64,000 nucleotides of DNA, taken from contig CBDDIJ010000002.1 of the NCBI GenBank assembly GCA_965228855.1, forward strand, positions 1,664,001 through 1,728,000. The letters are read 5' to 3'. Shown here piece by piece: positions 1-64,000 of the stretch. Every line of letters starts with the position of its first letter. Within the stretch, counting starts at the first letter, position 1. The notes under the pieces were generated by a model. That model was not told where the DNA came from. It saw only the letters and a list, made by a program, of their open reading frames with translations, and did not search any database. The translations under genes were made by a program, and so were the position numbers. This DNA comes from Candidatus Obscuribacterales bacterium (GTDB lineage: Bacteria; Cyanobacteriota; Vampirovibrionia; Obscuribacterales; Obscuribacteraceae).

Positions 1-1445
1 GGGTTCTCAGGAGGCGTTCCGGGCTCTAATAAATGTGGCGTGGTCAAATATTTGTAATGGAATATCTTGTCAAGAGAACCCTTGGAGATGGTTGTTGTGC
101 TTTGCAAAAATTCTCGAACGTCGATTTTTTGTGCCCTGGCTGAATCGATGATTTCGATTGCCTTCTGATAGCCCACTTCTGTGGTCAACGCGGCAATTAA
201 TGCCGATGAGCGATCGAGAGTTTCTCTACATTTAAATGTATCTGCCGTGATCTTGATCAAACAATGATGGTTGAAAATGTCGAGCGCCGTTTGAAGCATC
301 GATACGGAAACGAGAATGTTGTCGATGATGACGGGTGTCAATGTATTGTTCTCTAATTGCCCAGCCTGCGCGGCTAAACAGACAACATGATCGTTGCCGA
401 TTACCTGGTAACAAACCATCAATAGCGATTCTGTAAGAGGCGGAATTCCCGTTTTTGGTAGAACATCCGGCCACAATGATGACGGTTGTAGTATGGAATC
501 CGGTAGTTTTATCTCGCCGAAACCGGCTGTAGGTCCAGATCCCATTAAACGAAGGTCGGTCGCGATCTTTGCCAGGTCCGCCGCCAATTCTCTTAATGAG
601 CTTGAAACAGCTACAAAGTCACTCATCGATTGAGTAAGCCGAAAGTAATCATCTGCGGCTCGCAGAGAGAATCCTGTAAGTTGAGAGAGGTGTCGAACGA
701 CGACGTTATGAAAGTCAGGTGCGGTATTAAATCCGGTGCCGACGGAACGACCACCCAGTCCAATTTCCTCAAGGTGATGACTCGCATCCTTGATTCTTCG
801 CAGCCCGTGCTCGATTGTGGAGCCGAAGCAATTGAACTCTTGCCCGAGTGTGATCGGCGCATCGTCGCGCAAAGCTGTTCGCCCGACTTTTACCACACGC
901 TCGAACTCCAGACTTTTACGTCGCAACAGCCGCTCCATCTCAAGTACGGTCGCTTGAAGTTTTTTCGTCGAGGACAAACATGCGATTCGCATTGCCGTTG
1001 TATAAACGTCGCTAGTCGATTGCGACAGACTTACGTGTTTCGTCGCATTTACTGAAACTAAGGATTCAAGCGAGTCTCCGAGGATCTCAGATGCGCGATT
1101 AGCGATCACTTCGTTGATGTTTATAATCAAACCAGAGCCCGCGCCACCATGCACGGCATCAACAACAAACTGCTCGCGCCACTGCCCGCTTAAGATTTCA
1201 TCGCAAACTTGAGTGATTGCCGACACTATCTGTCGAGGAAGTAAACCAAGTTCGCCATTGGTTTGAGCACATGCTTTTTTGACCTGGACGACTGCCTCGA
1301 TTAGCAGAGAATGGCTTGGACGCCCCGTCGCGCTGAAGATTTCGAGCGCACGGCTGGTGCCAATTCCCCAGTAACAGCCGGCGGGGATCGTAACTTCGCC
1401 GAGTTCGTCGGTTTCTATTCGGGCTTGACCTTTGCGGGATGCCAT
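1..1445 (-). CDS. Fumarase/aspartate ammonia-lyase superfamily protein with degenerate catalytic motifs; 3' end runs off the window
   Basis: Not in the ORF track. My translation from ATG 1445 is open to the window edge: MASRKGQARIETDELGEVTIPAGCYWGIGTSRA...GGAGSGLIININEVIANRA...SQSTSDVY...KVGRTALRDDAPITLGQEF...GLGGRSVGTGFN...DLRLMGSGPTAGFGEIKLP...QPSSLWPDVLPKTGIP...QVIGND...GQLENN. It is colinear with AspA/FumC. Confidence 0.9.
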   Translation of the reverse strand, partial: MASRKGQARIETDELGEVTIPAGCYWGIGTSRALEIFSATGRPSHSLLIEAVVQVKKACAQTNGELGLLPRQIVSAITQVCDEILSGQWREQFVVDAVHGGAGSGLIININEVIANRASEILGDSLESLVSVNATKHVSLSQSTSDVYTTAMRIACLSSTKKLQATVLEMERLLRRKSLEFERVVKVGRTALRDDAPITLGQEFNCFGSTIEHGLRRIKDASHHLEEIGLGGRSVGTGFNTAPDFHNVVVRHLSQLTGFSLRAADDYFRLTQSMSDFVAVSSSLRELAADLAKIATDLRLMGSGPTAGFGEIKLPDSILQPSSLWPDVLPKTGIPPLTESLLMVCYQVIGNDHVVCLAAQAGQLENNTLTPVIIDNILVSVSMLQTALDIFNHHCLIKITADTFKCRETLDRSSALIAALTTEVGYQKAIEIIDSARAQKIDVREFLQSTTTISKGSLDKIFHYKYLTTPHLLEPGTPPEN

Positions 1446-1521
1446 TAATTTGTCAGGAGTTTCTGGGACGTGAGGCGCTACAGCATACCCGATTGAAGGT
1501 CTGAAGAGACAAAGCTGACTG

Positions 1522-3081
1522 TCATTTCAATTCTTTAGCAAGGTCTTGTGCAAGGTTGTTCAACTGTGGGGAACGGTCGCGCGCGTCCTCGCTCAAGAGT
1601 GGTGCCAGTTCGTTTCGCGCCTCCTCTTTTGAACCTAGAGCTGCAAGCGAGAGCGCTTTCAGATAAGGCAGGGAGGCGTCGGAGTATCCAAGCGATTCCG
1701 CCTTGCGCAAGTTCTTCAGGGCGTCGTTGTAATCGCCCTTCATTAGCTGCGCCCGGCCCAATTGCAGATGAGCGGCACCGCTGCTCGGGTCGATCTCAAT
1801 TGCTTTTTGATACTCGATAATCGCGTCTGGTACGAAGTTCAATTTCATGTACGAGTTTCCAAGATTCGTGCGAAGCTCGGCTGAATCCATACCAACGGTC
1901 TTGGCGCGCTCAAGGCTTTCCATGTAGTCCTTGACGGCGCGAGACGGATCGCCGGATTCGTCGTACGCGAGACCTCGATAGAAGTACACGGAGAGATTGC
2001 GAGGTCTTAACTTCACTGCTTTATCCAGGGGCTCGACTGCGAAGGCGGGGTTGCCTGCAGAAATCAGTTGACGTGCCGAGCCTACGTTTTTCAAGAACTC
2101 CGTCATGTTGTCACTGGGGGCGTCTGAGCCGTTCTGGCTGTTGAAGGCTGCAGCCGGAGGAGCCGGGCGCTGAGTTTGGTTTAAGTTTGAAAACGGCGGC
2201 GGCTGTTGAGAAAACTGCTGGGGCGGCTGGGTTTGCGCGAAGGGACCAGGCGGCTGTTGTGGGTACGGTGCAGGAAACTGCCCCGGCGGTTGACCCTGAG
2301 AGAATGGCGGCATCGTTTGCTGAGGCGGATAGCCTTGCTGAGCGGATGGCGGCATGGTTTGCTGAGGCGGATAGCCTTGCTGAGCGGATGGCGGCATCGT
2401 TTGCTGAGGCGGATAGCTTTGCTGAGCGGATGGAGTTTGTTGATAGAAAGGGCGTTGCACGGGATACGGCTGTTGATAGCCGTAAGCTGGTTGATTGGGA
2501 TAGCTCTGCGGCCGGGGCGCGCTCTGGAAAGGAGCTAGTGGCGCTGGTTGCCCGAGCTGCGCGTATGGTTGTCCGGGATAGGATTGACCGGAGAATGGCG
2601 GCGGAGGCTGTCGTTGATAATTTGGCGGCGGTGGAAACTGAGAAGCATAAGCAGGCGGATATTGCCCATAGCCAGGCGGCGCCTGATTTGGTGCTGTCTG
2701 GACTGCTGGCGGCATTGTTGTTTGACTGGGAGCCGGAAGCGGTTGTTTACTCTGAAGACCAGATTGCATCTCAGGTTTAGCGCTCGGTGGTCCACCTTCC
2801 GGTCCGTTCTCGACACTCGGAGTTTGGGGCTCAAGTTTCTCGGCGCCTTTTGAAACAGGCTTTACCACGGGCTTGGCGGGGGCGGTTGGTTTCACCGCCG
2901 CCGACTTTGCAGAGCTTGTCGAAGGCTTCGCTTCGCTTTTGCCGGTTGCTGGTCGTGCCTTCTCTTTAGTTGGTGGCACAGGTTTCGCGACGGCGCTCAT
3001 CTGCGCATGAGCGTGATCTGAGACCGCGCAGAAGGCCGCGGTCACCGAAGTCATGAGTGCTAGTAATTTTTTCGTCAACAC
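1522..3081 (-). CDS. Exported protein: signal peptide, long Pro/Gln-rich disordered region, C-terminal TPR repeats
   Basis: Signal peptide ending AHA-Q; PQ-rich tract; TPR motifs YFYRGLAYDESGD, LRTNLGNSYMKL, AHLQLGRAQLMKGDY. Confidence 0.85.
   Translation of the reverse strand: MLTKKLLALMTSVTAAFCAVSDHAHAQMSAVAKPVPPTKEKARPATGKSEAKPSTSSAKSAAVKPTAPAKPVVKPVSKGAEKLEPQTPSVENGPEGGPPSAKPEMQSGLQSKQPLPAPSQTTMPPAVQTAPNQAPPGYGQYPPAYASQFPPPPNYQRQPPPPFSGQSYPGQPYAQLGQPAPLAPFQSAPRPQSYPNQPAYGYQQPYPVQRPFYQQTPSAQQSYPPQQTMPPSAQQGYPPQQTMPPSAQQGYPPQQTMPPFSQGQPPGQFPAPYPQQPPGPFAQTQPPQQFSQQPPPFSNLNQTQRPAPPAAAFNSQNGSDAPSDNMTEFLKNVGSARQLISAGNPAFAVEPLDKAVKLRPRNLSVYFYRGLAYDESGDPSRAVKDYMESLERAKTVGMDSAELRTNLGNSYMKLNFVPDAIIEYQKAIEIDPSSGAAHLQLGRAQLMKGDYNDALKNLRKAESLGYSDASLPYLKALSLAALGSKEEARNELAPLLSEDARDRSPQLNNLAQDLAKELK
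2304..2433. repeat. Intragenic 42-bp tandem repeat, 3 copies, encoding (P)SAQQ[GS]YPPQQTMP
   Basis: Unit atggcggcat[c/g]gtttgctgaggcggatagc[c/t]ttgctgagcgg starts at 2304, 2346 and 2388. Confidence 0.95.
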
Positions 3082-3248
3082 TTGGATTTACAGTATCTCA
3101 AATGGCTGGTTGCTGCTACCAAACCGTTTCCATCGATTTCGCTCAAGACCTCTCTTTGGGTCGGGCGTCCGATTTTTAACTGGCTTCAGGAACGGTCCGT
3201 ACATAAATTCTTACACATGCTAGCCTTTCAACAATTTAGAATTCAGGC

Positions 3249-3563
3249 ATGGGGCTGGAAGACGAAATTCAATGTATCGAAGGTGGGCAGTCGCACTGCA
3301 GCCAGTGCCAGCAGCCGCTTTGCGTGCGTAAGCAGGTCATCAATCTCGCTTTAGGTAATGTGGATGCAATGTTTTGTCTCGACTGCCTGGGCAAGGACAG
3401 CGACCGCGAGCCTCTGGAAGTGCTCACGGGCGTCAAAAGTTACGTTCTTTCGCGTCCGTGTTTCAAAAAGGAATGGGTGAAGTATCCTGATCGGACTCAC
3501 TGTCCGCAGCCGCAGAGCTGCTTTTCGGAAGCGTGTTTCGAAGACGACGATCAGGATGAGTGA
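3249..3563 (+). CDS. Small Cys-rich protein (10 Cys), putative Zn or Fe-S binding
   Basis: CSQC, CLDC and CPQPQSCFSEAC motifs; acidic tail; directly upstream of the TusA-like gene. Confidence 0.7.
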   Translation: MGLEDEIQCIEGGQSHCSQCQQPLCVRKQVINLALGNVDAMFCLDCLGKDSDREPLEVLTGVKSYVLSRPCFKKEWVKYPDRTHCPQPQSCFSEACFEDDDQDE

Positions 3564-3587
3564 GTTTTCACATGGTTGAGGTTTCAG

Positions 3588-3815
3588 ATGGCTGATTACG
3601 AGCTGGATTTGCGTGGCGTCGCCTGTCCGATGAATTTCGTTAAGACAAGACTGTTTCTCGACAAGATCGCAAGCGGTGATGTCGTCAAAGTTTTACTGGA
3701 TGCCGGTGAACCTTTAGAAAGCGTCAGCTCAAGCATTGAGAGCGAAGGTCATAAGCTCGAGGAAACCGTGAAACTTTCGGACGAGCACTTCAGTCTAATG
3801 ATTCGCAAGGCTTAG
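3588..3815 (+). CDS. Sulfurtransferase TusA/SirA family sulfur carrier
   Basis: LDLRGVACPMNFVKTRL with the CPxP-like motif; 75 aa; ATG 3588 preferred over TTG 3576. Confidence 0.9.
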   Translation: MADYELDLRGVACPMNFVKTRLFLDKIASGDVVKVLLDAGEPLESVSSSIESEGHKLEETVKLSDEHFSLMIRKA

Positions 3816-3979
3816 TTGGCTGACCGATAAGGTCGAAACCAGGCAAGGCTGAGCTCTTTAGTCTGTTGCGTTAAGTACCTTGTTGACAAATCCCCGAAAA
3901 ATCAACTATAACCGACCCTTATCCGCTGGATTAGAGCCCGTTCGGGCGAGAGATTCCGAGTCGGTCTAGAATCATTTGC

Positions 3980-4660
3980 ATGCGCAGAAAAATTTCTACT
4001 AATAATGTTTTGGTTGCAACCGCGGTGTTGGTTGCCTTGAGCGCGCCAGCCGCGTTTGCACAGGGCGCGACGACCGCGCATGCTCACATGACGCCGGAAG
4101 AGGCTCGCCGACTGGCTGACAATGATCCAGCCAATCCAAAGCTCAAGTTTCAATACGCTGAAGCTCTTCGTCACGCGGGTAAAACCAGCGAAGCTCTCAA
4201 AGAGTATGTTCAGGTTACCGAGATGGATCCCACGAACTATGTGGCTTATCACCAGATAGCGCTGGCGTCACCGGATGCGAAAACTCTGTCCGAATCTATC
4301 AAGCGTTTGACGCACTTGATGTCCGACAAACCCAAAGAGCTGATGCTGCGTGTCGCGCTTTCAGAATTGCTTGAAACCGACGGAGAATACTTCCAGGCCT
4401 CAAAGGTGCTTGTGGACCTGGTTTTCGATAATGCGGTCCCACCTAAATTTACTGCAAAGGTAAACAGTCGTATTCGTTTCCTTCAATCAAAGGCGCGCGG
4501 TGAGCACGCCAACCGCAAAGTCGCGGATACGCATCATAAGACGGATAACGCGCCGCCGCTTCCGTTGCCCGAAGAAAACCTATCGCGTGGTTTGTCCGCC
4601 TCGCGCCTTGAAAAGGGGCATGAAGTCGACGGTTTTGGACATTCACTCCTGCAACACTAA
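3980..4660 (+). CDS. Exported TPR-repeat protein
   Basis: Signal peptide ending AFA-Q; TPR-like helices FQYAEALRHAGK...DPTNYVAYHQIA. Confidence 0.8.
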   Translation: MRRKISTNNVLVATAVLVALSAPAAFAQGATTAHAHMTPEEARRLADNDPANPKLKFQYAEALRHAGKTSEALKEYVQVTEMDPTNYVAYHQIALASPDAKTLSESIKRLTHLMSDKPKELMLRVALSELLETDGEYFQASKVLVDLVFDNAVPPKFTAKVNSRIRFLQSKARGEHANRKVADTHHKTDNAPPLPLPEENLSRGLSASRLEKGHEVDGFGHSLLQH

Positions 4661-4675
4661 AGTTTCTAAACTGAG

Positions 4676-5437
4676 ATGGCGATCATGAAAAAACAAATTT
4701 TGAAAACGCCAACTCTGCTAGATCGACAATCCATGCGAATCCTGGGTGCTCTTTTGGCGCTGACGGCTGTTACTGGTTGTCACGGCAGTTTTGATACCGA
4801 GAAGTTGTCGAAGGTCGAATATGCAAAGAAGGCGCCGTATGAGACTCCTGATGCGCCTTCCCAGAGACCTGTCGTTGGGTCCGATCCTTCCAATGCGTCT
4901 CAGGTTTCGGCTGAAGCGAACATGGCAAAGGAACAAGCCGTTGCGAATGGTTGTCTCGCTGCCTGGCGCAAAGCCTATCGAGACAAGGATGAAGAGGGCT
5001 CGATGAAAATGCTTGAGGAGCTGGACAAAAAATATACCGGCATCTCGACAGTTCAGTTCATGATGGGGCAAGTCAAAGACTATTTCCATAAGCCCGAAGA
5101 AGCGCTGGAGCACTACAAGCGCGCCCACAGCACTAATGAGTTCAGCTCCATGCAGACATTCAAGCTCGCGGAAGCTACTCGCAAATCCGGAGATGCTAAG
5201 GGTTCGATCGTCTACTACAAGAAACTGCTTGAGAATCTCGACCGCGCCACCACCGATTATTCGATGTCAAACATGGAGCAGCTACGCTCTTCAGTGCGGC
5301 TTGGTTTAGTCAAAGCGTATAAGGACTGCAAGCAGAACAGCGAGGCGAAAGCTGAGCTCGACAAAGTTTTGAAAGTCGATGCAAATAATGCAGAGGCTAA
5401 ATCGCTTCTTAAGGAACTCGAAAATACCCGGAAGTAA
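4676..5437 (+). CDS. TPR-repeat lipoprotein
   Basis: Lipobox-like LTAVTGC; TPR helices FMMGQVKDYFHKPEEALEHYKRA and VLKVDANNAEA. The true start may be 4685 or later. Confidence 0.75.
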   Translation: MAIMKKQILKTPTLLDRQSMRILGALLALTAVTGCHGSFDTEKLSKVEYAKKAPYETPDAPSQRPVVGSDPSNASQVSAEANMAKEQAVANGCLAAWRKAYRDKDEEGSMKMLEELDKKYTGISTVQFMMGQVKDYFHKPEEALEHYKRAHSTNEFSSMQTFKLAEATRKSGDAKGSIVYYKKLLENLDRATTDYSMSNMEQLRSSVRLGLVKAYKDCKQNSEAKAELDKVLKVDANNAEAKSLLKELENTRK

Positions 5438-5495
5438 GCGGCTTCTGTCGTACAATTAATCTCGAAGGGCACAGTTGCATTCGGGGGAGTTACCG

Positions 5496-6626
5496 ATGGT
5501 CAAAGAGATCGTGGAGCACCAGGCGGAAAAATCTGCCGTGGAAGAAATCAGAGTTGACGGTTTCGACCATACGGAATTCTATGTAGGCAATGCTTTGCAG
5601 GCTTGCTACTACTATCACCACGGATTTGGTTTCGACATCGTTGGATACAAGGGGTTAGAAACCGGTCACCGCGATCGCGTTTCCTACGTGCTCCAACAAG
5701 GTAATGTCAAAATTGTTTTGACAGGTGCTTTGAATGCTGACAGTGACATCGCTGAGCACGTACATCGGCATGGTGACGGCGTTAAGACGATTGGCATGAA
5801 GGTGCGCGACGCCAGGCTTGCTTATGAAACTGCCATCGCCCGCGGTGCTAAGAGTTTTGCTGAGCCGTCCGAAGTTACCGATGATTATGGCACCATGGTG
5901 ACTGCATCTGTTCACACATACGGTGACACCATCCATACTTTCGTCGATCGCTCGAACTACAGCAAAGAAAATTTCGCTCCTGGTTTTAAACCGATTCAAG
6001 GTAAAGCTGATGGTGGCGTCGGGCTTGCCGCCATCGATCACGTAGTTGGAAACGTAGAAGTGGACCGCATGGAGCACTGGGTTGATTTCTACAAAAAGGT
6101 TTTCGGATTTTACGTCTATCAATACTTTGACGCCAACGACATCTCGACGAAGTATTCGGCGCTGGTATCGAAGGTGATGGCAAACAGAACCGGCTCCATC
6201 AAACTTCCGCTCAATGAACCAGCAGTCGGAATTCGCAAATCTCAGATTCAAGAATATCTGGACTATTATCTGGCTCCCGGTGTTCAACACATCGCTATTG
6301 CTACCCGCGACATCATTAAGACAGTCGGAGCGTTGCACGAGCGTGGCATCGAATTCCTGACCGTTCCCCGTTCATATTACGATGCGCTTCCGGAGCGCGT
6401 AGGCGAAATTGACGAAGATATTGAAGAGCTCGCTAAGCTCGGTATTCTTGTTGATAGAGAATCAGAAGGTTATCTGCTTCAGATCTTCACCAAGCCTGTG
6501 GAAGACAGACCGACTTTGTTCTTTGAAATTATTCAACGCAAAGGCGCGCATGGTTTCGGCAAAGGAAACTTTAAAGCGCTGTTTGAATCGATTGAGCGCG
6601 AACAGGCTAATCGCGGCAACCTCTAG
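5496..6626 (+). CDS. hppD: 4-hydroxyphenylpyruvate dioxygenase
   Basis: DHVVGN, SQIQEYL...GVQHIA, GYLLQIFTKP.DRPTLFFEIIQR, GFGKGNFKALFESIEREQ motifs; GGGGGAG RBS before ATG 5496. Confidence 0.97.
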   Translation: MVKEIVEHQAEKSAVEEIRVDGFDHTEFYVGNALQACYYYHHGFGFDIVGYKGLETGHRDRVSYVLQQGNVKIVLTGALNADSDIAEHVHRHGDGVKTIGMKVRDARLAYETAIARGAKSFAEPSEVTDDYGTMVTASVHTYGDTIHTFVDRSNYSKENFAPGFKPIQGKADGGVGLAAIDHVVGNVEVDRMEHWVDFYKKVFGFYVYQYFDANDISTKYSALVSKVMANRTGSIKLPLNEPAVGIRKSQIQEYLDYYLAPGVQHIAIATRDIIKTVGALHERGIEFLTVPRSYYDALPERVGEIDEDIEELAKLGILVDRESEGYLLQIFTKPVEDRPTLFFEIIQRKGAHGFGKGNFKALFESIEREQANRGNL

Positions 6627-6727
6627 GTACTTCTGGATACCTCTAGAGCGCTAGATACTTCTAGATCTCTAGATAATTTTAGATGTCTAGATACCTCTAG
6701 ATACGCGTCTTAGAGCTAAAGACGTCT
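6623..6727. repeat. Intergenic degenerate 18-bp tandem repeat (10+8 nt sub-units) built on CTAGA
   Basis: Units at 6633 ctggatacct-ctagagcg, 6651 ctagatactt-ctagatct, 6669 ctagataatt-ttagatgt, 6687 ctagatacct-ctagatac; half unit at 6623; five TCTAGA sites in 6642-6701. Confidence 0.85.
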
Positions 6728-6836
6728 ACAGCTAAAAGCGCTAACCGACAGCGAAAAAACTCTAGGGTAAATCCCTCTTGATAACCTGGTGCGACCGGAT
6801 TTAATCTGGTCGCACACTTAGTATTCGAGGGCAAGG

Positions 6837-9407
6837 ATGTCGAATTCGGCACGGTGGCTCCCCGGTTTAAACAAAGCGCAATGGCTGATCTGGGTTTCGA
6901 CCATTGCTTGCATGCTGTACTCGAAACAGACGTGCTCAATCATGATGCTCGTCATGCTTTTTCTGGCCGCTGAGGACTGGAAAACGAGGGCGGCGCAATT
7001 CCGTGAGCGCGCCCATCTCTACATGCTCGTGCTGTCGGGAGCGCTACTCGCGTCGGCGTGGCAGCGACCGATTGCGGTTATTGCCGTGTACATGACCCTG
7101 AGTTGGATTCACCTTCATTTCCACAAGAAGGCGATGGCGAATCGAGATTACGCCTGGTTCTGCGAGCACCTCTTGAGTCTGTCGGCGCTTCGCATGCATT
7201 GCCTGGCGATTTTCGTTGCTGTTTGCAGTTACAGTTGTCACGAGTTTACCGCGCTTCTTCGAAACAACAGCGATCACCCTGCCTCATTTGCGCTTACGAT
7301 TCTCGGCATATTTACCCTGACACTGAGCGCTATTCCGGCTGCCCTTGCGGTTTCGCTTTTCTGGCGGGAGCAATTGCTCGACCTGATTCGTTTCTCCCGC
7401 TTCTCGCGACTTTGCCAGGCGCTCTGGCTGGATCTTACGTTTTACTCTTTCGCCGTTGCGCATCTGGTGATTTTACTGGCCGTGATCTGGATCCCTGGTG
7501 GGCTCGGTGAGCAGATCGTCAATTGGTTGGCAGCGTGCTCTCTTGATGCCAATCTCAGCTGGCTGCCCGTTGCCTGGCCCACGCAATCGAGGGGTTTGGA
7601 ACCGGTGGTAGTGCCGTCCAGTTTCGATTTGCACTTCTATTTGAAGGTCGCTGCCAGTGCGATTTTTACAAGCGTCTTCATGCCGGCAATAGTTTCGAGT
7701 TCCGCGTTTTGCACTTCATTTGCCCGTCGGTTTCGGTTCACGTGCGGAGCGCAGACCTGGGCAGAAACATTTATAGAGGTACTGCGGCAGCCTACTCAAA
7801 AACTCAGTCTGAAGCTTGGGTTGCCATGGCTGCATCATGCAAGAACCACATTACTATGGTTGATGTTCTGCTATGCGCTTCTGTTTTCGTTTGTTGCTTT
7901 TACGCCGGGACCGCTCGGAGAGGCGGTCTTGCAGTCACTCGATCAATGGTTTTTCGAAGCTGGCTTTCGCGCGCTGGCTGTTTATGACAATCCGGAATTG
8001 CGACTGTTTGGAGCATCAATCGTTGCCATGATTGGTATGGTTCCGCTTGCTGTGATGAGTTGTTCATTCTTACCCACGATGAAATCAAAGGTCATTTCGT
8101 TAAGTGCTGATGGAATATTGTTGCCGCGAGGACCGTTTCTCAGCCTCGGCTTTCGTCCGATGCGGAGCTGGAGCGACGTGCGCTCTGTTTCAATCAGGCA
8201 GTTTGTTGGTGAAACGCGACCGAACAAACGCACGCTAATAATCTCCTTCTTTTCCGGTGGCGCAATCAGACTGAAGCTCCATCAGCTTTCTGGCAAGGAC
8301 ATGTACGAGCTGCTAAGCGCTATCGACGAGCATGCAGATGATTGCGTGATTGCGCCTGAGGCTTTGGATTTGAGGAACAGCTTGTTCAACGAGCATGGCG
8401 CGCGCGCTTTGCCTGAGGAAGGTCGATTGCGCAATTTGGATGCTGAAAATTTCAGGTCCACTGTATTCGTACCCTACGAAGTAGGACAGAAGATACCGAA
8501 CACTGAGATGCGCGTTGTTCGCCAACTTTCGACGAAGCCGCTGTCAGCCGTTTATCTTGTCAGACGAGGAGATGGCAAGCTTGTTGTGGTTAAACAATTT
8601 TGTTTTCCGGATGGTGTCGCAAATGGTGCCACGCAAGCCAAGACCAGCTTGCAAGTAGAGCGCATGCGCAAGAACTTTCTCAATGAATTTGAGTTACTGA
8701 GCCGTATAGACAACTGCCGGATTGCAAAAGTATTGGAAGTGTTGGAACTCGGTAGCTCCAATCTGTTGGTCCTCGAGTTCGCCAGCGGTCGAGATTTGAG
8801 GGATATAGTCGAACGCGATGGGGTTCGCAGTGAGGCAATCGTGTTGGATATCGCCAGGCAGCTAGTCGATGTGATGACTTATCTACACAGTCAATCCACA
8901 CCCGTGCTGCATCGCGATCTGACTCCGGACAACCTGATTCTGGATGACGAACGAAACTTGCGACTCATTGATTTCGGCGCTGCGCATCAGTTTCTCGAAG
9001 GTATCACTGGAACTTTGATAGGCAAGCAGTGTTATGTGGCTCCCGAGCAGTTGCGTGGCGAGCCCTCGGTCAGGAGCGATATTTATTCATTCGGTTGTAC
9101 ACTCTATTTTCTTTTGACTGGCGAAGATCCGATTGCGTTGACGCAAAGCGATACCGGCGAAGAGTCTTCTGTTTCACGCGCCATGCGTACTCTCATTCTC
9201 GACTGTACGCAATTTGACGAAAGCGCGCGGCCTGGTTCGTTTGCTGAAATCCGCGCCCGTTTAGATCTTATAGAGGATGCTGCATCGGGCGTGGTATCGC
9301 TCGAAGATCAAGGGCATTGGCTCCGACTACCAGACGAGGATTCTCTAATCGCTGTTTCAAGCGGCGTGGAAACTTCCAGCGGTTTGAAAAGAGGAGAAGG
9401 CGCGTGA
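6837..9407 (+). CDS. Multi-TM membrane protein fused to a C-terminal Hanks-type Ser/Thr kinase lacking the Gly-rich loop
   Basis: Hydrophobic N-terminal half; VVVKQF, HRDLTPDN, DFGAA, YVAPE, DIYSFG; the P-loop position reads QLSTKPLSAVY. Confidence 0.9.
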   Translation: MSNSARWLPGLNKAQWLIWVSTIACMLYSKQTCSIMMLVMLFLAAEDWKTRAAQFRERAHLYMLVLSGALLASAWQRPIAVIAVYMTLSWIHLHFHKKAMANRDYAWFCEHLLSLSALRMHCLAIFVAVCSYSCHEFTALLRNNSDHPASFALTILGIFTLTLSAIPAALAVSLFWREQLLDLIRFSRFSRLCQALWLDLTFYSFAVAHLVILLAVIWIPGGLGEQIVNWLAACSLDANLSWLPVAWPTQSRGLEPVVVPSSFDLHFYLKVAASAIFTSVFMPAIVSSSAFCTSFARRFRFTCGAQTWAETFIEVLRQPTQKLSLKLGLPWLHHARTTLLWLMFCYALLFSFVAFTPGPLGEAVLQSLDQWFFEAGFRALAVYDNPELRLFGASIVAMIGMVPLAVMSCSFLPTMKSKVISLSADGILLPRGPFLSLGFRPMRSWSDVRSVSIRQFVGETRPNKRTLIISFFSGGAIRLKLHQLSGKDMYELLSAIDEHADDCVIAPEALDLRNSLFNEHGARALPEEGRLRNLDAENFRSTVFVPYEVGQKIPNTEMRVVRQLSTKPLSAVYLVRRGDGKLVVVKQFCFPDGVANGATQAKTSLQVERMRKNFLNEFELLSRIDNCRIAKVLEVLELGSSNLLVLEFASGRDLRDIVERDGVRSEAIVLDIARQLVDVMTYLHSQSTPVLHRDLTPDNLILDDERNLRLIDFGAAHQFLEGITGTLIGKQCYVAPEQLRGEPSVRSDIYSFGCTLYFLLTGEDPIALTQSDTGEESSVSRAMRTLILDCTQFDESARPGSFAEIRARLDLIEDAASGVVSLEDQGHWLRLPDEDSLIAVSSGVETSSGLKRGEGA

Positions 9408-11806
9408 AGGTGTCGCAGTTTAAAGAACAGTTTTTAAACGAATTTGCGCAACAGGCGGGTGGTCTGCGGGTGCCACTGTTTGTGGTGGCGCTATTTTTGT
9501 TTTGCAGCAAGCTCATCTCGATATGGCTTCTGGTTATCTGTGCTCTATTCGCTGCTCAAGCCTTGTTTCCGCACTTGCCAGTAAATGTTCGCGAGAGGTT
9601 TAACTTTCGTTTGCGCGATTGGAGTTTGCAGCATACTCATGAGTGGAAGTTTTTTGCGGAGCTCATAGATGGACTTCGATATTTGAAACCATTTTTGTTT
9701 GCTGCTTTATTTTTCGCCGCAGCCCCGATTTCCGTCTGTATTATGACCGTGCACTATGTGAAAAAAGTCTTCGCTCGGAATTCGCCAGAGCGAAGACGAA
9801 TAGCGGAGAACGGTGCTTTAGTGCTTCGGCAAAATGTGTCCAGGAACAAGGATGAGGAGACCAGCTTCTATCATTCGCCGGCCTTCGCAATCACGACTCT
9901 CGCGGTTGTAGGACTTGGAATACCTGTCGCCATAATGCTTTCCATTTATACTGCCGGGAGTATCGAAGAGCGGCTTGCGACTGTGAATGATGGCGTTTAC
10001 GTTCAATACCTGGCTCCGCAGGACGTGAAGTCTCCGTCGCGGTTTCATAAGCGCAGTTTGACAGGCAAGAGATTTGTTATGAGTGACGGAGACTTACCGA
10101 TAGTTGCGCATGACTTTCCTGAACCGAGTTCGGCTTCGTTGCAACACTTCGCGATGTATGCCTATCTCATGAGCCTCTCCTGGGCGGTCAGTATCATCTT
10201 TATGCGTGCATATTTTCTGTTTCCGCTCAACTTCGCGAGCACGGAATACGATATTCGACTGGATCGCCGCGGTGTGAAGCGAGGGCATGTGCATGGTTGG
10301 TTTGCGGAGCTTATCTGGTATTGCTGGCCTGAATTTATGCCACGTTCGTTTTCCTGGAGCGAGGTTAAACGCGTCGATTACATTCAAGGTGGCGTTGGAC
10401 GTCTCAGTCCTCTGCCCTCGACGATTTTCTCGAAACGCAGCGTTGTTTACCAGGTCCTGAATAAACTGGCCGGCGTTACAGATGGACTGGTCGATAAGAT
10501 TGGTCGAAGTGAATATATTAGTTTTGACCACAACGTCGATTCTTCGTCGGCCGCTAGTCGAATCAATATCCGGCTCTGGGAGCTGAGCAGTGACGACAGA
10601 GTGCGACTGTTTTATGCCTTGAGAACTTACGCGCCTGACCTTTTCATTCCGCCTATTGTGCAGGAGAAGTTGATTGGTTCAAGCGTAATGAAGGAGTCGA
10701 GGTACACAGATCTCTGGTTCAATATGCTCACTTCAACGCAGGTTAGCTTGCGCGCAGAGTCTCTAAGTAAGGGCGACACGCTCCGAGATGGCACTTACAC
10801 TATCGTCGAAAAGCTTGGTTCCGGTGGACAGGCCTCCGCCTTTCTGGCTAAGACAAGCGAGGGTGAGCTGATAGTTTTAAAAGAATTCATTCTCAACTCC
10901 GCTGAAACCTTTGGCGCGCTTGTTGAATCCGCCACTGACTTTGAAAATGAGAGCAGCATTCTGAGCCGCTTGGACCACCCGCGAGTGGTGAAATTCAAAG
11001 ACATTTTTTCACAAGACAGACGAGCGTATATCGTTCTTGAATTCGTCGAAGGCGTTACGCTTCGTCAAATGGTTGAAGCGTCCGGGCCTGTTGGCGAGCG
11101 CACTGCTGTCGAACTCGCACTAGAGATGTGTGATATCCTCGAGTATCTTCATGGGCAAGCACCGCCAGTAGTGCACCGTGATTTTACTCCGGAAAACCTT
11201 ATACGGCAGACTGACGCTGGATTGAAGATCGTCGACTTCAGCGTGGCAAGCCGTACCGGACCGGCCAGGTCGGGCGATTGCGTCGGTAAGCATTCGTATA
11301 CTCCGCCTGAGCAATTCCGTTCGCAAGCCTCAACGCAAAGTGACATTTATGCTCTAGGAGCGACACTGTTCTTTCTTCTCACCGGCCACGACCCTAAGCC
11401 AATCAGTGTTTCGGACCCTTGTTCCATAAACTCTGAGCTATCCGAAACAATCGCGACGATCGTTTCAAAAGCTACGGCGCTTGATTTGGGTGATCGATAT
11501 GATTCAGTCGAGTGGCTGCGCTTGGACCTCGAAGATGCGCTTCAGCGGTTCGATTCAGCAGGAGGAAAACTGAGGTGTTCCGATACTGACCTGTCTGATT
11601 CAGGGCGAAGTCTGTTAAACGTTCCTGAAGCCGCAGTTACGAGCGAGTTGGAATCCGCTAAACCAGGTGGAGTCGTAATTAAGTTGGGAAGCAGAAACAG
11701 AGTCAAAGTCTCCGCGAAGAAATCGAAGACACGATCCAAATCGAGTGGAGGCAACTTAGGTTCGGGTACTCGGTTTGGCAAGTCCCGCCGCACCAATTGC
11801 CGGTGA
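9404..11806 (+). CDS. Membrane-anchored Hanks-type Ser/Thr kinase, coupled to the upstream kinase
   Basis: GTG 9404 overlaps the upstream TGA (GTGA); TM segments; LGSGGQA, IVLKEF, HRDFTPEN, DFSVA, YTPPE, DIYALG. Confidence 0.9.
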   Translation: MKVSQFKEQFLNEFAQQAGGLRVPLFVVALFLFCSKLISIWLLVICALFAAQALFPHLPVNVRERFNFRLRDWSLQHTHEWKFFAELIDGLRYLKPFLFAALFFAAAPISVCIMTVHYVKKVFARNSPERRRIAENGALVLRQNVSRNKDEETSFYHSPAFAITTLAVVGLGIPVAIMLSIYTAGSIEERLATVNDGVYVQYLAPQDVKSPSRFHKRSLTGKRFVMSDGDLPIVAHDFPEPSSASLQHFAMYAYLMSLSWAVSIIFMRAYFLFPLNFASTEYDIRLDRRGVKRGHVHGWFAELIWYCWPEFMPRSFSWSEVKRVDYIQGGVGRLSPLPSTIFSKRSVVYQVLNKLAGVTDGLVDKIGRSEYISFDHNVDSSSAASRINIRLWELSSDDRVRLFYALRTYAPDLFIPPIVQEKLIGSSVMKESRYTDLWFNMLTSTQVSLRAESLSKGDTLRDGTYTIVEKLGSGGQASAFLAKTSEGELIVLKEFILNSAETFGALVESATDFENESSILSRLDHPRVVKFKDIFSQDRRAYIVLEFVEGVTLRQMVEASGPVGERTAVELALEMCDILEYLHGQAPPVVHRDFTPENLIRQTDAGLKIVDFSVASRTGPARSGDCVGKHSYTPPEQFRSQASTQSDIYALGATLFFLLTGHDPKPISVSDPCSINSELSETIATIVSKATALDLGDRYDSVEWLRLDLEDALQRFDSAGGKLRCSDTDLSDSGRSLLNVPEAAVTSELESAKPGGVVIKLGSRNRVKVSAKKSKTRSKSSGGNLGSGTRFGKSRRTNCR

Positions 11807-11838
11807 CGGCCATAGTATGGCTTGGAATTCGGAGTTTG

Positions 11839-14049
11839 CTACTCGTTAAATAAGCTATGCAGCTCGCGTGCTTTCATGCGGTATTGAATGGCGTCGAGAT
11901 AATTCCCCTGGCGCCACATAATGTCTGCGTACTGCATCATTGCAGGAACTGCGAGGTCGCGACCGGGACCGGACAGCTTTTTCAACTTTGGAATTACGGC
12001 TTTGTAAGCTTTGCTTGCTGTTTCCAGCTTGTCGAGTTTGTACAGGCAAAATGCTCGATAAAACGATACCAGAGCTGAACGCGTTTCGCTCACGTTGTCT
12101 GAGCTAAAATAACCGCCTTCTTGAAGAAGCTGTTTGTAAGCGTCGTCGGCGTTTTCATATTGGCGAATTGCTTCATTCCACAAGCTGCGGGCTCGATAGC
12201 ACTCAGCCATTCGGGCGCAGGTGACGGCATAGTCCTCGGCTTTGAAGTGGTCGCTGCTTTGCAGTTGTCTCACTACTCGCTGAAATTCGGGGAGCGCGCC
12301 TGAGAAATCGCCTAGCGCGTAAAGTGCGGTTGCTTCCTTCAAACGCAGCTCATTCTGATGATTTGTCAGTTGTTCGTTACGCGTGTTTTCTATAAGTTTT
12401 GCATAGTGCTTAGCGGCCTCGCGATATTGTCCGAGCTTGAAATCACAGTCAGCAAGCCCCTCAAGCGCGATGCGCGTTCCCCTGGCTTTATTTCCGTCGT
12501 GTCTGCTCCCGAGTTCAAAGAGATTGCTGTAGCAAACCGCTGCTTCTTTAAAATACTTCTGGGCAGCGTAATTTTGAGCCAGGCTTTCAACAGACCGAAC
12601 GTATTCATCGTACCTATCGGAGTTTGGATCCGCTCGAAGCATCTCTTCTTGAACCTCCAGGCTTCGCATGAATATTGGTTCCTGAGGAGGAGGCGTAGCC
12701 GGACGTGCTATCGGCACAGGCATGAATGCTTTGTCGATCGGGAACGCGGTTTTGGTTTCCATCTCGAAATATGGCATCACCAGCCTGGTTGCAGCGACAC
12801 AGAGCATGAGCGAAACGGCCGCCGCAAACGCCAACAGTATTTTTTCGCGTTTCTTCAAAGGACGAATTTTGAGTTTGATGACCTGAAATCTATCCTGAAT
12901 TTTCTTCAAAAGCAAAACAGTGACGTTCTGCTGAAAGGCGCGGAGCGCCTCTCCGAGTACATCCGCCGATGGAAAGCGCTCGTTTGGATTTTTCGCAAGT
13001 GCTTTGAAAATTATCAATTCCATCTGATGCGGAACAACGAGGTCCGGATCTACTGATTTGAAGTCGGGCGGCGGGTCGTTCATCTGCTTCAGCAGAGTCT
13101 CCATGATATTCTCGCCGACTAGAGGTGGTCGCCCGCTGAGAACTTCATACATCAAGCAGCCCATGGAATAGATGTCAGCCCGTGGATCGACTTTCGTTCC
13201 CGAGCATTGTTCCGGACTCATGTAGTTGGGACTGCCGAACACTTCTCCGGTGCGCGTCAAGCCCATTGATTCCGCGCCTTCTTGAGGCATCACTTTTGCA
13301 ATTCCGAAGTCTAGTAGCCGAACAAAATCAATGCCACCACTGGCGGGGCTAATCATTACGTTGCTCGGTTTCAAATCTCGATGCAATACTCCTTTTGCGT
13401 GCGCGTGGGAGAGGGCGTCACAGATTTGAATGAAGATTGGAACGGCTCGCTCGAGCGGCAGTCGTTTTTCCCGCCTCAAAAGATCGGAGAGCGAAAGTCC
13501 ATCCAGCAGTTCCATGACTAGATAAGGTCTGCCGTCCGGCGTCACACCGAAGTCGTGGGTGACGATCAGATTAGGATGTGAAAGGCTGCTCGCTGCTTGA
13601 GCTTCTACCTGAAAACGTTGATGGCTTATCGGATTTGCCATCAAGTGTGGAAGCAGCACCTTTACCGCAAGCGGTTTGTTCAGTTTAATGTCTTTGGCTT
13701 TGTATACTGCGCTCATGCCGCCCTTGCCAATCAGTGCCAGCAACGCGTACCGGTCGGATAATGTGTGACCGACGAGATTTTCGGCTGAGTCATCACCGGA
13801 CTCTCCCGCATCCGACGCCAGTTGGGAGCGCACAGTTGACGGAAATTCGCTGTCATCAGGAGGTTCTGTTTGCCCCCCGCTCAATCGTGGACGACCGCGC
13901 ATTTGTCTCTGAGAAGAGCGGTTGAACGGACCATGCGGAACCGCGTTTCTTCTTCCAGACGATGTGCCACGATGCACGCGTCCTGGAAGAACAGGCGTAT
14001 CTTCACCGTTTTCTTTTAAGTCCTCGATGTCGTCAGCATCTTTCGGCAT
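11839..14049 (-). CDS. Ser/Thr kinase (PknB-like) with TM helix and C-terminal TPR domain
   Basis: IGKGGMSAVY, AVKVL, HRDLKPSN, DFGIAK, GSPNYMSPEQ; TM ILLAFAAAVSLMLCVAA; TPRs. Confidence 0.93.
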   Translation of the reverse strand: MPKDADDIEDLKENGEDTPVLPGRVHRGTSSGRRNAVPHGPFNRSSQRQMRGRPRLSGGQTEPPDDSEFPSTVRSQLASDAGESGDDSAENLVGHTLSDRYALLALIGKGGMSAVYKAKDIKLNKPLAVKVLLPHLMANPISHQRFQVEAQAASSLSHPNLIVTHDFGVTPDGRPYLVMELLDGLSLSDLLRREKRLPLERAVPIFIQICDALSHAHAKGVLHRDLKPSNVMISPASGGIDFVRLLDFGIAKVMPQEGAESMGLTRTGEVFGSPNYMSPEQCSGTKVDPRADIYSMGCLMYEVLSGRPPLVGENIMETLLKQMNDPPPDFKSVDPDLVVPHQMELIIFKALAKNPNERFPSADVLGEALRAFQQNVTVLLLKKIQDRFQVIKLKIRPLKKREKILLAFAAAVSLMLCVAATRLVMPYFEMETKTAFPIDKAFMPVPIARPATPPPQEPIFMRSLEVQEEMLRADPNSDRYDEYVRSVESLAQNYAAQKYFKEAAVCYSNLFELGSRHDGNKARGTRIALEGLADCDFKLGQYREAAKHYAKLIENTRNEQLTNHQNELRLKEATALYALGDFSGALPEFQRVVRQLQSSDHFKAEDYAVTCARMAECYRARSLWNEAIRQYENADDAYKQLLQEGGYFSSDNVSETRSALVSFYRAFCLYKLDKLETASKAYKAVIPKLKKLSGPGRDLAVPAMMQYADIMWRQGNYLDAIQYRMKARELHSLFNE

Positions 14050-14157
14050 GTAAGTGATACGGTTCCGTCGGAAAAACGATCTGCCAATTGGCTATAATAA
14101 GCGCTATATTTCTATACCCAGGACTTACGCTATTATTCAGATGCTGGTTGGGAACTA

Positions 14158-14952
14158 GTGATGAAAGAATTTGAAAATGCAATTGCATCAATACTTTCGA
14201 GACCATTGAGTCGCGCAGCTGTGCGGCAATCCGAAGGTGTCGGCGCTTCTTCTTTGGCTTCAAAACAGCAGATAATTCTTGGCGGTTTCGTTGCCATTCT
14301 CTCAGCACTGTCAAGTTGCTCTGATGCCGAAGCGCGTACTTCAATCAAGAAGAAAGCAAATGATAGTTCCTCGAAGAATGTTGGATGGGTGATCGACCAG
14401 ACTTCCGAGGAAGCCGGGCGTGGCGAAATCATCGTCACCAAAGACGGTGTGCGTATAAAACTCAAGACGTTAATCGCCGTTCTCACAGCTCCAAAGTTTG
14501 ACGCCACTATATTCGATACCAGTACCAAGAAATACGTCGACCTTCCATACGACAAATGGACATCGAAGTACAAAGATAAGCGTCCCGTATCAATCACGCC
14601 AACTGGAAAAACAGCCAAGATTGCTGGTTTAAACGCGAGTAGTTATCGTGTTCCAAGCCAAAAAGTGCTGAAAGAGGTTTGGTTCACCAATGACGTGCCA
14701 ATTTCTGAAGATATGTGCGCGTTCATCTCGACGACCATGCATTTGCCCAGCGGGCACGGCTTGCCGGTTCGCCTCGAAGTGAGTCGACCGGCAGGAAAGC
14801 GCGTTGTTTTCGACACTCTAAAATTGACGAAAACCGACAAAGTAGATCCGAAGGTTTTTGCAAAACCTGTTGGCTACAAAAAGGTTGAGAGCGAGTATCA
14901 ACTGTTCGTCAAGGAGAGTCAAGTTCAAGACATGGGCAGCTTCTTCCAGTAA
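14158..14952 (+). CDS. Putative exported beta-rich protein, DUF4412-like
   Basis: Hydrophobic N-region; TGKTAKIAGLNA...EVWFT...GLPVRL...VFAKPVGYKKV pattern resembles DUF4412. Start uncertain. Confidence 0.55.
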   Translation: MMKEFENAIASILSRPLSRAAVRQSEGVGASSLASKQQIILGGFVAILSALSSCSDAEARTSIKKKANDSSSKNVGWVIDQTSEEAGRGEIIVTKDGVRIKLKTLIAVLTAPKFDATIFDTSTKKYVDLPYDKWTSKYKDKRPVSITPTGKTAKIAGLNASSYRVPSQKVLKEVWFTNDVPISEDMCAFISTTMHLPSGHGLPVRLEVSRPAGKRVVFDTLKLTKTDKVDPKVFAKPVGYKKVESEYQLFVKESQVQDMGSFFQ

Positions 14953-14974
14953 AGTGTACCCGCTCCTGCGATGC

Positions 14975-16510
14975 TCAATGTTTGCTCAAGGGGGCCGGCG
15001 CAACACGATTCCAACGCTCAATCAGATCGCGAAAGACATCCGGTTCCCAAACATCAGGCTCGTATTTTAATTCTCTCGCGGCTCGTAAGTCCGAGTCGCA
15101 CTTTTCCAGTTCTCCTTGCTTCAGGTATACAGCCGCGCGGTGGAAGTATGCAGCGGACGATTTTGGTTTAACCTTAATTGCTCGATCCAGATCTTCGAGC
15201 GCCTTTTCATAGTTTTCCATCAACAAATACACGGTCCCTCTTGTGTCTAAAACATCAACAGCATCATGTTTTTGCTCTAGCGATTTGTCTGCGTTTTTCA
15301 GCGCTTCTTCTAGTTTGCCGAGCGGCGTTTGCGTCCAGGCGGCGGCATTCAAGAGTTCGTAGTCATCGGGCTTGGCCGCTAATGCATCCTCGTAGAGTGC
15401 GAGGGCACCGTCGTAATCTTTTTGTTTGAATTTGACAAGCGCCTTCGTTCTCTTCAACTGAACTTTGTCTTTGCAAATTGGCTCGCTTGCGTCAATGTCG
15501 CGGAGCGCGGCTTCAAACTGTTTAAGTTCGACCAGCGTGCGAACTCGAAGGGATAATGCGGAGAAGCGAGCTTCGTCATATTTCTGAGTTGAATCCGCCT
15601 GGAATGTTTCCACGGCTTTGTTCAAAAGCGGCAACGCCTCTTCGAATTTCTTATCGTTCATCAGGGCGGTTGCATCAACGATATAGTTCTGACTGATGAA
15701 CCGCAAATCGCCTTTGTACTGCGCGCTGATTGCAAAGAAGGAAACCAGCGGTGCGAGCGCCAGAAGCGTCAGCGCTGAGATGGCGAGCGGTTTTAAATTC
15801 TGTCTGGTGGAGGCTTTCATCGCAAATCCACAAATCAAACCAGCAAGCAATCCGCCGACATGGGCGGCATTGTCGATGCCCGGCATGAAAAATGTGGGAG
15901 CGACCGCTAGAAGAATGAACGCCAGCAGGACGAGTAAGCGGCGTTTCATGCTAGTAATCAGCTGTTTAAAATCGGTCGCGCCGATCAGTGAAAAAGCGCT
16001 GCCTAAAACTCCCATCAGCGCGCCCGAGGCGCCGACGGTCACCGCAACCGGAAGGAACTCGAGACTGAAAAGCGAGCCGTAAATTCCGGAGACGAGATAG
16101 ATAAACAGGAATTTCTTCGTACCGAGAAGTTCTTCGATTTCACGACCAACAACACCAAGACCGAAGAGATTGACGAGAATGTGAATCAGGTGCGCGTGCA
16201 AGAATGTGCAGCTCAGCAAGCGCCATGGTTGACCGTTAAGTGTCAGAGGTCCATATCCCGCGCCCCATTCGATGAGCGTTTTGTTTGTCTGAGCGCCAAT
16301 TGAATGCTCTGGCGATGAAATCACCATGGCGGTATATAGCACCGCATTTAGTACTATGAGGCTGATGGTTCCTGCGTGCTTTCGCAAGTGAAACGATTTC
16401 ACGGTTTCCGCTCGGTCCTCAATAGAATCTGTATCGATCAACAGGGGCAACGAAGTGTTCCGGACATAGACTTGTCCGTGTAAACCATAGAGCGGTTCGG
16501 ACTCTACCAC
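14975..16510 (-). CDS. Rhomboid intramembrane serine protease with C-terminal TPR repeats (GluP/YqgP-like)
   Basis: QPWRLLSCTFLHAHLIHILVN, VGASGA (Ser), AHVGGLLAG (His); TPRs LDTRGTVY and AYFHRAAVY. Confidence 0.93.
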   Translation of the reverse strand: MVESEPLYGLHGQVYVRNTSLPLLIDTDSIEDRAETVKSFHLRKHAGTISLIVLNAVLYTAMVISSPEHSIGAQTNKTLIEWGAGYGPLTLNGQPWRLLSCTFLHAHLIHILVNLFGLGVVGREIEELLGTKKFLFIYLVSGIYGSLFSLEFLPVAVTVGASGALMGVLGSAFSLIGATDFKQLITSMKRRLLVLLAFILLAVAPTFFMPGIDNAAHVGGLLAGLICGFAMKASTRQNLKPLAISALTLLALAPLVSFFAISAQYKGDLRFISQNYIVDATALMNDKKFEEALPLLNKAVETFQADSTQKYDEARFSALSLRVRTLVELKQFEAALRDIDASEPICKDKVQLKRTKALVKFKQKDYDGALALYEDALAAKPDDYELLNAAAWTQTPLGKLEEALKNADKSLEQKHDAVDVLDTRGTVYLLMENYEKALEDLDRAIKVKPKSSAAYFHRAAVYLKQGELEKCDSDLRAARELKYEPDVWEPDVFRDLIERWNRVAPAPLSKH

Positions 16511-16625
16511 AATGGTGGATACACTACTGGAAACATGGTCAACCAGGGTGAATTTATACCGATTGCAGGTTGAGCTGATCTCCCGCGCTTAAGCCGGTTC
16601 GCGCTACCGATTATTCCCAAACAGT

Positions 16626-16653
16626 GAAAGCCTGAGCTTGCGCCCAGGCTTTC
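16626..16653. terminator. Hairpin, probable intrinsic terminator of the 16678-17151 gene
   Basis: Inverted repeat gaaagcctg...caggctttc just downstream of the stop codon. Confidence 0.6.
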
Positions 16654-16677
16654 GAACTTTTAGCGTTGTAGCTTCAA

Positions 16678-17151
16678 TTACTTGCGAAGAGTAATGGTTG
16701 CTTTTTCGCCTTCGAATTTGACTTCGCCTTTGAGGCCGAATTCTTGTGCGAATTCTTTGACGCAGTTTTCCATCGAAGCGCACATTTTTTCTTCTTGTGC
16801 TTTCTCCATTCCGCATTCCTTCATTGCATTCCACATGCCGCAGGAGTTGTAGAGGAGGTGTGCTTCTTTCTCGTCGCCCCAGAATTCGATCTTGGAACCA
16901 AACATGTTGGTTTCGAATTCTGCTTTAGCTTTGATGATTTCGATCGGGGTCGTAACGCCGAGCTTCTTGTAGTAGGCGATCATCGGCTTCTTGCTGACTT
17001 CTTGATATTCTTTTGTTACTGCTTCGCCTTGTTTGCAGAGTACTTGCATCGCGGACATATAGTTGTTTGCCATCATGCGCGAAACCATTTCGTGCATTTT
17101 GTCGGCGGTCCAAGTGGGTTTCACTTCAGTTTTTTGAGCTACAGCTGTCAT
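16678..17151 (-). CDS. Hypothetical Met/Cys-rich protein, possibly ATC-hydrolase/V4R-like fold
   Basis: Clean 157-aa ORF with RBS and terminator; YNSCGMWNAMKECGM...MC resembles the C-x4-A-x4-G...C pattern of ATC-hydrolase-like proteins (weak). Confidence 0.6.
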   Translation of the reverse strand: MTAVAQKTEVKPTWTADKMHEMVSRMMANNYMSAMQVLCKQGEAVTKEYQEVSKKPMIAYYKKLGVTTPIEIIKAKAEFETNMFGSKIEFWGDEKEAHLLYNSCGMWNAMKECGMEKAQEEKMCASMENCVKEFAQEFGLKGEVKFEGEKATITLRK

Positions 17152-17289
17152 TTCACTCTCCAGTAAACACAGAGGTTTTAATACGATGCCTGTATTCTAA
17201 ACTGTTCGGTGACTCTATTAGCTGCCTTTAAGACTTAATCCGCATTTCTTCTTTGCAAGTTCGATTTTGTCGAACTTTTGGTCATTGTT

Positions 17290-18402
17290 TTAGAAAACTT
17301 CTTTCAGCGCTCTTACAACAAGTTCGTTTTCTTCCATCGTTCCAACAGATATGCGCAAACAGGTAGGCAAGCCGAAAGCCGCCAGGGGTCTGATTGCTAT
17401 GCCTTTGCGCAGAACTCCGTTGTACACGCGGTTGGTTTCTTCCTCGCTTCCCATTTCGAAGAGCACGAAGTTTGCATGCGAGGGAATGCGCTTCATTCCA
17501 AGCTTATCGAGCTCTTTCGCGAAGTAAGCCAAGCCCTCTTCGTTATTGGTGACGGTTTTCATCAGGAAGTCGCGATCGTGAAGAGCCGCTAGCCCTGCGT
17601 AATGCGCGAGGATGTTTGGTTCGAAAGGCAATTTGATCCTATTAATAAAATCGATCAAGTGATCATGACCCAAACCGTAGCCAAGGCGAAGACCAGCCAT
17701 GCCCCAGGCTTTCGAGAATGTGCGCAGCGTCAAGACATTGTCCAGGCGATAAGTCATCGAATCCGGATAGTCCGGCTCTTTGCATGCGAATTCATAGTAC
17801 GCCTCGTCCAGCACGACGAGAACGTGCTCAGGAACCCGTTCCATAAAAGCTTCGAATTCAGCGCGCCGAAAAATTGTGCCGGTCGGGTTGTTCGGATTAC
17901 ATAGGTAGATGATCTTAGTGTTCTCGTTGATGGCGTTGGCAATGCCGTCGAGATCGAAGGTGTAGTTTTTGAGCGGCACCTTGTGAAGCTTGATTCCCAT
18001 GCCGTTGACCAGCACGTACAAGCCGATAAAAGTGCCCTCTGACGTCAACACCTCATCGTTATCGTGGAGAAAGGCGCGCAGTGTGTTGGCAAGGATACTT
18101 TCGCTTCCGCTTCCGATAGCGACGTTTTCGACTTTTACGCGGTAGCGCTCTGCTAGTGCGGTTCTGAGAGTAATGCCACCCGATTCAGGATAGCGGTGCA
18201 TGTCTTTGGCGCCTTCGGCAATTGCCTGAATTACCGAATCCGGTGTGCCAAGGGAGTTTTCATTAGAAGCCAGATTGATAAATCGCTCAATGCCCAGCTC
18301 TTTCTTCAAAGCTTCAGGTGGTTTGCCTGGTTTGTACGGCTGAAGTGCCTCTACGTGCGGAGGTACGAGCTTGCGCTTCTTGGGGCTATTCGAGATTGTC
18401 AT
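17290..18402 (-). CDS. hisC: Histidinol-phosphate / aromatic aminotransferase (class II PLP)
   Basis: LQPYKPGK, NLASNEN, LCNPNNPTG, VLDEAYYEF, RTFSKAWGMAGLRLGY, RISVGT. ATG 18402 is the likely start. Confidence 0.93.
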   Translation of the reverse strand: MTISNSPKKRKLVPPHVEALQPYKPGKPPEALKKELGIERFINLASNENSLGTPDSVIQAIAEGAKDMHRYPESGGITLRTALAERYRVKVENVAIGSGSESILANTLRAFLHDNDEVLTSEGTFIGLYVLVNGMGIKLHKVPLKNYTFDLDGIANAINENTKIIYLCNPNNPTGTIFRRAEFEAFMERVPEHVLVVLDEAYYEFACKEPDYPDSMTYRLDNVLTLRTFSKAWGMAGLRLGYGLGHDHLIDFINRIKLPFEPNILAHYAGLAALHDRDFLMKTVTNNEEGLAYFAKELDKLGMKRIPSHANFVLFEMGSEEETNRVYNGVLRKGIAIRPLAAFGLPTCLRISVGTMEENELVVRALKEVF

Positions 18403-18634
18403 GGTTTCCCTTGCGATTGCCACTGTGGGTGCCTGTTTCAAATATTGAGAACCAACCGAAGCCGGAAGCCAAAGAGGTAGAGTTAGGCGAAACGACGTCT
18501 CGCACGGCACTTCCGAGCTCCTTCATAAAGTTAACATCTAAAGTACGTAAAAACAAATATGTAATTGGTAATGAACGTTGCAGGACATTGGACCTTTCCT
18601 GAGCCTTCATGTTAATATGCACTTACGCCTTCAT

Positions 18635-18708
18635 GCGGGTGTAGTTCAATGGTAGAACGGCAGCCTTCCAAGCTGCACACGCGGGTTCGATTCCCGCTAC
18701 CCGCTCCA
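18635..18708 (+). tRNA. tRNA-Gly (anticodon TCC), CCA encoded
   Basis: gcgggtg acceptor pairs with tacccgc; D-arm tagttcaatggtagaac; anticodon arm gcagc-cttccaa-gctgc; T-arm gcgggttcgattcccgc; ends tcca. Confidence 0.98.
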
Positions 18709-18760
18709 ATTTTGAATTGAATAGCAATAGCAGTGCATCACGTCATCCGATGGGCTCGAT

Positions 18761-19300
18761 TCAGGTCCACTCGATGTTTCTCAGGCACTCTTTGATTTCC
18801 TTGACGTACTTGGGATAGGAGCTCGTCGGCGCGAGAAAGTATATTTGTTGCACCACGCAACCGCTGTCATCTGCCGCGATGTATAGCGAGTAGGTGTCCC
18901 ATTCCTGCCTGAGCCATCGCCCCTCGACGACCAGGAGTGTCCTGCCTCCTGTGACCTGGGTGTGGATGGCTAGTGGCTTAAACGAGTCCGGCTGGCAGAT
19001 CTCTTCAAGCATGCCGGCAATGCTTTTGATTTCTTTGGCGGGGAGGCTGTGAGGCGGCGTCTCCAGCACTGCCTTGAACGCAGCTCCTGTCGGCAGGTCA
19101 TATGGGAAACCGCGATAATAGAAACATAGCCGCGTGTCTTCGCTGTCTTGCGGCGAAAATTCTCGCAAGCTCTGTTCGTGGTTGTCACTACCCGTGGTGG
19201 CGGTTTCCGTCCAACCAGCGGGCAGCAAAAGACGCTTAATTTGACCGTGGTCGACGACTTCTGTCGAGATGTTTACTGAATCCAATCGATTTCGTCCCAT
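18761..19300 (-). CDS. Hypothetical protein, PsbP/Mog1-like; candidate immunity or chaperone for the upstream giant protein
   Basis: LLLPAGWTE...QVTGGRTLLVVEGRW...QQIYFLAPTSSYPKY...LRNIEW pattern; overlaps the giant gene's stop by 28 nt. Confidence 0.6.
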   Translation of the reverse strand: MGRNRLDSVNISTEVVDHGQIKRLLLPAGWTETATTGSDNHEQSLREFSPQDSEDTRLCFYYRGFPYDLPTGAAFKAVLETPPHSLPAKEIKSIAGMLEEICQPDSFKPLAIHTQVTGGRTLLVVEGRWLRQEWDTYSLYIAADDSGCVVQQIYFLAPTSSYPKYVKEIKECLRNIEWT

Positions 19301-28984: not shown

Positions 28985-29488
28985 TTAAAGTGGAGTGCCA
29001 TCGTCAAATTGCGATGCTTTGCGTTCGCCATCGCGTTGCCAATCCGGGGTTTCGCTCCAGACCTTGGCGCGGTGGGCTCGCTTGGTGCTGGCGTTCAAAT
29101 CCAGGTCGTCCCCTTTTGTGAATGTTGAAGCACCGGTCACAAGGCTTCTGAAGAGGAACGCGAGAATCGACGCTCCTACGAAACCTCCACCGAGCAAGTA
29201 ATAAAGCCCATTCTTCATCTTCCCGACTGCGTACAGATAGTTCAGCTGCGGGACCTTCTTGGCTGCAACCGCGAAGATGTGAGGATTGCTCATCTGAATA
29301 CACGCACTGGCTAAAACAAGAAGCAGTCCCACGGCGCATGAAAATGCTACTGGGTTTCGCTCGAATTCGTAGGTTTTGTAGCCGCTGCCCTGGGTTCGCC
29401 TGTCCGCGAAATTTCCCGCGAATATTAGCCATAGCGCGTTGATGAAAAAGATAATTCCGAGTCCGGTAAGTAACCAGTATTGGTTCAT
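28985..29488 (-). CDS. Hypothetical membrane protein (about 3 TM)
   Basis: Three hydrophobic stretches; GAGG RBS upstream of the ATG. Confidence 0.7.
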   Translation of the reverse strand: MNQYWLLTGLGIIFFINALWLIFAGNFADRRTQGSGYKTYEFERNPVAFSCAVGLLLVLASACIQMSNPHIFAVAAKKVPQLNYLYAVGKMKNGLYYLLGGGFVGASILAFLFRSLVTGASTFTKGDDLDLNASTKRAHRAKVWSETPDWQRDGERKASQFDDGTPL

Positions 29489-29609
29489 TTCAAGCCTCAG
29501 CGAAAGGACAGATTCCTAAGACTATGTTAGTAGGTTTGGCGTCGTGCAACAAGCGGCGGTATGATGGCAAAAGCCCAAGCGTGACAGCGGAAGAGGTCGC
29601 GTTAACTCC

Positions 29610-30422
29610 GTGGAGTCGTCGATGACCGAAGCTAAACCGATTGTTCAAAATGGAATCGATCAGCTCCGCTCTGTTGTAGCGCAGGATAAGCTCAATTTTG
29701 ACGAGTTAAGTGTTAGACTCGCGCCGCTTCTCGAACTCCAGAGCGCTTCGCAACGGCTGCACTCTGCCTTCGCACTTCAGGTCGGCCAGTTGCACGAGCA
29801 CCTCACAGAAGATCAATTGGACGCGTCTATAGATGGTTTACAGTCAATGTACTATGAGCTGCTGATGACCACTTCGGTATTGCTGCGTTTGCGGAGCAGC
29901 GATGCGATGAATCATCAAAGAAAACTGATTGAACTAGCAGCTTTCATTCACGAACATTTAGCGGACGAGGTCAGTGCGAAGCGCTGGAAGGACGCTATTC
30001 ATCCCGGAAAGCTGGAAACTATAAAGCGGCAGAGATACAAGAAGCGATATCAGGCGCATCAGTTAGTAGACAAGCATTTTAAGAGAAGCGAGACTGAGCA
30101 GGGGCACCTGATCGGTTTAAATTATGATGCAGCCTGCTTCTTCGTACATCCGTCCGTGATTTCTAGTCGCGATCGTATCGTCAAGAATGAGAAGAAATAT
30201 TCGCTGCACTCTCACGATCAAAAAACAGACGAGACTGTCGCCTCCGTCGTCAGTCTCGTTATCGGTGTTCATGGATTGTTTGTTGCTTTGCTTGATTCGC
30301 TTGCCGCTGCGCTAAGCGTTTACGATGGTTTCGCCCTGGACGTCTGGCAGTCAGCGATGGACGAGTGGACAGAAGTCTGGGAGCCGCTTAGCGAAGACAA
30401 TGAGAACGCGTATGCTCGTTGA
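29610..30422 (+). CDS. Hypothetical all-helical protein, weakly DUF5677-like
   Basis: 270-aa ORF; the YDAACFFVHPS motif recalls the Y..xS..VH motif of DUF5677-type proteins (weak). Confidence 0.55.
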   Translation: MESSMTEAKPIVQNGIDQLRSVVAQDKLNFDELSVRLAPLLELQSASQRLHSAFALQVGQLHEHLTEDQLDASIDGLQSMYYELLMTTSVLLRLRSSDAMNHQRKLIELAAFIHEHLADEVSAKRWKDAIHPGKLETIKRQRYKKRYQAHQLVDKHFKRSETEQGHLIGLNYDAACFFVHPSVISSRDRIVKNEKKYSLHSHDQKTDETVASVVSLVIGVHGLFVALLDSLAAALSVYDGFALDVWQSAMDEWTEVWEPLSEDNENAYAR

Positions 30423-30447
30423 AAATTTCTTGCCGCCGAATGGGCTC

Positions 30448-32613
30448 TCAGGCTTTTGCGGATAGTGGTAACTCAATCGTCACAGATTCCATATTCTCGT
30501 CAGCTTCGATGCGTACTTTTCCATTATGCGCGTTGATTATTGCTCTTGATAGGGCCAACGCCAGACCGCTGGACTCCACGGCTTCATCGCTTATGACCGG
30601 TACGAGGGCGTAGCGGGACAGTGAGGCATCGCGTACTTCTTCCGGTAGATGGAAACCTTCAGCGGTGATCGTGATTGAAGCAGCTGGCGCTTCTTCTGCA
30701 AGCCATATTCTGATCTTCGCGTCGGGTGAGGCGAAGCGCTGTACTAGTGAAACAAAATGCGCCAGAGCAAACGTCATCCGTTCTTGATCGACTCTTACGC
30801 TCACGTTGGGATCAAAGGTGGCTGGCGTAATAGTGATCGAAGCTCTGTTCAAGTGCTCGACCGCGATCGTCGCTTCGACCAGACGTAACAGGGAAATTTG
30901 GTTTAGCTCTAAAACGCCTAGCCCGGCCTCGAATTTTTCCAGATCAAGGAAGTCGTTGATTAGATTGACCAGGTTGGCTACGATAGTGTTGGCATTTCTC
31001 AGTGCTGAGCCTTCTTCGGCACTGCTGAAGTTCGCTCCCTCGACCATTATCTCGAGTGTGCCGAAAAGCGCTGTAAGGGGGGAGCGCAAATCGTGACTGA
31101 TCATGGCAACAAAGTCACGCTTTACGTTTTCAATCTGGAGCCTCGCAGAAATGTCTCGAAAGGTAGCCAGATAGGTTCTCTTGGAATATGCGTTTGCGTA
31201 GGAACGCATGCTGAATTCAGCGGGAATGATTTCATTGGCGAAACTTTTCACATTTAGCTCGATTGGATTTGCTTCGGCAATCCGTGCGATCTCTTTTAGC
31301 TGCGCACCGGTGGTGGTGGCGCCGGTGATCAGGACTCCCAGATCTCGAGCGAGTAACTTGGTTGGATCGCAGCGGAATAAATCCGTTGTCGCCTTGTTGA
31401 GAGAGCTAATTACGAAGGATTCGTCAGTTGTTACGACGGCAATCGGCATGCGATCAACAATGTTTTTGAACTCTTCTTGTCGTTGTCGAATTTTGCGAAT
31501 CTGCGAACTCAATTCGGTGACGTCGTGACCAACGAGAACAGCTGTGTCACCCTCATCTGAACGCCGCCCCTTCCAGGATATATCAATCGTCTGACCCGAT
31601 GGCTTTCTCAAGGTTGTGTCAAATTCTATATCGATGCCATCAGAAAACAACTGGTTCAATTCTGCCTCGATATCACTCGAGCTATCGAAGAAGGGCAGGG
31701 ATGCGAACTGTTTTTCTATCAGGTCTGTTGTTCTAAAACCCAGCTGGTCTGCGCTGCCCCGTCCGATAGAATAAATTTTGCCGGATTCGTCGATCGAACA
31801 AACCACACTTGTGGCATGGTCGAACATGACCTTTTCGTTGCTCTGAAACCGTTGTATGTTGGCTGCAATTTCGTGAAGTTCAATCGCGAGCATGTCGATT
31901 TCATCGGTACCTCTCGGTAATTCCAACAAGGGAGCGCCACTGCCAATGGTATTGATGTCTTCGAAGATTTTGTCGAATCGCCGGGTTATATCAGAGAAGA
32001 ATTTGTTATACAGCGCCAGGGCAATGGCAATATTCGTGCCCAGGCCAACTACAAATAATGCTCCTAAAGCCACCAGAGACAACTCGCTTAATGACTCTCC
32101 TGCATCTTGCTCCAGTTGCTCGTACATCACAACTATTTTGTCCGCATGCTCGAAGAGTCCATCCCACTCTCGCTCTATTTGCATCAGGTCGGAAGCACGA
32201 TCTCTTAAACTGATAAGCCCTTTGGATATCGCGGGGATGTTACCGTACACATAACCGTGCAATTGTCGAACCTGTTCGCGCGCAGGACCATCCCCTACAA
32301 GTTTTTCCAGGGTCTTCATGCTTTTCGGAAGCTCGGTCCAGTCCTTCTCTGATTGCAGCTTATCCCACTGGTGTCGTCCGTGGTGTATTGCATTTATGAA
32401 GTGTCTGTAGACAAGGTGCATAGAGAGCAGAGACTGCATCTCTGTCGCACAGACAGCGCGAATCACTTTGGTGGCTTCGCGCTGTCTGTCTACACGCCAG
32501 GCTATTTGCTCGATGTAAATCCACAATATGCCGATGAAAATTGCTTGCACGATGAAGATCGAGCCGAATACGAGAAGCGCATTTTTAGTCAGCTGGGATT
32601 TGATTGAGATCAT
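30448..32613 (-). CDS. Membrane sensor histidine-kinase-like protein (TM-HAMP-PAS-PAS-HisKA) with intact H-box and degenerate ATPase domain
   Basis: [13 protein letters not shown] is intact. The N-box reads [13 protein letters not shown]1 reads TAEGFHL and G2 reads SSGLALALS. Confidence 0.88.
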
Positions 32614-34793
32614 ACGTTTCCGCTCTTCGCGTTTTCTTTAAACTTGGGCAAACGGAGCCAGAAGCAGCTTCCTTTTCCTTCTTCGCTGATTACGCCTATA
32701 CAGCCACCGTGCTTTTCGACTATCTGTTTGCAAATCGCCAGACCCAAACCGGTTCCCGTGCCTCGCTTCGCATCGGATTTTTGAACTTGAACGTAAGACT
32801 CGAAAATCTTTTCGTGCATATCTGCTGGTAAACCGCGTCCCTGATCCACGACTCTTATTTCGATTTGGTCGCCGAGGTCGGCTTGCTCCACGGCTATGGT
32901 CGTGTTTGCCGGGGAATATTTGATTGCATTGGTTAGCAGATTGACAATAACTTGAATCAATCGTTGTTCGTCTGCTAGCACTGTGACGTCGGAGGCTTGT
33001 GACGTCACAGTCAACTTTTGCAGCTCGGCATGATCACGCACGGCGTTGACGGCGCCGGTAACGATATCGTTCACCGCGCATGGTGTCAGCTCATCGACAA
33101 GCTTTCCTGACGCGAGCTTCTCTATGTCGAGAAGTTCATCGATTAACTTGAGCAAGCGATCGATGTTGGCTAATGTTCTCATAATTCGCTGTTGCTGTTT
33201 TTGCTGCGCAGGTGAAGCTTCACTCTCTGGTTTTGGAGCTTTTCCGTAGCTCGATATAATTCCGCGTACTCTAGCCAGTGGATCGCGCAGGCGCTGTCCA
33301 AGCAGGTTTACGTAGTCGCTTTTCATTCTCTGAAGTCTTACGCGTTCTGTCGCGTCCTCGAAAAGAACAACAACGCGTTCGTCCTTATCTCTTTTCTCCT
33401 GACCTACCGTTACATCTAAGAAACGTCTCTCGCCTGTCTCTAAAGTAGTACAGCGTATCGACGATGTATCTTTGCCAGCCCTCAATAATGCCGAAAGAGG
33501 CTCACCGTCGGACATGGGCGTCATGAGATTGTCGAGGCTCTGTCCGCGAAGTTCGCTACCTCCGAAAAATTGTAGAGCTGTTTTATTTGCGGTTTGAATT
33601 CGGGTATCATCTCCGAAAGTAATTATCCCGACCGGCATGTTATCTATCGATTCGCGAATTTGTTTTTCCTGTTCAATCAATAGGTTTTCAAACCGTTTGT
33701 TTTCGCTTGCATCACGAACGAAGCAGAAGAACGATCCGTTAGACGCAGACCACTGCGCCGACCAGAGCGTTTGAATCAAGTTCCCATTCTTCATTGTCAC
33801 AGTATCTTCCGCTTCGTAACGTGCGTCTTGTGACGCGTCTGACATCTTGTCGATGAAAACCGACGGAATCAGCTCTGTTTTCAGAATCGTTGAAACGGTC
33901 GCACCGATGAGCTCATCAGGTGTGAAGCCCCACTGCTCGATGCACGCTGGACTGACGTCGATGAATACCCCCCTGCTATCCAGTGAGCAAATTACATCGA
34001 TTGAATGTTGAAAGAACGAACGCTCCTGCTCCGCCGCGATCGCAAGTTCTGAACTCAGTCTTCGGAAAAGGGCATCAACAGCATCGATCTCATCGTTGCC
34101 ACTCTCGATTTCAATCAACGGTTCGCCTTCGCCGAAGCGCGCTACGTTTTCCGTAACTTGATCGATTCGTCTTGCTATCTGTTTCCAGAAATACAGACCC
34201 GCAACAATCACAGTAACGAGGTTTCCGAAGAATCCCAGTGCCAACAGTTGTCTGATGTGGTCTAGATTTGCTCTAGTTTTTTCAGCGGACTCATCGTTGA
34301 GTCCGTAGTGCGACATAAACTTACGGGTGCGCTCCGATATGCCCATGCGCAAATCTTGAGAGCGTTCTGCTTGTTCTCTTGAAACATTGAGCCCAAGCGC
34401 ATATTGTTTTTCGGCATCAGCAATGTATTCACGTTTGGCTTCTTGGATCGAATTCCAATCTCGTAATTCTCTGGGTGAGTCCTTTACGAGCTCGTAAAGC
34501 GCATCTAGTTGCTTGTCGAGCTGCTCTATGTAACGCGGATAGGTCGACGATTTCACGTTGTCGCTTTGTAGCGTCAAAAACTGTTCGCGTACCAGACCAA
34601 AATTCATCCGCACATTCTGTCGAATCAGGCGAGCAATATGGGCTACTATCGTGCGTTCTTTATTTTGCTGTTTTAAACTTGCCTGAAGCGAAAATATTTG
34701 ACTCGACAAAATGCCCACAAACAGAACTTCCGTCGCCACCAGAAAGCTGACTACTAGAAGTCCTCGTTGAGAGATTGTGAGTGAGCGCTGCAT
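32610..34793 (-). CDS. Membrane sensor histidine-kinase-like protein (TM-HAMP-PAS-PAS-HATPase) with intact ATPase domain and no phospho-acceptor His
   Basis: The H-box position reads [32 protein letters not shown] and GTGLGLAIC are intact. Its TGA overlaps the next ATG (ATGA). Confidence 0.88.
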
Positions 34794-35144
34794 ACCTTAC
34801 TGACATTAGGTTTCACCAGGACATTGTGCCCAATAAAGGCAACCGCGATTGTTTTCGTCCGATATTGGAGCTTTTGCGGTTGTGACAAGGGCTCTCATCT
34901 CAAAGGTGCGGCAAGGGGTTTCATCACGGAGAGGCGTCGAACGTTCCAACGCGAAGTGTGGACTGGCGTATGGGGTTTTCCGCTAAGTCGCTAAATTTTG
35001 GATGTAAAACGGCATGATCGCTGGAATTAACGAGCCTCGGCGTGGTATCTTCTGACCTTGTCTCTGAGTGCGCTCTACCTGGCACGCGCATTTTGTCGGA
35101 GCAGGCACCCTTGGGCAGTTTAGCGAGTTGGTAAGGGGGATGAT

Positions 35145-38100
35145 ATGAGAAGGATCGAGCTTGCGTTGACAAGTCACCTTGCGAATCTGAAGGTGTTCGC
35201 GATTGCCGGGACTTTGCTCCTTGCTGCGACGCAACCGGCGTCGGCGCGCAATGATTTCTCTTTTCGCGATTTCCGGGAGCAGAATCCCGAGTTGGGACGG
35301 CATGAGGCGCGCCAGGCGTTTAAGTCCGAAGTTCGCGACTTGCGTCAGAACAGTCGTGTGTTCCAAGCCCCTGTAATCAACAATGTCCCATCCACCGACA
35401 CTGTTCAAGTTCAAATCGAAACTCGCGGCAACCATGCTGGCCGCGTGAACAACACGCTGCGCAATCGCTCCGCTCAGATAGGCGATTCCGGTCAATTGAT
35501 CCGCCTGAAAAGCGGCCTCGATCTCGATTTGACCTCGACTCAGCGCAATATCTCCTTAGGCAAAGGTCTGTTCGCTGATGTCGACGCTGTTCAGATAACC
35601 TTTGGCGGCGAAACCAAAACCGTCCACGCCGGCAGTCTGGTCTCCGCTGCGGAATATGTTGCTGTAAAACAGGTGCTGGATGGCGGTTCCCAGAAGGTTG
35701 TTATCGACCGCAGCGGTCGGGCTAGTGGCGGCGAGGTAAACCTTGAAGCTGTCGCATCGGATAGAACAGCTCTTCGTGCATCGTCGCTCGTGATCGCCGA
35801 AGGTGTCACCACATCCGGTGACTTCGGTCGCAACTCAGAATTTAAACTGCTTGGCGATCTGAGCAACTATGGAACATTGTATGCCTTCTCCAGTGACAGC
35901 GGTACAAAGTCTGGAGCGATTCGTGCTCACGACATCAATAATTACAAGGGTGCCACTATCGATTCCAATGTTGATTTGACGCTCGATGCTTCCGGCAATC
36001 TCAATAACTTTGGAACGATTTCGTCCACTGGCAGTCTCACGCTGACCGCTGCAGGTGCGGTCAATAATAGTCGAGGTGGTTCGGTCAAAGCGTCCGGCGA
36101 CATCAATTTGCAGGCTGATGCGGTCAACAATCAAGGCACGATAGAGTCCACCGGTAGCAATATCAATCTGCAAGGTTCGACCCTGGCGTTGATGAACGTC
36201 GATAACAACAAAGGAACCCTGAAAGCGCTAAATGGCGCCATTAACGTTCGCGATGCTTCATATTCGGGAGCCTTCGATTCATACGTAGATGGCGGCGACT
36301 TGCTCAGCAAGGAAGTGAATGTTCACACCGGATACGGTGTCGCTAATGTGTACGTCAACGAATTGACCGGCGTGCTGAATCAATACGGTTCTGCCGCGCA
36401 TATCAAGGCAGATACTGACACTCTCACCTTGGGTACAACCTGTCTGACCGGCGATCCCACGATCTACAACACATCTGGCGATATCAACATTACCGCGGAT
36501 ATCAGCGTGGCAGAGAACCTCGTTTTCGTTGCCTCCGGCGACATCATCGTAGCTGATAACGTCAATATTTTCGCAGGCGATGCTTCTCGCGGTTACGAGA
36601 TGAATTTTATCGCTGGTGCGAGCTTTGTCCCCACGGGCGGTGGTACTGACTCTCCGACGGTCCCTCCTCTAACTGGTGCTGGTGGAGTTGACTTGAACGG
36701 TAAAGCCTCGAAGACTGGAGGCGGCATCATCATGGGCACTAATGTCACAGTGACATCGAGAGCTTCAAACACATCTGGTGACTCCAACGGTGACGGCATC
36801 TTAATGGTGGCATTCAAGGGCAAAACTACGAATGCCGGTAAAGTCGACATCTCAGGCGCGACTATCAAGACGGGTGGAAGTGGGACAGGAACGAACGGTT
36901 CTTTTTTCGTGCTCGCTGCCGGCACCAAAGGCGATGTCATTAAAACGGGCGTAATCGACACCACTGGTGGTTCAGACGATAGTAATTTCGAGGGACTAAT
37001 CGGTTTATATACAGTAGACATTATTACCGAGAAGCGGACCTTCGATCCGAACATTCCGGACACTGGGCACGTTATCTACGATGCGAACGGCGTAAACATC
37101 TCGGACTATCGATTGACCGGAAATAACTTCAGTAAAGGCGGTAACCTGATTATCAACGATGTTATTCCTGGTGACGATATTAAAGGTCGGTCAATGGACC
37201 TTTACGGTGGAGGCGGAGTCAGTATTCTTGGACAGGTAAATTCTTTCTCGCTTGATCCAGGTTCCTTCGGTACCAGCATCGATATGGTGACTAACGACGC
37301 AATAACATCCGGACCAAACGGTTCGCTTAAATCGGAATCCGTAATTTTCCTGATCGCTACCAATGTAATAGGTTCATCTACAGCTCGCATCGTCACTGAC
37401 GCACCTGACGTTGAATTCTTCAACCAGAAAGGCAAGGATGTCTGGGTCACGATTCAGGGCACCGGAGAAGTGGCTATAACCGGACTGGCAAGCAGCAAAG
37501 GGATTATAGATGTCGATGCGTCGGGCAGGCAGGTCAGTTCGCCATTTAACTTGCTCTCCGCAGGTACCGTGAACATAGTTGCTGATAGTCTGGGTGGGAC
37601 CAATCCTTTTCCCGGTCCTCCGCGGAAGCTCAACAACGTTGATGCAGGCGTTCTTAACTTGCATGTTTTGAACGGAGATATAGACAACACGAATTTTGGT
37701 CCGGTCAGCGCACAGTTTGTGACTCTTACCGCCGACAACGGCTCCATTGGCACGAGCAGCAGCTTGCTCGCGGCTCCCACGGGTGTCAAACAGATGGTGC
37801 TCACTGCAGGTAATGGCGGTGTGTTTGTGAACAGCGCGAGTTCGAACTCAATCTCTGTAAGCTCTTCAGCAACCGGCGCGACGACAATTTTCGCGAACGG
37901 CAGTCTGGAGCTTTTAAATGTCTCTTCTCAAGCTGGGGATACGACGATTCAGACCTCCAATGGTACATTGACGGTTGCCGGCAATGTGACAGCGAAGGAT
38001 TCTTTGAGCATCGTCAACACTAACACTAAAGGCAAGTTTGCAATCGACAAGAACATCGTCATCGCCACAGATGGAACCGCCGGCGGTGACGGAAACATTC

Positions 38101-38336
38101 TTCTTTCCGTCGGACCGACTAATATTACTCCGGTGAGTTCGTTGCCGGCCAACGTGACGACTGACATTACCGGAACCGGAACTGTCACGATCACCGGCGG
38201 CGGTATCAAAGCAAAGTCGCCAGACAATGTGTTAATCATTCCGGCTGAAGCAGGAATCACTGTTAATAACGGTTTGAAGAGCTCAAACTTCACCATGGGC
38301 GGTGGTGTTCAGATAACCGCGACTAACAATAACTAG
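35145..38336 (+). CDS. Large secreted filamentous-haemagglutinin-like beta-helical protein or adhesin
   Basis: Signal peptide ending ASA-R; G/N/T/S-rich repeats such as GNLNNFGTISSTGSLTLTAAGAVNN and VNNQGTIES. Confidence 0.75.
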   Translation: MRRIELALTSHLANLKVFAIAGTLLLAATQPASARNDFSFRDFREQNPELGRHEARQAFKSEVRDLRQNSRVFQAPVINNVPSTDTVQVQIETRGNHAGRVNNTLRNRSAQIGDSGQLIRLKSGLDLDLTSTQRNISLGKGLFADVDAVQITFGGETKTVHAGSLVSAAEYVAVKQVLDGGSQKVVIDRSGRASGGEVNLEAVASDRTALRASSLVIAEGVTTSGDFGRNSEFKLLGDLSNYGTLYAFSSDSGTKSGAIRAHDINNYKGATIDSNVDLTLDASGNLNNFGTISSTGSLTLTAAGAVNNSRGGSVKASGDINLQADAVNNQGTIESTGSNINLQGSTLALMNVDNNKGTLKALNGAINVRDASYSGAFDSYVDGGDLLSKEVNVHTGYGVANVYVNELTGVLNQYGSAAHIKADTDTLTLGTTCLTGDPTIYNTSGDINITADISVAENLVFVASGDIIVADNVNIFAGDASRGYEMNFIAGASFVPTGGGTDSPTVPPLTGAGGVDLNGKASKTGGGIIMGTNVTVTSRASNTSGDSNGDGILMVAFKGKTTNAGKVDISGATIKTGGSGTGTNGSFFVLAAGTKGDVIKTGVIDTTGGSDDSNFEGLIGLYTVDIITEKRTFDPNIPDTGHVIYDANGVNISDYRLTGNNFSKGGNLIINDVIPGDDIKGRSMDLYGGGGVSILGQVNSFSLDPGSFGTSIDMVTNDAITSGPNGSLKSESVIFLIATNVIGSSTARIVTDAPDVEFFNQKGKDVWVTIQGTGEVAITGLASSKGIIDVDASGRQVSSPFNLLSAGTVNIVADSLGGTNPFPGPPRKLNNVDAGVLNLHVLNGDIDNTNFGPVSAQFVTLTADNGSIGTSSSLLAAPTGVKQMVLTAGNGGVFVNSASSNSISVSSSATGATTIFANGSLELLNVSSQAGDTTIQTSNGTLTVAGNVTAKDSLSIVNTNTKGKFAIDKNIVIATDGTAGGDGNILLSVGPTNITPVSSLPANVTTDITGTGTVTITGGGIKAKSPDNVLIIPAEAGITVNNGLKSSNFTMGGGVQITATNNN

Positions 38337-38355
38337 ACGGTCGCTCGTATATAAA

Positions 38356-38394
38356 CAGAAGAGACCGGCGTTATCTCGATGCCGGTCTCTTCTG
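38356..38394. terminator. Bidirectional hairpin terminator between convergent genes
   Basis: Inverted repeat cagaagagaccggcgt-tatctcg-atgccggtctcttctg. Confidence 0.8.
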
Positions 38395-38420
38395 GTAAGT
38401 AGTCGCTTGCGTTTAATGAA

Positions 38421-38654
38421 CTATGAGCCGGTTGGACTGAACGTTCCTTCGTTGCCTAGTTCCTTGGACGCGTCGCACGCGAAGTGTCCGCATCCACAGA
38501 GTTGCATATCGTCGGATGTCTCGACCTTCTCACAAAACTCATTGCAGAATTCGCCTTCCGTCGTCTGGCAATTGCAGCCCACGTGAGAGCACGTTGCGAC
38601 TGCAGTTGCGCTTGAGCTATTGCTCTTTGCTTCACCTTTATCGTTAGTAGCCAT
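38421..38654 (-). CDS. Bacterial metallothionein-like peptide
   Basis: CSHVGCNC...FCNEFC...CGCGHFAC (8 Cys, 2 His in 77 aa); AGGAGA RBS. Confidence 0.8.
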   Translation of the reverse strand: MATNDKGEAKSNSSSATAVATCSHVGCNCQTTEGEFCNEFCEKVETSDDMQLCGCGHFACDASKELGNEGTFSPTGS

Positions 38655-38665
38655 TCTCGAATCTC

Positions 38666-38947
38666 CTATTTTGTTTTCTTTTTACCGCCATGTCCAAATC
38701 CACCACCCCAGCTCTTGCCTCGGTAGCTGCTATTGATGCTGACTCCTGTGCTACCGCCGATAGTGCCGGCGTTGAATGACGAGCGTCCAAAAGAAGCGCC
38801 GCCGAATCCGCCAGTGTTACCCGTGTGACCGCCTATGGCAATGCCACCTCCGCCAGCTGAGACAGCTGCCGGACCTGCGATAGCTTGGGTGTTTTAAGCC
38901 GCTAGAAACATTATTACAGCTGCAGAAACCGTTACTCTAGCTTTCAT
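38666..38947 (-). pseudogene. Gly-rich secreted peptide gene interrupted by an in-frame TAA at codon 18
   Basis: MKARVTVSAAVIMFLAA*NTQAIA-GPAAVSAGGGGIAIGGHTGNTGGFGGASFGRSSFNAGTIGGSTGVSINSSYRGKSWGGGFGHGGKKKTK*; AGAGG RBS; TAA at 38896-38894; not in the ORF track. Confidence 0.75.
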
Positions 38948-39091
38948 AATTTGCCTCTAAATTTCCGATATTTACGAGGCGTAATTGAGTATCAGTTGTT
39001 CCCCGTCTGTGAATCTAGGTGAACTAAGCTTTTATATTCGACTTGCAGTAAGATTAAGCTGAAAGCGAAACGAATCGAAAGGAGAGTCGCC

Positions 39092-40063
39092 TTGAAGAAT
39101 CGAAACAGCGGAAGGCGCGGGGCGAAGGCGCTTGCAGCACTACTTTTCGCCGGTGGACTCATTGTGTCCTCTCAGCCAGCTTTCTCTGAGAGCAAGGTCG
39201 CCGTCGACGACTCAACGATTCGGAAGATCGCTGAAACGCAGATAACGCCGGAAGGACGCGCATACCATTTGCTTAGATACTGTCGCTCCGTTCTTCAAAG
39301 CGGGAATGCTCAGGTTTTAGAAGAAAACTTCCACTATCTCAATGAGCCGAGATATTTTTTTCGAGAGTCAAACATTTTGGCAAACTGGGCTGATGAGCTC
39401 GCCACTAAAAAACTGGACAGTGGAAAACAGTCGAAAGCGTCGAAGAACGCAGTTGTCGCTGAGCACGCTCTGAAAGAGGCCGTCTCGCAGCTAAATAAAT
39501 CGACCAAGAGTTCTATAAAGCTGCATTTATTTTTCATTGCGTCACTTCTGGCTAAACAATCCGGTCATAACGATGTCGCGAAAGAGTGCGATAGCTATGT
39601 TTCGAAAAACATCGATGCCTGTGAAGCGAGTTCGAATGTTGATCTTGAATTGGTTACGGCTGCCGTTTCAGCTTTAAACTCGATGGCGTATGCTATCGTA
39701 CCGATCCGAATTGCAGAACACGAGCAGCCGCCTGGGAAGAACCCGCAGGTCGTTGCCGGAGACCAATCACCGAACGCCGAGGAATTTAAACAGGCGGAGA
39801 AACTAAAACTACGAGCCGCTTCGATCGCTGACCGGCTACCCGCGGACGAGCACGTGCGCCGAAAGGTTCACCGCGATCTATCGCTCTGGTATAAGCAACT
39901 CGGCAAGCCTGAGTTGGCTGATAAGCAAAAGAAAATCGTTTTTCAACTCGTTGGCGTAAACGATGACCGAATACTTTTTCCATCGTCAGGAGTTTGTGGA
40001 CATTTGCTGTGGTGGAAATTGACTTCCGCTAACGCTGCTCGGGTCAAATGCGGCATGGGTTAA
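39092..40063 (+). CDS. Exported helical protein with a C-terminal CGMG motif; candidate MNIO substrate
   Basis: AAGGAG RBS with TTG start; signal peptide with RR ending AFS-E; ends VCGHLLWWKLTSANAARVKCGMG*; 48 nt upstream of DUF692. Confidence 0.8.
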   Translation: MKNRNSGRRGAKALAALLFAGGLIVSSQPAFSESKVAVDDSTIRKIAETQITPEGRAYHLLRYCRSVLQSGNAQVLEENFHYLNEPRYFFRESNILANWADELATKKLDSGKQSKASKNAVVAEHALKEAVSQLNKSTKSSIKLHLFFIASLLAKQSGHNDVAKECDSYVSKNIDACEASSNVDLELVTAAVSALNSMAYAIVPIRIAEHEQPPGKNPQVVAGDQSPNAEEFKQAEKLKLRAASIADRLPADEHVRRKVHRDLSLWYKQLGKPELADKQKKIVFQLVGVNDDRILFPSSGVCGHLLWWKLTSANAARVKCGMG

Positions 40064-40111
40064 TGATGTATTTGCGAAGGACGGCGACGGCGTTTAGGAA
40101 GCGATCAGAAG

Positions 40112-40999
40112 ATGCAGATGCTCAGTCAGAAACCGAAGCTAGGACTTTCCTTAATGCCTTCTGAGGATTTTCAGCAGGCGACCCTTGAGTTGTTTGAACA
40201 AGATCGAGTTGAGGTGGTTGAGTGGAGTTTCGATTTCGCGTTGACCGGTGCCGAGATCGATGTTTGGTCTGCGCAAATTCTTGATCGGTTCAGTAACAAA
40301 AATGCTTTGCTTGGTCACGGTGTGAATCTATCACCGCTATCGGCGAGCTTTTCCGAGCGGCAGGAAAAGTGGTTGGCGCATGCGCGCAGTGAGTTTGAAT
40401 TTAGAAAGTACGTGCATGCTTCGGAACATTTTGGATTCTCGGAGGCGGGACCGATTGCTCACGGCGCACCGTTGGCGGTGCCAATGACTCCTGAATCGCT
40501 CCGTCGCGGCAAGGAGATGCTTAAGCGATACGCTGATGCCGTCCAGTGTCCGGTTGGATTAGAGAATCTGGCGTTTGCCTTTTGCATGGAGGACGTTAAA
40601 CGGCAAGGCGAGTTTATCGATCAATTAATTTCCTCTGTCGATGGATTTTTGCTTTTAGATGCCCATAACATTTATTGCCAGGTTGAAAACTTCGGAGTGC
40701 CTGAACGCGAACTATTGGATTCTTACCCGCTCTCAAAAGTCCGTGAGATACACCTGTCGGGCGGTTCGTGGAGTTTCTCCGAGTCCGGAGCACGACTCGC
40801 TGTGAGGAGAGATACTCATGACGATGTGGTCCCGCAGGAGGTCTTCAATATTGCCACTTTGGCTTTGAAGCTTTGTCCAAGCATTCAGTATGTTATCCTT
40901 GAGCGACTCGCGTACACCATGATGGAACCAGAGCAGCAGCAAGGTTTTCGCGAAGATTTTGAAACCATTGAGGAGATTCTGGAGCTTTGCTATGTCTGA
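40112..40999 (+). CDS. DUF692 family multinuclear non-heme iron oxidative enzyme (MNIO)
   Basis: Fe-ligand motifs GHGVNLS, SEHFGF, GLENL, LLLDAHNIY, EIHLSGG, RDTHD, VILER. Confidence 0.95.
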   Translation: MQMLSQKPKLGLSLMPSEDFQQATLELFEQDRVEVVEWSFDFALTGAEIDVWSAQILDRFSNKNALLGHGVNLSPLSASFSERQEKWLAHARSEFEFRKYVHASEHFGFSEAGPIAHGAPLAVPMTPESLRRGKEMLKRYADAVQCPVGLENLAFAFCMEDVKRQGEFIDQLISSVDGFLLLDAHNIYCQVENFGVPERELLDSYPLSKVREIHLSGGSWSFSESGARLAVRRDTHDDVVPQEVFNIATLALKLCPSIQYVILERLAYTMMEPEQQQGFREDFETIEEILELCYV

Positions 41000-41195
41000 A
41001 GAGTCTGATTTTAAACGGTTTCAAGACGCGCTTGCGGAGCTGCTTGCGAGCGGTTTAACGCAATCGGAAATTCTTGATACGCTGAAAGCCGATTCGCGCT
41101 TTGATTGCTATCGCGAATACGTTGATAGCTTTGAACCGGATATGGTGGCAGTCGCTTGTGAGCTTATGGGGCGATGGGCGAAGCGCAAAGAATGA
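40992..41195 (+). CDS. 67-aa helical protein coupled to DUF692; candidate MNIO partner
   Basis: ATG 40992 overlaps the DUF692 stop (40997-40999), with GGAG upstream; MSEESDFKRFQDALAELL...EPDMVAVACELMGRWAKRKE. Confidence 0.75.
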   Translation: MSEESDFKRFQDALAELLASGLTQSEILDTLKADSRFDCYREYVDSFEPDMVAVACELMGRWAKRKE

Positions 41196-41216
41196 CCGTT
41201 TGAAGTTTCAAGTGGC

Positions 41217-41477
41217 TCAAGCTAGTTCGGGCGGAGGTCCCATCAATGGTCCAGTGTAGCTGCACGAGTTGCATCGGACCATTTGGCCTTCAGTCACCCA
41301 GTCACACGCCGATATGCAAGTTCTGGACGATTTGCGCTTTGGCTCGCCCTTGACTTTTGGCGTGCGAAAAATTTGATCGCAAAACGAACATCGCATGACG
41401 ACCCAATCGCCTTCTTCGTGAAGGACCGGTCCGTAGTGCTTATAGTGGCAGAGATCTTCGTCTAAATCGTCAAACAT
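41217..41477 (-). CDS. Small protein with two Zn-ribbon-like modules
   Basis: CHYKH...EEGDWVVMRCSFC and CISAC...TEGQMVRCNSC; 7 Cys. Alternative TTG start at 41486. Confidence 0.65.
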   Translation of the reverse strand: MFDDLDEDLCHYKHYGPVLHEEGDWVVMRCSFCDQIFRTPKVKGEPKRKSSRTCISACDWVTEGQMVRCNSCSYTGPLMGPPPELA

Positions 41478-41537
41478 GGTTTTCAACTCGCCATAGAATT
41501 TTAAGGCGCCCGGCGACCATGTTCCAGCAAAGTTGTC

Positions 41538-43343
41538 TTAGAAGCAAGAGCGAACCGGTTTACTTGTTGAGCGGGCTGAGTTTTTGTATTTCGGAACAAT
41601 GTTAAAAGTGTTGAAGTATCGTCTCTCTGGATCCAAACATTTATAGACCGCATTTTCAGTGAACCAGCCATTGTCTGGACCCATTCTGGAACCACCTTTT
41701 CGTTCTCGCCAACCTGTCACTTTGTCGGTAAGTCTGTCAAGCCGGAATTCTATAGAACGGCTCGCATTGCCACACCAGTTTCCACTATTTAAGCGAAAGT
41801 AGATGATCTCATCTTTGTCATTTGTGCTGCTCCTGCTGAGTAAGCGATAAATTTCACTTCGGTCCATGCCGATTACATCGTAGTCATCTAAAAATTTTCG
41901 CCATAAGTCTACTCTGTTCATGGACTGTTCCTGGTCCAAGCGTTTCCACTCGTCCGGATCAAAGCCGCCCGGTCTTTTATTGCGGACAATGAAAGTGTCA
42001 CCATCCTTTTGGATTTCGCTGAAGCTGCAAGGGACCACAATTTTGCCAAGTTTATTTGATACGCCCCAGCGTAGTTCGTGCTTTTGGTTCTTGGCCTCAG
42101 CTAAGCGAGCAAAGCCTTCACCTATATTCTCTATTTCATAAAATTGAGCATTCAGTACAATCCGTCCCAATGAGTTCATTAGTCCGAGCTTCTTTCTTGC
42201 GACTTCATTGTTGTCTTCGTCGAGTATATCGATATCATCTGAAGCGCTTCCACCCTCGCCGAAGATCCATAAACCGTCTTTCGAGCGAGCGTCAAGAAAG
42301 GTAACTCTGGGTGGGAGTTTAAGCATCAATTCTCCAGCACGCGAGAGCAGCATCCATCGCCCATCTTTGACGCCGGCGAGTTTGTCTCCCTGAAGTTCAA
42401 GCACTGTATATAGTGGCTCAATCACAAATTTTCCGGATCTATCGATGATGCCTGAATGTGTTTCGTCAACACTGACAAATGCAAATGTTTTATTCAAAAA
42501 ATCGCCTGCACTGAAGAATGGTCCGGCTACAATCTCTCCTGAAGTGTCAATGAAGGCAGCCTTTTTAGAGCCTCCATGGAGCATCTCCACAACTGCTCGA
42601 CCGTTGTGAAAGTCTCGCCCGCTTGCGAATCTACCTGGTTCAACTGCCAGGGTTCCGCTTTCGTCAAAGTAGCAGATCGAAACTGCGTCTGGGCCGTAAG
42701 TTCTTGCCCGAAGCAAACCGTCGCAATATCGATGCGACTCTAAGTGAATTGTTTGTGAGAAAGTTAATAGGACTTTGCCGCCACTAGCAATCAGCTCAGT
42801 TCTTTTGAACCCATCATCTTGGTAGGACTCACGGATAAATCGATCTGACCCAAGGTATTGCAGACTGGAGCACTTTGATAGTGGGACAAGAATATTGCCG
42901 TCTCTGTCACAGAAACCGCGCTCACCAGCAGAATTCTCGATCTCAAACATCTCATCGCCCCGGAAGAAATATCTGGTGATCGACGTCGGAAGATTGGGAG
43001 GTCGTTCTTGACTCTGCTTCTTAGTGCCGTTACTTTCTGAGCCGGACTTCGATTCTTCGCCAGCTGGCTTCTTTTGTCCCTTGGCGTTTACCAAGAACGC
43101 GTCATGATTCTTGTCCAAGTAGTGAGGTTCTACCAAAAACCATCCGTCAGCTCTTTTTGTAATACGTCCATAAATTGGCTTCGCCAAAATGTTTCCGTCT
43201 TTATCGATCAAACCAAAATCGTCAGCTCCGGCCGAAGTGTGGAAACCTAAGACGACGAAGGCTGAGACCGCATACAGTATCACTTTTGGCAAGTGATTCA
43301 AGCCGACTGTAATTAAGCTCTTCCTGATAGACGCTCGCTTCAT
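41538..43343 (-). CDS. Exported WG-repeat (KWG-like) protein
   Basis: Repeats FGLIDKDGNIL, GFCDRDGNIL, FIDTSGEIV, GIIDRSGKFVIEP, WGVSNKLGKIVVP; N-terminal signal sequence. Confidence 0.88.
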   Translation of the reverse strand: MKRASIRKSLITVGLNHLPKVILYAVSAFVVLGFHTSAGADDFGLIDKDGNILAKPIYGRITKRADGWFLVEPHYLDKNHDAFLVNAKGQKKPAGEESKSGSESNGTKKQSQERPPNLPTSITRYFFRGDEMFEIENSAGERGFCDRDGNILVPLSKCSSLQYLGSDRFIRESYQDDGFKRTELIASGGKVLLTFSQTIHLESHRYCDGLLRARTYGPDAVSICYFDESGTLAVEPGRFASGRDFHNGRAVVEMLHGGSKKAAFIDTSGEIVAGPFFSAGDFLNKTFAFVSVDETHSGIIDRSGKFVIEPLYTVLELQGDKLAGVKDGRWMLLSRAGELMLKLPPRVTFLDARSKDGLWIFGEGGSASDDIDILDEDNNEVARKKLGLMNSLGRIVLNAQFYEIENIGEGFARLAEAKNQKHELRWGVSNKLGKIVVPCSFSEIQKDGDTFIVRNKRPGGFDPDEWKRLDQEQSMNRVDLWRKFLDDYDVIGMDRSEIYRLLSRSSTNDKDEIIYFRLNSGNWCGNASRSIEFRLDRLTDKVTGWRERKGGSRMGPDNGWFTENAVYKCLDPERRYFNTFNIVPKYKNSARSTSKPVRSCF

Positions 43344-43571
43344 AAACTTCTCGAATCATGCACGAAACTCACCTAATTCTAAATCAATCGTCAAATCTTG
43401 GCTTAGGTTGCGAGGTTGATGTGAATGGCGGCCGCCGTACGAACTCATCCTTCACCCGGGTGATTTTGCTCGTCGCGTTGCACAACTGCAGTATGCGCAG
43501 ACCGCTGCTGCCGGACAGGTTGCTGCTTTATGTGGGATGGGTTAACGACGAAGGCGGTCGGGATAGAAAAA

Positions 43572-43595
43572 GGGCTCGCGAGTTTTCGCGAACCC
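43572..43595 (-). terminator. Intrinsic terminator of the hemerythrin gene
   Basis: On the minus strand gggttcgcga-aaac-tcgcgagccc is followed by ttttt. Confidence 0.75.
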
Positions 43596-43618
43596 CAGGA
43601 GCTTGTATTTACCTCCGC

Positions 43619-44500
43619 TTAGCGACTTTTCTTGCGCTTAGATTGAGTGGAAGAAGCTTTCTTTCTGCCCGCCGCAGAGGCTGGTTTCGACTTCGCTCCA
43701 GCTTTCTTCGCGGTGCTCTTCTTTGTCGACGAGGCGCGAGTTTTTGAACTACTCATTTTACTTTTCGCCTTTGAGCTTGTTTTTGTTCCAGTCCTGGACG
43801 CTGTTTTTCCAGAGGCTTTTGAGCTTGTTTTCTTCGCGCCAGCTTTTGCCTTTGTCTTAGTGGCAGTGCGGCCCTTCTGTTTAGGCTTCGCGGTTTTCTT
43901 TGCTGCAGTCGTTTTCGCTTTTGATTTCGATGCCGGTTTTTTCTTCGTTGCTTTCTGCATGGCAGGAGATTGCAGCGGTTCTACGGCGTCCAGATCGCTG
44001 TAGGTTTCCTGTAACTCCATTTTGAGGTCCAGCATTTTTTCTTTCAGTTCGTCGAAATCGATGTCCAGCTCTCTGAGCGCGGGGAACATCTCTTCCTCTT
44101 CTTCCTTGATATGGTGCTTCACAAGTTCGGATAGCACCTTAAACTTGGCATCGAACTTCTCATCGCTTTCGTCCATTCCTTTCATCTCTGTAATGACGAA
44201 ATCAACGACGCGGTGCTCTTCTTCTGCTTCGAGTTTCAGGTCTTCGTCTTCTTCATCGTCGCTTTCTTCAAGCAAAGGATAAACAAGCTCCTCTTCCAAT
44301 TTCGTATGCACGACTAGTGAAAGAACAGTGTCAACAAAGATTGAATATTTTTCGCCATCGCCCGATGCGCTTTCAAATTTTTCAAAGTTTTCTTTCACAT
44401 GGGCGTGGTCCATTTTTAACATCTCCAGCGGGTCGCTTACCGCTCTCAATGTTTCAAAATCTTCCTTCTCGTGTGAAACCACTTTCAATTTTGCATTCAT
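43619..44500 (-). CDS. Hemerythrin/HHE cation-binding domain with a Lys/Ala/Ser-rich histone-like tail
   Basis: LKMDH, VHTKLEEELVYP, EEEH, HHIKEEEEEMFP motifs; about 110-aa basic low-complexity C-terminus. Confidence 0.9.
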   Translation of the reverse strand: MNAKLKVVSHEKEDFETLRAVSDPLEMLKMDHAHVKENFEKFESASGDGEKYSIFVDTVLSLVVHTKLEEELVYPLLEESDDEEDEDLKLEAEEEHRVVDFVITEMKGMDESDEKFDAKFKVLSELVKHHIKEEEEEMFPALRELDIDFDELKEKMLDLKMELQETYSDLDAVEPLQSPAMQKATKKKPASKSKAKTTAAKKTAKPKQKGRTATKTKAKAGAKKTSSKASGKTASRTGTKTSSKAKSKMSSSKTRASSTKKSTAKKAGAKSKPASAAGRKKASSTQSKRKKSR

Positions 44501-44727
44501 GCGTTTTCTCCTCGACCATCTATTTTGATTGCGTTCTATTGTCTAAGTAGCAAGAAATAAACAGCTAATGCTGCGGTAATGGGCATCAGTACTGGTGTCG
44601 CGGAAACTCACTTGGGTGGCAAACGTCAAGTTACCCATAGGTTAGAAAAGGAAGGCACTGTGGATGGTGTCATTGTTTTCTTCTTGCCGGATGGTCGGCA
44701 CTTCGGGCTCAGGCTTTTTTACATGAA

Positions 44728-44757
44728 AGAAGAGCAGCTCGTACGAGCTGCTCTTCT
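44728..44757. terminator. Perfect 30-bp palindrome, probable terminator of the BON/stress-protein operon
   Basis: agaagagcagctcgtacgagctgctcttct is its own reverse complement; lies 26 nt past the stop at 44784. Confidence 0.75.
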
Positions 44758-44783
44758 GAAGGTCCGGTTGGTTCGAGGCGGAT

Positions 44784-45323
44784 TTAGTTTTTCTTCACAG
44801 CTGCTTCGCCGACACGGTGAATGTCAGTTGCGTTATTTGCTTTGAAGATTTCCTCAGCTTTTTTGAGCTGCTCTTTGTCGTCGCTATGTGCAGCGATCAA
44901 GATGTTGCCGTCGCGAATTTTGCCTTCGTACATTTTGGCTTCGTACTCAGGAATTCCCATTCCGATAAGGGCTCCGGCGACTCCAGCGACGGTAGCTCCG
45001 ACTGCAGCGCCGCTGAGTGCTGCCATAATCGGTCCTGCTGCGATCAGTGGACCGACACCAGGGATGGCGAGAGCGCCAATGCCGGCTAAGAGTCCGAGCG
45101 CGCCGCCAATTATACCGCCTGTAGTGGCGCCTGTTACTGCGCCTTCCGGTGCTTTACTTGCAGCGTCGTGAGCGAAATCTTTAGCGCCTTCTTTATCTGG
45201 AAACAGAATCGAGATGTTGCTGTCGATAAATCCGAAGGACTTGAGTTCGGAAACGAGTTGCTCTGCCTGCGGGGTGGATTGAACTATTCCAACAATTGCG
45301 TGGTTTTTCATTTTGTACTCCAT
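44784..45323 (-). CDS. General-stress membrane protein with glycine zipper (YflT/17M- or DUF3341-like)
   Basis: AEQLVSELKSFGF..ISIL, GATTGGIIGGALGLLAGIGALAIPGVGPLIAAGP, GMGIPEYEAKMYE..IRDGNILI. Confidence 0.85.
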   Translation of the reverse strand: MEYKMKNHAIVGIVQSTPQAEQLVSELKSFGFIDSNISILFPDKEGAKDFAHDAASKAPEGAVTGATTGGIIGGALGLLAGIGALAIPGVGPLIAAGPIMAALSGAAVGATVAGVAGALIGMGIPEYEAKMYEGKIRDGNILIAAHSDDKEQLKKAEEIFKANNATDIHRVGEAAVKKN

Positions 45324-45353
45324 TTAGTTTGAATCTGACGGGTGGGTTTGTTT

Positions 45354-45758
45354 CTAATGAGGTTTTTTCGCAACGGTCAAAAGATTTTTCACTGACGTTA
45401 CGCAGCTACATCCTTTAGCTACTGACTCGACCTTCGCTTTTTCTTCTTCGCTATCGACGGCTCCGCGCAGAGTTACAACACCTTTTGAGAAAAGGATTTT
45501 GCAGTTCTTTGCGTCCATCGATAGGTCGCTGTCCATAACAGCTTTCCTGATCGCAGCAAGCGACTCGACGTCATCTTTTTTGTTGCTTTGTTTGTCGGCG
45601 GTTACGGCTTCTTCTTGAGTCGCTCCGCGGTTTTGAGCAGTGTTATCTGCTTTCGGCGCTTCCTTTGCGAAAGACGCGCTTCCGATGCTGAGCATGGCTA
45701 CAACCAGAGCCAATGATTTAATTGTTCGCATAAAACTCCTTTGAATTTTGTTGAACAT
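45354..45758 (-). CDS. Periplasmic BON-domain protein (OsmY-like)
   Basis: Signal peptide; ADNTAQN..TADKQ; GVVTLRGAVDSEEEK...VTSVKNLLTV. Confidence 0.9.
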   Translation of the reverse strand: MFNKIQRSFMRTIKSLALVVAMLSIGSASFAKEAPKADNTAQNRGATQEEAVTADKQSNKKDDVESLAAIRKAVMDSDLSMDAKNCKILFSKGVVTLRGAVDSEEEKAKVESVAKGCSCVTSVKNLLTVAKKPH

Positions 45759-46262
45759 GGACTTCTATCTGCGAGTGGTCGAGGTCGTTCTTCCTGAGTT
45801 CCTTTGTCTTAAACTTCAAGCGGCTATCTCTCAAGCAGCGAGCGGCTGATGAGGTGTTCCACTTGTAATACAGGCGCAAGAAAATCGAACTTCAAGAGAC
45901 AACGAAATCGAACTCGAAGCATTGAGTGGTTAGTAGCAAAACGCAACCGTGTCGATGTCACCTAATTTTCATAGTGAGATAAAATCTCGCACAGCCAGCC
46001 CTGTCTCGTGTTCCACGCACTGTCCGGCAGGGGGGATTGCTGACAACCGGGGAATATTGCTTGCAGTTTGCAAGAGTCGAACATTCAGGTGAGGCCGCAA
46101 TGCTGATGAGTGTTATGAAGATTTGCGCAAGCTTCTTCAGTTTGACATGATGGTGCTTGTAAGTGCGCAAGGCTATTCAAAATTTTCGTGACAAAACCGC
46201 TATACGAAATAAACCTGGCTTTCCGCTTCGCTAGTTCTTTGGGCTAGTGTCGACGGCTCCGC

Positions 46263-47003
46263 TCAAGAATTTGCCTGGGTGGTCATATAGGCGCCTAATA
46301 TCAGAATCAACGAAAAAACTATCAGGCGAAATTGTTTATCCGATATGCAGGAGAGAAGTTTTTTTCCTGCCATGGTGCCTACAACGCATCCTGCTGTTGC
46401 GATTGCAACTAGCGGCCAAATGTTGAGCAGATCCTTTCCTTCGGTGACAAAGTAAACAGGCATGCGAGCTAGGTCGACGATGACACCTATCGCTGTCGCG
46501 GTAGATACGAGTTCCTCCTTCGACAAGTTCAAACCGAGAAGAGCGGCCGAGCGAATCCCGCCTTGATTCCCAACGAGTCCCCCGAGTCCGCCCGAACATA
46601 GCCCTGCTAACCAGGACCATGAGTGATTTATGCGGAACTTCTGAAACCAGCCTGACAAGCCGGTTAAGCCAACATAGATCAGTAAAAATGCGAAGAGATA
46701 TATTAGTAGTGGTGAATTGACCTTTGCATGAAAGACCGCGCCTAATAATCCGCCAAGCGCGCTGAAACTGCCGAACTTGATAAATACTTGACGATTGATA
46801 TTCTTGCGCAACATCCAAAATCGCAATGAAGTTGCAACAAGATGAGGCACCGATATTGCAGCCACTGCAAGTTTTAAGTCTATTTGCGTGGACAACAGTG
46901 GTGTCAGCAGACTGCCGATGCCAAAGCCGGAAAGCGCCGCAACGCCAGCTGCAAATGCACTTACCGTAAACAAAATAATTTGAAAACTATCCGGTGTAAC
47001 CAT
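46263..47003 (-). CDS. TauE/SafE (TSUP) family transporter
   Basis: GFGIGSLLTPLL and GGLVGNQGGIRSAALL; about 8 TM. Confidence 0.9.
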   Translation of the reverse strand: MVTPDSFQIILFTVSAFAAGVAALSGFGIGSLLTPLLSTQIDLKLAVAAISVPHLVATSLRFWMLRKNINRQVFIKFGSFSALGGLLGAVFHAKVNSPLLIYLFAFLLIYVGLTGLSGWFQKFRINHSWSWLAGLCSGGLGGLVGNQGGIRSAALLGLNLSKEELVSTATAIGVIVDLARMPVYFVTEGKDLLNIWPLVAIATAGCVVGTMAGKKLLSCISDKQFRLIVFSLILILGAYMTTQANS

Positions 47004-47170
47004 GTCTCTTTATGCGATCGGTTTCAACTTTGTTCGATTCTTATGGCTGAGTGCCACGCAAAATGCGTTGTCCTAAAGTCTGACACATGTGTCAGCAGAA
47101 CATGCAGTTTCTGACGTCGTGTCAATTCGATAATGACGATATAGACGAAGGAACGCAATAGCAAAGGACG

Positions 47171-47644
47171 GTGAACCGAATGCAAGCAACGCTGACAATC
47201 CTGTTGCTCGTTATCTCGAACGTGTTTATGACAATGGCTTGGTATGGGCATCTCCGCTTCAGATCCGCTCCACTCTGGGAGGTGATCGTAATTAGCTGGC
47301 TAATTGCATTTCTGGAATACTGCTTTCAAGTGCCGGCTAATCGAATGGGCAGCTACGAATTCACTGCTGCTCAGTTGAAAATTATTCAAGAGGTGATCAC
47401 TCTGATTGTGTTCGGCGCATTTTCGGTTCTTTATCTGAAACAACAGTTCCATTGGAATTACGCAGTTGCATTTGCGCTAATTGTCGGTGCCGTCTTTTTC
47501 GTATTCACGGGGGATGGTGACGTCGCGCAGGAGCAGAACAAATGCACAGCGCCAGAGAAATTAGATGTCAAAAAGGTTTCTGTTTCCGATCTTCACGCGG
47601 CGTGTGTGGAAATCGAATTTCCTGATCGAATATCGCCATCTTAG
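47171..47644 (+). CDS. DMT family membrane protein (DUF486)
   Basis: SNVFMTMAWYGHL, SWLIAFLEYCFQVPANRMG, QLKIIQEVITL. Confidence 0.92.
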   Translation: MNRMQATLTILLLVISNVFMTMAWYGHLRFRSAPLWEVIVISWLIAFLEYCFQVPANRMGSYEFTAAQLKIIQEVITLIVFGAFSVLYLKQQFHWNYAVAFALIVGAVFFVFTGDGDVAQEQNKCTAPEKLDVKKVSVSDLHAACVEIEFPDRISPS

Positions 47645-47691
47645 AGAATCTAAGAGCACTTGTCGCGCTAATTTTAGTTAGAGAGGAGCTG

Positions 47692-48951
47692 ATGACAAGC
47701 GAGCTGAACACCGATAAGAGCAGGACAATTGTGAGCAATCAAAGTCTGCGCGCTCTCGACTGTTTGAACATAATGATAGGGGATGTTCTTGGCGGCTTGG
47801 GACCATATCTGGCTGCCTATCTGAGGACCGCTCAGCAATGGGATCAAGCCAGTATTGGTGCGGCGCTGTCTGCGATGGGCATTGCTACGATTCTTTCCCA
47901 AACACCTGCCGGTGCGCTGGTCGATCGTTTGAAACAGAAGCGCATTCTTCTTTGCGGCGCGGCAGGTGTCATGAGTCTGACCTGCGTCGTCATCACCGTT
48001 TTCAGTCAGTTCTACGCGGTCATGACAGCGCAGATAATTTACGGAATCGGTGCTGCCGTTGCCGGTCCTTGCATCGTGGCGATCAGTTTGGGGTTAGTTG
48101 GACACAAGAGATTCGCATCGCGAATCGCCCGAAATGAGGCTTACAATCACGTCGGAAACGTCGCGGCGGCCGTGCTGGTTGGTCTGGCGGGCTTTCTAAT
48201 ATCGCCAATCTGTGTCTTTTACCTAATCGCGCTTTTCAGCGTGGGGAGCATAGTTGCTACCTCTTATATACGTGAAGACGAGATAGATCACGATGTTGCT
48301 TCAGGCGCAGTCGAAAGTACGTCGAGTAAGCCTGAGATCAACATTGCCGCTCTTTTGAGCAATAAACATATTGCTGCTTTCGGAATTGCTGTGTTTCTGT
48401 TTCACCTTTCTAATGCCGCCATGCTACCTCTTGCGGGTCAATACCTTTCAGAAGGTCGACCCAGGGAAGCGCCTCTATGGATTTCCGCCTGTGTCGTCTC
48501 GGCTCAATTTGTGATGGTGCCCGTGAGCCTCTGGGCTGGACGGGCTGCACAAACATGGGGACGCAAACCTGTATTCTTGATTGGATTTTCTGTGTTGCCA
48601 ATTAGGGGTTTTCTTTACACGCTGAACAGCAGCCCGTTCTGGGTAGTTCCTGTACAACTTTTGGACGGCATCGGTGCCGGTATTTTTGGTGTTCTTGCCT
48701 CCGTAATCGTCGCCGATCTCACAAAAGGTACCAGGCACTACAATGTTACTCGCGGCGCGATAATTACAGCACAGGGATTTGGAGCCGTGCTGAGTAATCT
48801 TCTGGCTGGATTTCTTGTTGCGAGATTCGGATATGTCAGCGGTTTTCTCTTTCTCGCCCTCACCGGACTAGCAGGCCTGGTAATCTGTTGTCTTGGACTA
48901 CCGGAAACTCGTAACCTCGAGCCCGAATTGGGAAGTTTCAAAGATGGCTAG
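47692..48951 (+). CDS. MFS transporter
   Basis: About 12 TM; GALVDRLKQKR (motif A); QLLDGIGAGIFG. Confidence 0.92.
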   Translation: MTSELNTDKSRTIVSNQSLRALDCLNIMIGDVLGGLGPYLAAYLRTAQQWDQASIGAALSAMGIATILSQTPAGALVDRLKQKRILLCGAAGVMSLTCVVITVFSQFYAVMTAQIIYGIGAAVAGPCIVAISLGLVGHKRFASRIARNEAYNHVGNVAAAVLVGLAGFLISPICVFYLIALFSVGSIVATSYIREDEIDHDVASGAVESTSSKPEINIAALLSNKHIAAFGIAVFLFHLSNAAMLPLAGQYLSEGRPREAPLWISACVVSAQFVMVPVSLWAGRAAQTWGRKPVFLIGFSVLPIRGFLYTLNSSPFWVVPVQLLDGIGAGIFGVLASVIVADLTKGTRHYNVTRGAIITAQGFGAVLSNLLAGFLVARFGYVSGFLFLALTGLAGLVICCLGLPETRNLEPELGSFKDG

Positions 48952-50209
48952 GATTCTCGTACTTCGTGACCGACGCTCAACAAGCGGTATTCTGACAGAG
49001 ATGTTGGAGAGTCTGAAGCATCGCTTAGTCGAAGCGGACTCGCTCTCAGGCGGTCTCCGCTTGCTGTTGCAGGAGCCTGCCGAGATGGTCTTCATAGATC
49101 AGCAGAGCGAAACCCACTCCGCCGCTAATCTTCTTCAAGCTATCAAACAAGAAAGCGCTCTGGCATCGTTGCCGGTGATCGTCGTTACCTCTGAGGCTAA
49201 CAGCGATCTCGTCATCGAAGTAATGCGACTCGGCGCATTCGATCATTTGAGCTTACCTTTGAGCCTGGACGAATTGAATCAGGCAATTGAAAGAGCAATT
49301 GCCGCACCTAAAAGCGAAACTGTATCAAGCATAAGTTACTCAGAAACCACGTCGGACAATACGCTTGTCGGCTTGTGCGCTGCAATGAGGCGAGTCGAGA
49401 AACAGATCGGAATTGCCGCCGCATGTGGTGCCTCTGTTTTGATCAGTGGAGAGACCGGCACAGGGAAAGATACTGTTGCAAGAGCGATTCATCGACACAG
49501 CCAACAGGGGGCTAAACCGCTAACAGTTATCGATTGTACTGCAGTCCCCGAAGACTACGAGTCTTTCGAATCATTGAGTCCCGGCGCTCAGGGGACGGTC
49601 ATCTTGGACGAGATTGGCGACCTCAACGCTCGTACACAGGCGATGCTGGTTCGAGCATTGAAGGAAGGAGTGCCGGGAACCACTGCACCGCGGGTGGTTG
49701 CAACTACCCAGCACGACTTAATTTCGATGGTGAAAGAGAAGTGCTTTAGAGAAGATCTGTTTTACCGATTGAACGTTTTACCGATTTCGCTACCGCCGCT
49801 TAGAGAGCGGGGTTCCGACATCTTGTCTCTGGCGGAACTGTTTTTATCGCAAGCTCGGCCGGAGTCCGCCAAGCGCATAAGTAGTTCTGCTGCGAAGGTT
49901 TTATTAGATTATGACTGGCCGGGGAATGTTCGAGAGTTGCAGAATCTTATGTATCATCTGACGTTTTCGGTTCGCGCTGCAAGTATTGAACCAGCTGACC
50001 TCAGCATGATTATCCGCGAGGATGCGGTCAAAAGTGAAGACAGTTTAGACGGCATGGATTATTACACTGCGATGGCAACGTTGGAGAAGCGTCTGCTGGA
50101 GCGGGCTTTAGAGCAATCGAACGGAAGTAAGTCCGAGGCTGCGCGGCTGCTTGGCATCAACAGGCAGTTGTTGTACAGCAAGCTAAAGGCGCATGGGCTA
50201 ATGACTTGA
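48944..50209 (+). CDS. NtrC-like REC-AAA+-Fis HTH regulator lacking the GAFTGA loop, with atypical receiver
   Basis: GETGTGKD, LDEIGDL, FREDLFYRLNV, WPGNVRELQN, AARLLGINRQLLYSKL; the ESELFG..GAFTGA segment is replaced by DYESFESLSPGAQG. Confidence 0.88.
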   Translation: MARILVLRDRRSTSGILTEMLESLKHRLVEADSLSGGLRLLLQEPAEMVFIDQQSETHSAANLLQAIKQESALASLPVIVVTSEANSDLVIEVMRLGAFDHLSLPLSLDELNQAIERAIAAPKSETVSSISYSETTSDNTLVGLCAAMRRVEKQIGIAAACGASVLISGETGTGKDTVARAIHRHSQQGAKPLTVIDCTAVPEDYESFESLSPGAQGTVILDEIGDLNARTQAMLVRALKEGVPGTTAPRVVATTQHDLISMVKEKCFREDLFYRLNVLPISLPPLRERGSDILSLAELFLSQARPESAKRISSSAAKVLLDYDWPGNVRELQNLMYHLTFSVRAASIEPADLSMIIREDAVKSEDSLDGMDYYTAMATLEKRLLERALEQSNGSKSEAARLLGINRQLLYSKLKAHGLMT

Positions 50210-50219
50210 GGAGGAATTA

Positions 50220-50723
50220 ATGGCACCGCACGAACATGATCGCAAGAAAAAAACACATCATCGAGAGAGCCGTCGAGCGTTGAATACTCCGGAGAACGCC
50301 TTGAAGGCCGTCGGTGCGGCGCGAGCATGTATTGGTTCGCTCGCGGCAGGTAAAGTCTGGAAACATCGCGCTCCGCATGGAATTGAGATCAAGGGCGCTT
50401 TGACTATCGACGGCAGCGCTGTTGTGATACTGCATTTCAGTCCAGAAGATGGAAGCGTTCTGCCTAAGGGATTTCACGGCTTCAGTGAGGGAACTCCGGA
50501 ACTCATCTCCGACATCGAGAGTAGGCTCAATGATTATCCTGAAAAACTTATCGTACTAGAAGGCGCCGAGTTTAGAGAGCCTGAGTTCTGCTGGGCGGTT
50601 CCTCTTGTTTGTGACGGAAGAATCGTAGCGCATCTTAAAGTGTCGTCTGATGGAAGCGAGATTATGCCGGACAAGAAAGCGATGGAGGAAATGCAATCTC
50701 TCATCCGAAGGGATGAGAATTGA
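50220..50723 (+). CDS. Hypothetical protein in operon with the regulator
   Basis: Strong GAGGAGG RBS; 167 aa. Confidence 0.7.
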   Translation: MAPHEHDRKKKTHHRESRRALNTPENALKAVGAARACIGSLAAGKVWKHRAPHGIEIKGALTIDGSAVVILHFSPEDGSVLPKGFHGFSEGTPELISDIESRLNDYPEKLIVLEGAEFREPEFCWAVPLVCDGRIVAHLKVSSDGSEIMPDKKAMEEMQSLIRRDEN

Positions 50724-50822
50724 GTCGTCTGCTTCTGTCAGAAATCGACAGATCGACTGATTGAATATACGCCCGTTAGGTCTAAACTTGTGAGCCTTCG
50801 AGTCACAACACGGGCATATAAT

Positions 50823-51854
50823 ATGACAAGTACAATCGCAATAAACAAAACCCTACCGTTTCTTTTCACTGGTGCGAAGGAACCATCGTTCACTTTTCTT
50901 TTTCGAATTCACTCAGGATCGGAAAAGCAATTGCATGATGTTGGACATATTCGTGGGCGTTGCCACGAGATTTTCAATGAGCTTGAATCACAAGGTTCCG
51001 ATGTTGAGGCGCTGCGCAAAAAGACAGATGCACTGATCGAAAAAATCGACTTGCATAGTGGTGCTAAGTCGATCGGCCTGTTTGTGTCTGGTGAAAACGC
51101 CCAGTGCGAGACGTTCTTCATACACATGCCTGAACGATTCTATTTCGGTGATTATTTCTCCGGTTTAGAGGCTTGCTATGCCACTGCTGAGTCCACGCCT
51201 TATGCACTGTTTGTTCTAGAACCGCAATCGCTGAAAGTATTTAAAGGTCAGGCCGATCATCTTGAGTCGATGCCTGAATCGGAAGCCGTCAGTCATCTGC
51301 AGAAAATTTTCAAGGACCGGCAGCCGGCTCATCATGATAAAGATGGAAAGACTCACAAAGTGCATGATTCCAAATGGCAGAAGAGTTTTGTCGATGCCGT
51401 GGCTGCTGTTTGCCTGGGCGTGCCTGCGATGGTCGCTGGTTTGGAATTGACAGGATTGACGGAACGCGAATTGAGAGACGCGGGTGTCGAAATTCTTGCG
51501 ACCAAGAATGAGGTTTGTCAATCGACTGGAACGGACGCGCTGGTGCAAGTGGCAGAAGATTTGCTCAAGGAGTTTCATTCGACTCGCGCTGCTAAGCTGC
51601 TTGAACAATGCAGGACTGCAATCGGTGCGCAAAAACTCGTGAGCATTCCGCAGGATATGTTGGCGTGCGCACAAGAAGGTCGAGCTGAAATGCTGCTTCT
51701 CGAAGCACCGGCTTGGGATGTTTCCGGCAAAATGGCGTTGACTGAGATTCACGAGACCATCCGGCATACTCTTGAAAATGGCGGACGAGTTGAGTTTGTT
51801 CCGACTGGTAGTTTGACCGAGTGGAACGGAGCTGCTGTTTTGCTGCGGTATTGA
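50823..51854 (+). CDS. Bacterial archaeo-eukaryotic release factor (baeRF, eRF1/pelota-like) family protein
   Basis: SIGLFVS; AQEGRAEMLLLE; C-terminal ENGGRVEFVP...GAAVLLRY typical of baeRF families. Confidence 0.65.
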   Translation: MTSTIAINKTLPFLFTGAKEPSFTFLFRIHSGSEKQLHDVGHIRGRCHEIFNELESQGSDVEALRKKTDALIEKIDLHSGAKSIGLFVSGENAQCETFFIHMPERFYFGDYFSGLEACYATAESTPYALFVLEPQSLKVFKGQADHLESMPESEAVSHLQKIFKDRQPAHHDKDGKTHKVHDSKWQKSFVDAVAAVCLGVPAMVAGLELTGLTERELRDAGVEILATKNEVCQSTGTDALVQVAEDLLKEFHSTRAAKLLEQCRTAIGAQKLVSIPQDMLACAQEGRAEMLLLEAPAWDVSGKMALTEIHETIRHTLENGGRVEFVPTGSLTEWNGAAVLLRY

Positions 51855-51959
51855 AGCGCGACATTTGACTGAACTGTTTATGGCTGAATGCGAATTTCTG
51901 AGTGTTTAAGGAATATCCTGCTACGTTCAAGAAATTCGCATTCGCTCGTGCTTCAATGC

Positions 51960-53957
51960 TCAGGCACAAACAGACAATACGTCGACAGGCAGTCGTACGT
52001 CGAAAGTCGTTCCTTCTCCGAGACGGCTAGTGCAATGGATGGAACCACTGTGAGCTTCGGCGATCTTCTTGCACAGGTAGAGACCGATGCCTGTACCGGC
52101 GCCTTGTTTGTAGTATTTCGATCGGCCTTGACCAAACCTTCTAAATAAATATTCCTGATCGAGAGGCGAAATTCCTGTGCCATTATCACTGACGCTGACG
52201 AGTACTTGATCGTCACCTGCCTCCACCTGTAGTGTCACTTCTCCACTGGGCTTGCTGAACTTTATCGCGTTGTGAAGTAGGTTGGTGAGCATCCGCTGTA
52301 TGGCTATCGGATCGCCGAGCACGTTAGGCAGCCTTTCGGCAATCTTGACTTGTAACGAGATTCGATGAGAGCGCGCCATCGGAACTACTGAGGCAACTGC
52401 CTTCCCGGCAATGAGTTCGAAGTCTATAAGTTCGCGTGCCAGCTCTACGCTGTCGGTGTCAAATCGATAAACATCAAGGACGTTTCGCAACAAGGTCAGC
52501 AGACCATCGTTACTCTGGCGGATCTCATACAGGAATTCCCGGTGCGGTTCGGCCATCTCTCCGAGTGCTCCATCGATCAGATTCTCCAAGACTCTATTGG
52601 CTCCAATCAGTGGATTCTTTATATCGTGCGCCAGCTCAGCGACAAATTCTTGTCGATGTCTATCGTTGTTCAGTCGTTTTGATGCGTCCAGCGCCATGAA
52701 GATGCCACCATCAGTGCACTGATTTCGATCAAGCACAGCCCATGCGAAAACGTCGTAAGGGGCGCAGTCGCCTAGAGCGCCCCGTTGAAGAGTGAAGCCT
52801 TCGAGGGCGAATGGCGCGCCGTTCTTTATTACTTTGTCCCAAACGTCTTCGCTAATCGCTGGCAGTAGATTTTTAATTGACGTGTCTTTTTCGCTTGAAT
52901 CACCGGAGTAAAAATTGTTTTTGAATGCGGTGTTACTCGTGAAGACTCGACAATTATTGTCGAACCTCGCTATGCTCACAGGTGTTCCTTCTAATAAATT
53001 CTGCAGCAAGTCTCGCTCGGTGGCCACTTTGTGTCTGGCGATATGTTCAGTCTGAAAGCGGATGATTGCAAATCGAATCGCTCTCATCAAATTCAACTCA
53101 TTGATTTGCCCTTTGATGAGGTAGTCTTGAGCGCCTTGAGATATTGCTGCTTGTGCAACGGCTTCGTCATCGAGACCAGAGACTACGACGATCGGTACTT
53201 TGGCTGCGTATTCTCTCAATCCGTCAAGTACTTCCAGACCCCGTGCATCCGGCAAGCCAAGATCCGTCACGATCAGATCGAAAGCCGAGAGTCGCAAATG
53301 CTTTTTCGCGGCATCAAGATCTGCTGCCGTACTGACTGCATAAGCGCGGGAACCATTGATTGTTAGCAGCTCTTGAATGACAAGCACGTCGTTTGGATTG
53401 TCTTCAATTAATAAAATCGTCTTTTGTTCAGATCCAGAAGCTGAATCCGATTCTGTTGCAACCTTGTCTCCACTCAGATCTCGATGAATTACTTCTGGTG
53501 CAGAGACTTCGGAAAGTTTTTGACTAGTCGTAAGAGCGGCAATATTTAGCCAGGCGGTTTCGATTACCTCGAGAACGTGCCAGAGATTCTCAAAGGCCGG
53601 CGGTTTGGTCAAGTAACAATCTGCGCCATTGGCAAGAGCGAGGCGCTCGTCTTCCGGATTCTCAGAAGTCGTCAATATCACAACTTTTAGATCGTTCAAT
53701 TCACTGTGGCTTCGTAGCTCGACCAGCACTTCGTGTCCATTACGCCTTGGCAAATTTAGATCCAGGAACATCAAATCTGGTGCGTTCTCGGGGTGATGCA
53801 GCAACTCGCGAACGTAGTCTATCGCAGCCTCTCCGTCCTCGAGAACGTGGAGTCTGTATCCGATTCCGGAATCCTTGAGAAACTCCTTCATCAATAAGAC
53901 ATCGTGCGGATTGTCTTCCACGATTGCGATGTTCAAAGGGCGAGGCATCAAAATCAC
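51960..53957 (-). CDS. Hybrid REC(Rcp1-like)-REC-PAS-histidine kinase
   Basis: VEDNPHD..FLDLNLP..ILTTS..TKP; second REC IEDNPND..TDLGLPD..YLIKG; LAHDIKNPL, NLLHNAIKF, DNGTG, GTGIGLY. Confidence 0.92.
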   Translation of the reverse strand: MILMPRPLNIAIVEDNPHDVLLMKEFLKDSGIGYRLHVLEDGEAAIDYVRELLHHPENAPDLMFLDLNLPRRNGHEVLVELRSHSELNDLKVVILTTSENPEDERLALANGADCYLTKPPAFENLWHVLEVIETAWLNIAALTTSQKLSEVSAPEVIHRDLSGDKVATESDSASGSEQKTILLIEDNPNDVLVIQELLTINGSRAYAVSTAADLDAAKKHLRLSAFDLIVTDLGLPDARGLEVLDGLREYAAKVPIVVVSGLDDEAVAQAAISQGAQDYLIKGQINELNLMRAIRFAIIRFQTEHIARHKVATERDLLQNLLEGTPVSIARFDNNCRVFTSNTAFKNNFYSGDSSEKDTSIKNLLPAISEDVWDKVIKNGAPFALEGFTLQRGALGDCAPYDVFAWAVLDRNQCTDGGIFMALDASKRLNNDRHRQEFVAELAHDIKNPLIGANRVLENLIDGALGEMAEPHREFLYEIRQSNDGLLTLLRNVLDVYRFDTDSVELARELIDFELIAGKAVASVVPMARSHRISLQVKIAERLPNVLGDPIAIQRMLTNLLHNAIKFSKPSGEVTLQVEAGDDQVLVSVSDNGTGISPLDQEYLFRRFGQGRSKYYKQGAGTGIGLYLCKKIAEAHSGSIHCTSRLGEGTTFDVRLPVDVLSVCA

Positions 53958-54023
53958 TCCTTATTCCAGTTAATCAGGATGCCTTGACCGGTCCTTAACT
54001 TTATCATGAATAGCGCGTTGCTC

Positions 54024-55709
54024 CTACGCCGATTGGTCGACTTCTTTCCGCGCAAGCGGCAGAGTGAGCTCAAACGTTGTGCCTTCCTTGACTGGTTTGA
54101 GTGTGATGTTGCCACCATGGCGCTCGACAATTTTTCTGCAGACCGCCAGGCCGATACCGGTTCCCGGATATTTGCTCACCGAATGCAGCCGCTGAAAAAT
54201 TTCAAAGATACGCTCGGCATACTCCATGCTGATTCCTATGCCGTTGTCGGAGATGGATAACACCGCGTTATTCTTGTCTTCGAGGACGCTTATGCGAATT
54301 TCCGGCTGCTTTTCGCTGCGAAACTTAATCGAGTTACTGAGCAGATTCTGAAAGAGGCGCGTGAGTTGGTTTGCGTCACCGAGCACCTGCGGCAATTCAT
54401 CAAAGATGATCTTGGTTTCTGTCTCGTTAATAGCAGCTTCAAGACCTTTGATAGCGTCGGTGAGAGGTGCATTCAAATCGACAGGAACCAGCGGCTCGCC
54501 TTGCGTTTCGACACGCGCATACAAAAGCAAATCTCTGATTAACTGTTGCATACGCTCAACGCTCTCGACTATAACCTCGAGATATTTTTGCGTATCGGGA
54601 GTGAGAGAATTGCCTGCTTTCTTCTTTAGAAGATTGCTAAAACTAATTACGGTTCGCAGTGGTTCCTGCAAATCGTGCGAGGCGACGTAAGCAAATTGTT
54701 GAAGATCGTGATTCGAGCTGGCTAATCTCTCCGCCAGCTGTTGGAGTTTTTCCTCTTGCACTTTGCGTTCGGTTATATCGCGTCCTTCCGGAATGAGATA
54801 CTTTACTGTGCCGTCTTCTGCGAAAACAGGCTTCATGGAGAAGTCGAACAGTGCTGGACTTCCTGATGGTCGCAGATGTTTAACTTCAAACCGAACAAAA
54901 TCACCCTTCGCGACTGCGGTCACTGCATCTTGAATTTGCTTCTGTACTTCTTCGGAGTGCGCAAACCAGGGTGTCTTCCAGAATAAATGATCGGTCACCT
55001 GTTGTGCCGTCGTACTCTGATAGTCCAGGGCTGTTTGATTCACGTCAATTACACGCCCGTCAGGCTCCAGTAGACCGATAAGTTGAAACGTGTGATCGAA
55101 TATCGCTCGGAACTTTCTCTCGCTCTCCGCCAGCTCGTTAGTCCGTTTCTTCACTTCCTCTTCCAATATTTCGGCGTGTCGCTTTAGGACGTCGATGTTT
55201 GTAGATGTGCCGAACCATTTGATGATGTTTCCTTCCTGATCTCGCACTGATTCAGCTTGCGCGAGAAACCATCTGTAAATGTTATCCTTGCCTCGCCACC
55301 TGTATTCAAACTGAAATAGATCGCCCGTTTTGAGACATTCAGACCACTTCTCCAAGCAGGGGCTGAGGTCGTCAGGATGCACGACCTGCTGCCAGTTGTT
55401 GCCTGAGGTGTCTTTGAAGTTTAAGCCTGTGTATTCGTCCCAACGACGGCTGTAGAAATCGATAAAACCGTCGGCTGTTGCCGTCCATACTACCGGAGAC
55501 AGAGCATTGGTGAGGATATGGAATTCTTTGCTTTTCTGCAGGAGCGATTGATTCGTTTCTTCAAGTTCTCGCCGGCATTTCTCCAGTTCTATTTTCAGAG
55601 AGGAGGATGCTTTCTTTTCACTATTAGCAGAGGCGTTAAGCCTCCAGAAGAGAACCGCGATAGCGCATGTTGAAAGGGCGAGGGCAACTTCCACAGCATG
55701 TTGCTCCAA
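54024..55709 (-). CDS. PAS-PAS sensor histidine kinase with Cph1-type transmitter
   Basis: N-terminal TM; VHPDDL...YRWFL...WFGTSTNI; FAYVASHDLQEPLR; NLLSNSIKF; DNGIGI; IFQRLH; GTGIGLA. Confidence 0.93.
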   Translation of the reverse strand: MEQHAVEVALALSTCAIAVLFWRLNASANSEKKASSSLKIELEKCRRELEETNQSLLQKSKEFHILTNALSPVVWTATADGFIDFYSRRWDEYTGLNFKDTSGNNWQQVVHPDDLSPCLEKWSECLKTGDLFQFEYRWRGKDNIYRWFLAQAESVRDQEGNIIKWFGTSTNIDVLKRHAEILEEEVKKRTNELAESERKFRAIFDHTFQLIGLLEPDGRVIDVNQTALDYQSTTAQQVTDHLFWKTPWFAHSEEVQKQIQDAVTAVAKGDFVRFEVKHLRPSGSPALFDFSMKPVFAEDGTVKYLIPEGRDITERKVQEEKLQQLAERLASSNHDLQQFAYVASHDLQEPLRTVISFSNLLKKKAGNSLTPDTQKYLEVIVESVERMQQLIRDLLLYARVETQGEPLVPVDLNAPLTDAIKGLEAAINETETKIIFDELPQVLGDANQLTRLFQNLLSNSIKFRSEKQPEIRISVLEDKNNAVLSISDNGIGISMEYAERIFEIFQRLHSVSKYPGTGIGLAVCRKIVERHGGNITLKPVKEGTTFELTLPLARKEVDQSA

Positions 55710-55828
55710 TTATCGAGCCACCAGTAAATCGCTTTTTTCACACTTACCCAGTCGGTCCCGATTTTTCTCAACAACTTTGTCCGCATGACGAATGAAGCTT
55801 TCGTGAAGGTTTCGTTGTCTGCGCTTGG

Positions 55829-56443
55829 TTAGATTTGTTTGGCTTCTTCGGGTGCGAGTGTTTGCCGAAATAGCTTTCGTTCTACTTCAATGCGAGCCAG
55901 AGTAGTCGTTGCGCGCATTTTGACGTACGGGTTATCGTCGTCTGCGAGGGCTTGAAGCGCCTCGTCTGGCACTCTGGAATTTTCAGCAATGCTAAATCTG
56001 ACGTCCGGGTTGTCATCCGTCACCATCAACATTATCGATGCCAGTGGTGTTGTTGGATTGCTCGCAGTGGCGATTCGAATTTCAGCAACTGCTTGATAGG
56101 ACAGCTGAGCTAAAGTTCCGACCCCGGTGTTGCTGTTTTCAGCTATTCGCTCAAGCATGCTGCTGTCCGCGCCGATGGACAGGTCGTCGAGCACCGAAGG
56201 CGGGGTGTTCGGATTGATTGCCAGCAACCAACAGATTTCCACCAGTTCTTCGTTGGTGGTATCCAGTTGCTCTCGAATTGCTGATGCGAGTTCCGGAACG
56301 GTGGTCGTTTTCTCAAGCCAGTGATCGACCAGATTCTTCATTGCTTGTGTAATTCGAGGATTCGGGCACTCGCAGATAAAGTTGTAGAGATACGATAGGT
56401 CATCGGCTGCTATTTTGTCTGGTTGTCCTTGTGGATTTTTCAT
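55829..56443 (-). CDS. Leucine-rich repeat variant (LRV/HEAT-like) protein
   Basis: Repeats LAINPNTPPSVL, IAENSNT, ATASNPTTP, VRFSIAENSRVP. ATG 56443 has a GAGG RBS. Confidence 0.85.
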   Translation of the reverse strand: MKNPQGQPDKIAADDLSYLYNFICECPNPRITQAMKNLVDHWLEKTTTVPELASAIREQLDTTNEELVEICWLLAINPNTPPSVLDDLSIGADSSMLERIAENSNTGVGTLAQLSYQAVAEIRIATASNPTTPLASIMLMVTDDNPDVRFSIAENSRVPDEALQALADDDNPYVKMRATTTLARIEVERKLFRQTLAPEEAKQI

Positions 56444-57011
56444 CTGTTCGCCTCGTGTAATCTGGAATTGAATAATGCATCTGTTTGAGTAAACAGATGC
56501 GGCTGCCTGTAAGGCGGAAAGTTTCAATGATCTGCGGCAATGAATTGATTTCAAGCGACCTTGAGTTCGCTTCCGGTTGTTTCAACTGGCGCTTGAAGTT
56601 CCGCGTTCAGATACGAGGTGCTCATAAGCAAGAGAAAAAATTCGGGTTTCGTGTCGTGCGTGTGACCAGGGAGTTCACATTGAACCAACGCCTGATCATG
56701 ACAGGTTTAGCAGCAGACCGAGAGCAAAACAGCGGCGGTCGCAAGCTTCTCAGGCTGACCAACAGGTGCACTTTCACAATCCTTCTAACGTCATCATAGC
56801 ACAACGCGCCGTCATTAATTCTCTCGCGAAAGGGCGCTTTGGAAACCGACAATCAACTGTTGGATACTTCCAATTGTGATGTTGTTGCGGAAGTGCGCAG
56901 AGCAAGCGGGTCTTGTTCAGTGAGTCGTGCAGTCGAGATTCTTGATATAATCGATCTGGTTTCATCTGGTAACATGGAATCCTTCTATATGAGTCGGCGG
57001 AGATTACTTTC

Positions 57012-60000
57012 GTGGACATCGTCACTTGTCCGTCGACAGTCGAGATTGAGCAGCTAATCCGTGGAGAGATTGCCGATCCTTTCGCGTCAGATGTTTTGTC
57101 CGGGCATGTCAGTGACTGCTCTCGTTGCTCTCGAACTCTCAAACGATTTGGTAGCCAGCTACCAGAGTCCAACTTTCGTTTTTCAGATCAACATTCTGTG
57201 CCACCGCACGCTTCGGCAGGCGACCATCAGTCTTTGCCAAATTATGCAAAACCTCCCACGCTCAGGCAGGCGCTAACATTTCTGGCACCCGCTCAGCAAC
57301 CGGACGAAATCGGCAGACTGGCTCACTATCGAATCTTTAACGTGCTCGGTTCCGGCGGAATGGGTGTCGTATTGCATGCTGAAGACATTCATCTCAATCG
57401 CCCGGTCGCTTTGAAGGTGATAAAGACCGAGTACAGTCGAGATCCGGAAACGCGAACCCGCTTCATGCGCGAGGCTCGAGCGATGGCTCACGTAAAGAGC
57501 GATCACGTTGTAACTGTTTATCAGGTTGGAGAAGACAACGAGACGTGTTTCATCGCTATGGAAATGCTGGAGGGTGAACCTCTGGACAGCCTGATGGATA
57601 GGTCTCATATGCTGCCACTGCCCGAGGCAGTTCGAATCGGCAAGGAGATAAGTCTTGCGCTTGTTGCGGCGCATAGCAAGGGCGTGATTCATAGAGATAT
57701 CAAACCGGCTAATGTCTGGATTGAGGAGAGCGGCCGCGTTAAGCTTCTTGATTTTGGTTTGGCTCGTCCGGAGTCTACCGACATCAAACTCACGGCTACC
57801 GGATTGGTCATGGGAACCCCTGCTTACATGGCCCCTGAGCAGGCACGGGCGGCCGCGACAGACGAGCGTGCCGACCTTTTCTCGCTTGGTTCCTTGCTCT
57901 ACCGCTTAGTCTGCGGAGTACCTCCCTTCTCCGGCGACACCGCGATGGCGTTGATTGCGGCGTTGATTGAATCAACCCCTGCACCACCGAGCAAATTCAA
58001 CATCGAGATTCCACCGGTTTTGGATGATTTGATTTTGCAGCTTCTGGCAAAGTCTCCTGATGACCGTCCGAAATCGGCTGTGGAAGTTGTTTCCAGGCTG
58101 GAATACATTGAGAAAGGGCTCGTCGGAACAACTGGAAATCAAGCCATCGTACGAAGGAGTCGTGTTCCTGCCTTTGGTTCGTTCGATGGAGACTCCGGTT
58201 CCCATAATGCCATGTCAATCTTTGGTGACCTGTCTGCAGCTGGTTCTGCATTGTCTGGTCAAAGTCTGACTCGCAGAAGAGAGGCGGAGCATCGTCAGGT
58301 CACCATGCTTATGTGTAGTTGCAATTTGTTTGAGTCCGAGGATTTTATAGAACACTTTGAAGCCTCCGAACAGAATGAACTTCTCTGTCTGTTTCGCGAT
58401 ATCTGTCAGCAAGCCGTTCAAACATTTGATGGAAGCATTGTTCGATGGAATGACGATAGTTTGCTCGTTTGCTTCGGCTATCCCACAGCTTACGAAGATG
58501 CTGCAAGCCGTGCGGCAAGTGCGGCTCTCCAAATTCTCGAAGAACTGCAGGGAGTCGATCAGATTGTGCGAGAAGAGAGGAAGCTAGAGCTTGGCGCGTG
58601 GCTTGTCTTAAACACTGGGCGTGCCATTGTCGAGACAAAGGATGGAGAAATCATTGTTGTTGGTGAAGCACGCAATGTCGCGACTCGCCTTAAGGAAGTC
58701 GCTTGCTCGGGACAGATTGTCTGTAGCGATTCAACGCATCAATTGCTTAACGGAAGATTCGATTGCACCGCCATTGGTGCACACCAGTTCAAGAATCTCT
58801 CTCGTCCGGTTTCGTTGTTTCGAGTTCATTCAGTTTTGGAGAATGTTGACCCCAGTCCAATCCTCAATGATGTCGAATTAACCCCGCTCACAGGGCGCGA
58901 TCTCGAACTGAGTTTGCTACACGCCCGTTGGGAGCAGACTAAAAATGGTACGGGTCAGATAGTTCAATTAATTGGCGAATCCGGTCTTGGTAAGTCTCGG
59001 CTGGTTCGCGAATTGAAGCACCACATTTTTGACGGGCGAACAGAAAGCGGGCTGAGCAGAGATTTGGCGTCGTCGAATAGCTCATCGGTGCCACATTTCG
59101 TGTCGTGGTTTTGCTCGCCTCATTTTCAGAATAGCGGGCTATATCCGGTTAAAACATTCTTTCAGCGAATCTTGCACTTTGCCGCACATGAGGAGGCTTC
59201 GGAGAGGCTTGAACGCCTGTTGAGCCACCTGGAACGTTATAATCTCGCGCAACCGGATACGGTGGCGTTGTTTGCTTCATTATTGTGTATTCCGACTGAC
59301 GTCAGATTTCCGTCACTCGGGCTTACACCTGTGCGTGAGCGAGAGGAAACATTTCGTGTGCTTGAGGATTGGTTTTGCGCTTACTCAAGTGAACAAGCGG
59401 TTTTATTTGTAGTCGAAGATTTGCATTGGATTGATTCGTCCACTCTCGAATTTCTCTCTAAGTTTTTAACCGAAGGAATGCACGATCAAATTCTAACCGT
59501 ACTAACTTCGCGACCGGACTTTCGTCCGCCCTGGCCGGCGCTCTCAAATCAAACAATTATCTCTCTTTCTCAATTGACGAAAGAGCAGGTAGGCGACTTA
59601 TTGAAAGGAAAAACTGGAACCATGCCCTCTCGATCGGTCATCGAGCAAGTCTACGACCGGGCAGGGGGAGTGCCGCTATTCGTCGAGGAATTCTCAAAAG
59701 TAGCTGAAGAAGCCGGTGGGCTGGAAGATGCTGGTGAGGACAGATTCAAAACCATGGCGCGTGTGATACCACCCACGCTGCAGGATTTGATTATGGCCCG
59801 CCTGGAGCGAATGGACGGCGACCGTGACCTTGCTCAGCTTGCCGCGACCCTTGGCCGCGAATTTAACTATGAAGTATTTGCCATCGTCACCGGTCTGGAT
59901 TCGGCGACTTTAAACATTGAATTGACCAAGCTCGTTCAAGCCGAGATTTTGCACGAGAAGGGCCGCAGACCAAACTCTACGTTCATATTTAAAAATTCAC

Positions 60001-64000: not shown

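Follow-up and report, generated by a model that had tools for sequence, protein, structure and literature searches.

Sensor kinases are taught as homodimers. To our knowledge, DivL, ChpT and Spo0B are homodimers too, and their genes do not come in coupled reciprocal pairs. DivL binds its regulator via its own DHp face, while phosphotransferases of the ChpT/Spo0B type are fed from a receiver domain. According to the available text of the Fas study, the adjacent sensor-kinase-like genes of the FasB/FasC(/FasA) system of group A Streptococcus serve one regulator, and their products form a heterodimer by two-hybrid; the kinase domain of one partner is proposed to phosphorylate the His of the other, whose own kinase domain is dispensable, FasB retains its DHp histidines, and cis phosphorylation is not excluded there (PMC12675982). 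In an engineered NarX pair, H399Q plus N509A, the His-to-Gln subunit phosphorylates the N-box-dead one in trans, as described in the accessible part of the preprint (bioRxiv 2024.11.11.622942). GacS and RetS form a heteromer via their DHp domains, which is inhibitory, and both partners also homodimerise, in the excerpts available from two papers (PMC12189002, PMC12675982). In the accessible portions of two further papers, kinase heterodimers appear as speculation only (PMC11481889, PMC12997753).

The locus described here lies in a 64,000-nucleotide stretch of DNA from a Candidatus Obscuribacterales bacterium (the window), whose sequence is identical in contigs of two public runs; those runs may be its source. 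Two paralogous genes, A and B, whose proteins are 20.7% identical, are read on the minus strand (Table 1). The first-pass annotation of the window had reported an ATGA overlap coupling the two ORFs, an upstream protein with a His-to-Gln change in its H-box and intact N/G1/F/G2 boxes, and a downstream protein that keeps its His and has lost the N-box Asn residues and DxGxG. Our reading of both ORFs, of the overlap, of the two codons and of the box columns agreed on all these points, and the overlap suggests that translation of the two genes is coupled.

Table 1. Positions of the features of genes A and B in the window
Feature	Position	Strand	Description
Gene A	32610..34793	-	727 aa; TM-sensor-TM-likely HAMP-PAS-PAS-DHp-CA; no phospho-His, ATP-competent
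Gene A periplasmic sensor domain	34248..34703	-	CHASE3/four-helix-bundle-like (weak)
Gene A Gln500 (CAG) at the phospho-His site	33294..33296	-	Codon read; H+1 acid replaced by Arg
Gene A helix-2 outer face	33156..33188	-	R536, R539, N543, R546; predicted half of working face
Gene A catalytic ATP-binding domain	32643..32972	-	Pfam HATPase_c E 3e-31; N/G1/F/G2 boxes intact
Gene A N box	32916..32942	-	NLLTNAIKY; from sequence
Gene A G1 box	32832..32846	-	DQGRG; from sequence
Gene A G2 box	32736..32753	-	From sequence
ATGA stop-start overlap of genes A and B	32610..32613	-	From sequence
Gene B	30448..32613	-	721 aa; architecture of gene A; His kept, ATP domain dead
Gene B periplasmic sensor domain	32080..32517	-	CHASE3/four-helix-bundle-like (weak); Atlas look-alikes
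Gene B H-box and helix-1 docking face	31048..31101	-	His507 (CAC, 31093-31095), H+1 Asp, H+4 Ser
Gene B pseudo-ATPase domain	30460..30789	-	Pfam HATPase_c E 2e-6; N-box Asn and G1/G2 glycines lost, domain retained

Judged by what a class I (HisKA) autokinase needs, A has the N, G1, F and G2 boxes and lacks both the phospho-His and the H+1 acid; B has the His-Asp pair (44/44 homologues) and has lost the N, G1 and G2 boxes, with [15 protein letters not shown] and SSGLAL in those columns. Pfam scores were 108.5 bits for HATPase_c and 23.3 (below the cut-off) for HisKA in A, and 28.4 and 48.7, respectively, in B. None of the 14 gene A homologues scored at the phospho-His site (P0121-P0134) has His there, while the catalytic boxes of A are invariant in 27/27 homologues. 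On its helix 2, R536, R539 and R546 are kept in all 27 and N543 in 26; contact with A's own working ATP domain could be an alternative cause of this conservation. In B, H507, D508, R510, S511, P512 and T519 are kept in 44/44 homologues, and its lesions are common to all 45 B-type proteins (P0001-P0044, P0046). A single-sequence model of the B core was too poor for use (pLDDT 35).

Of the architecture assigned in the first pass, the two TM segments of each protein (by hydropathy) and the PAS domains (by Pfam) were recovered. The HAMP domain was not: Pfam matched it in neither protein, in 0/27 homologues of A and in 5/44 of B. The Atlas look-alikes give a hint of HAMP in the pair. CHASE3 was matched in 6/27 homologues of A and 3/44 of B.

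No receiver domain was found near the pair among 150 of 200 candidates scored, the nearest lying ~14 kb away, which bears out the earlier remark that no cognate response regulator stands beside it. Promoter and terminator scans stayed at chance level (6 vs 4.9 and 5 vs 6.3, respectively). Three sister pair types, unlike the A/B pair, adjoin OmpR-type regulators, which lie directly beside 7/7 loci of one type and are co-oriented at 6/10 of another. Pairs with a regulator of their own are found in genome G000 at C5:787192-791072 and C3:3369896-3373503. The genome encodes 43 OmpR-like regulators, 10 of them more than 3 kb away from any kinase.

A census of the 104 kinase cores of the genome revealed eight reciprocal pairs. 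All eight kinases with His and a dead ATP domain overlap a His-less, ATP-intact one, in either gene order, and 8 of the 16 adjacent kinase couples are reciprocal. When the labels were shuffled, 0 of 100,000 shuffles reached even 5 reciprocal couples; reciprocal pairing in this genome exceeds chance. Related loci came from 21 genomes of 9 genera, which are kin (about 5–7 lineages); most of the loci were fetched by B-type queries. At these loci, the neighbour could be read for 58 His-only genes, and for 55 of them it lacks the His and is ATP-competent, so the reciprocal lesions and the adjacency are kept in relatives, as the first reading had asked to be checked. In the three exceptions, the partner has His (CAC; CGN in orthologues) followed by Asn (L035), a G2-altered kinase adjoins an intact kinase (L126), or the partner is interrupted by a stop ahead of G2 (L263). 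One further locus (L034) has a B gene with an in-frame stop. Protein P0015 was considered as a fused A–B and rejected, both its halves being intact. A search of the whole class (201 genomes at E 1e-85, with 13 candidates scored in each) matched this kinase family alone, at a threshold too strict to speak for absence elsewhere; the B-type profile also recovers intact kinases, so that its matches in 102/104 genomes are not a count of split pairs.

We then compared the docking faces of the two proteins, taking the specificity positions to be those presumably used by HK853. In 5/5 lineages, B conserves its helix-1 face better than A does, and A its helix-2 face better than B. Conservation of the helix-1 face was 0.16 in A vs 0.63 in B, that of the helix-2 face 0.15 in B vs 0.80 in A, and at buried positions neither side was consistently more conserved. 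Among all 5-position sets, the helix-2 set ranked in the top 0.09% (top 0.5% when the lineage of the A/B pair was removed). Arg or Lys at H+41 was present in 43/43 A, 9/43 B and 82/101 intact kinases. This split conservation points to one composite active face, built from helix 1 of B and helix 2 of A, as a heterodimer acting in trans would require.

A and B most likely form a heterodimer in which the ATP domain of A would phosphorylate His507 of B in trans, and B would pass the phosphate on to a regulator of the OmpR type whose gene lies elsewhere. The two paralogues, membrane sensor kinases whose lesions are opposite, would assemble into a four-helix bundle with a single working face made of B helix 1, A helix 2 and the ATP domain of A, the opposite face having decayed. 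Neither homodimer would be an autokinase, while the His, H+1 Asp and H+4 Ser of B likely retain phosphotransfer and phosphatase chemistry. Because eight such pairs occur in the genome, are preserved in relatives and likely had several origins, it is most likely that A and B function only jointly, as a single enzyme. The earlier proposal of reciprocal defects and a one-site heterodimer is supported by the conservation, the purifying selection, the recurrence in eight pairs and the composite helix-1/helix-2 signature, all of them read from sequence; the AND gate proposed along with it found no support beyond selection on both sensor domains. A predicted complex of the two kinase cores with ATP and Mg scored 0.29, 0.36 and 0.13 against a mark of 0.32, controls not having been folded, and counts neither for nor against the heterodimer.

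Alternatively, each protein could form its own homodimer: A would then be a pseudokinase regulator resembling DivL, and B, bound to the membrane, a phosphotransferase or phosphatase of the ChpT/Spo0B kind that other kinases feed. Proteins of either type are known in such form, B retains all the His chemistry, and the genome has >100 kinase cores and many receiver domains. ChpT and Spo0B are dimeric phosphotransferases in the accessible text of one paper (PMC11481889). However, a homodimer would have to build its docking surface from both helices of one protein type, yet the helix-1 face is variable in A and the helix-2 face in B; the overlap of both types in all eight cases would also be left unexplained. 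We regard this possibility as improbable.

A second alternative keeps the A–B heterodimer in a cis geometry. Among relatives with solved structures, HK853 and WalK are the nearest, and HK853 acts in cis. WalK autophosphorylates in cis in the available part of its report (PMC5633905), and the handedness of the DHp loop decides whether the His sits near the partner's ATP domain (PMC6798134, in part). The spacing of 48 from H to helix 2 is common to intact family members and HK853, and the loop length of the family matches that of HK853. A fold confined to cis would leave the heterodimer dead as an autokinase; it might then act, under control of the signal, as a phosphatase or sink for a regulator that receives its phosphate elsewhere, and B does keep the H+4 polar residue of the phosphatase motif (PMC6798134, same portion). 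Against this stand the invariant catalytic boxes of A, the division of the working face between the chains, which fits trans geometry, and the regulators of the sister operons, near which no other kinase lies in the fetched flanks. We hold the cis arrangement to be improbable. The first-pass premise that many such kinases phosphorylate in trans passed over the difficulty posed by HK853 and WalK. That the genes are decaying remnants of a tandem duplication is most improbable: the same genus does contain intact-intact tandem pairs of like architecture (L080-L083, L085) and two related loci carry stops, but those pairs form a separate clade, the lesions are identical in all 45 B-type proteins and 14/14 A homologues, and dN/dS, which the first pass had expected below 1 in relatives, is 0.04–0.08 over both whole genes (sensor domains, 0.04–0.06 in A and 0.04–0.11 in B; B pseudo-ATPase domain, 0.06–0.07), so recent decay is rejected.

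Returning to the heterodimer acting in trans, we examined how such pairs arose. Sensor-domain trees put partners together and spoke against a single origin, all-A and all-B clades being rejected (p-AU 6e-6 to 1e-7); in the kinase-core tree a single origin was not rejected (p-AU 0.49). Within this family, reciprocal pairs likely arose five times or more. Tandem pairs with two PAS domains and intact motifs were rejected as orthologues, since they form a separate clade. A homodimeric kinase gene may have been duplicated in tandem; the resulting mixed dimer would have carried two redundant sites and later lost one of them. We suggest only tentatively that this Obscuribacterales family repeatedly turns homodimeric sensors into obligate one-site heterodimers, from a symmetric intact tandem pair through a motif-complete but asymmetric pair (such as the one at C2:2414976-2418676) to a fully reciprocal one. 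If so, the family carries its own library of kinases with two sensors, and tandem kinases elsewhere that keep all motifs may be overlooked heterodimers, detectable via the helix-1/helix-2 signature.

His-less HisKA domains made up 0.9% of 76,471 sampled in the available text of one survey (PMC12632262); the His-less members of reciprocal pairs are 8 of the 104 kinase cores here. If our reading holds, these pairs offer several natural replicates of the transition from homodimer to obligate heterodimer, with likely intermediates included, a trans geometry inferable from sequence alone, and asymmetric one-active-site kinases ready for use in studying mechanism and designing two-input sensors.

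How do A and B compare with the described systems? Gene A resembles DivL, whose structure 4Q20 is a sequence match, in keeping the ATP domain without the His, and gene B resembles ChpT in keeping the His with a pseudo-ATPase domain. Unlike DivL, ChpT and Spo0B, each conserves half of a docking face; the poorly conserved helix-1 face argues against A as a DivL-type homodimer, and B, unlike ChpT and Spo0B, is a membrane sensor with a variable helix-2 face. As in CheA3/CheA4 of Rhodobacter sphaeroides, which form a complex, the tasks of binding ATP and transferring phosphate are divided between two proteins; unlike these CheA-type proteins, A and B each keep DHp and ATPase-fold domains and a membrane sensor of their own (PMC3591291, accessible part). 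The survey in that paper counted HisKA proteins without an ATPase domain; since A and B keep both domains, domain counts would miss or mislabel such pairs. The predicted kinase heterodimer recalls GacS/RetS, as far as the excerpts go. We found no literature on such pairs in Obscuribacterales within a coverage that mostly excludes subscription journals, and what is new here is the repeated origin within one family together with likely intermediate stages. In the parts available, the NarX pair matches the predicted scheme down to the His-to-Gln change, but is man-made, with forced dimerisation between point mutants of one protein, whereas A and B are natural, 21%-identical paralogues. The closest natural precedent found in print is FasB/FasC (2025; genetics and two-hybrid), judged from the available text. 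There too the kinase-like genes are adjacent and one bears the His, with an ATP domain that is dispensable in Fas and degenerate in B, but the Fas proteins cross the membrane with six TM segments and have a regulator resembling ComE, whereas A and B have two TM segments, HisKA and PAS domains and no regulator alongside, with OmpR-type regulators at sister pairs; unlike in Fas, the lesions of A and B are reciprocal in sequence and recur in eight pairs, likely of several origins.

Genes A and B (Table) form a real and conserved pair and, judging from their sequences, most probably encode an obligate trans-acting heterodimeric kinase. The reading frames, the ATGA overlap and both diagnostic codons (Gln in A, His in B) were as the first-pass annotation described. 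In A, Gln500 occupies the phospho-His position and is followed by Arg, where an acid is usual, and the N, G1, F and G2 boxes are intact (Pfam: HATPase_c 108.5 bits, HisKA 23.3). B retains His507-Asp and has lost the N-box Asn and the G1 and G2 glycines (HisKA 48.7 bits, HATPase_c 28.4). The two transmembrane segments of each protein and the PAS domains proposed earlier stood, while HAMP was weakly supported by homologues and Atlas look-alikes, which also weakly suggest a CHASE3-like sensor in both. No receiver domain was observed near A/B among the 150 of 200 candidates scored, in agreement with the annotated lack of an adjacent response regulator.

Features discussed in the text
Feature	Location	Strand	Description
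Gene A	window 32610-34793	-	727 aa, His-less, ATP-intact
Gene B	window 30448-32613	-	721 aa, His-only
ORF	window 29610-30422	+	270 aa, no Pfam match; converges on gene B, 25-base gap
Haemagglutinin-like protein	window 35145-38336	+	1063 aa, haemagglutinin-like repeats; divergent from A/B
Long ORF	window 19273-27483	-	2736 aa; some stretches FHA-like by eye
L072	G000 C2:2414976-2418676		asymmetric motif-intact tandem kinases
L073	G000 C3:2881627-2885222		asymmetric motif-intact tandem kinases
L077	G000 C5:110976-112541		partnerless His-less kinase with GAF
Partnerless His-less gene	G000 C2:2095684		
L078	G000 C2:1273485-1275920		811-aa PAS protein, lone pseudokinase dead at both sites
L034	L034:4513-6705		pair member with lone in-frame stop
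L263	L263:1028-2788		pair member with lone in-frame stop
L035	L035:2321-4513		A-type gene with His
L233	L233:1566-7443		four coupled genes: two reciprocal pairs, arranged back to back

Among the best 64 of 120 listed matches to the B core, 45 kept the His and had lost the ATP boxes and 19 were intact or nearly so; all 14 A homologues lacked the His and kept the boxes. The relatives counted are kin, the majority fetched with B-type queries, and their loci held 67 distinct His-only genes, 9 of which were set aside for contig ends (inside the ATP domain in 4, upstream in 4, inside the partner in 1). A His-less, ATP-intact gene overlaps or abuts 55 of the remaining 58. As for the exceptions, L126 has an altered G2 and an intact kinase as neighbour, and at L263 the partner has a stop before G2. 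At L035 the partner reads His-Asn (Asn at H+1); its CAC codon, CGN in orthologues, is one base from their Arg and the gene nests among them in the tree, and this His is likely a non-functional re-gain. The lone stops at L034 and L263 are either sequencing errors or recent losses. Conversely, a verified His-only partner was found for 54 of 55 His-less, ATP-intact genes, the partner of the last being cut off. Reciprocal pairs occur in at least 21 of the family's 104 genomes (9 genera), a lower bound as about 27 candidates were scored per genome. Against two close orthologues, dN/dS was below 1 for A (0.078–0.084) and B (0.044–0.061); by domain it was 0.06–0.07 for the pseudo-ATPase, 0.04–0.11 for the periplasmic part and 0.15–0.17 for the His-less DHp of A. 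These low values, including that of the pseudo-ATPase, exclude recent decay.

We observed 104 kinase cores in G000, the genome carrying the window: 85 intact, 10 His-less/ATP-intact, 8 His-bearing/ATP-dead and 1 dead at both sites. All eight His-only genes overlap a His-less gene, and two His-less genes are partnerless. The residue replacing the His across the pairs is Q, R, E, T, N, D, S or I. Between pairs the number of PAS domains varies from none to two, and both gene orders are represented. Reciprocal couples make up 8 of the 16 adjacent kinase couples; none of 100,000 label shuffles reached 5, and shuffling among tandem members only never reached 8. Four of the eight go back to a single ancestral pair, leaving an independent count of five. 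HisKA domains without His amount to 0.9% of those sampled (PMC12632262).

OmpR-type regulators whose Asp is intact sit immediately downstream at 7/7 lineage 8 loci, co-oriented upstream at 6/10 lineage 5 loci, upstream of the L084 locus, and, within the A/B lineage, ∼0.6–0.7 kb upstream from one paralogous pair; none was seen beside lineages 6, 7 or the A/B pair itself. Ten of the 43 OmpR-like regulators of G000 have no kinase within 3 kb, which makes them candidates for the output of A/B. The sensor domains of both proteins are under selection. The AND gate suggested by the first-pass annotation, integrating two separate inputs, appears unlikely. A single input site where the two subunits meet would be just as compatible, and the membrane part of FasB is dispensable (PMC12675982).

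In a tree of ATP-intact cores with the H-box removed, the A genes of this lineage formed a single clade (99), placed among intact kinases with two PAS domains, and a single origin of all A types was not rejected (p-AU 0.49). In a tree built from the sensor, HAMP and DHp regions, with H-box and ATP domain removed (59 rows, one left out because it lacked an anchor), every A lineage joined its own B (support 96, 86, 85, 88 with a long-branch warning, and 84), A and B of this lineage grouped with one intact kinase (92), and an all-A clade was rejected (p-AU 6e-6). Without the two long-branch lineages and the DHp columns, all-A and all-B clades were again rejected (4e-6, 1e-7), and A and B of this lineage no longer appeared as a single group. 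The best reading of these trees is several independent splits, each following tandem duplication; a similar pattern could arise from ancient gene conversion or from the exchange of sensors between neighbouring genes.

Conservation of A and B at the same loci was compared on helix 1 (+7, +8, +11, +12, +15, counted from the phospho-His) and helix 2 (+31, +34, +37, +38, +41). HK853 and variant 4JAS differ at five of these, +8, +11, +15, +34 and +37, which we take to be regulator-specificity positions. The split-face pattern was first noticed in this lineage and then compared over five: the helix-1 face was more conserved in B in 5/5 (0.58–0.93 versus 0.16–0.48) and the helix-2 face in A, also in 5/5 (0.36–0.80 versus 0.15–0.34), and at buried positions neither was consistently more conserved. 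Ranked against all sets of five positions, the helix-2 set falls within the top 0.09% (0.4% without +41, 0.5% without this lineage). Arg or Lys stands at +41 in 43/43 A, 9/43 B and 82/101 intact kinases. The working surface would combine helix 1 of B with helix 2 and the ATP domain of A, an arrangement that needs an A–B dimer with trans connectivity. Helix 2 of A could also be conserved merely through touching A's own working ATP domain.

The handedness of the DHp loop decides between cis and trans action (PMC6798134). The nearest solved structures are HK853, WalK/VicK and DivL; for WalK, PMC5633905 describes cis contacts. A spacing of 48, as in HK853, is found in intact family members and in most members of pair lineages 5, 6, 7 and 9; in this lineage the spacing ranges from 42 to 59. 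The split faces argue for trans action of a putative A/B heterodimer. Two separate homodimers fit poorly, being at odds with the proposed working surface divided between helix 1 of B and helix 2 of A.

Symmetric intact tandem pairs of the same genus (L080-L083, L085) have Arg+41 in both partners. Motif-intact yet asymmetric pairs form one related group (L072 and L073 in G000, L054 and L138); in 4/4 the upstream gene keeps Arg+41, and the downstream gene carries Gln or His instead and is missing the basic residue after the F-box. Being one lineage, these four count as one observation. Both kinds of pair are likely intermediate stages, and the asymmetric ones possibly intermediate or hidden split pairs. 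A homologous protein of 1242 aa (P0015) naturally fuses two complete, intact TM-sensor-PAS-kinase modules of this family in one chain.

The interest lies less in the single A/B pair than in the repeated origins, the signature of a composite face and the likely intermediates. We found no published description of these reciprocal pairs in the open-access literature. A/B are not of the CheA3/CheA4 split-kinase type of Rhodobacter sphaeroides (PMC3591291). The engineered NarX H399Q/N509A pair works in the way proposed for A/B, but its family differs (bioRxiv 2024.11.11.622942). Streptococcal FasB/FasC have a proposed way of working like that of A/B, although A/B fall outside that family (PMC12675982).

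Follow-up and report, generated by a model that had tools for sequence, protein, structure and literature searches.

A stretched Cx(n)C tail on MelA-type proteins and a predicted large thioether ring in a mel-type cluster of Obscuribacterales

ChrH-type chemistry has been described as requiring a CPxCGxG motif in which one extra residue is tolerated (PMC12636315). Which product would be expected of a ChrH-type enzyme encoded next to a protein whose last two cysteines stand much further apart? The question was raised by a locus in the window, the 64,000-nucleotide stretch of Candidatus Obscuribacterales DNA analysed here. Three co-oriented genes at 39092-40063, 40112-40999 and 40992-41195 (all +) encode proteins of 323, 295 and 67 aa. 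The 323-aa protein ends in VCGHLLWWKLTSANAARVKCGMG, which reads C302-G-H-L-L-W-W-x11-C320-G-M-G and leaves 17 residues between the two cysteines. The coordinates, the gene order and the Cx17C pattern with its CGMG end, all given in a preliminary description of this DNA, held on re-reading of the sequence and its open reading frames. Compared with CPxCGxG, the protein has the CGxG end, and its first cysteine lies 17 residues upstream with no proline. The CGMG tail is not a product of chance: 3 of the 85,526 ORFs of at least 30 aa in the whole genome end in CGMG, all three being paralogues with the same long tail, and 0.0075 such ends would be expected by chance among the 7,907 ORFs of at least 150 aa.

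A Shine-Dalgarno-like AGGAG (39080..39084, +) lies 7 nt before the TTG start of the 323-aa gene, a start supported by the orthologue in L141, which has ATG at the same residue. The 67-aa gene begins within the end of the enzyme gene (8-nt overlap), and homologues favour its ATG at 40992 over an upstream TTG at 40959. Two public contigs that span the stretch, and may be its source data, show zero differences. A scan for promoters and terminators around the cluster gave results at chance level, and no conserved accessory gene recurred in more than 6 of 27 loci. Divergent from the cluster is a 77-aa Cys-rich ORF (38421-38654, -), which adjoins it only in one close relative and which we take to resemble bacterial metallothioneins, with no Pfam support. 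Further out lie a haemagglutinin-repeat protein (35145-38336, +; 33 matches in the genome) and a WG-repeat protein (41538-43343, -; 15 matches), each from a large paralogue family with no conserved adjacency to the cluster.

The 295-aa protein (40112..40999, +) matched PF05114 with E 1.5e-27 and 96.9 bits against a curated cut-off of 25. Its best NCBIfam model was MNIO_ChrH, with 326 bits over profile positions 1-283 of 363. Bufferin and oxazolin MNIOs (BufB, HvfB) share the PF05114 fold and have Cys substrates with signal peptides, but their models gave only 83 and 64 bits on this enzyme. The score falls short of the 600-bit cut-off of the ChrH equivalog NF050165, as does that of the proven MelH (325 bits), so this cut-off excludes known subfamily members. 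The putative iron ligands H69, H106, E151, D183, H214, D234, H236 and E264 were invariant in 30 of 30 aligned enzymes; six of them (H69, H106, D183, H214, D234 and H236) were matched to H65/H102, D179/H210 and D228/H230 of DybH by order and offset rather than by direct alignment with DybH. The enzyme is 71% identical over 293 aa to MelH. The initial reading of a DUF692 enzyme with all Fe-ligand motifs, and of one belonging to the ChrH type, is borne out by these results. Four MNIOs are encoded in the 8.2-Mb genome, and this one alone is ChrH-like; the other three scored best with BufB/HvfB-type models and fell outside the ChrH-like clade.

The 67-aa protein (40992..41195, +) is 56% identical to MelHc and 48% identical to residues 324-389 of a natural fusion enzyme whose match covers the ChrH profile from end to end. 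By these identities the gene is MelHc, the detached C-terminal domain of ChrH-type enzymes; the C-terminal helical domain of the subfamily is present here as a separate gene, and the 295-aa protein, a MelH orthologue, represents the TIM-barrel part only. In one member of the close enzyme clade, L056:7980-9152, helper and enzyme are fused (390 aa), with a long-tail substrate upstream.

MNIO modification of a full-size exported protein has already been shown for MelA1 with MelH and MelHc (PMC13056109). The mel precursors are TPR-containing proteins of 30-40 kDa that are SPI-exported and end in CPACGMG. MelA1 is a dimer with an SPI signal, its -4 Da product needs both MelH and the small MelHc, and MelHc, to which MelH binds, is the detached C-terminal domain of ChrH (PMC13056109). 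The source of the mel cluster was Candidatus Melainabacteria bacterium SJ512 (PMC13056109; preprint PMC12636315). The SJ512 record, L130, encodes the enzyme and the helper, a precursor ending in CPACGMG and, after melHc, a fourth protein with a Cx19C tail (4089-5075). The LysC tail of the CPACGMG precursor, LFPQPAPCPACGMG, agrees with the published mass of 1388.62. The main texts of PMC13056109 and PMC12636315 make no mention of this Cx19C paralogue; the name MelA1 implies that the authors saw a second precursor. The 323-aa protein of the window is homologous to MelA1 (26% identity over the full length, pairwise E 5e-16) and 37% identical to the Cx19C paralogue.

Judged by homology, the window's cluster is an orthologous mel-type cluster, with the same gene order, a split helper, a 30-40 kDa TPR-like substrate that is likely exported and a terminal CGMG. 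It differs in that MelA1 carries CPAC and a 4-residue ring, whereas the 323-aa protein carries C-G-x3-WW-x11-C, and in that the window's only adjacent substrate is long-tailed. The ChrA/ChrH (chryseobasin) and DybA/DybH systems share the ChrH-subfamily enzyme, the terminal CGxG and the expected hydantoin chemistry, but their substrates are short CPxCGxG peptides, their enzymes are fused to the C-terminal domain and DybA is lipidated. Because protein-level modification by a mel-type system is established, and the window's cluster is homologous to it in all three genes, the cluster is not categorically new, and the novelty that the preliminary description saw in protein-level modification was given up in view of the MelA1 precedent (PMC13056109). 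What appears new here is the stretched Cx(n)C tail on MelA-type proteins, the types of enzyme, helper and substrate being already known. Literature searches brought up no long-spacer substrates, and these are not mentioned in the main texts of PMC13056109 and PMC12636315 or in passages of PMC12452194; the supplement of PMC13056109 may show them.

Homology, structural model and tail motif place the 323-aa protein (39092..40063, +) in a long-tail clade of MelA-family precursors. Its N-terminus combines a basic N-region with a hydropathy peak of 2.5 (residues 15-25) and lacks an early cysteine, which fits an SPI signal peptide of about 32 residues (residues 1-32; 39092..39187, +) as far as hydropathy and sequence indicate, and export of the protein is likely. 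The first cysteine is residue 64, and the lipobox Cys that follows the signal peptide of DAG-RiPPs is absent. Tat export was rejected as a family trait, a TATFIND-like motif being present in only 22 of 179 relatives. A TPR_12 match was weak (E 0.012), and TPR_12 was found in 35 of 89 relatives. The model is all-helical (pLDDT 84) with a helical-repeat body. Fold searches with it returned generic helical repeats only (Foldseek best E 0.022; best Z 10.7), and the ESM Atlas returned only generic TPR clusters. The model and the MelA1-homologous body agree with the full-size, TPR-like substrate first described, its export being predicted.

The tail of the clade follows the pattern C-G-x3-W-W-x(9-13)-C-G-[MRL]-G in place of CPAC. 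C302 was present in 89 of 89 long-tail members and W307 and W308 each in 88, and the WW pair occurred in none of 25 short-tail members. In two AlphaFold2 models residues 298-306 formed a confident hairpin beside the body (C302-G303 and W307-W308, 39995..40015, +; block pLDDT 87-94), and residues 311-323 were poorly defined and gave no distances (pLDDT 66-69 for 311-320). The 11 residues that follow WW (309-319; 40016..40048, +) form a hypervariable loop, with a mean pairwise identity of 0.105 versus 0.567 in the preceding TPR region. At the end, C320, G321 and G323 were invariant in all 89; the terminal C320-G-M-G and stop (40049..40063, +) would, by analogy with DybA, hold the oxidation site. 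Conservation of CGMG among homologues, on which the preliminary description had staked its reading, was already evident in the first search, where 39 of 39 proteins, query included, had a CGMG or CGRG end and a first Cys far from it.

When long and short tails were aligned, C302 fell on the first Cys of CPAC, after a shared L-[FY]-P-x4 motif. Since the body is MelA1-homologous and C302 holds the first-Cys position, the long spacer seems to have been inserted into a CxxC tail already present, rather than the CGMG tag freshly grafted, as proposed at first. In a tree built with the tail removed (FastTree, midpoint root), 89 long-tail proteins lay on one side of a branch and 25 short-tail proteins on the other, with support of 97. 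Spacers in 82 distinct tails ranged from 15 to 19, with 16 in 57; position +5 was W in 81 of these tails and position +6 in 80. A profile search gave 201 clusters at E <=1e-10, and the best 150 of the 201 were classified by their last two cysteines: 129 were long (spacers 11-28), 9 scored short and 12 were incomplete or had no such end. Among these nine, three were long tails with an extra Cys, two had lost the first Cys and four were short or intermediate. Natural spacers found overall were 2, 3, 5, 8, 11, 12, 14-20, 26 and 28. Individual variants include L209:4546-5559, a long tail in which the first Cys is lost and a new CxxC present, and L217:488-1483 and L057:2450-3463, with intermediate spacers of 12 (no WW) and 5.

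Long tails were closely tied to the enzyme. ChrH-like enzymes were found in 64 of 104 family genomes, 28 matches being 64-100% identical to the window enzyme and 41 more distant. The 28 close enzymes grouped together with support 100; within this clade, loci with long tails only, with short tails only and with both kinds were intermixed, with no separate long-tail enzyme clade. Their loci carried long tails only in 20 cases, both kinds in five and short tails only in three, so that long tails lay beside the close enzyme in 25 of 28 loci (L130, which may duplicate one of the 28, was given no separate count), and the synteny with DUF692 foreseen in the preliminary description was found. Of 41 more distant loci 13 were fetched, and 12 had short tails and one had none. 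In this distant clade (L064-L075), CxxCGxG tails occur on diverse scaffolds, from 73 to 539 aa long, and the enzymes are either fused or split. The long-tail profile matched 28 of the 104 genomes, of which 25 had an intact long tail, and all 25 had the close enzyme; of the remaining three, one had a short-tail match only, one a gene cut off by the end of a contig and one a gene in decay. The genomes in these linkage counts are kin rather than independent, and the exceptions are few.

The exceptions among tails and enzymes point one way. In G170 (L218:6400-7530), a single case, only 32 aa of the enzyme are left and neither tail cysteine survives, with WW and body still in frame. Among 197 distinct tails, a count to which five exceptions were added by hand, 189 had both cysteines and three were without WW; in three the first Cys was gone and a new one stood near the last, one had lost both ends, and one fragment (P0179) kept the first Cys and had lost only CGxG. 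The first Cys was thus lost four times: in three of these tails a new Cys lies 2-3 residues ahead of the last one, and the fourth also lost its CGxG end. Of the three compensating gains, two probably have a common origin and the other is on a 78-aa fragment.

These results bear on one alternative, that the long tails are unmodified, C302-C320 is an ordinary periplasmic disulfide and the enzyme acts on short-tail proteins encoded elsewhere. Likely export of the protein into an oxidising compartment fits this account, and the genome does encode another possible substrate: a 244-aa TPR protein with a signal-like start, ending in RQCLACGRG (G000:C2:2531568-2532302, +), is 33% identical over 189 aa to the 539-aa product of a gene that immediately precedes a ChrH-like MNIO in L065 and could be a short-tail substrate in trans. 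A disulfide, however, would have no need of a CG[MRL]G that is strictly terminal, and the enzyme linkage in 25 of 28 loci, the co-occurrence in 25 of 25 genomes and the joint decay of enzyme and both cysteines in G170 all speak against it. We regard this alternative as decidedly unlikely, although that CxxCGRG protein, as the possible true substrate, also counts against a ring in the 323-aa protein.

What, then, would the enzyme make of the long tail? DybH oxidises the second Cys of DybA first, the hydantoin forms without the first Cys, and ring closure comes last (PMC13733907). A seven-residue motif on GFP suffices for modification, and DybH accepts and cyclises CPAACGMG, one extra Ala giving the largest ring shown (PMC12636315). 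By analogy, the enzyme and its helper would oxidise C320, the last Cys of the 323-aa protein, as DybH does with the second Cys. C302 would serve as the closing thiol in a 19-residue thioether ring (-4 Da), replacing the 4-residue ring of MelA1. The modification would precede the likely export, and the WW pair may hold C302 against the TPR body. On balance we consider it somewhat more likely than not that the enzyme oxidises C320 and closes this predicted ring with C302. Identity of enzyme and helper to MelH and MelHc with intact ligands argues for it, as do the position of C302 at the first Cys of CPAC, the range of natural spacers, the enzyme linkage, the joint decay in G170, the Cys compensation, the late closure of the ring on an electrophile that other thiols can reach (PMC13733907) and the acceptance of CPAACGMG by DybH. 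The larger ring suggested in the preliminary description has in this way gained comparative support, and its product stands as a prediction.

Against the ring, the largest ring shown has five residues and the intermediate is unstable. In DybA without the first Cys the intermediate either decays or adds glutathione, an electrophile that an outside thiol can trap (PMC13733907), and closure over 17 residues must for that reason outrun capture by glutathione. Three matches to glutathione synthetase were found in the genome, all below cut-off. C166 and C177, which occur for the most part only in the long clade and are largely conserved there (83 and 74 of 89; both kept in 68, one alone in 15 and 6, neither in 0), could compete. 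A C166-C177 disulfide was disfavoured, the two being lost independently and lying on one helix. Genetic co-dependence of two cysteines, moreover, is not a covalent bond between them. It is conceivable that C320 is oxidised and the hydantoin formed, but that another thiol closes: C302 of a second protomer, MelA1 being dimeric (PMC13056109), or C166, C177 or a small cellular thiol, as when glutathione captures the electrophile of DybA. The tight modal spacer of 16 is in keeping with the need for a fixed reach. Spacers of 26 and 28 nevertheless exist, C166 and C177 are lost independently where C302 is invariant, and loss of C302 was answered by a new intramolecular CxxC or CxC; closure by another thiol is accordingly judged unlikely.

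A different chemistry might also be considered, in which each Cys-Gly is oxidised separately, or the reaction halts at a thioaldehyde or formylglycine, leaving a metal-binding or reactive tail and no large ring. G303 follows C302 in 85 of 89 long tails, so that each of the two cysteines belongs to a CG dipeptide; other MNIOs are described as oxidising internal cysteines independently of one another (PMC13056109, introduction), and an Fe3 mutant of DybH halts at the aldehyde (PMC13733907). The window enzyme, in contrast, keeps the Fe3-site residues along with its close identity to MelH, long-tail enzymes form no clade of their own, C302 lacks the G-[MRL]-G end, and no metal-handling gene was recurrent next to the loci. 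Such an outcome appears distinctly improbable.

If ring closure does take place in the long tails, the published substrates are not the most frequent ones of the MelH clade in this family, and the real requirement of the enzyme would be a terminal CGxG and a reachable thiol. It would then be a leader-free enzyme for large, reduction-stable, sequence-tolerant rings on proteins, of use in cyclisation and display. Were 4- and 19-residue rings interchangeable, the analogy with the lantibiotic B ring (PMC13056109) could not be the whole story. MelH/MelHc are functional in E. coli, and the published mel cluster also carries a long-tail paralogue.

Where the window has a single long-tail gene, a close relative has four in 9.3 kb; at the DNA level the two loci are 81.5% identical in the substrate gene and 95.9% in the enzyme region. 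In the largest array found (L207/L208), a single enzyme gene is preceded by seven substrate genes. Among 39 pairs with bodies at least 70% identical, which are not independent, loops were at least 80% alike in 15 and at most 30% alike in 17, which suggests that loops are kept or replaced wholesale. Residue-changing codons made up 38 of 111 in the loop versus 94 of 803 in the adjacent region (11 hand-picked pairs), a contrast that does not establish positive selection on the loop. The product would be a TPR scaffold, secreted and displaying a constrained loop that differs from paralogue to paralogue; recognition at a surface is a guess. We put forward tentatively, as possible rather than probable, that one Obscuribacterales MNIO staples 16- to 30-residue thioether rings onto secreted TPR scaffolds, with loops swapped between near-identical bodies. 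With the same reserve, this might embrace up to seven substrate genes per array and others scattered, each paralogue with its own variable loop, and its rings might be the largest that we found proposed for any MNIO. If it is true, these genes form a natural repertoire of enzyme-cyclised loops.

The long tail appears confined to one family of proteins. A DNA pattern searched in 185,579 genomes matched 113 stretches, of which 55 were C-termini of the family, 50 off-frame, seven internal and one on a non-family short ORF; this last reads like a shadow frame, and occurrence on unrelated scaffolds was rejected. All five matches in viral contigs were off-frame. In metagenomes, where the spacer was fixed at 16, 20 of 23 loci belonged to the family, two were copies of a 98-aa ORF in DNA of 73% GC and one had no ORF. 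These DNA patterns demand exact CGMG and WW and miss variants. Titles, obtained for 80 of the 113 stretches, name the records with the tail as Obscuribacterales, Melainabacteria, unassigned bacteria and one MAG labelled Planktothrix. No member of this protein family was found in 400 other genomes sampled from the phylum or in 120 genomes of other families in the class.

Within the window's own genome, the further CGMG-tailed proteins anticipated in the preliminary description were found as two long-tail orphans ending in Cx16C-GMG, G000:C3:2874982-2876025 (-) and G000:C5:931562-932614 (-), with no MNIO nearby; these may be served in trans by the window enzyme. Relatives of both keep identical or near-identical loops. 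Elsewhere in this genome, at G000:C5:1041127-1042984, another MNIO follows a 299-aa protein that ends in repeated GGC/CGGG units and is presumably a TIGR04222-type precursor.
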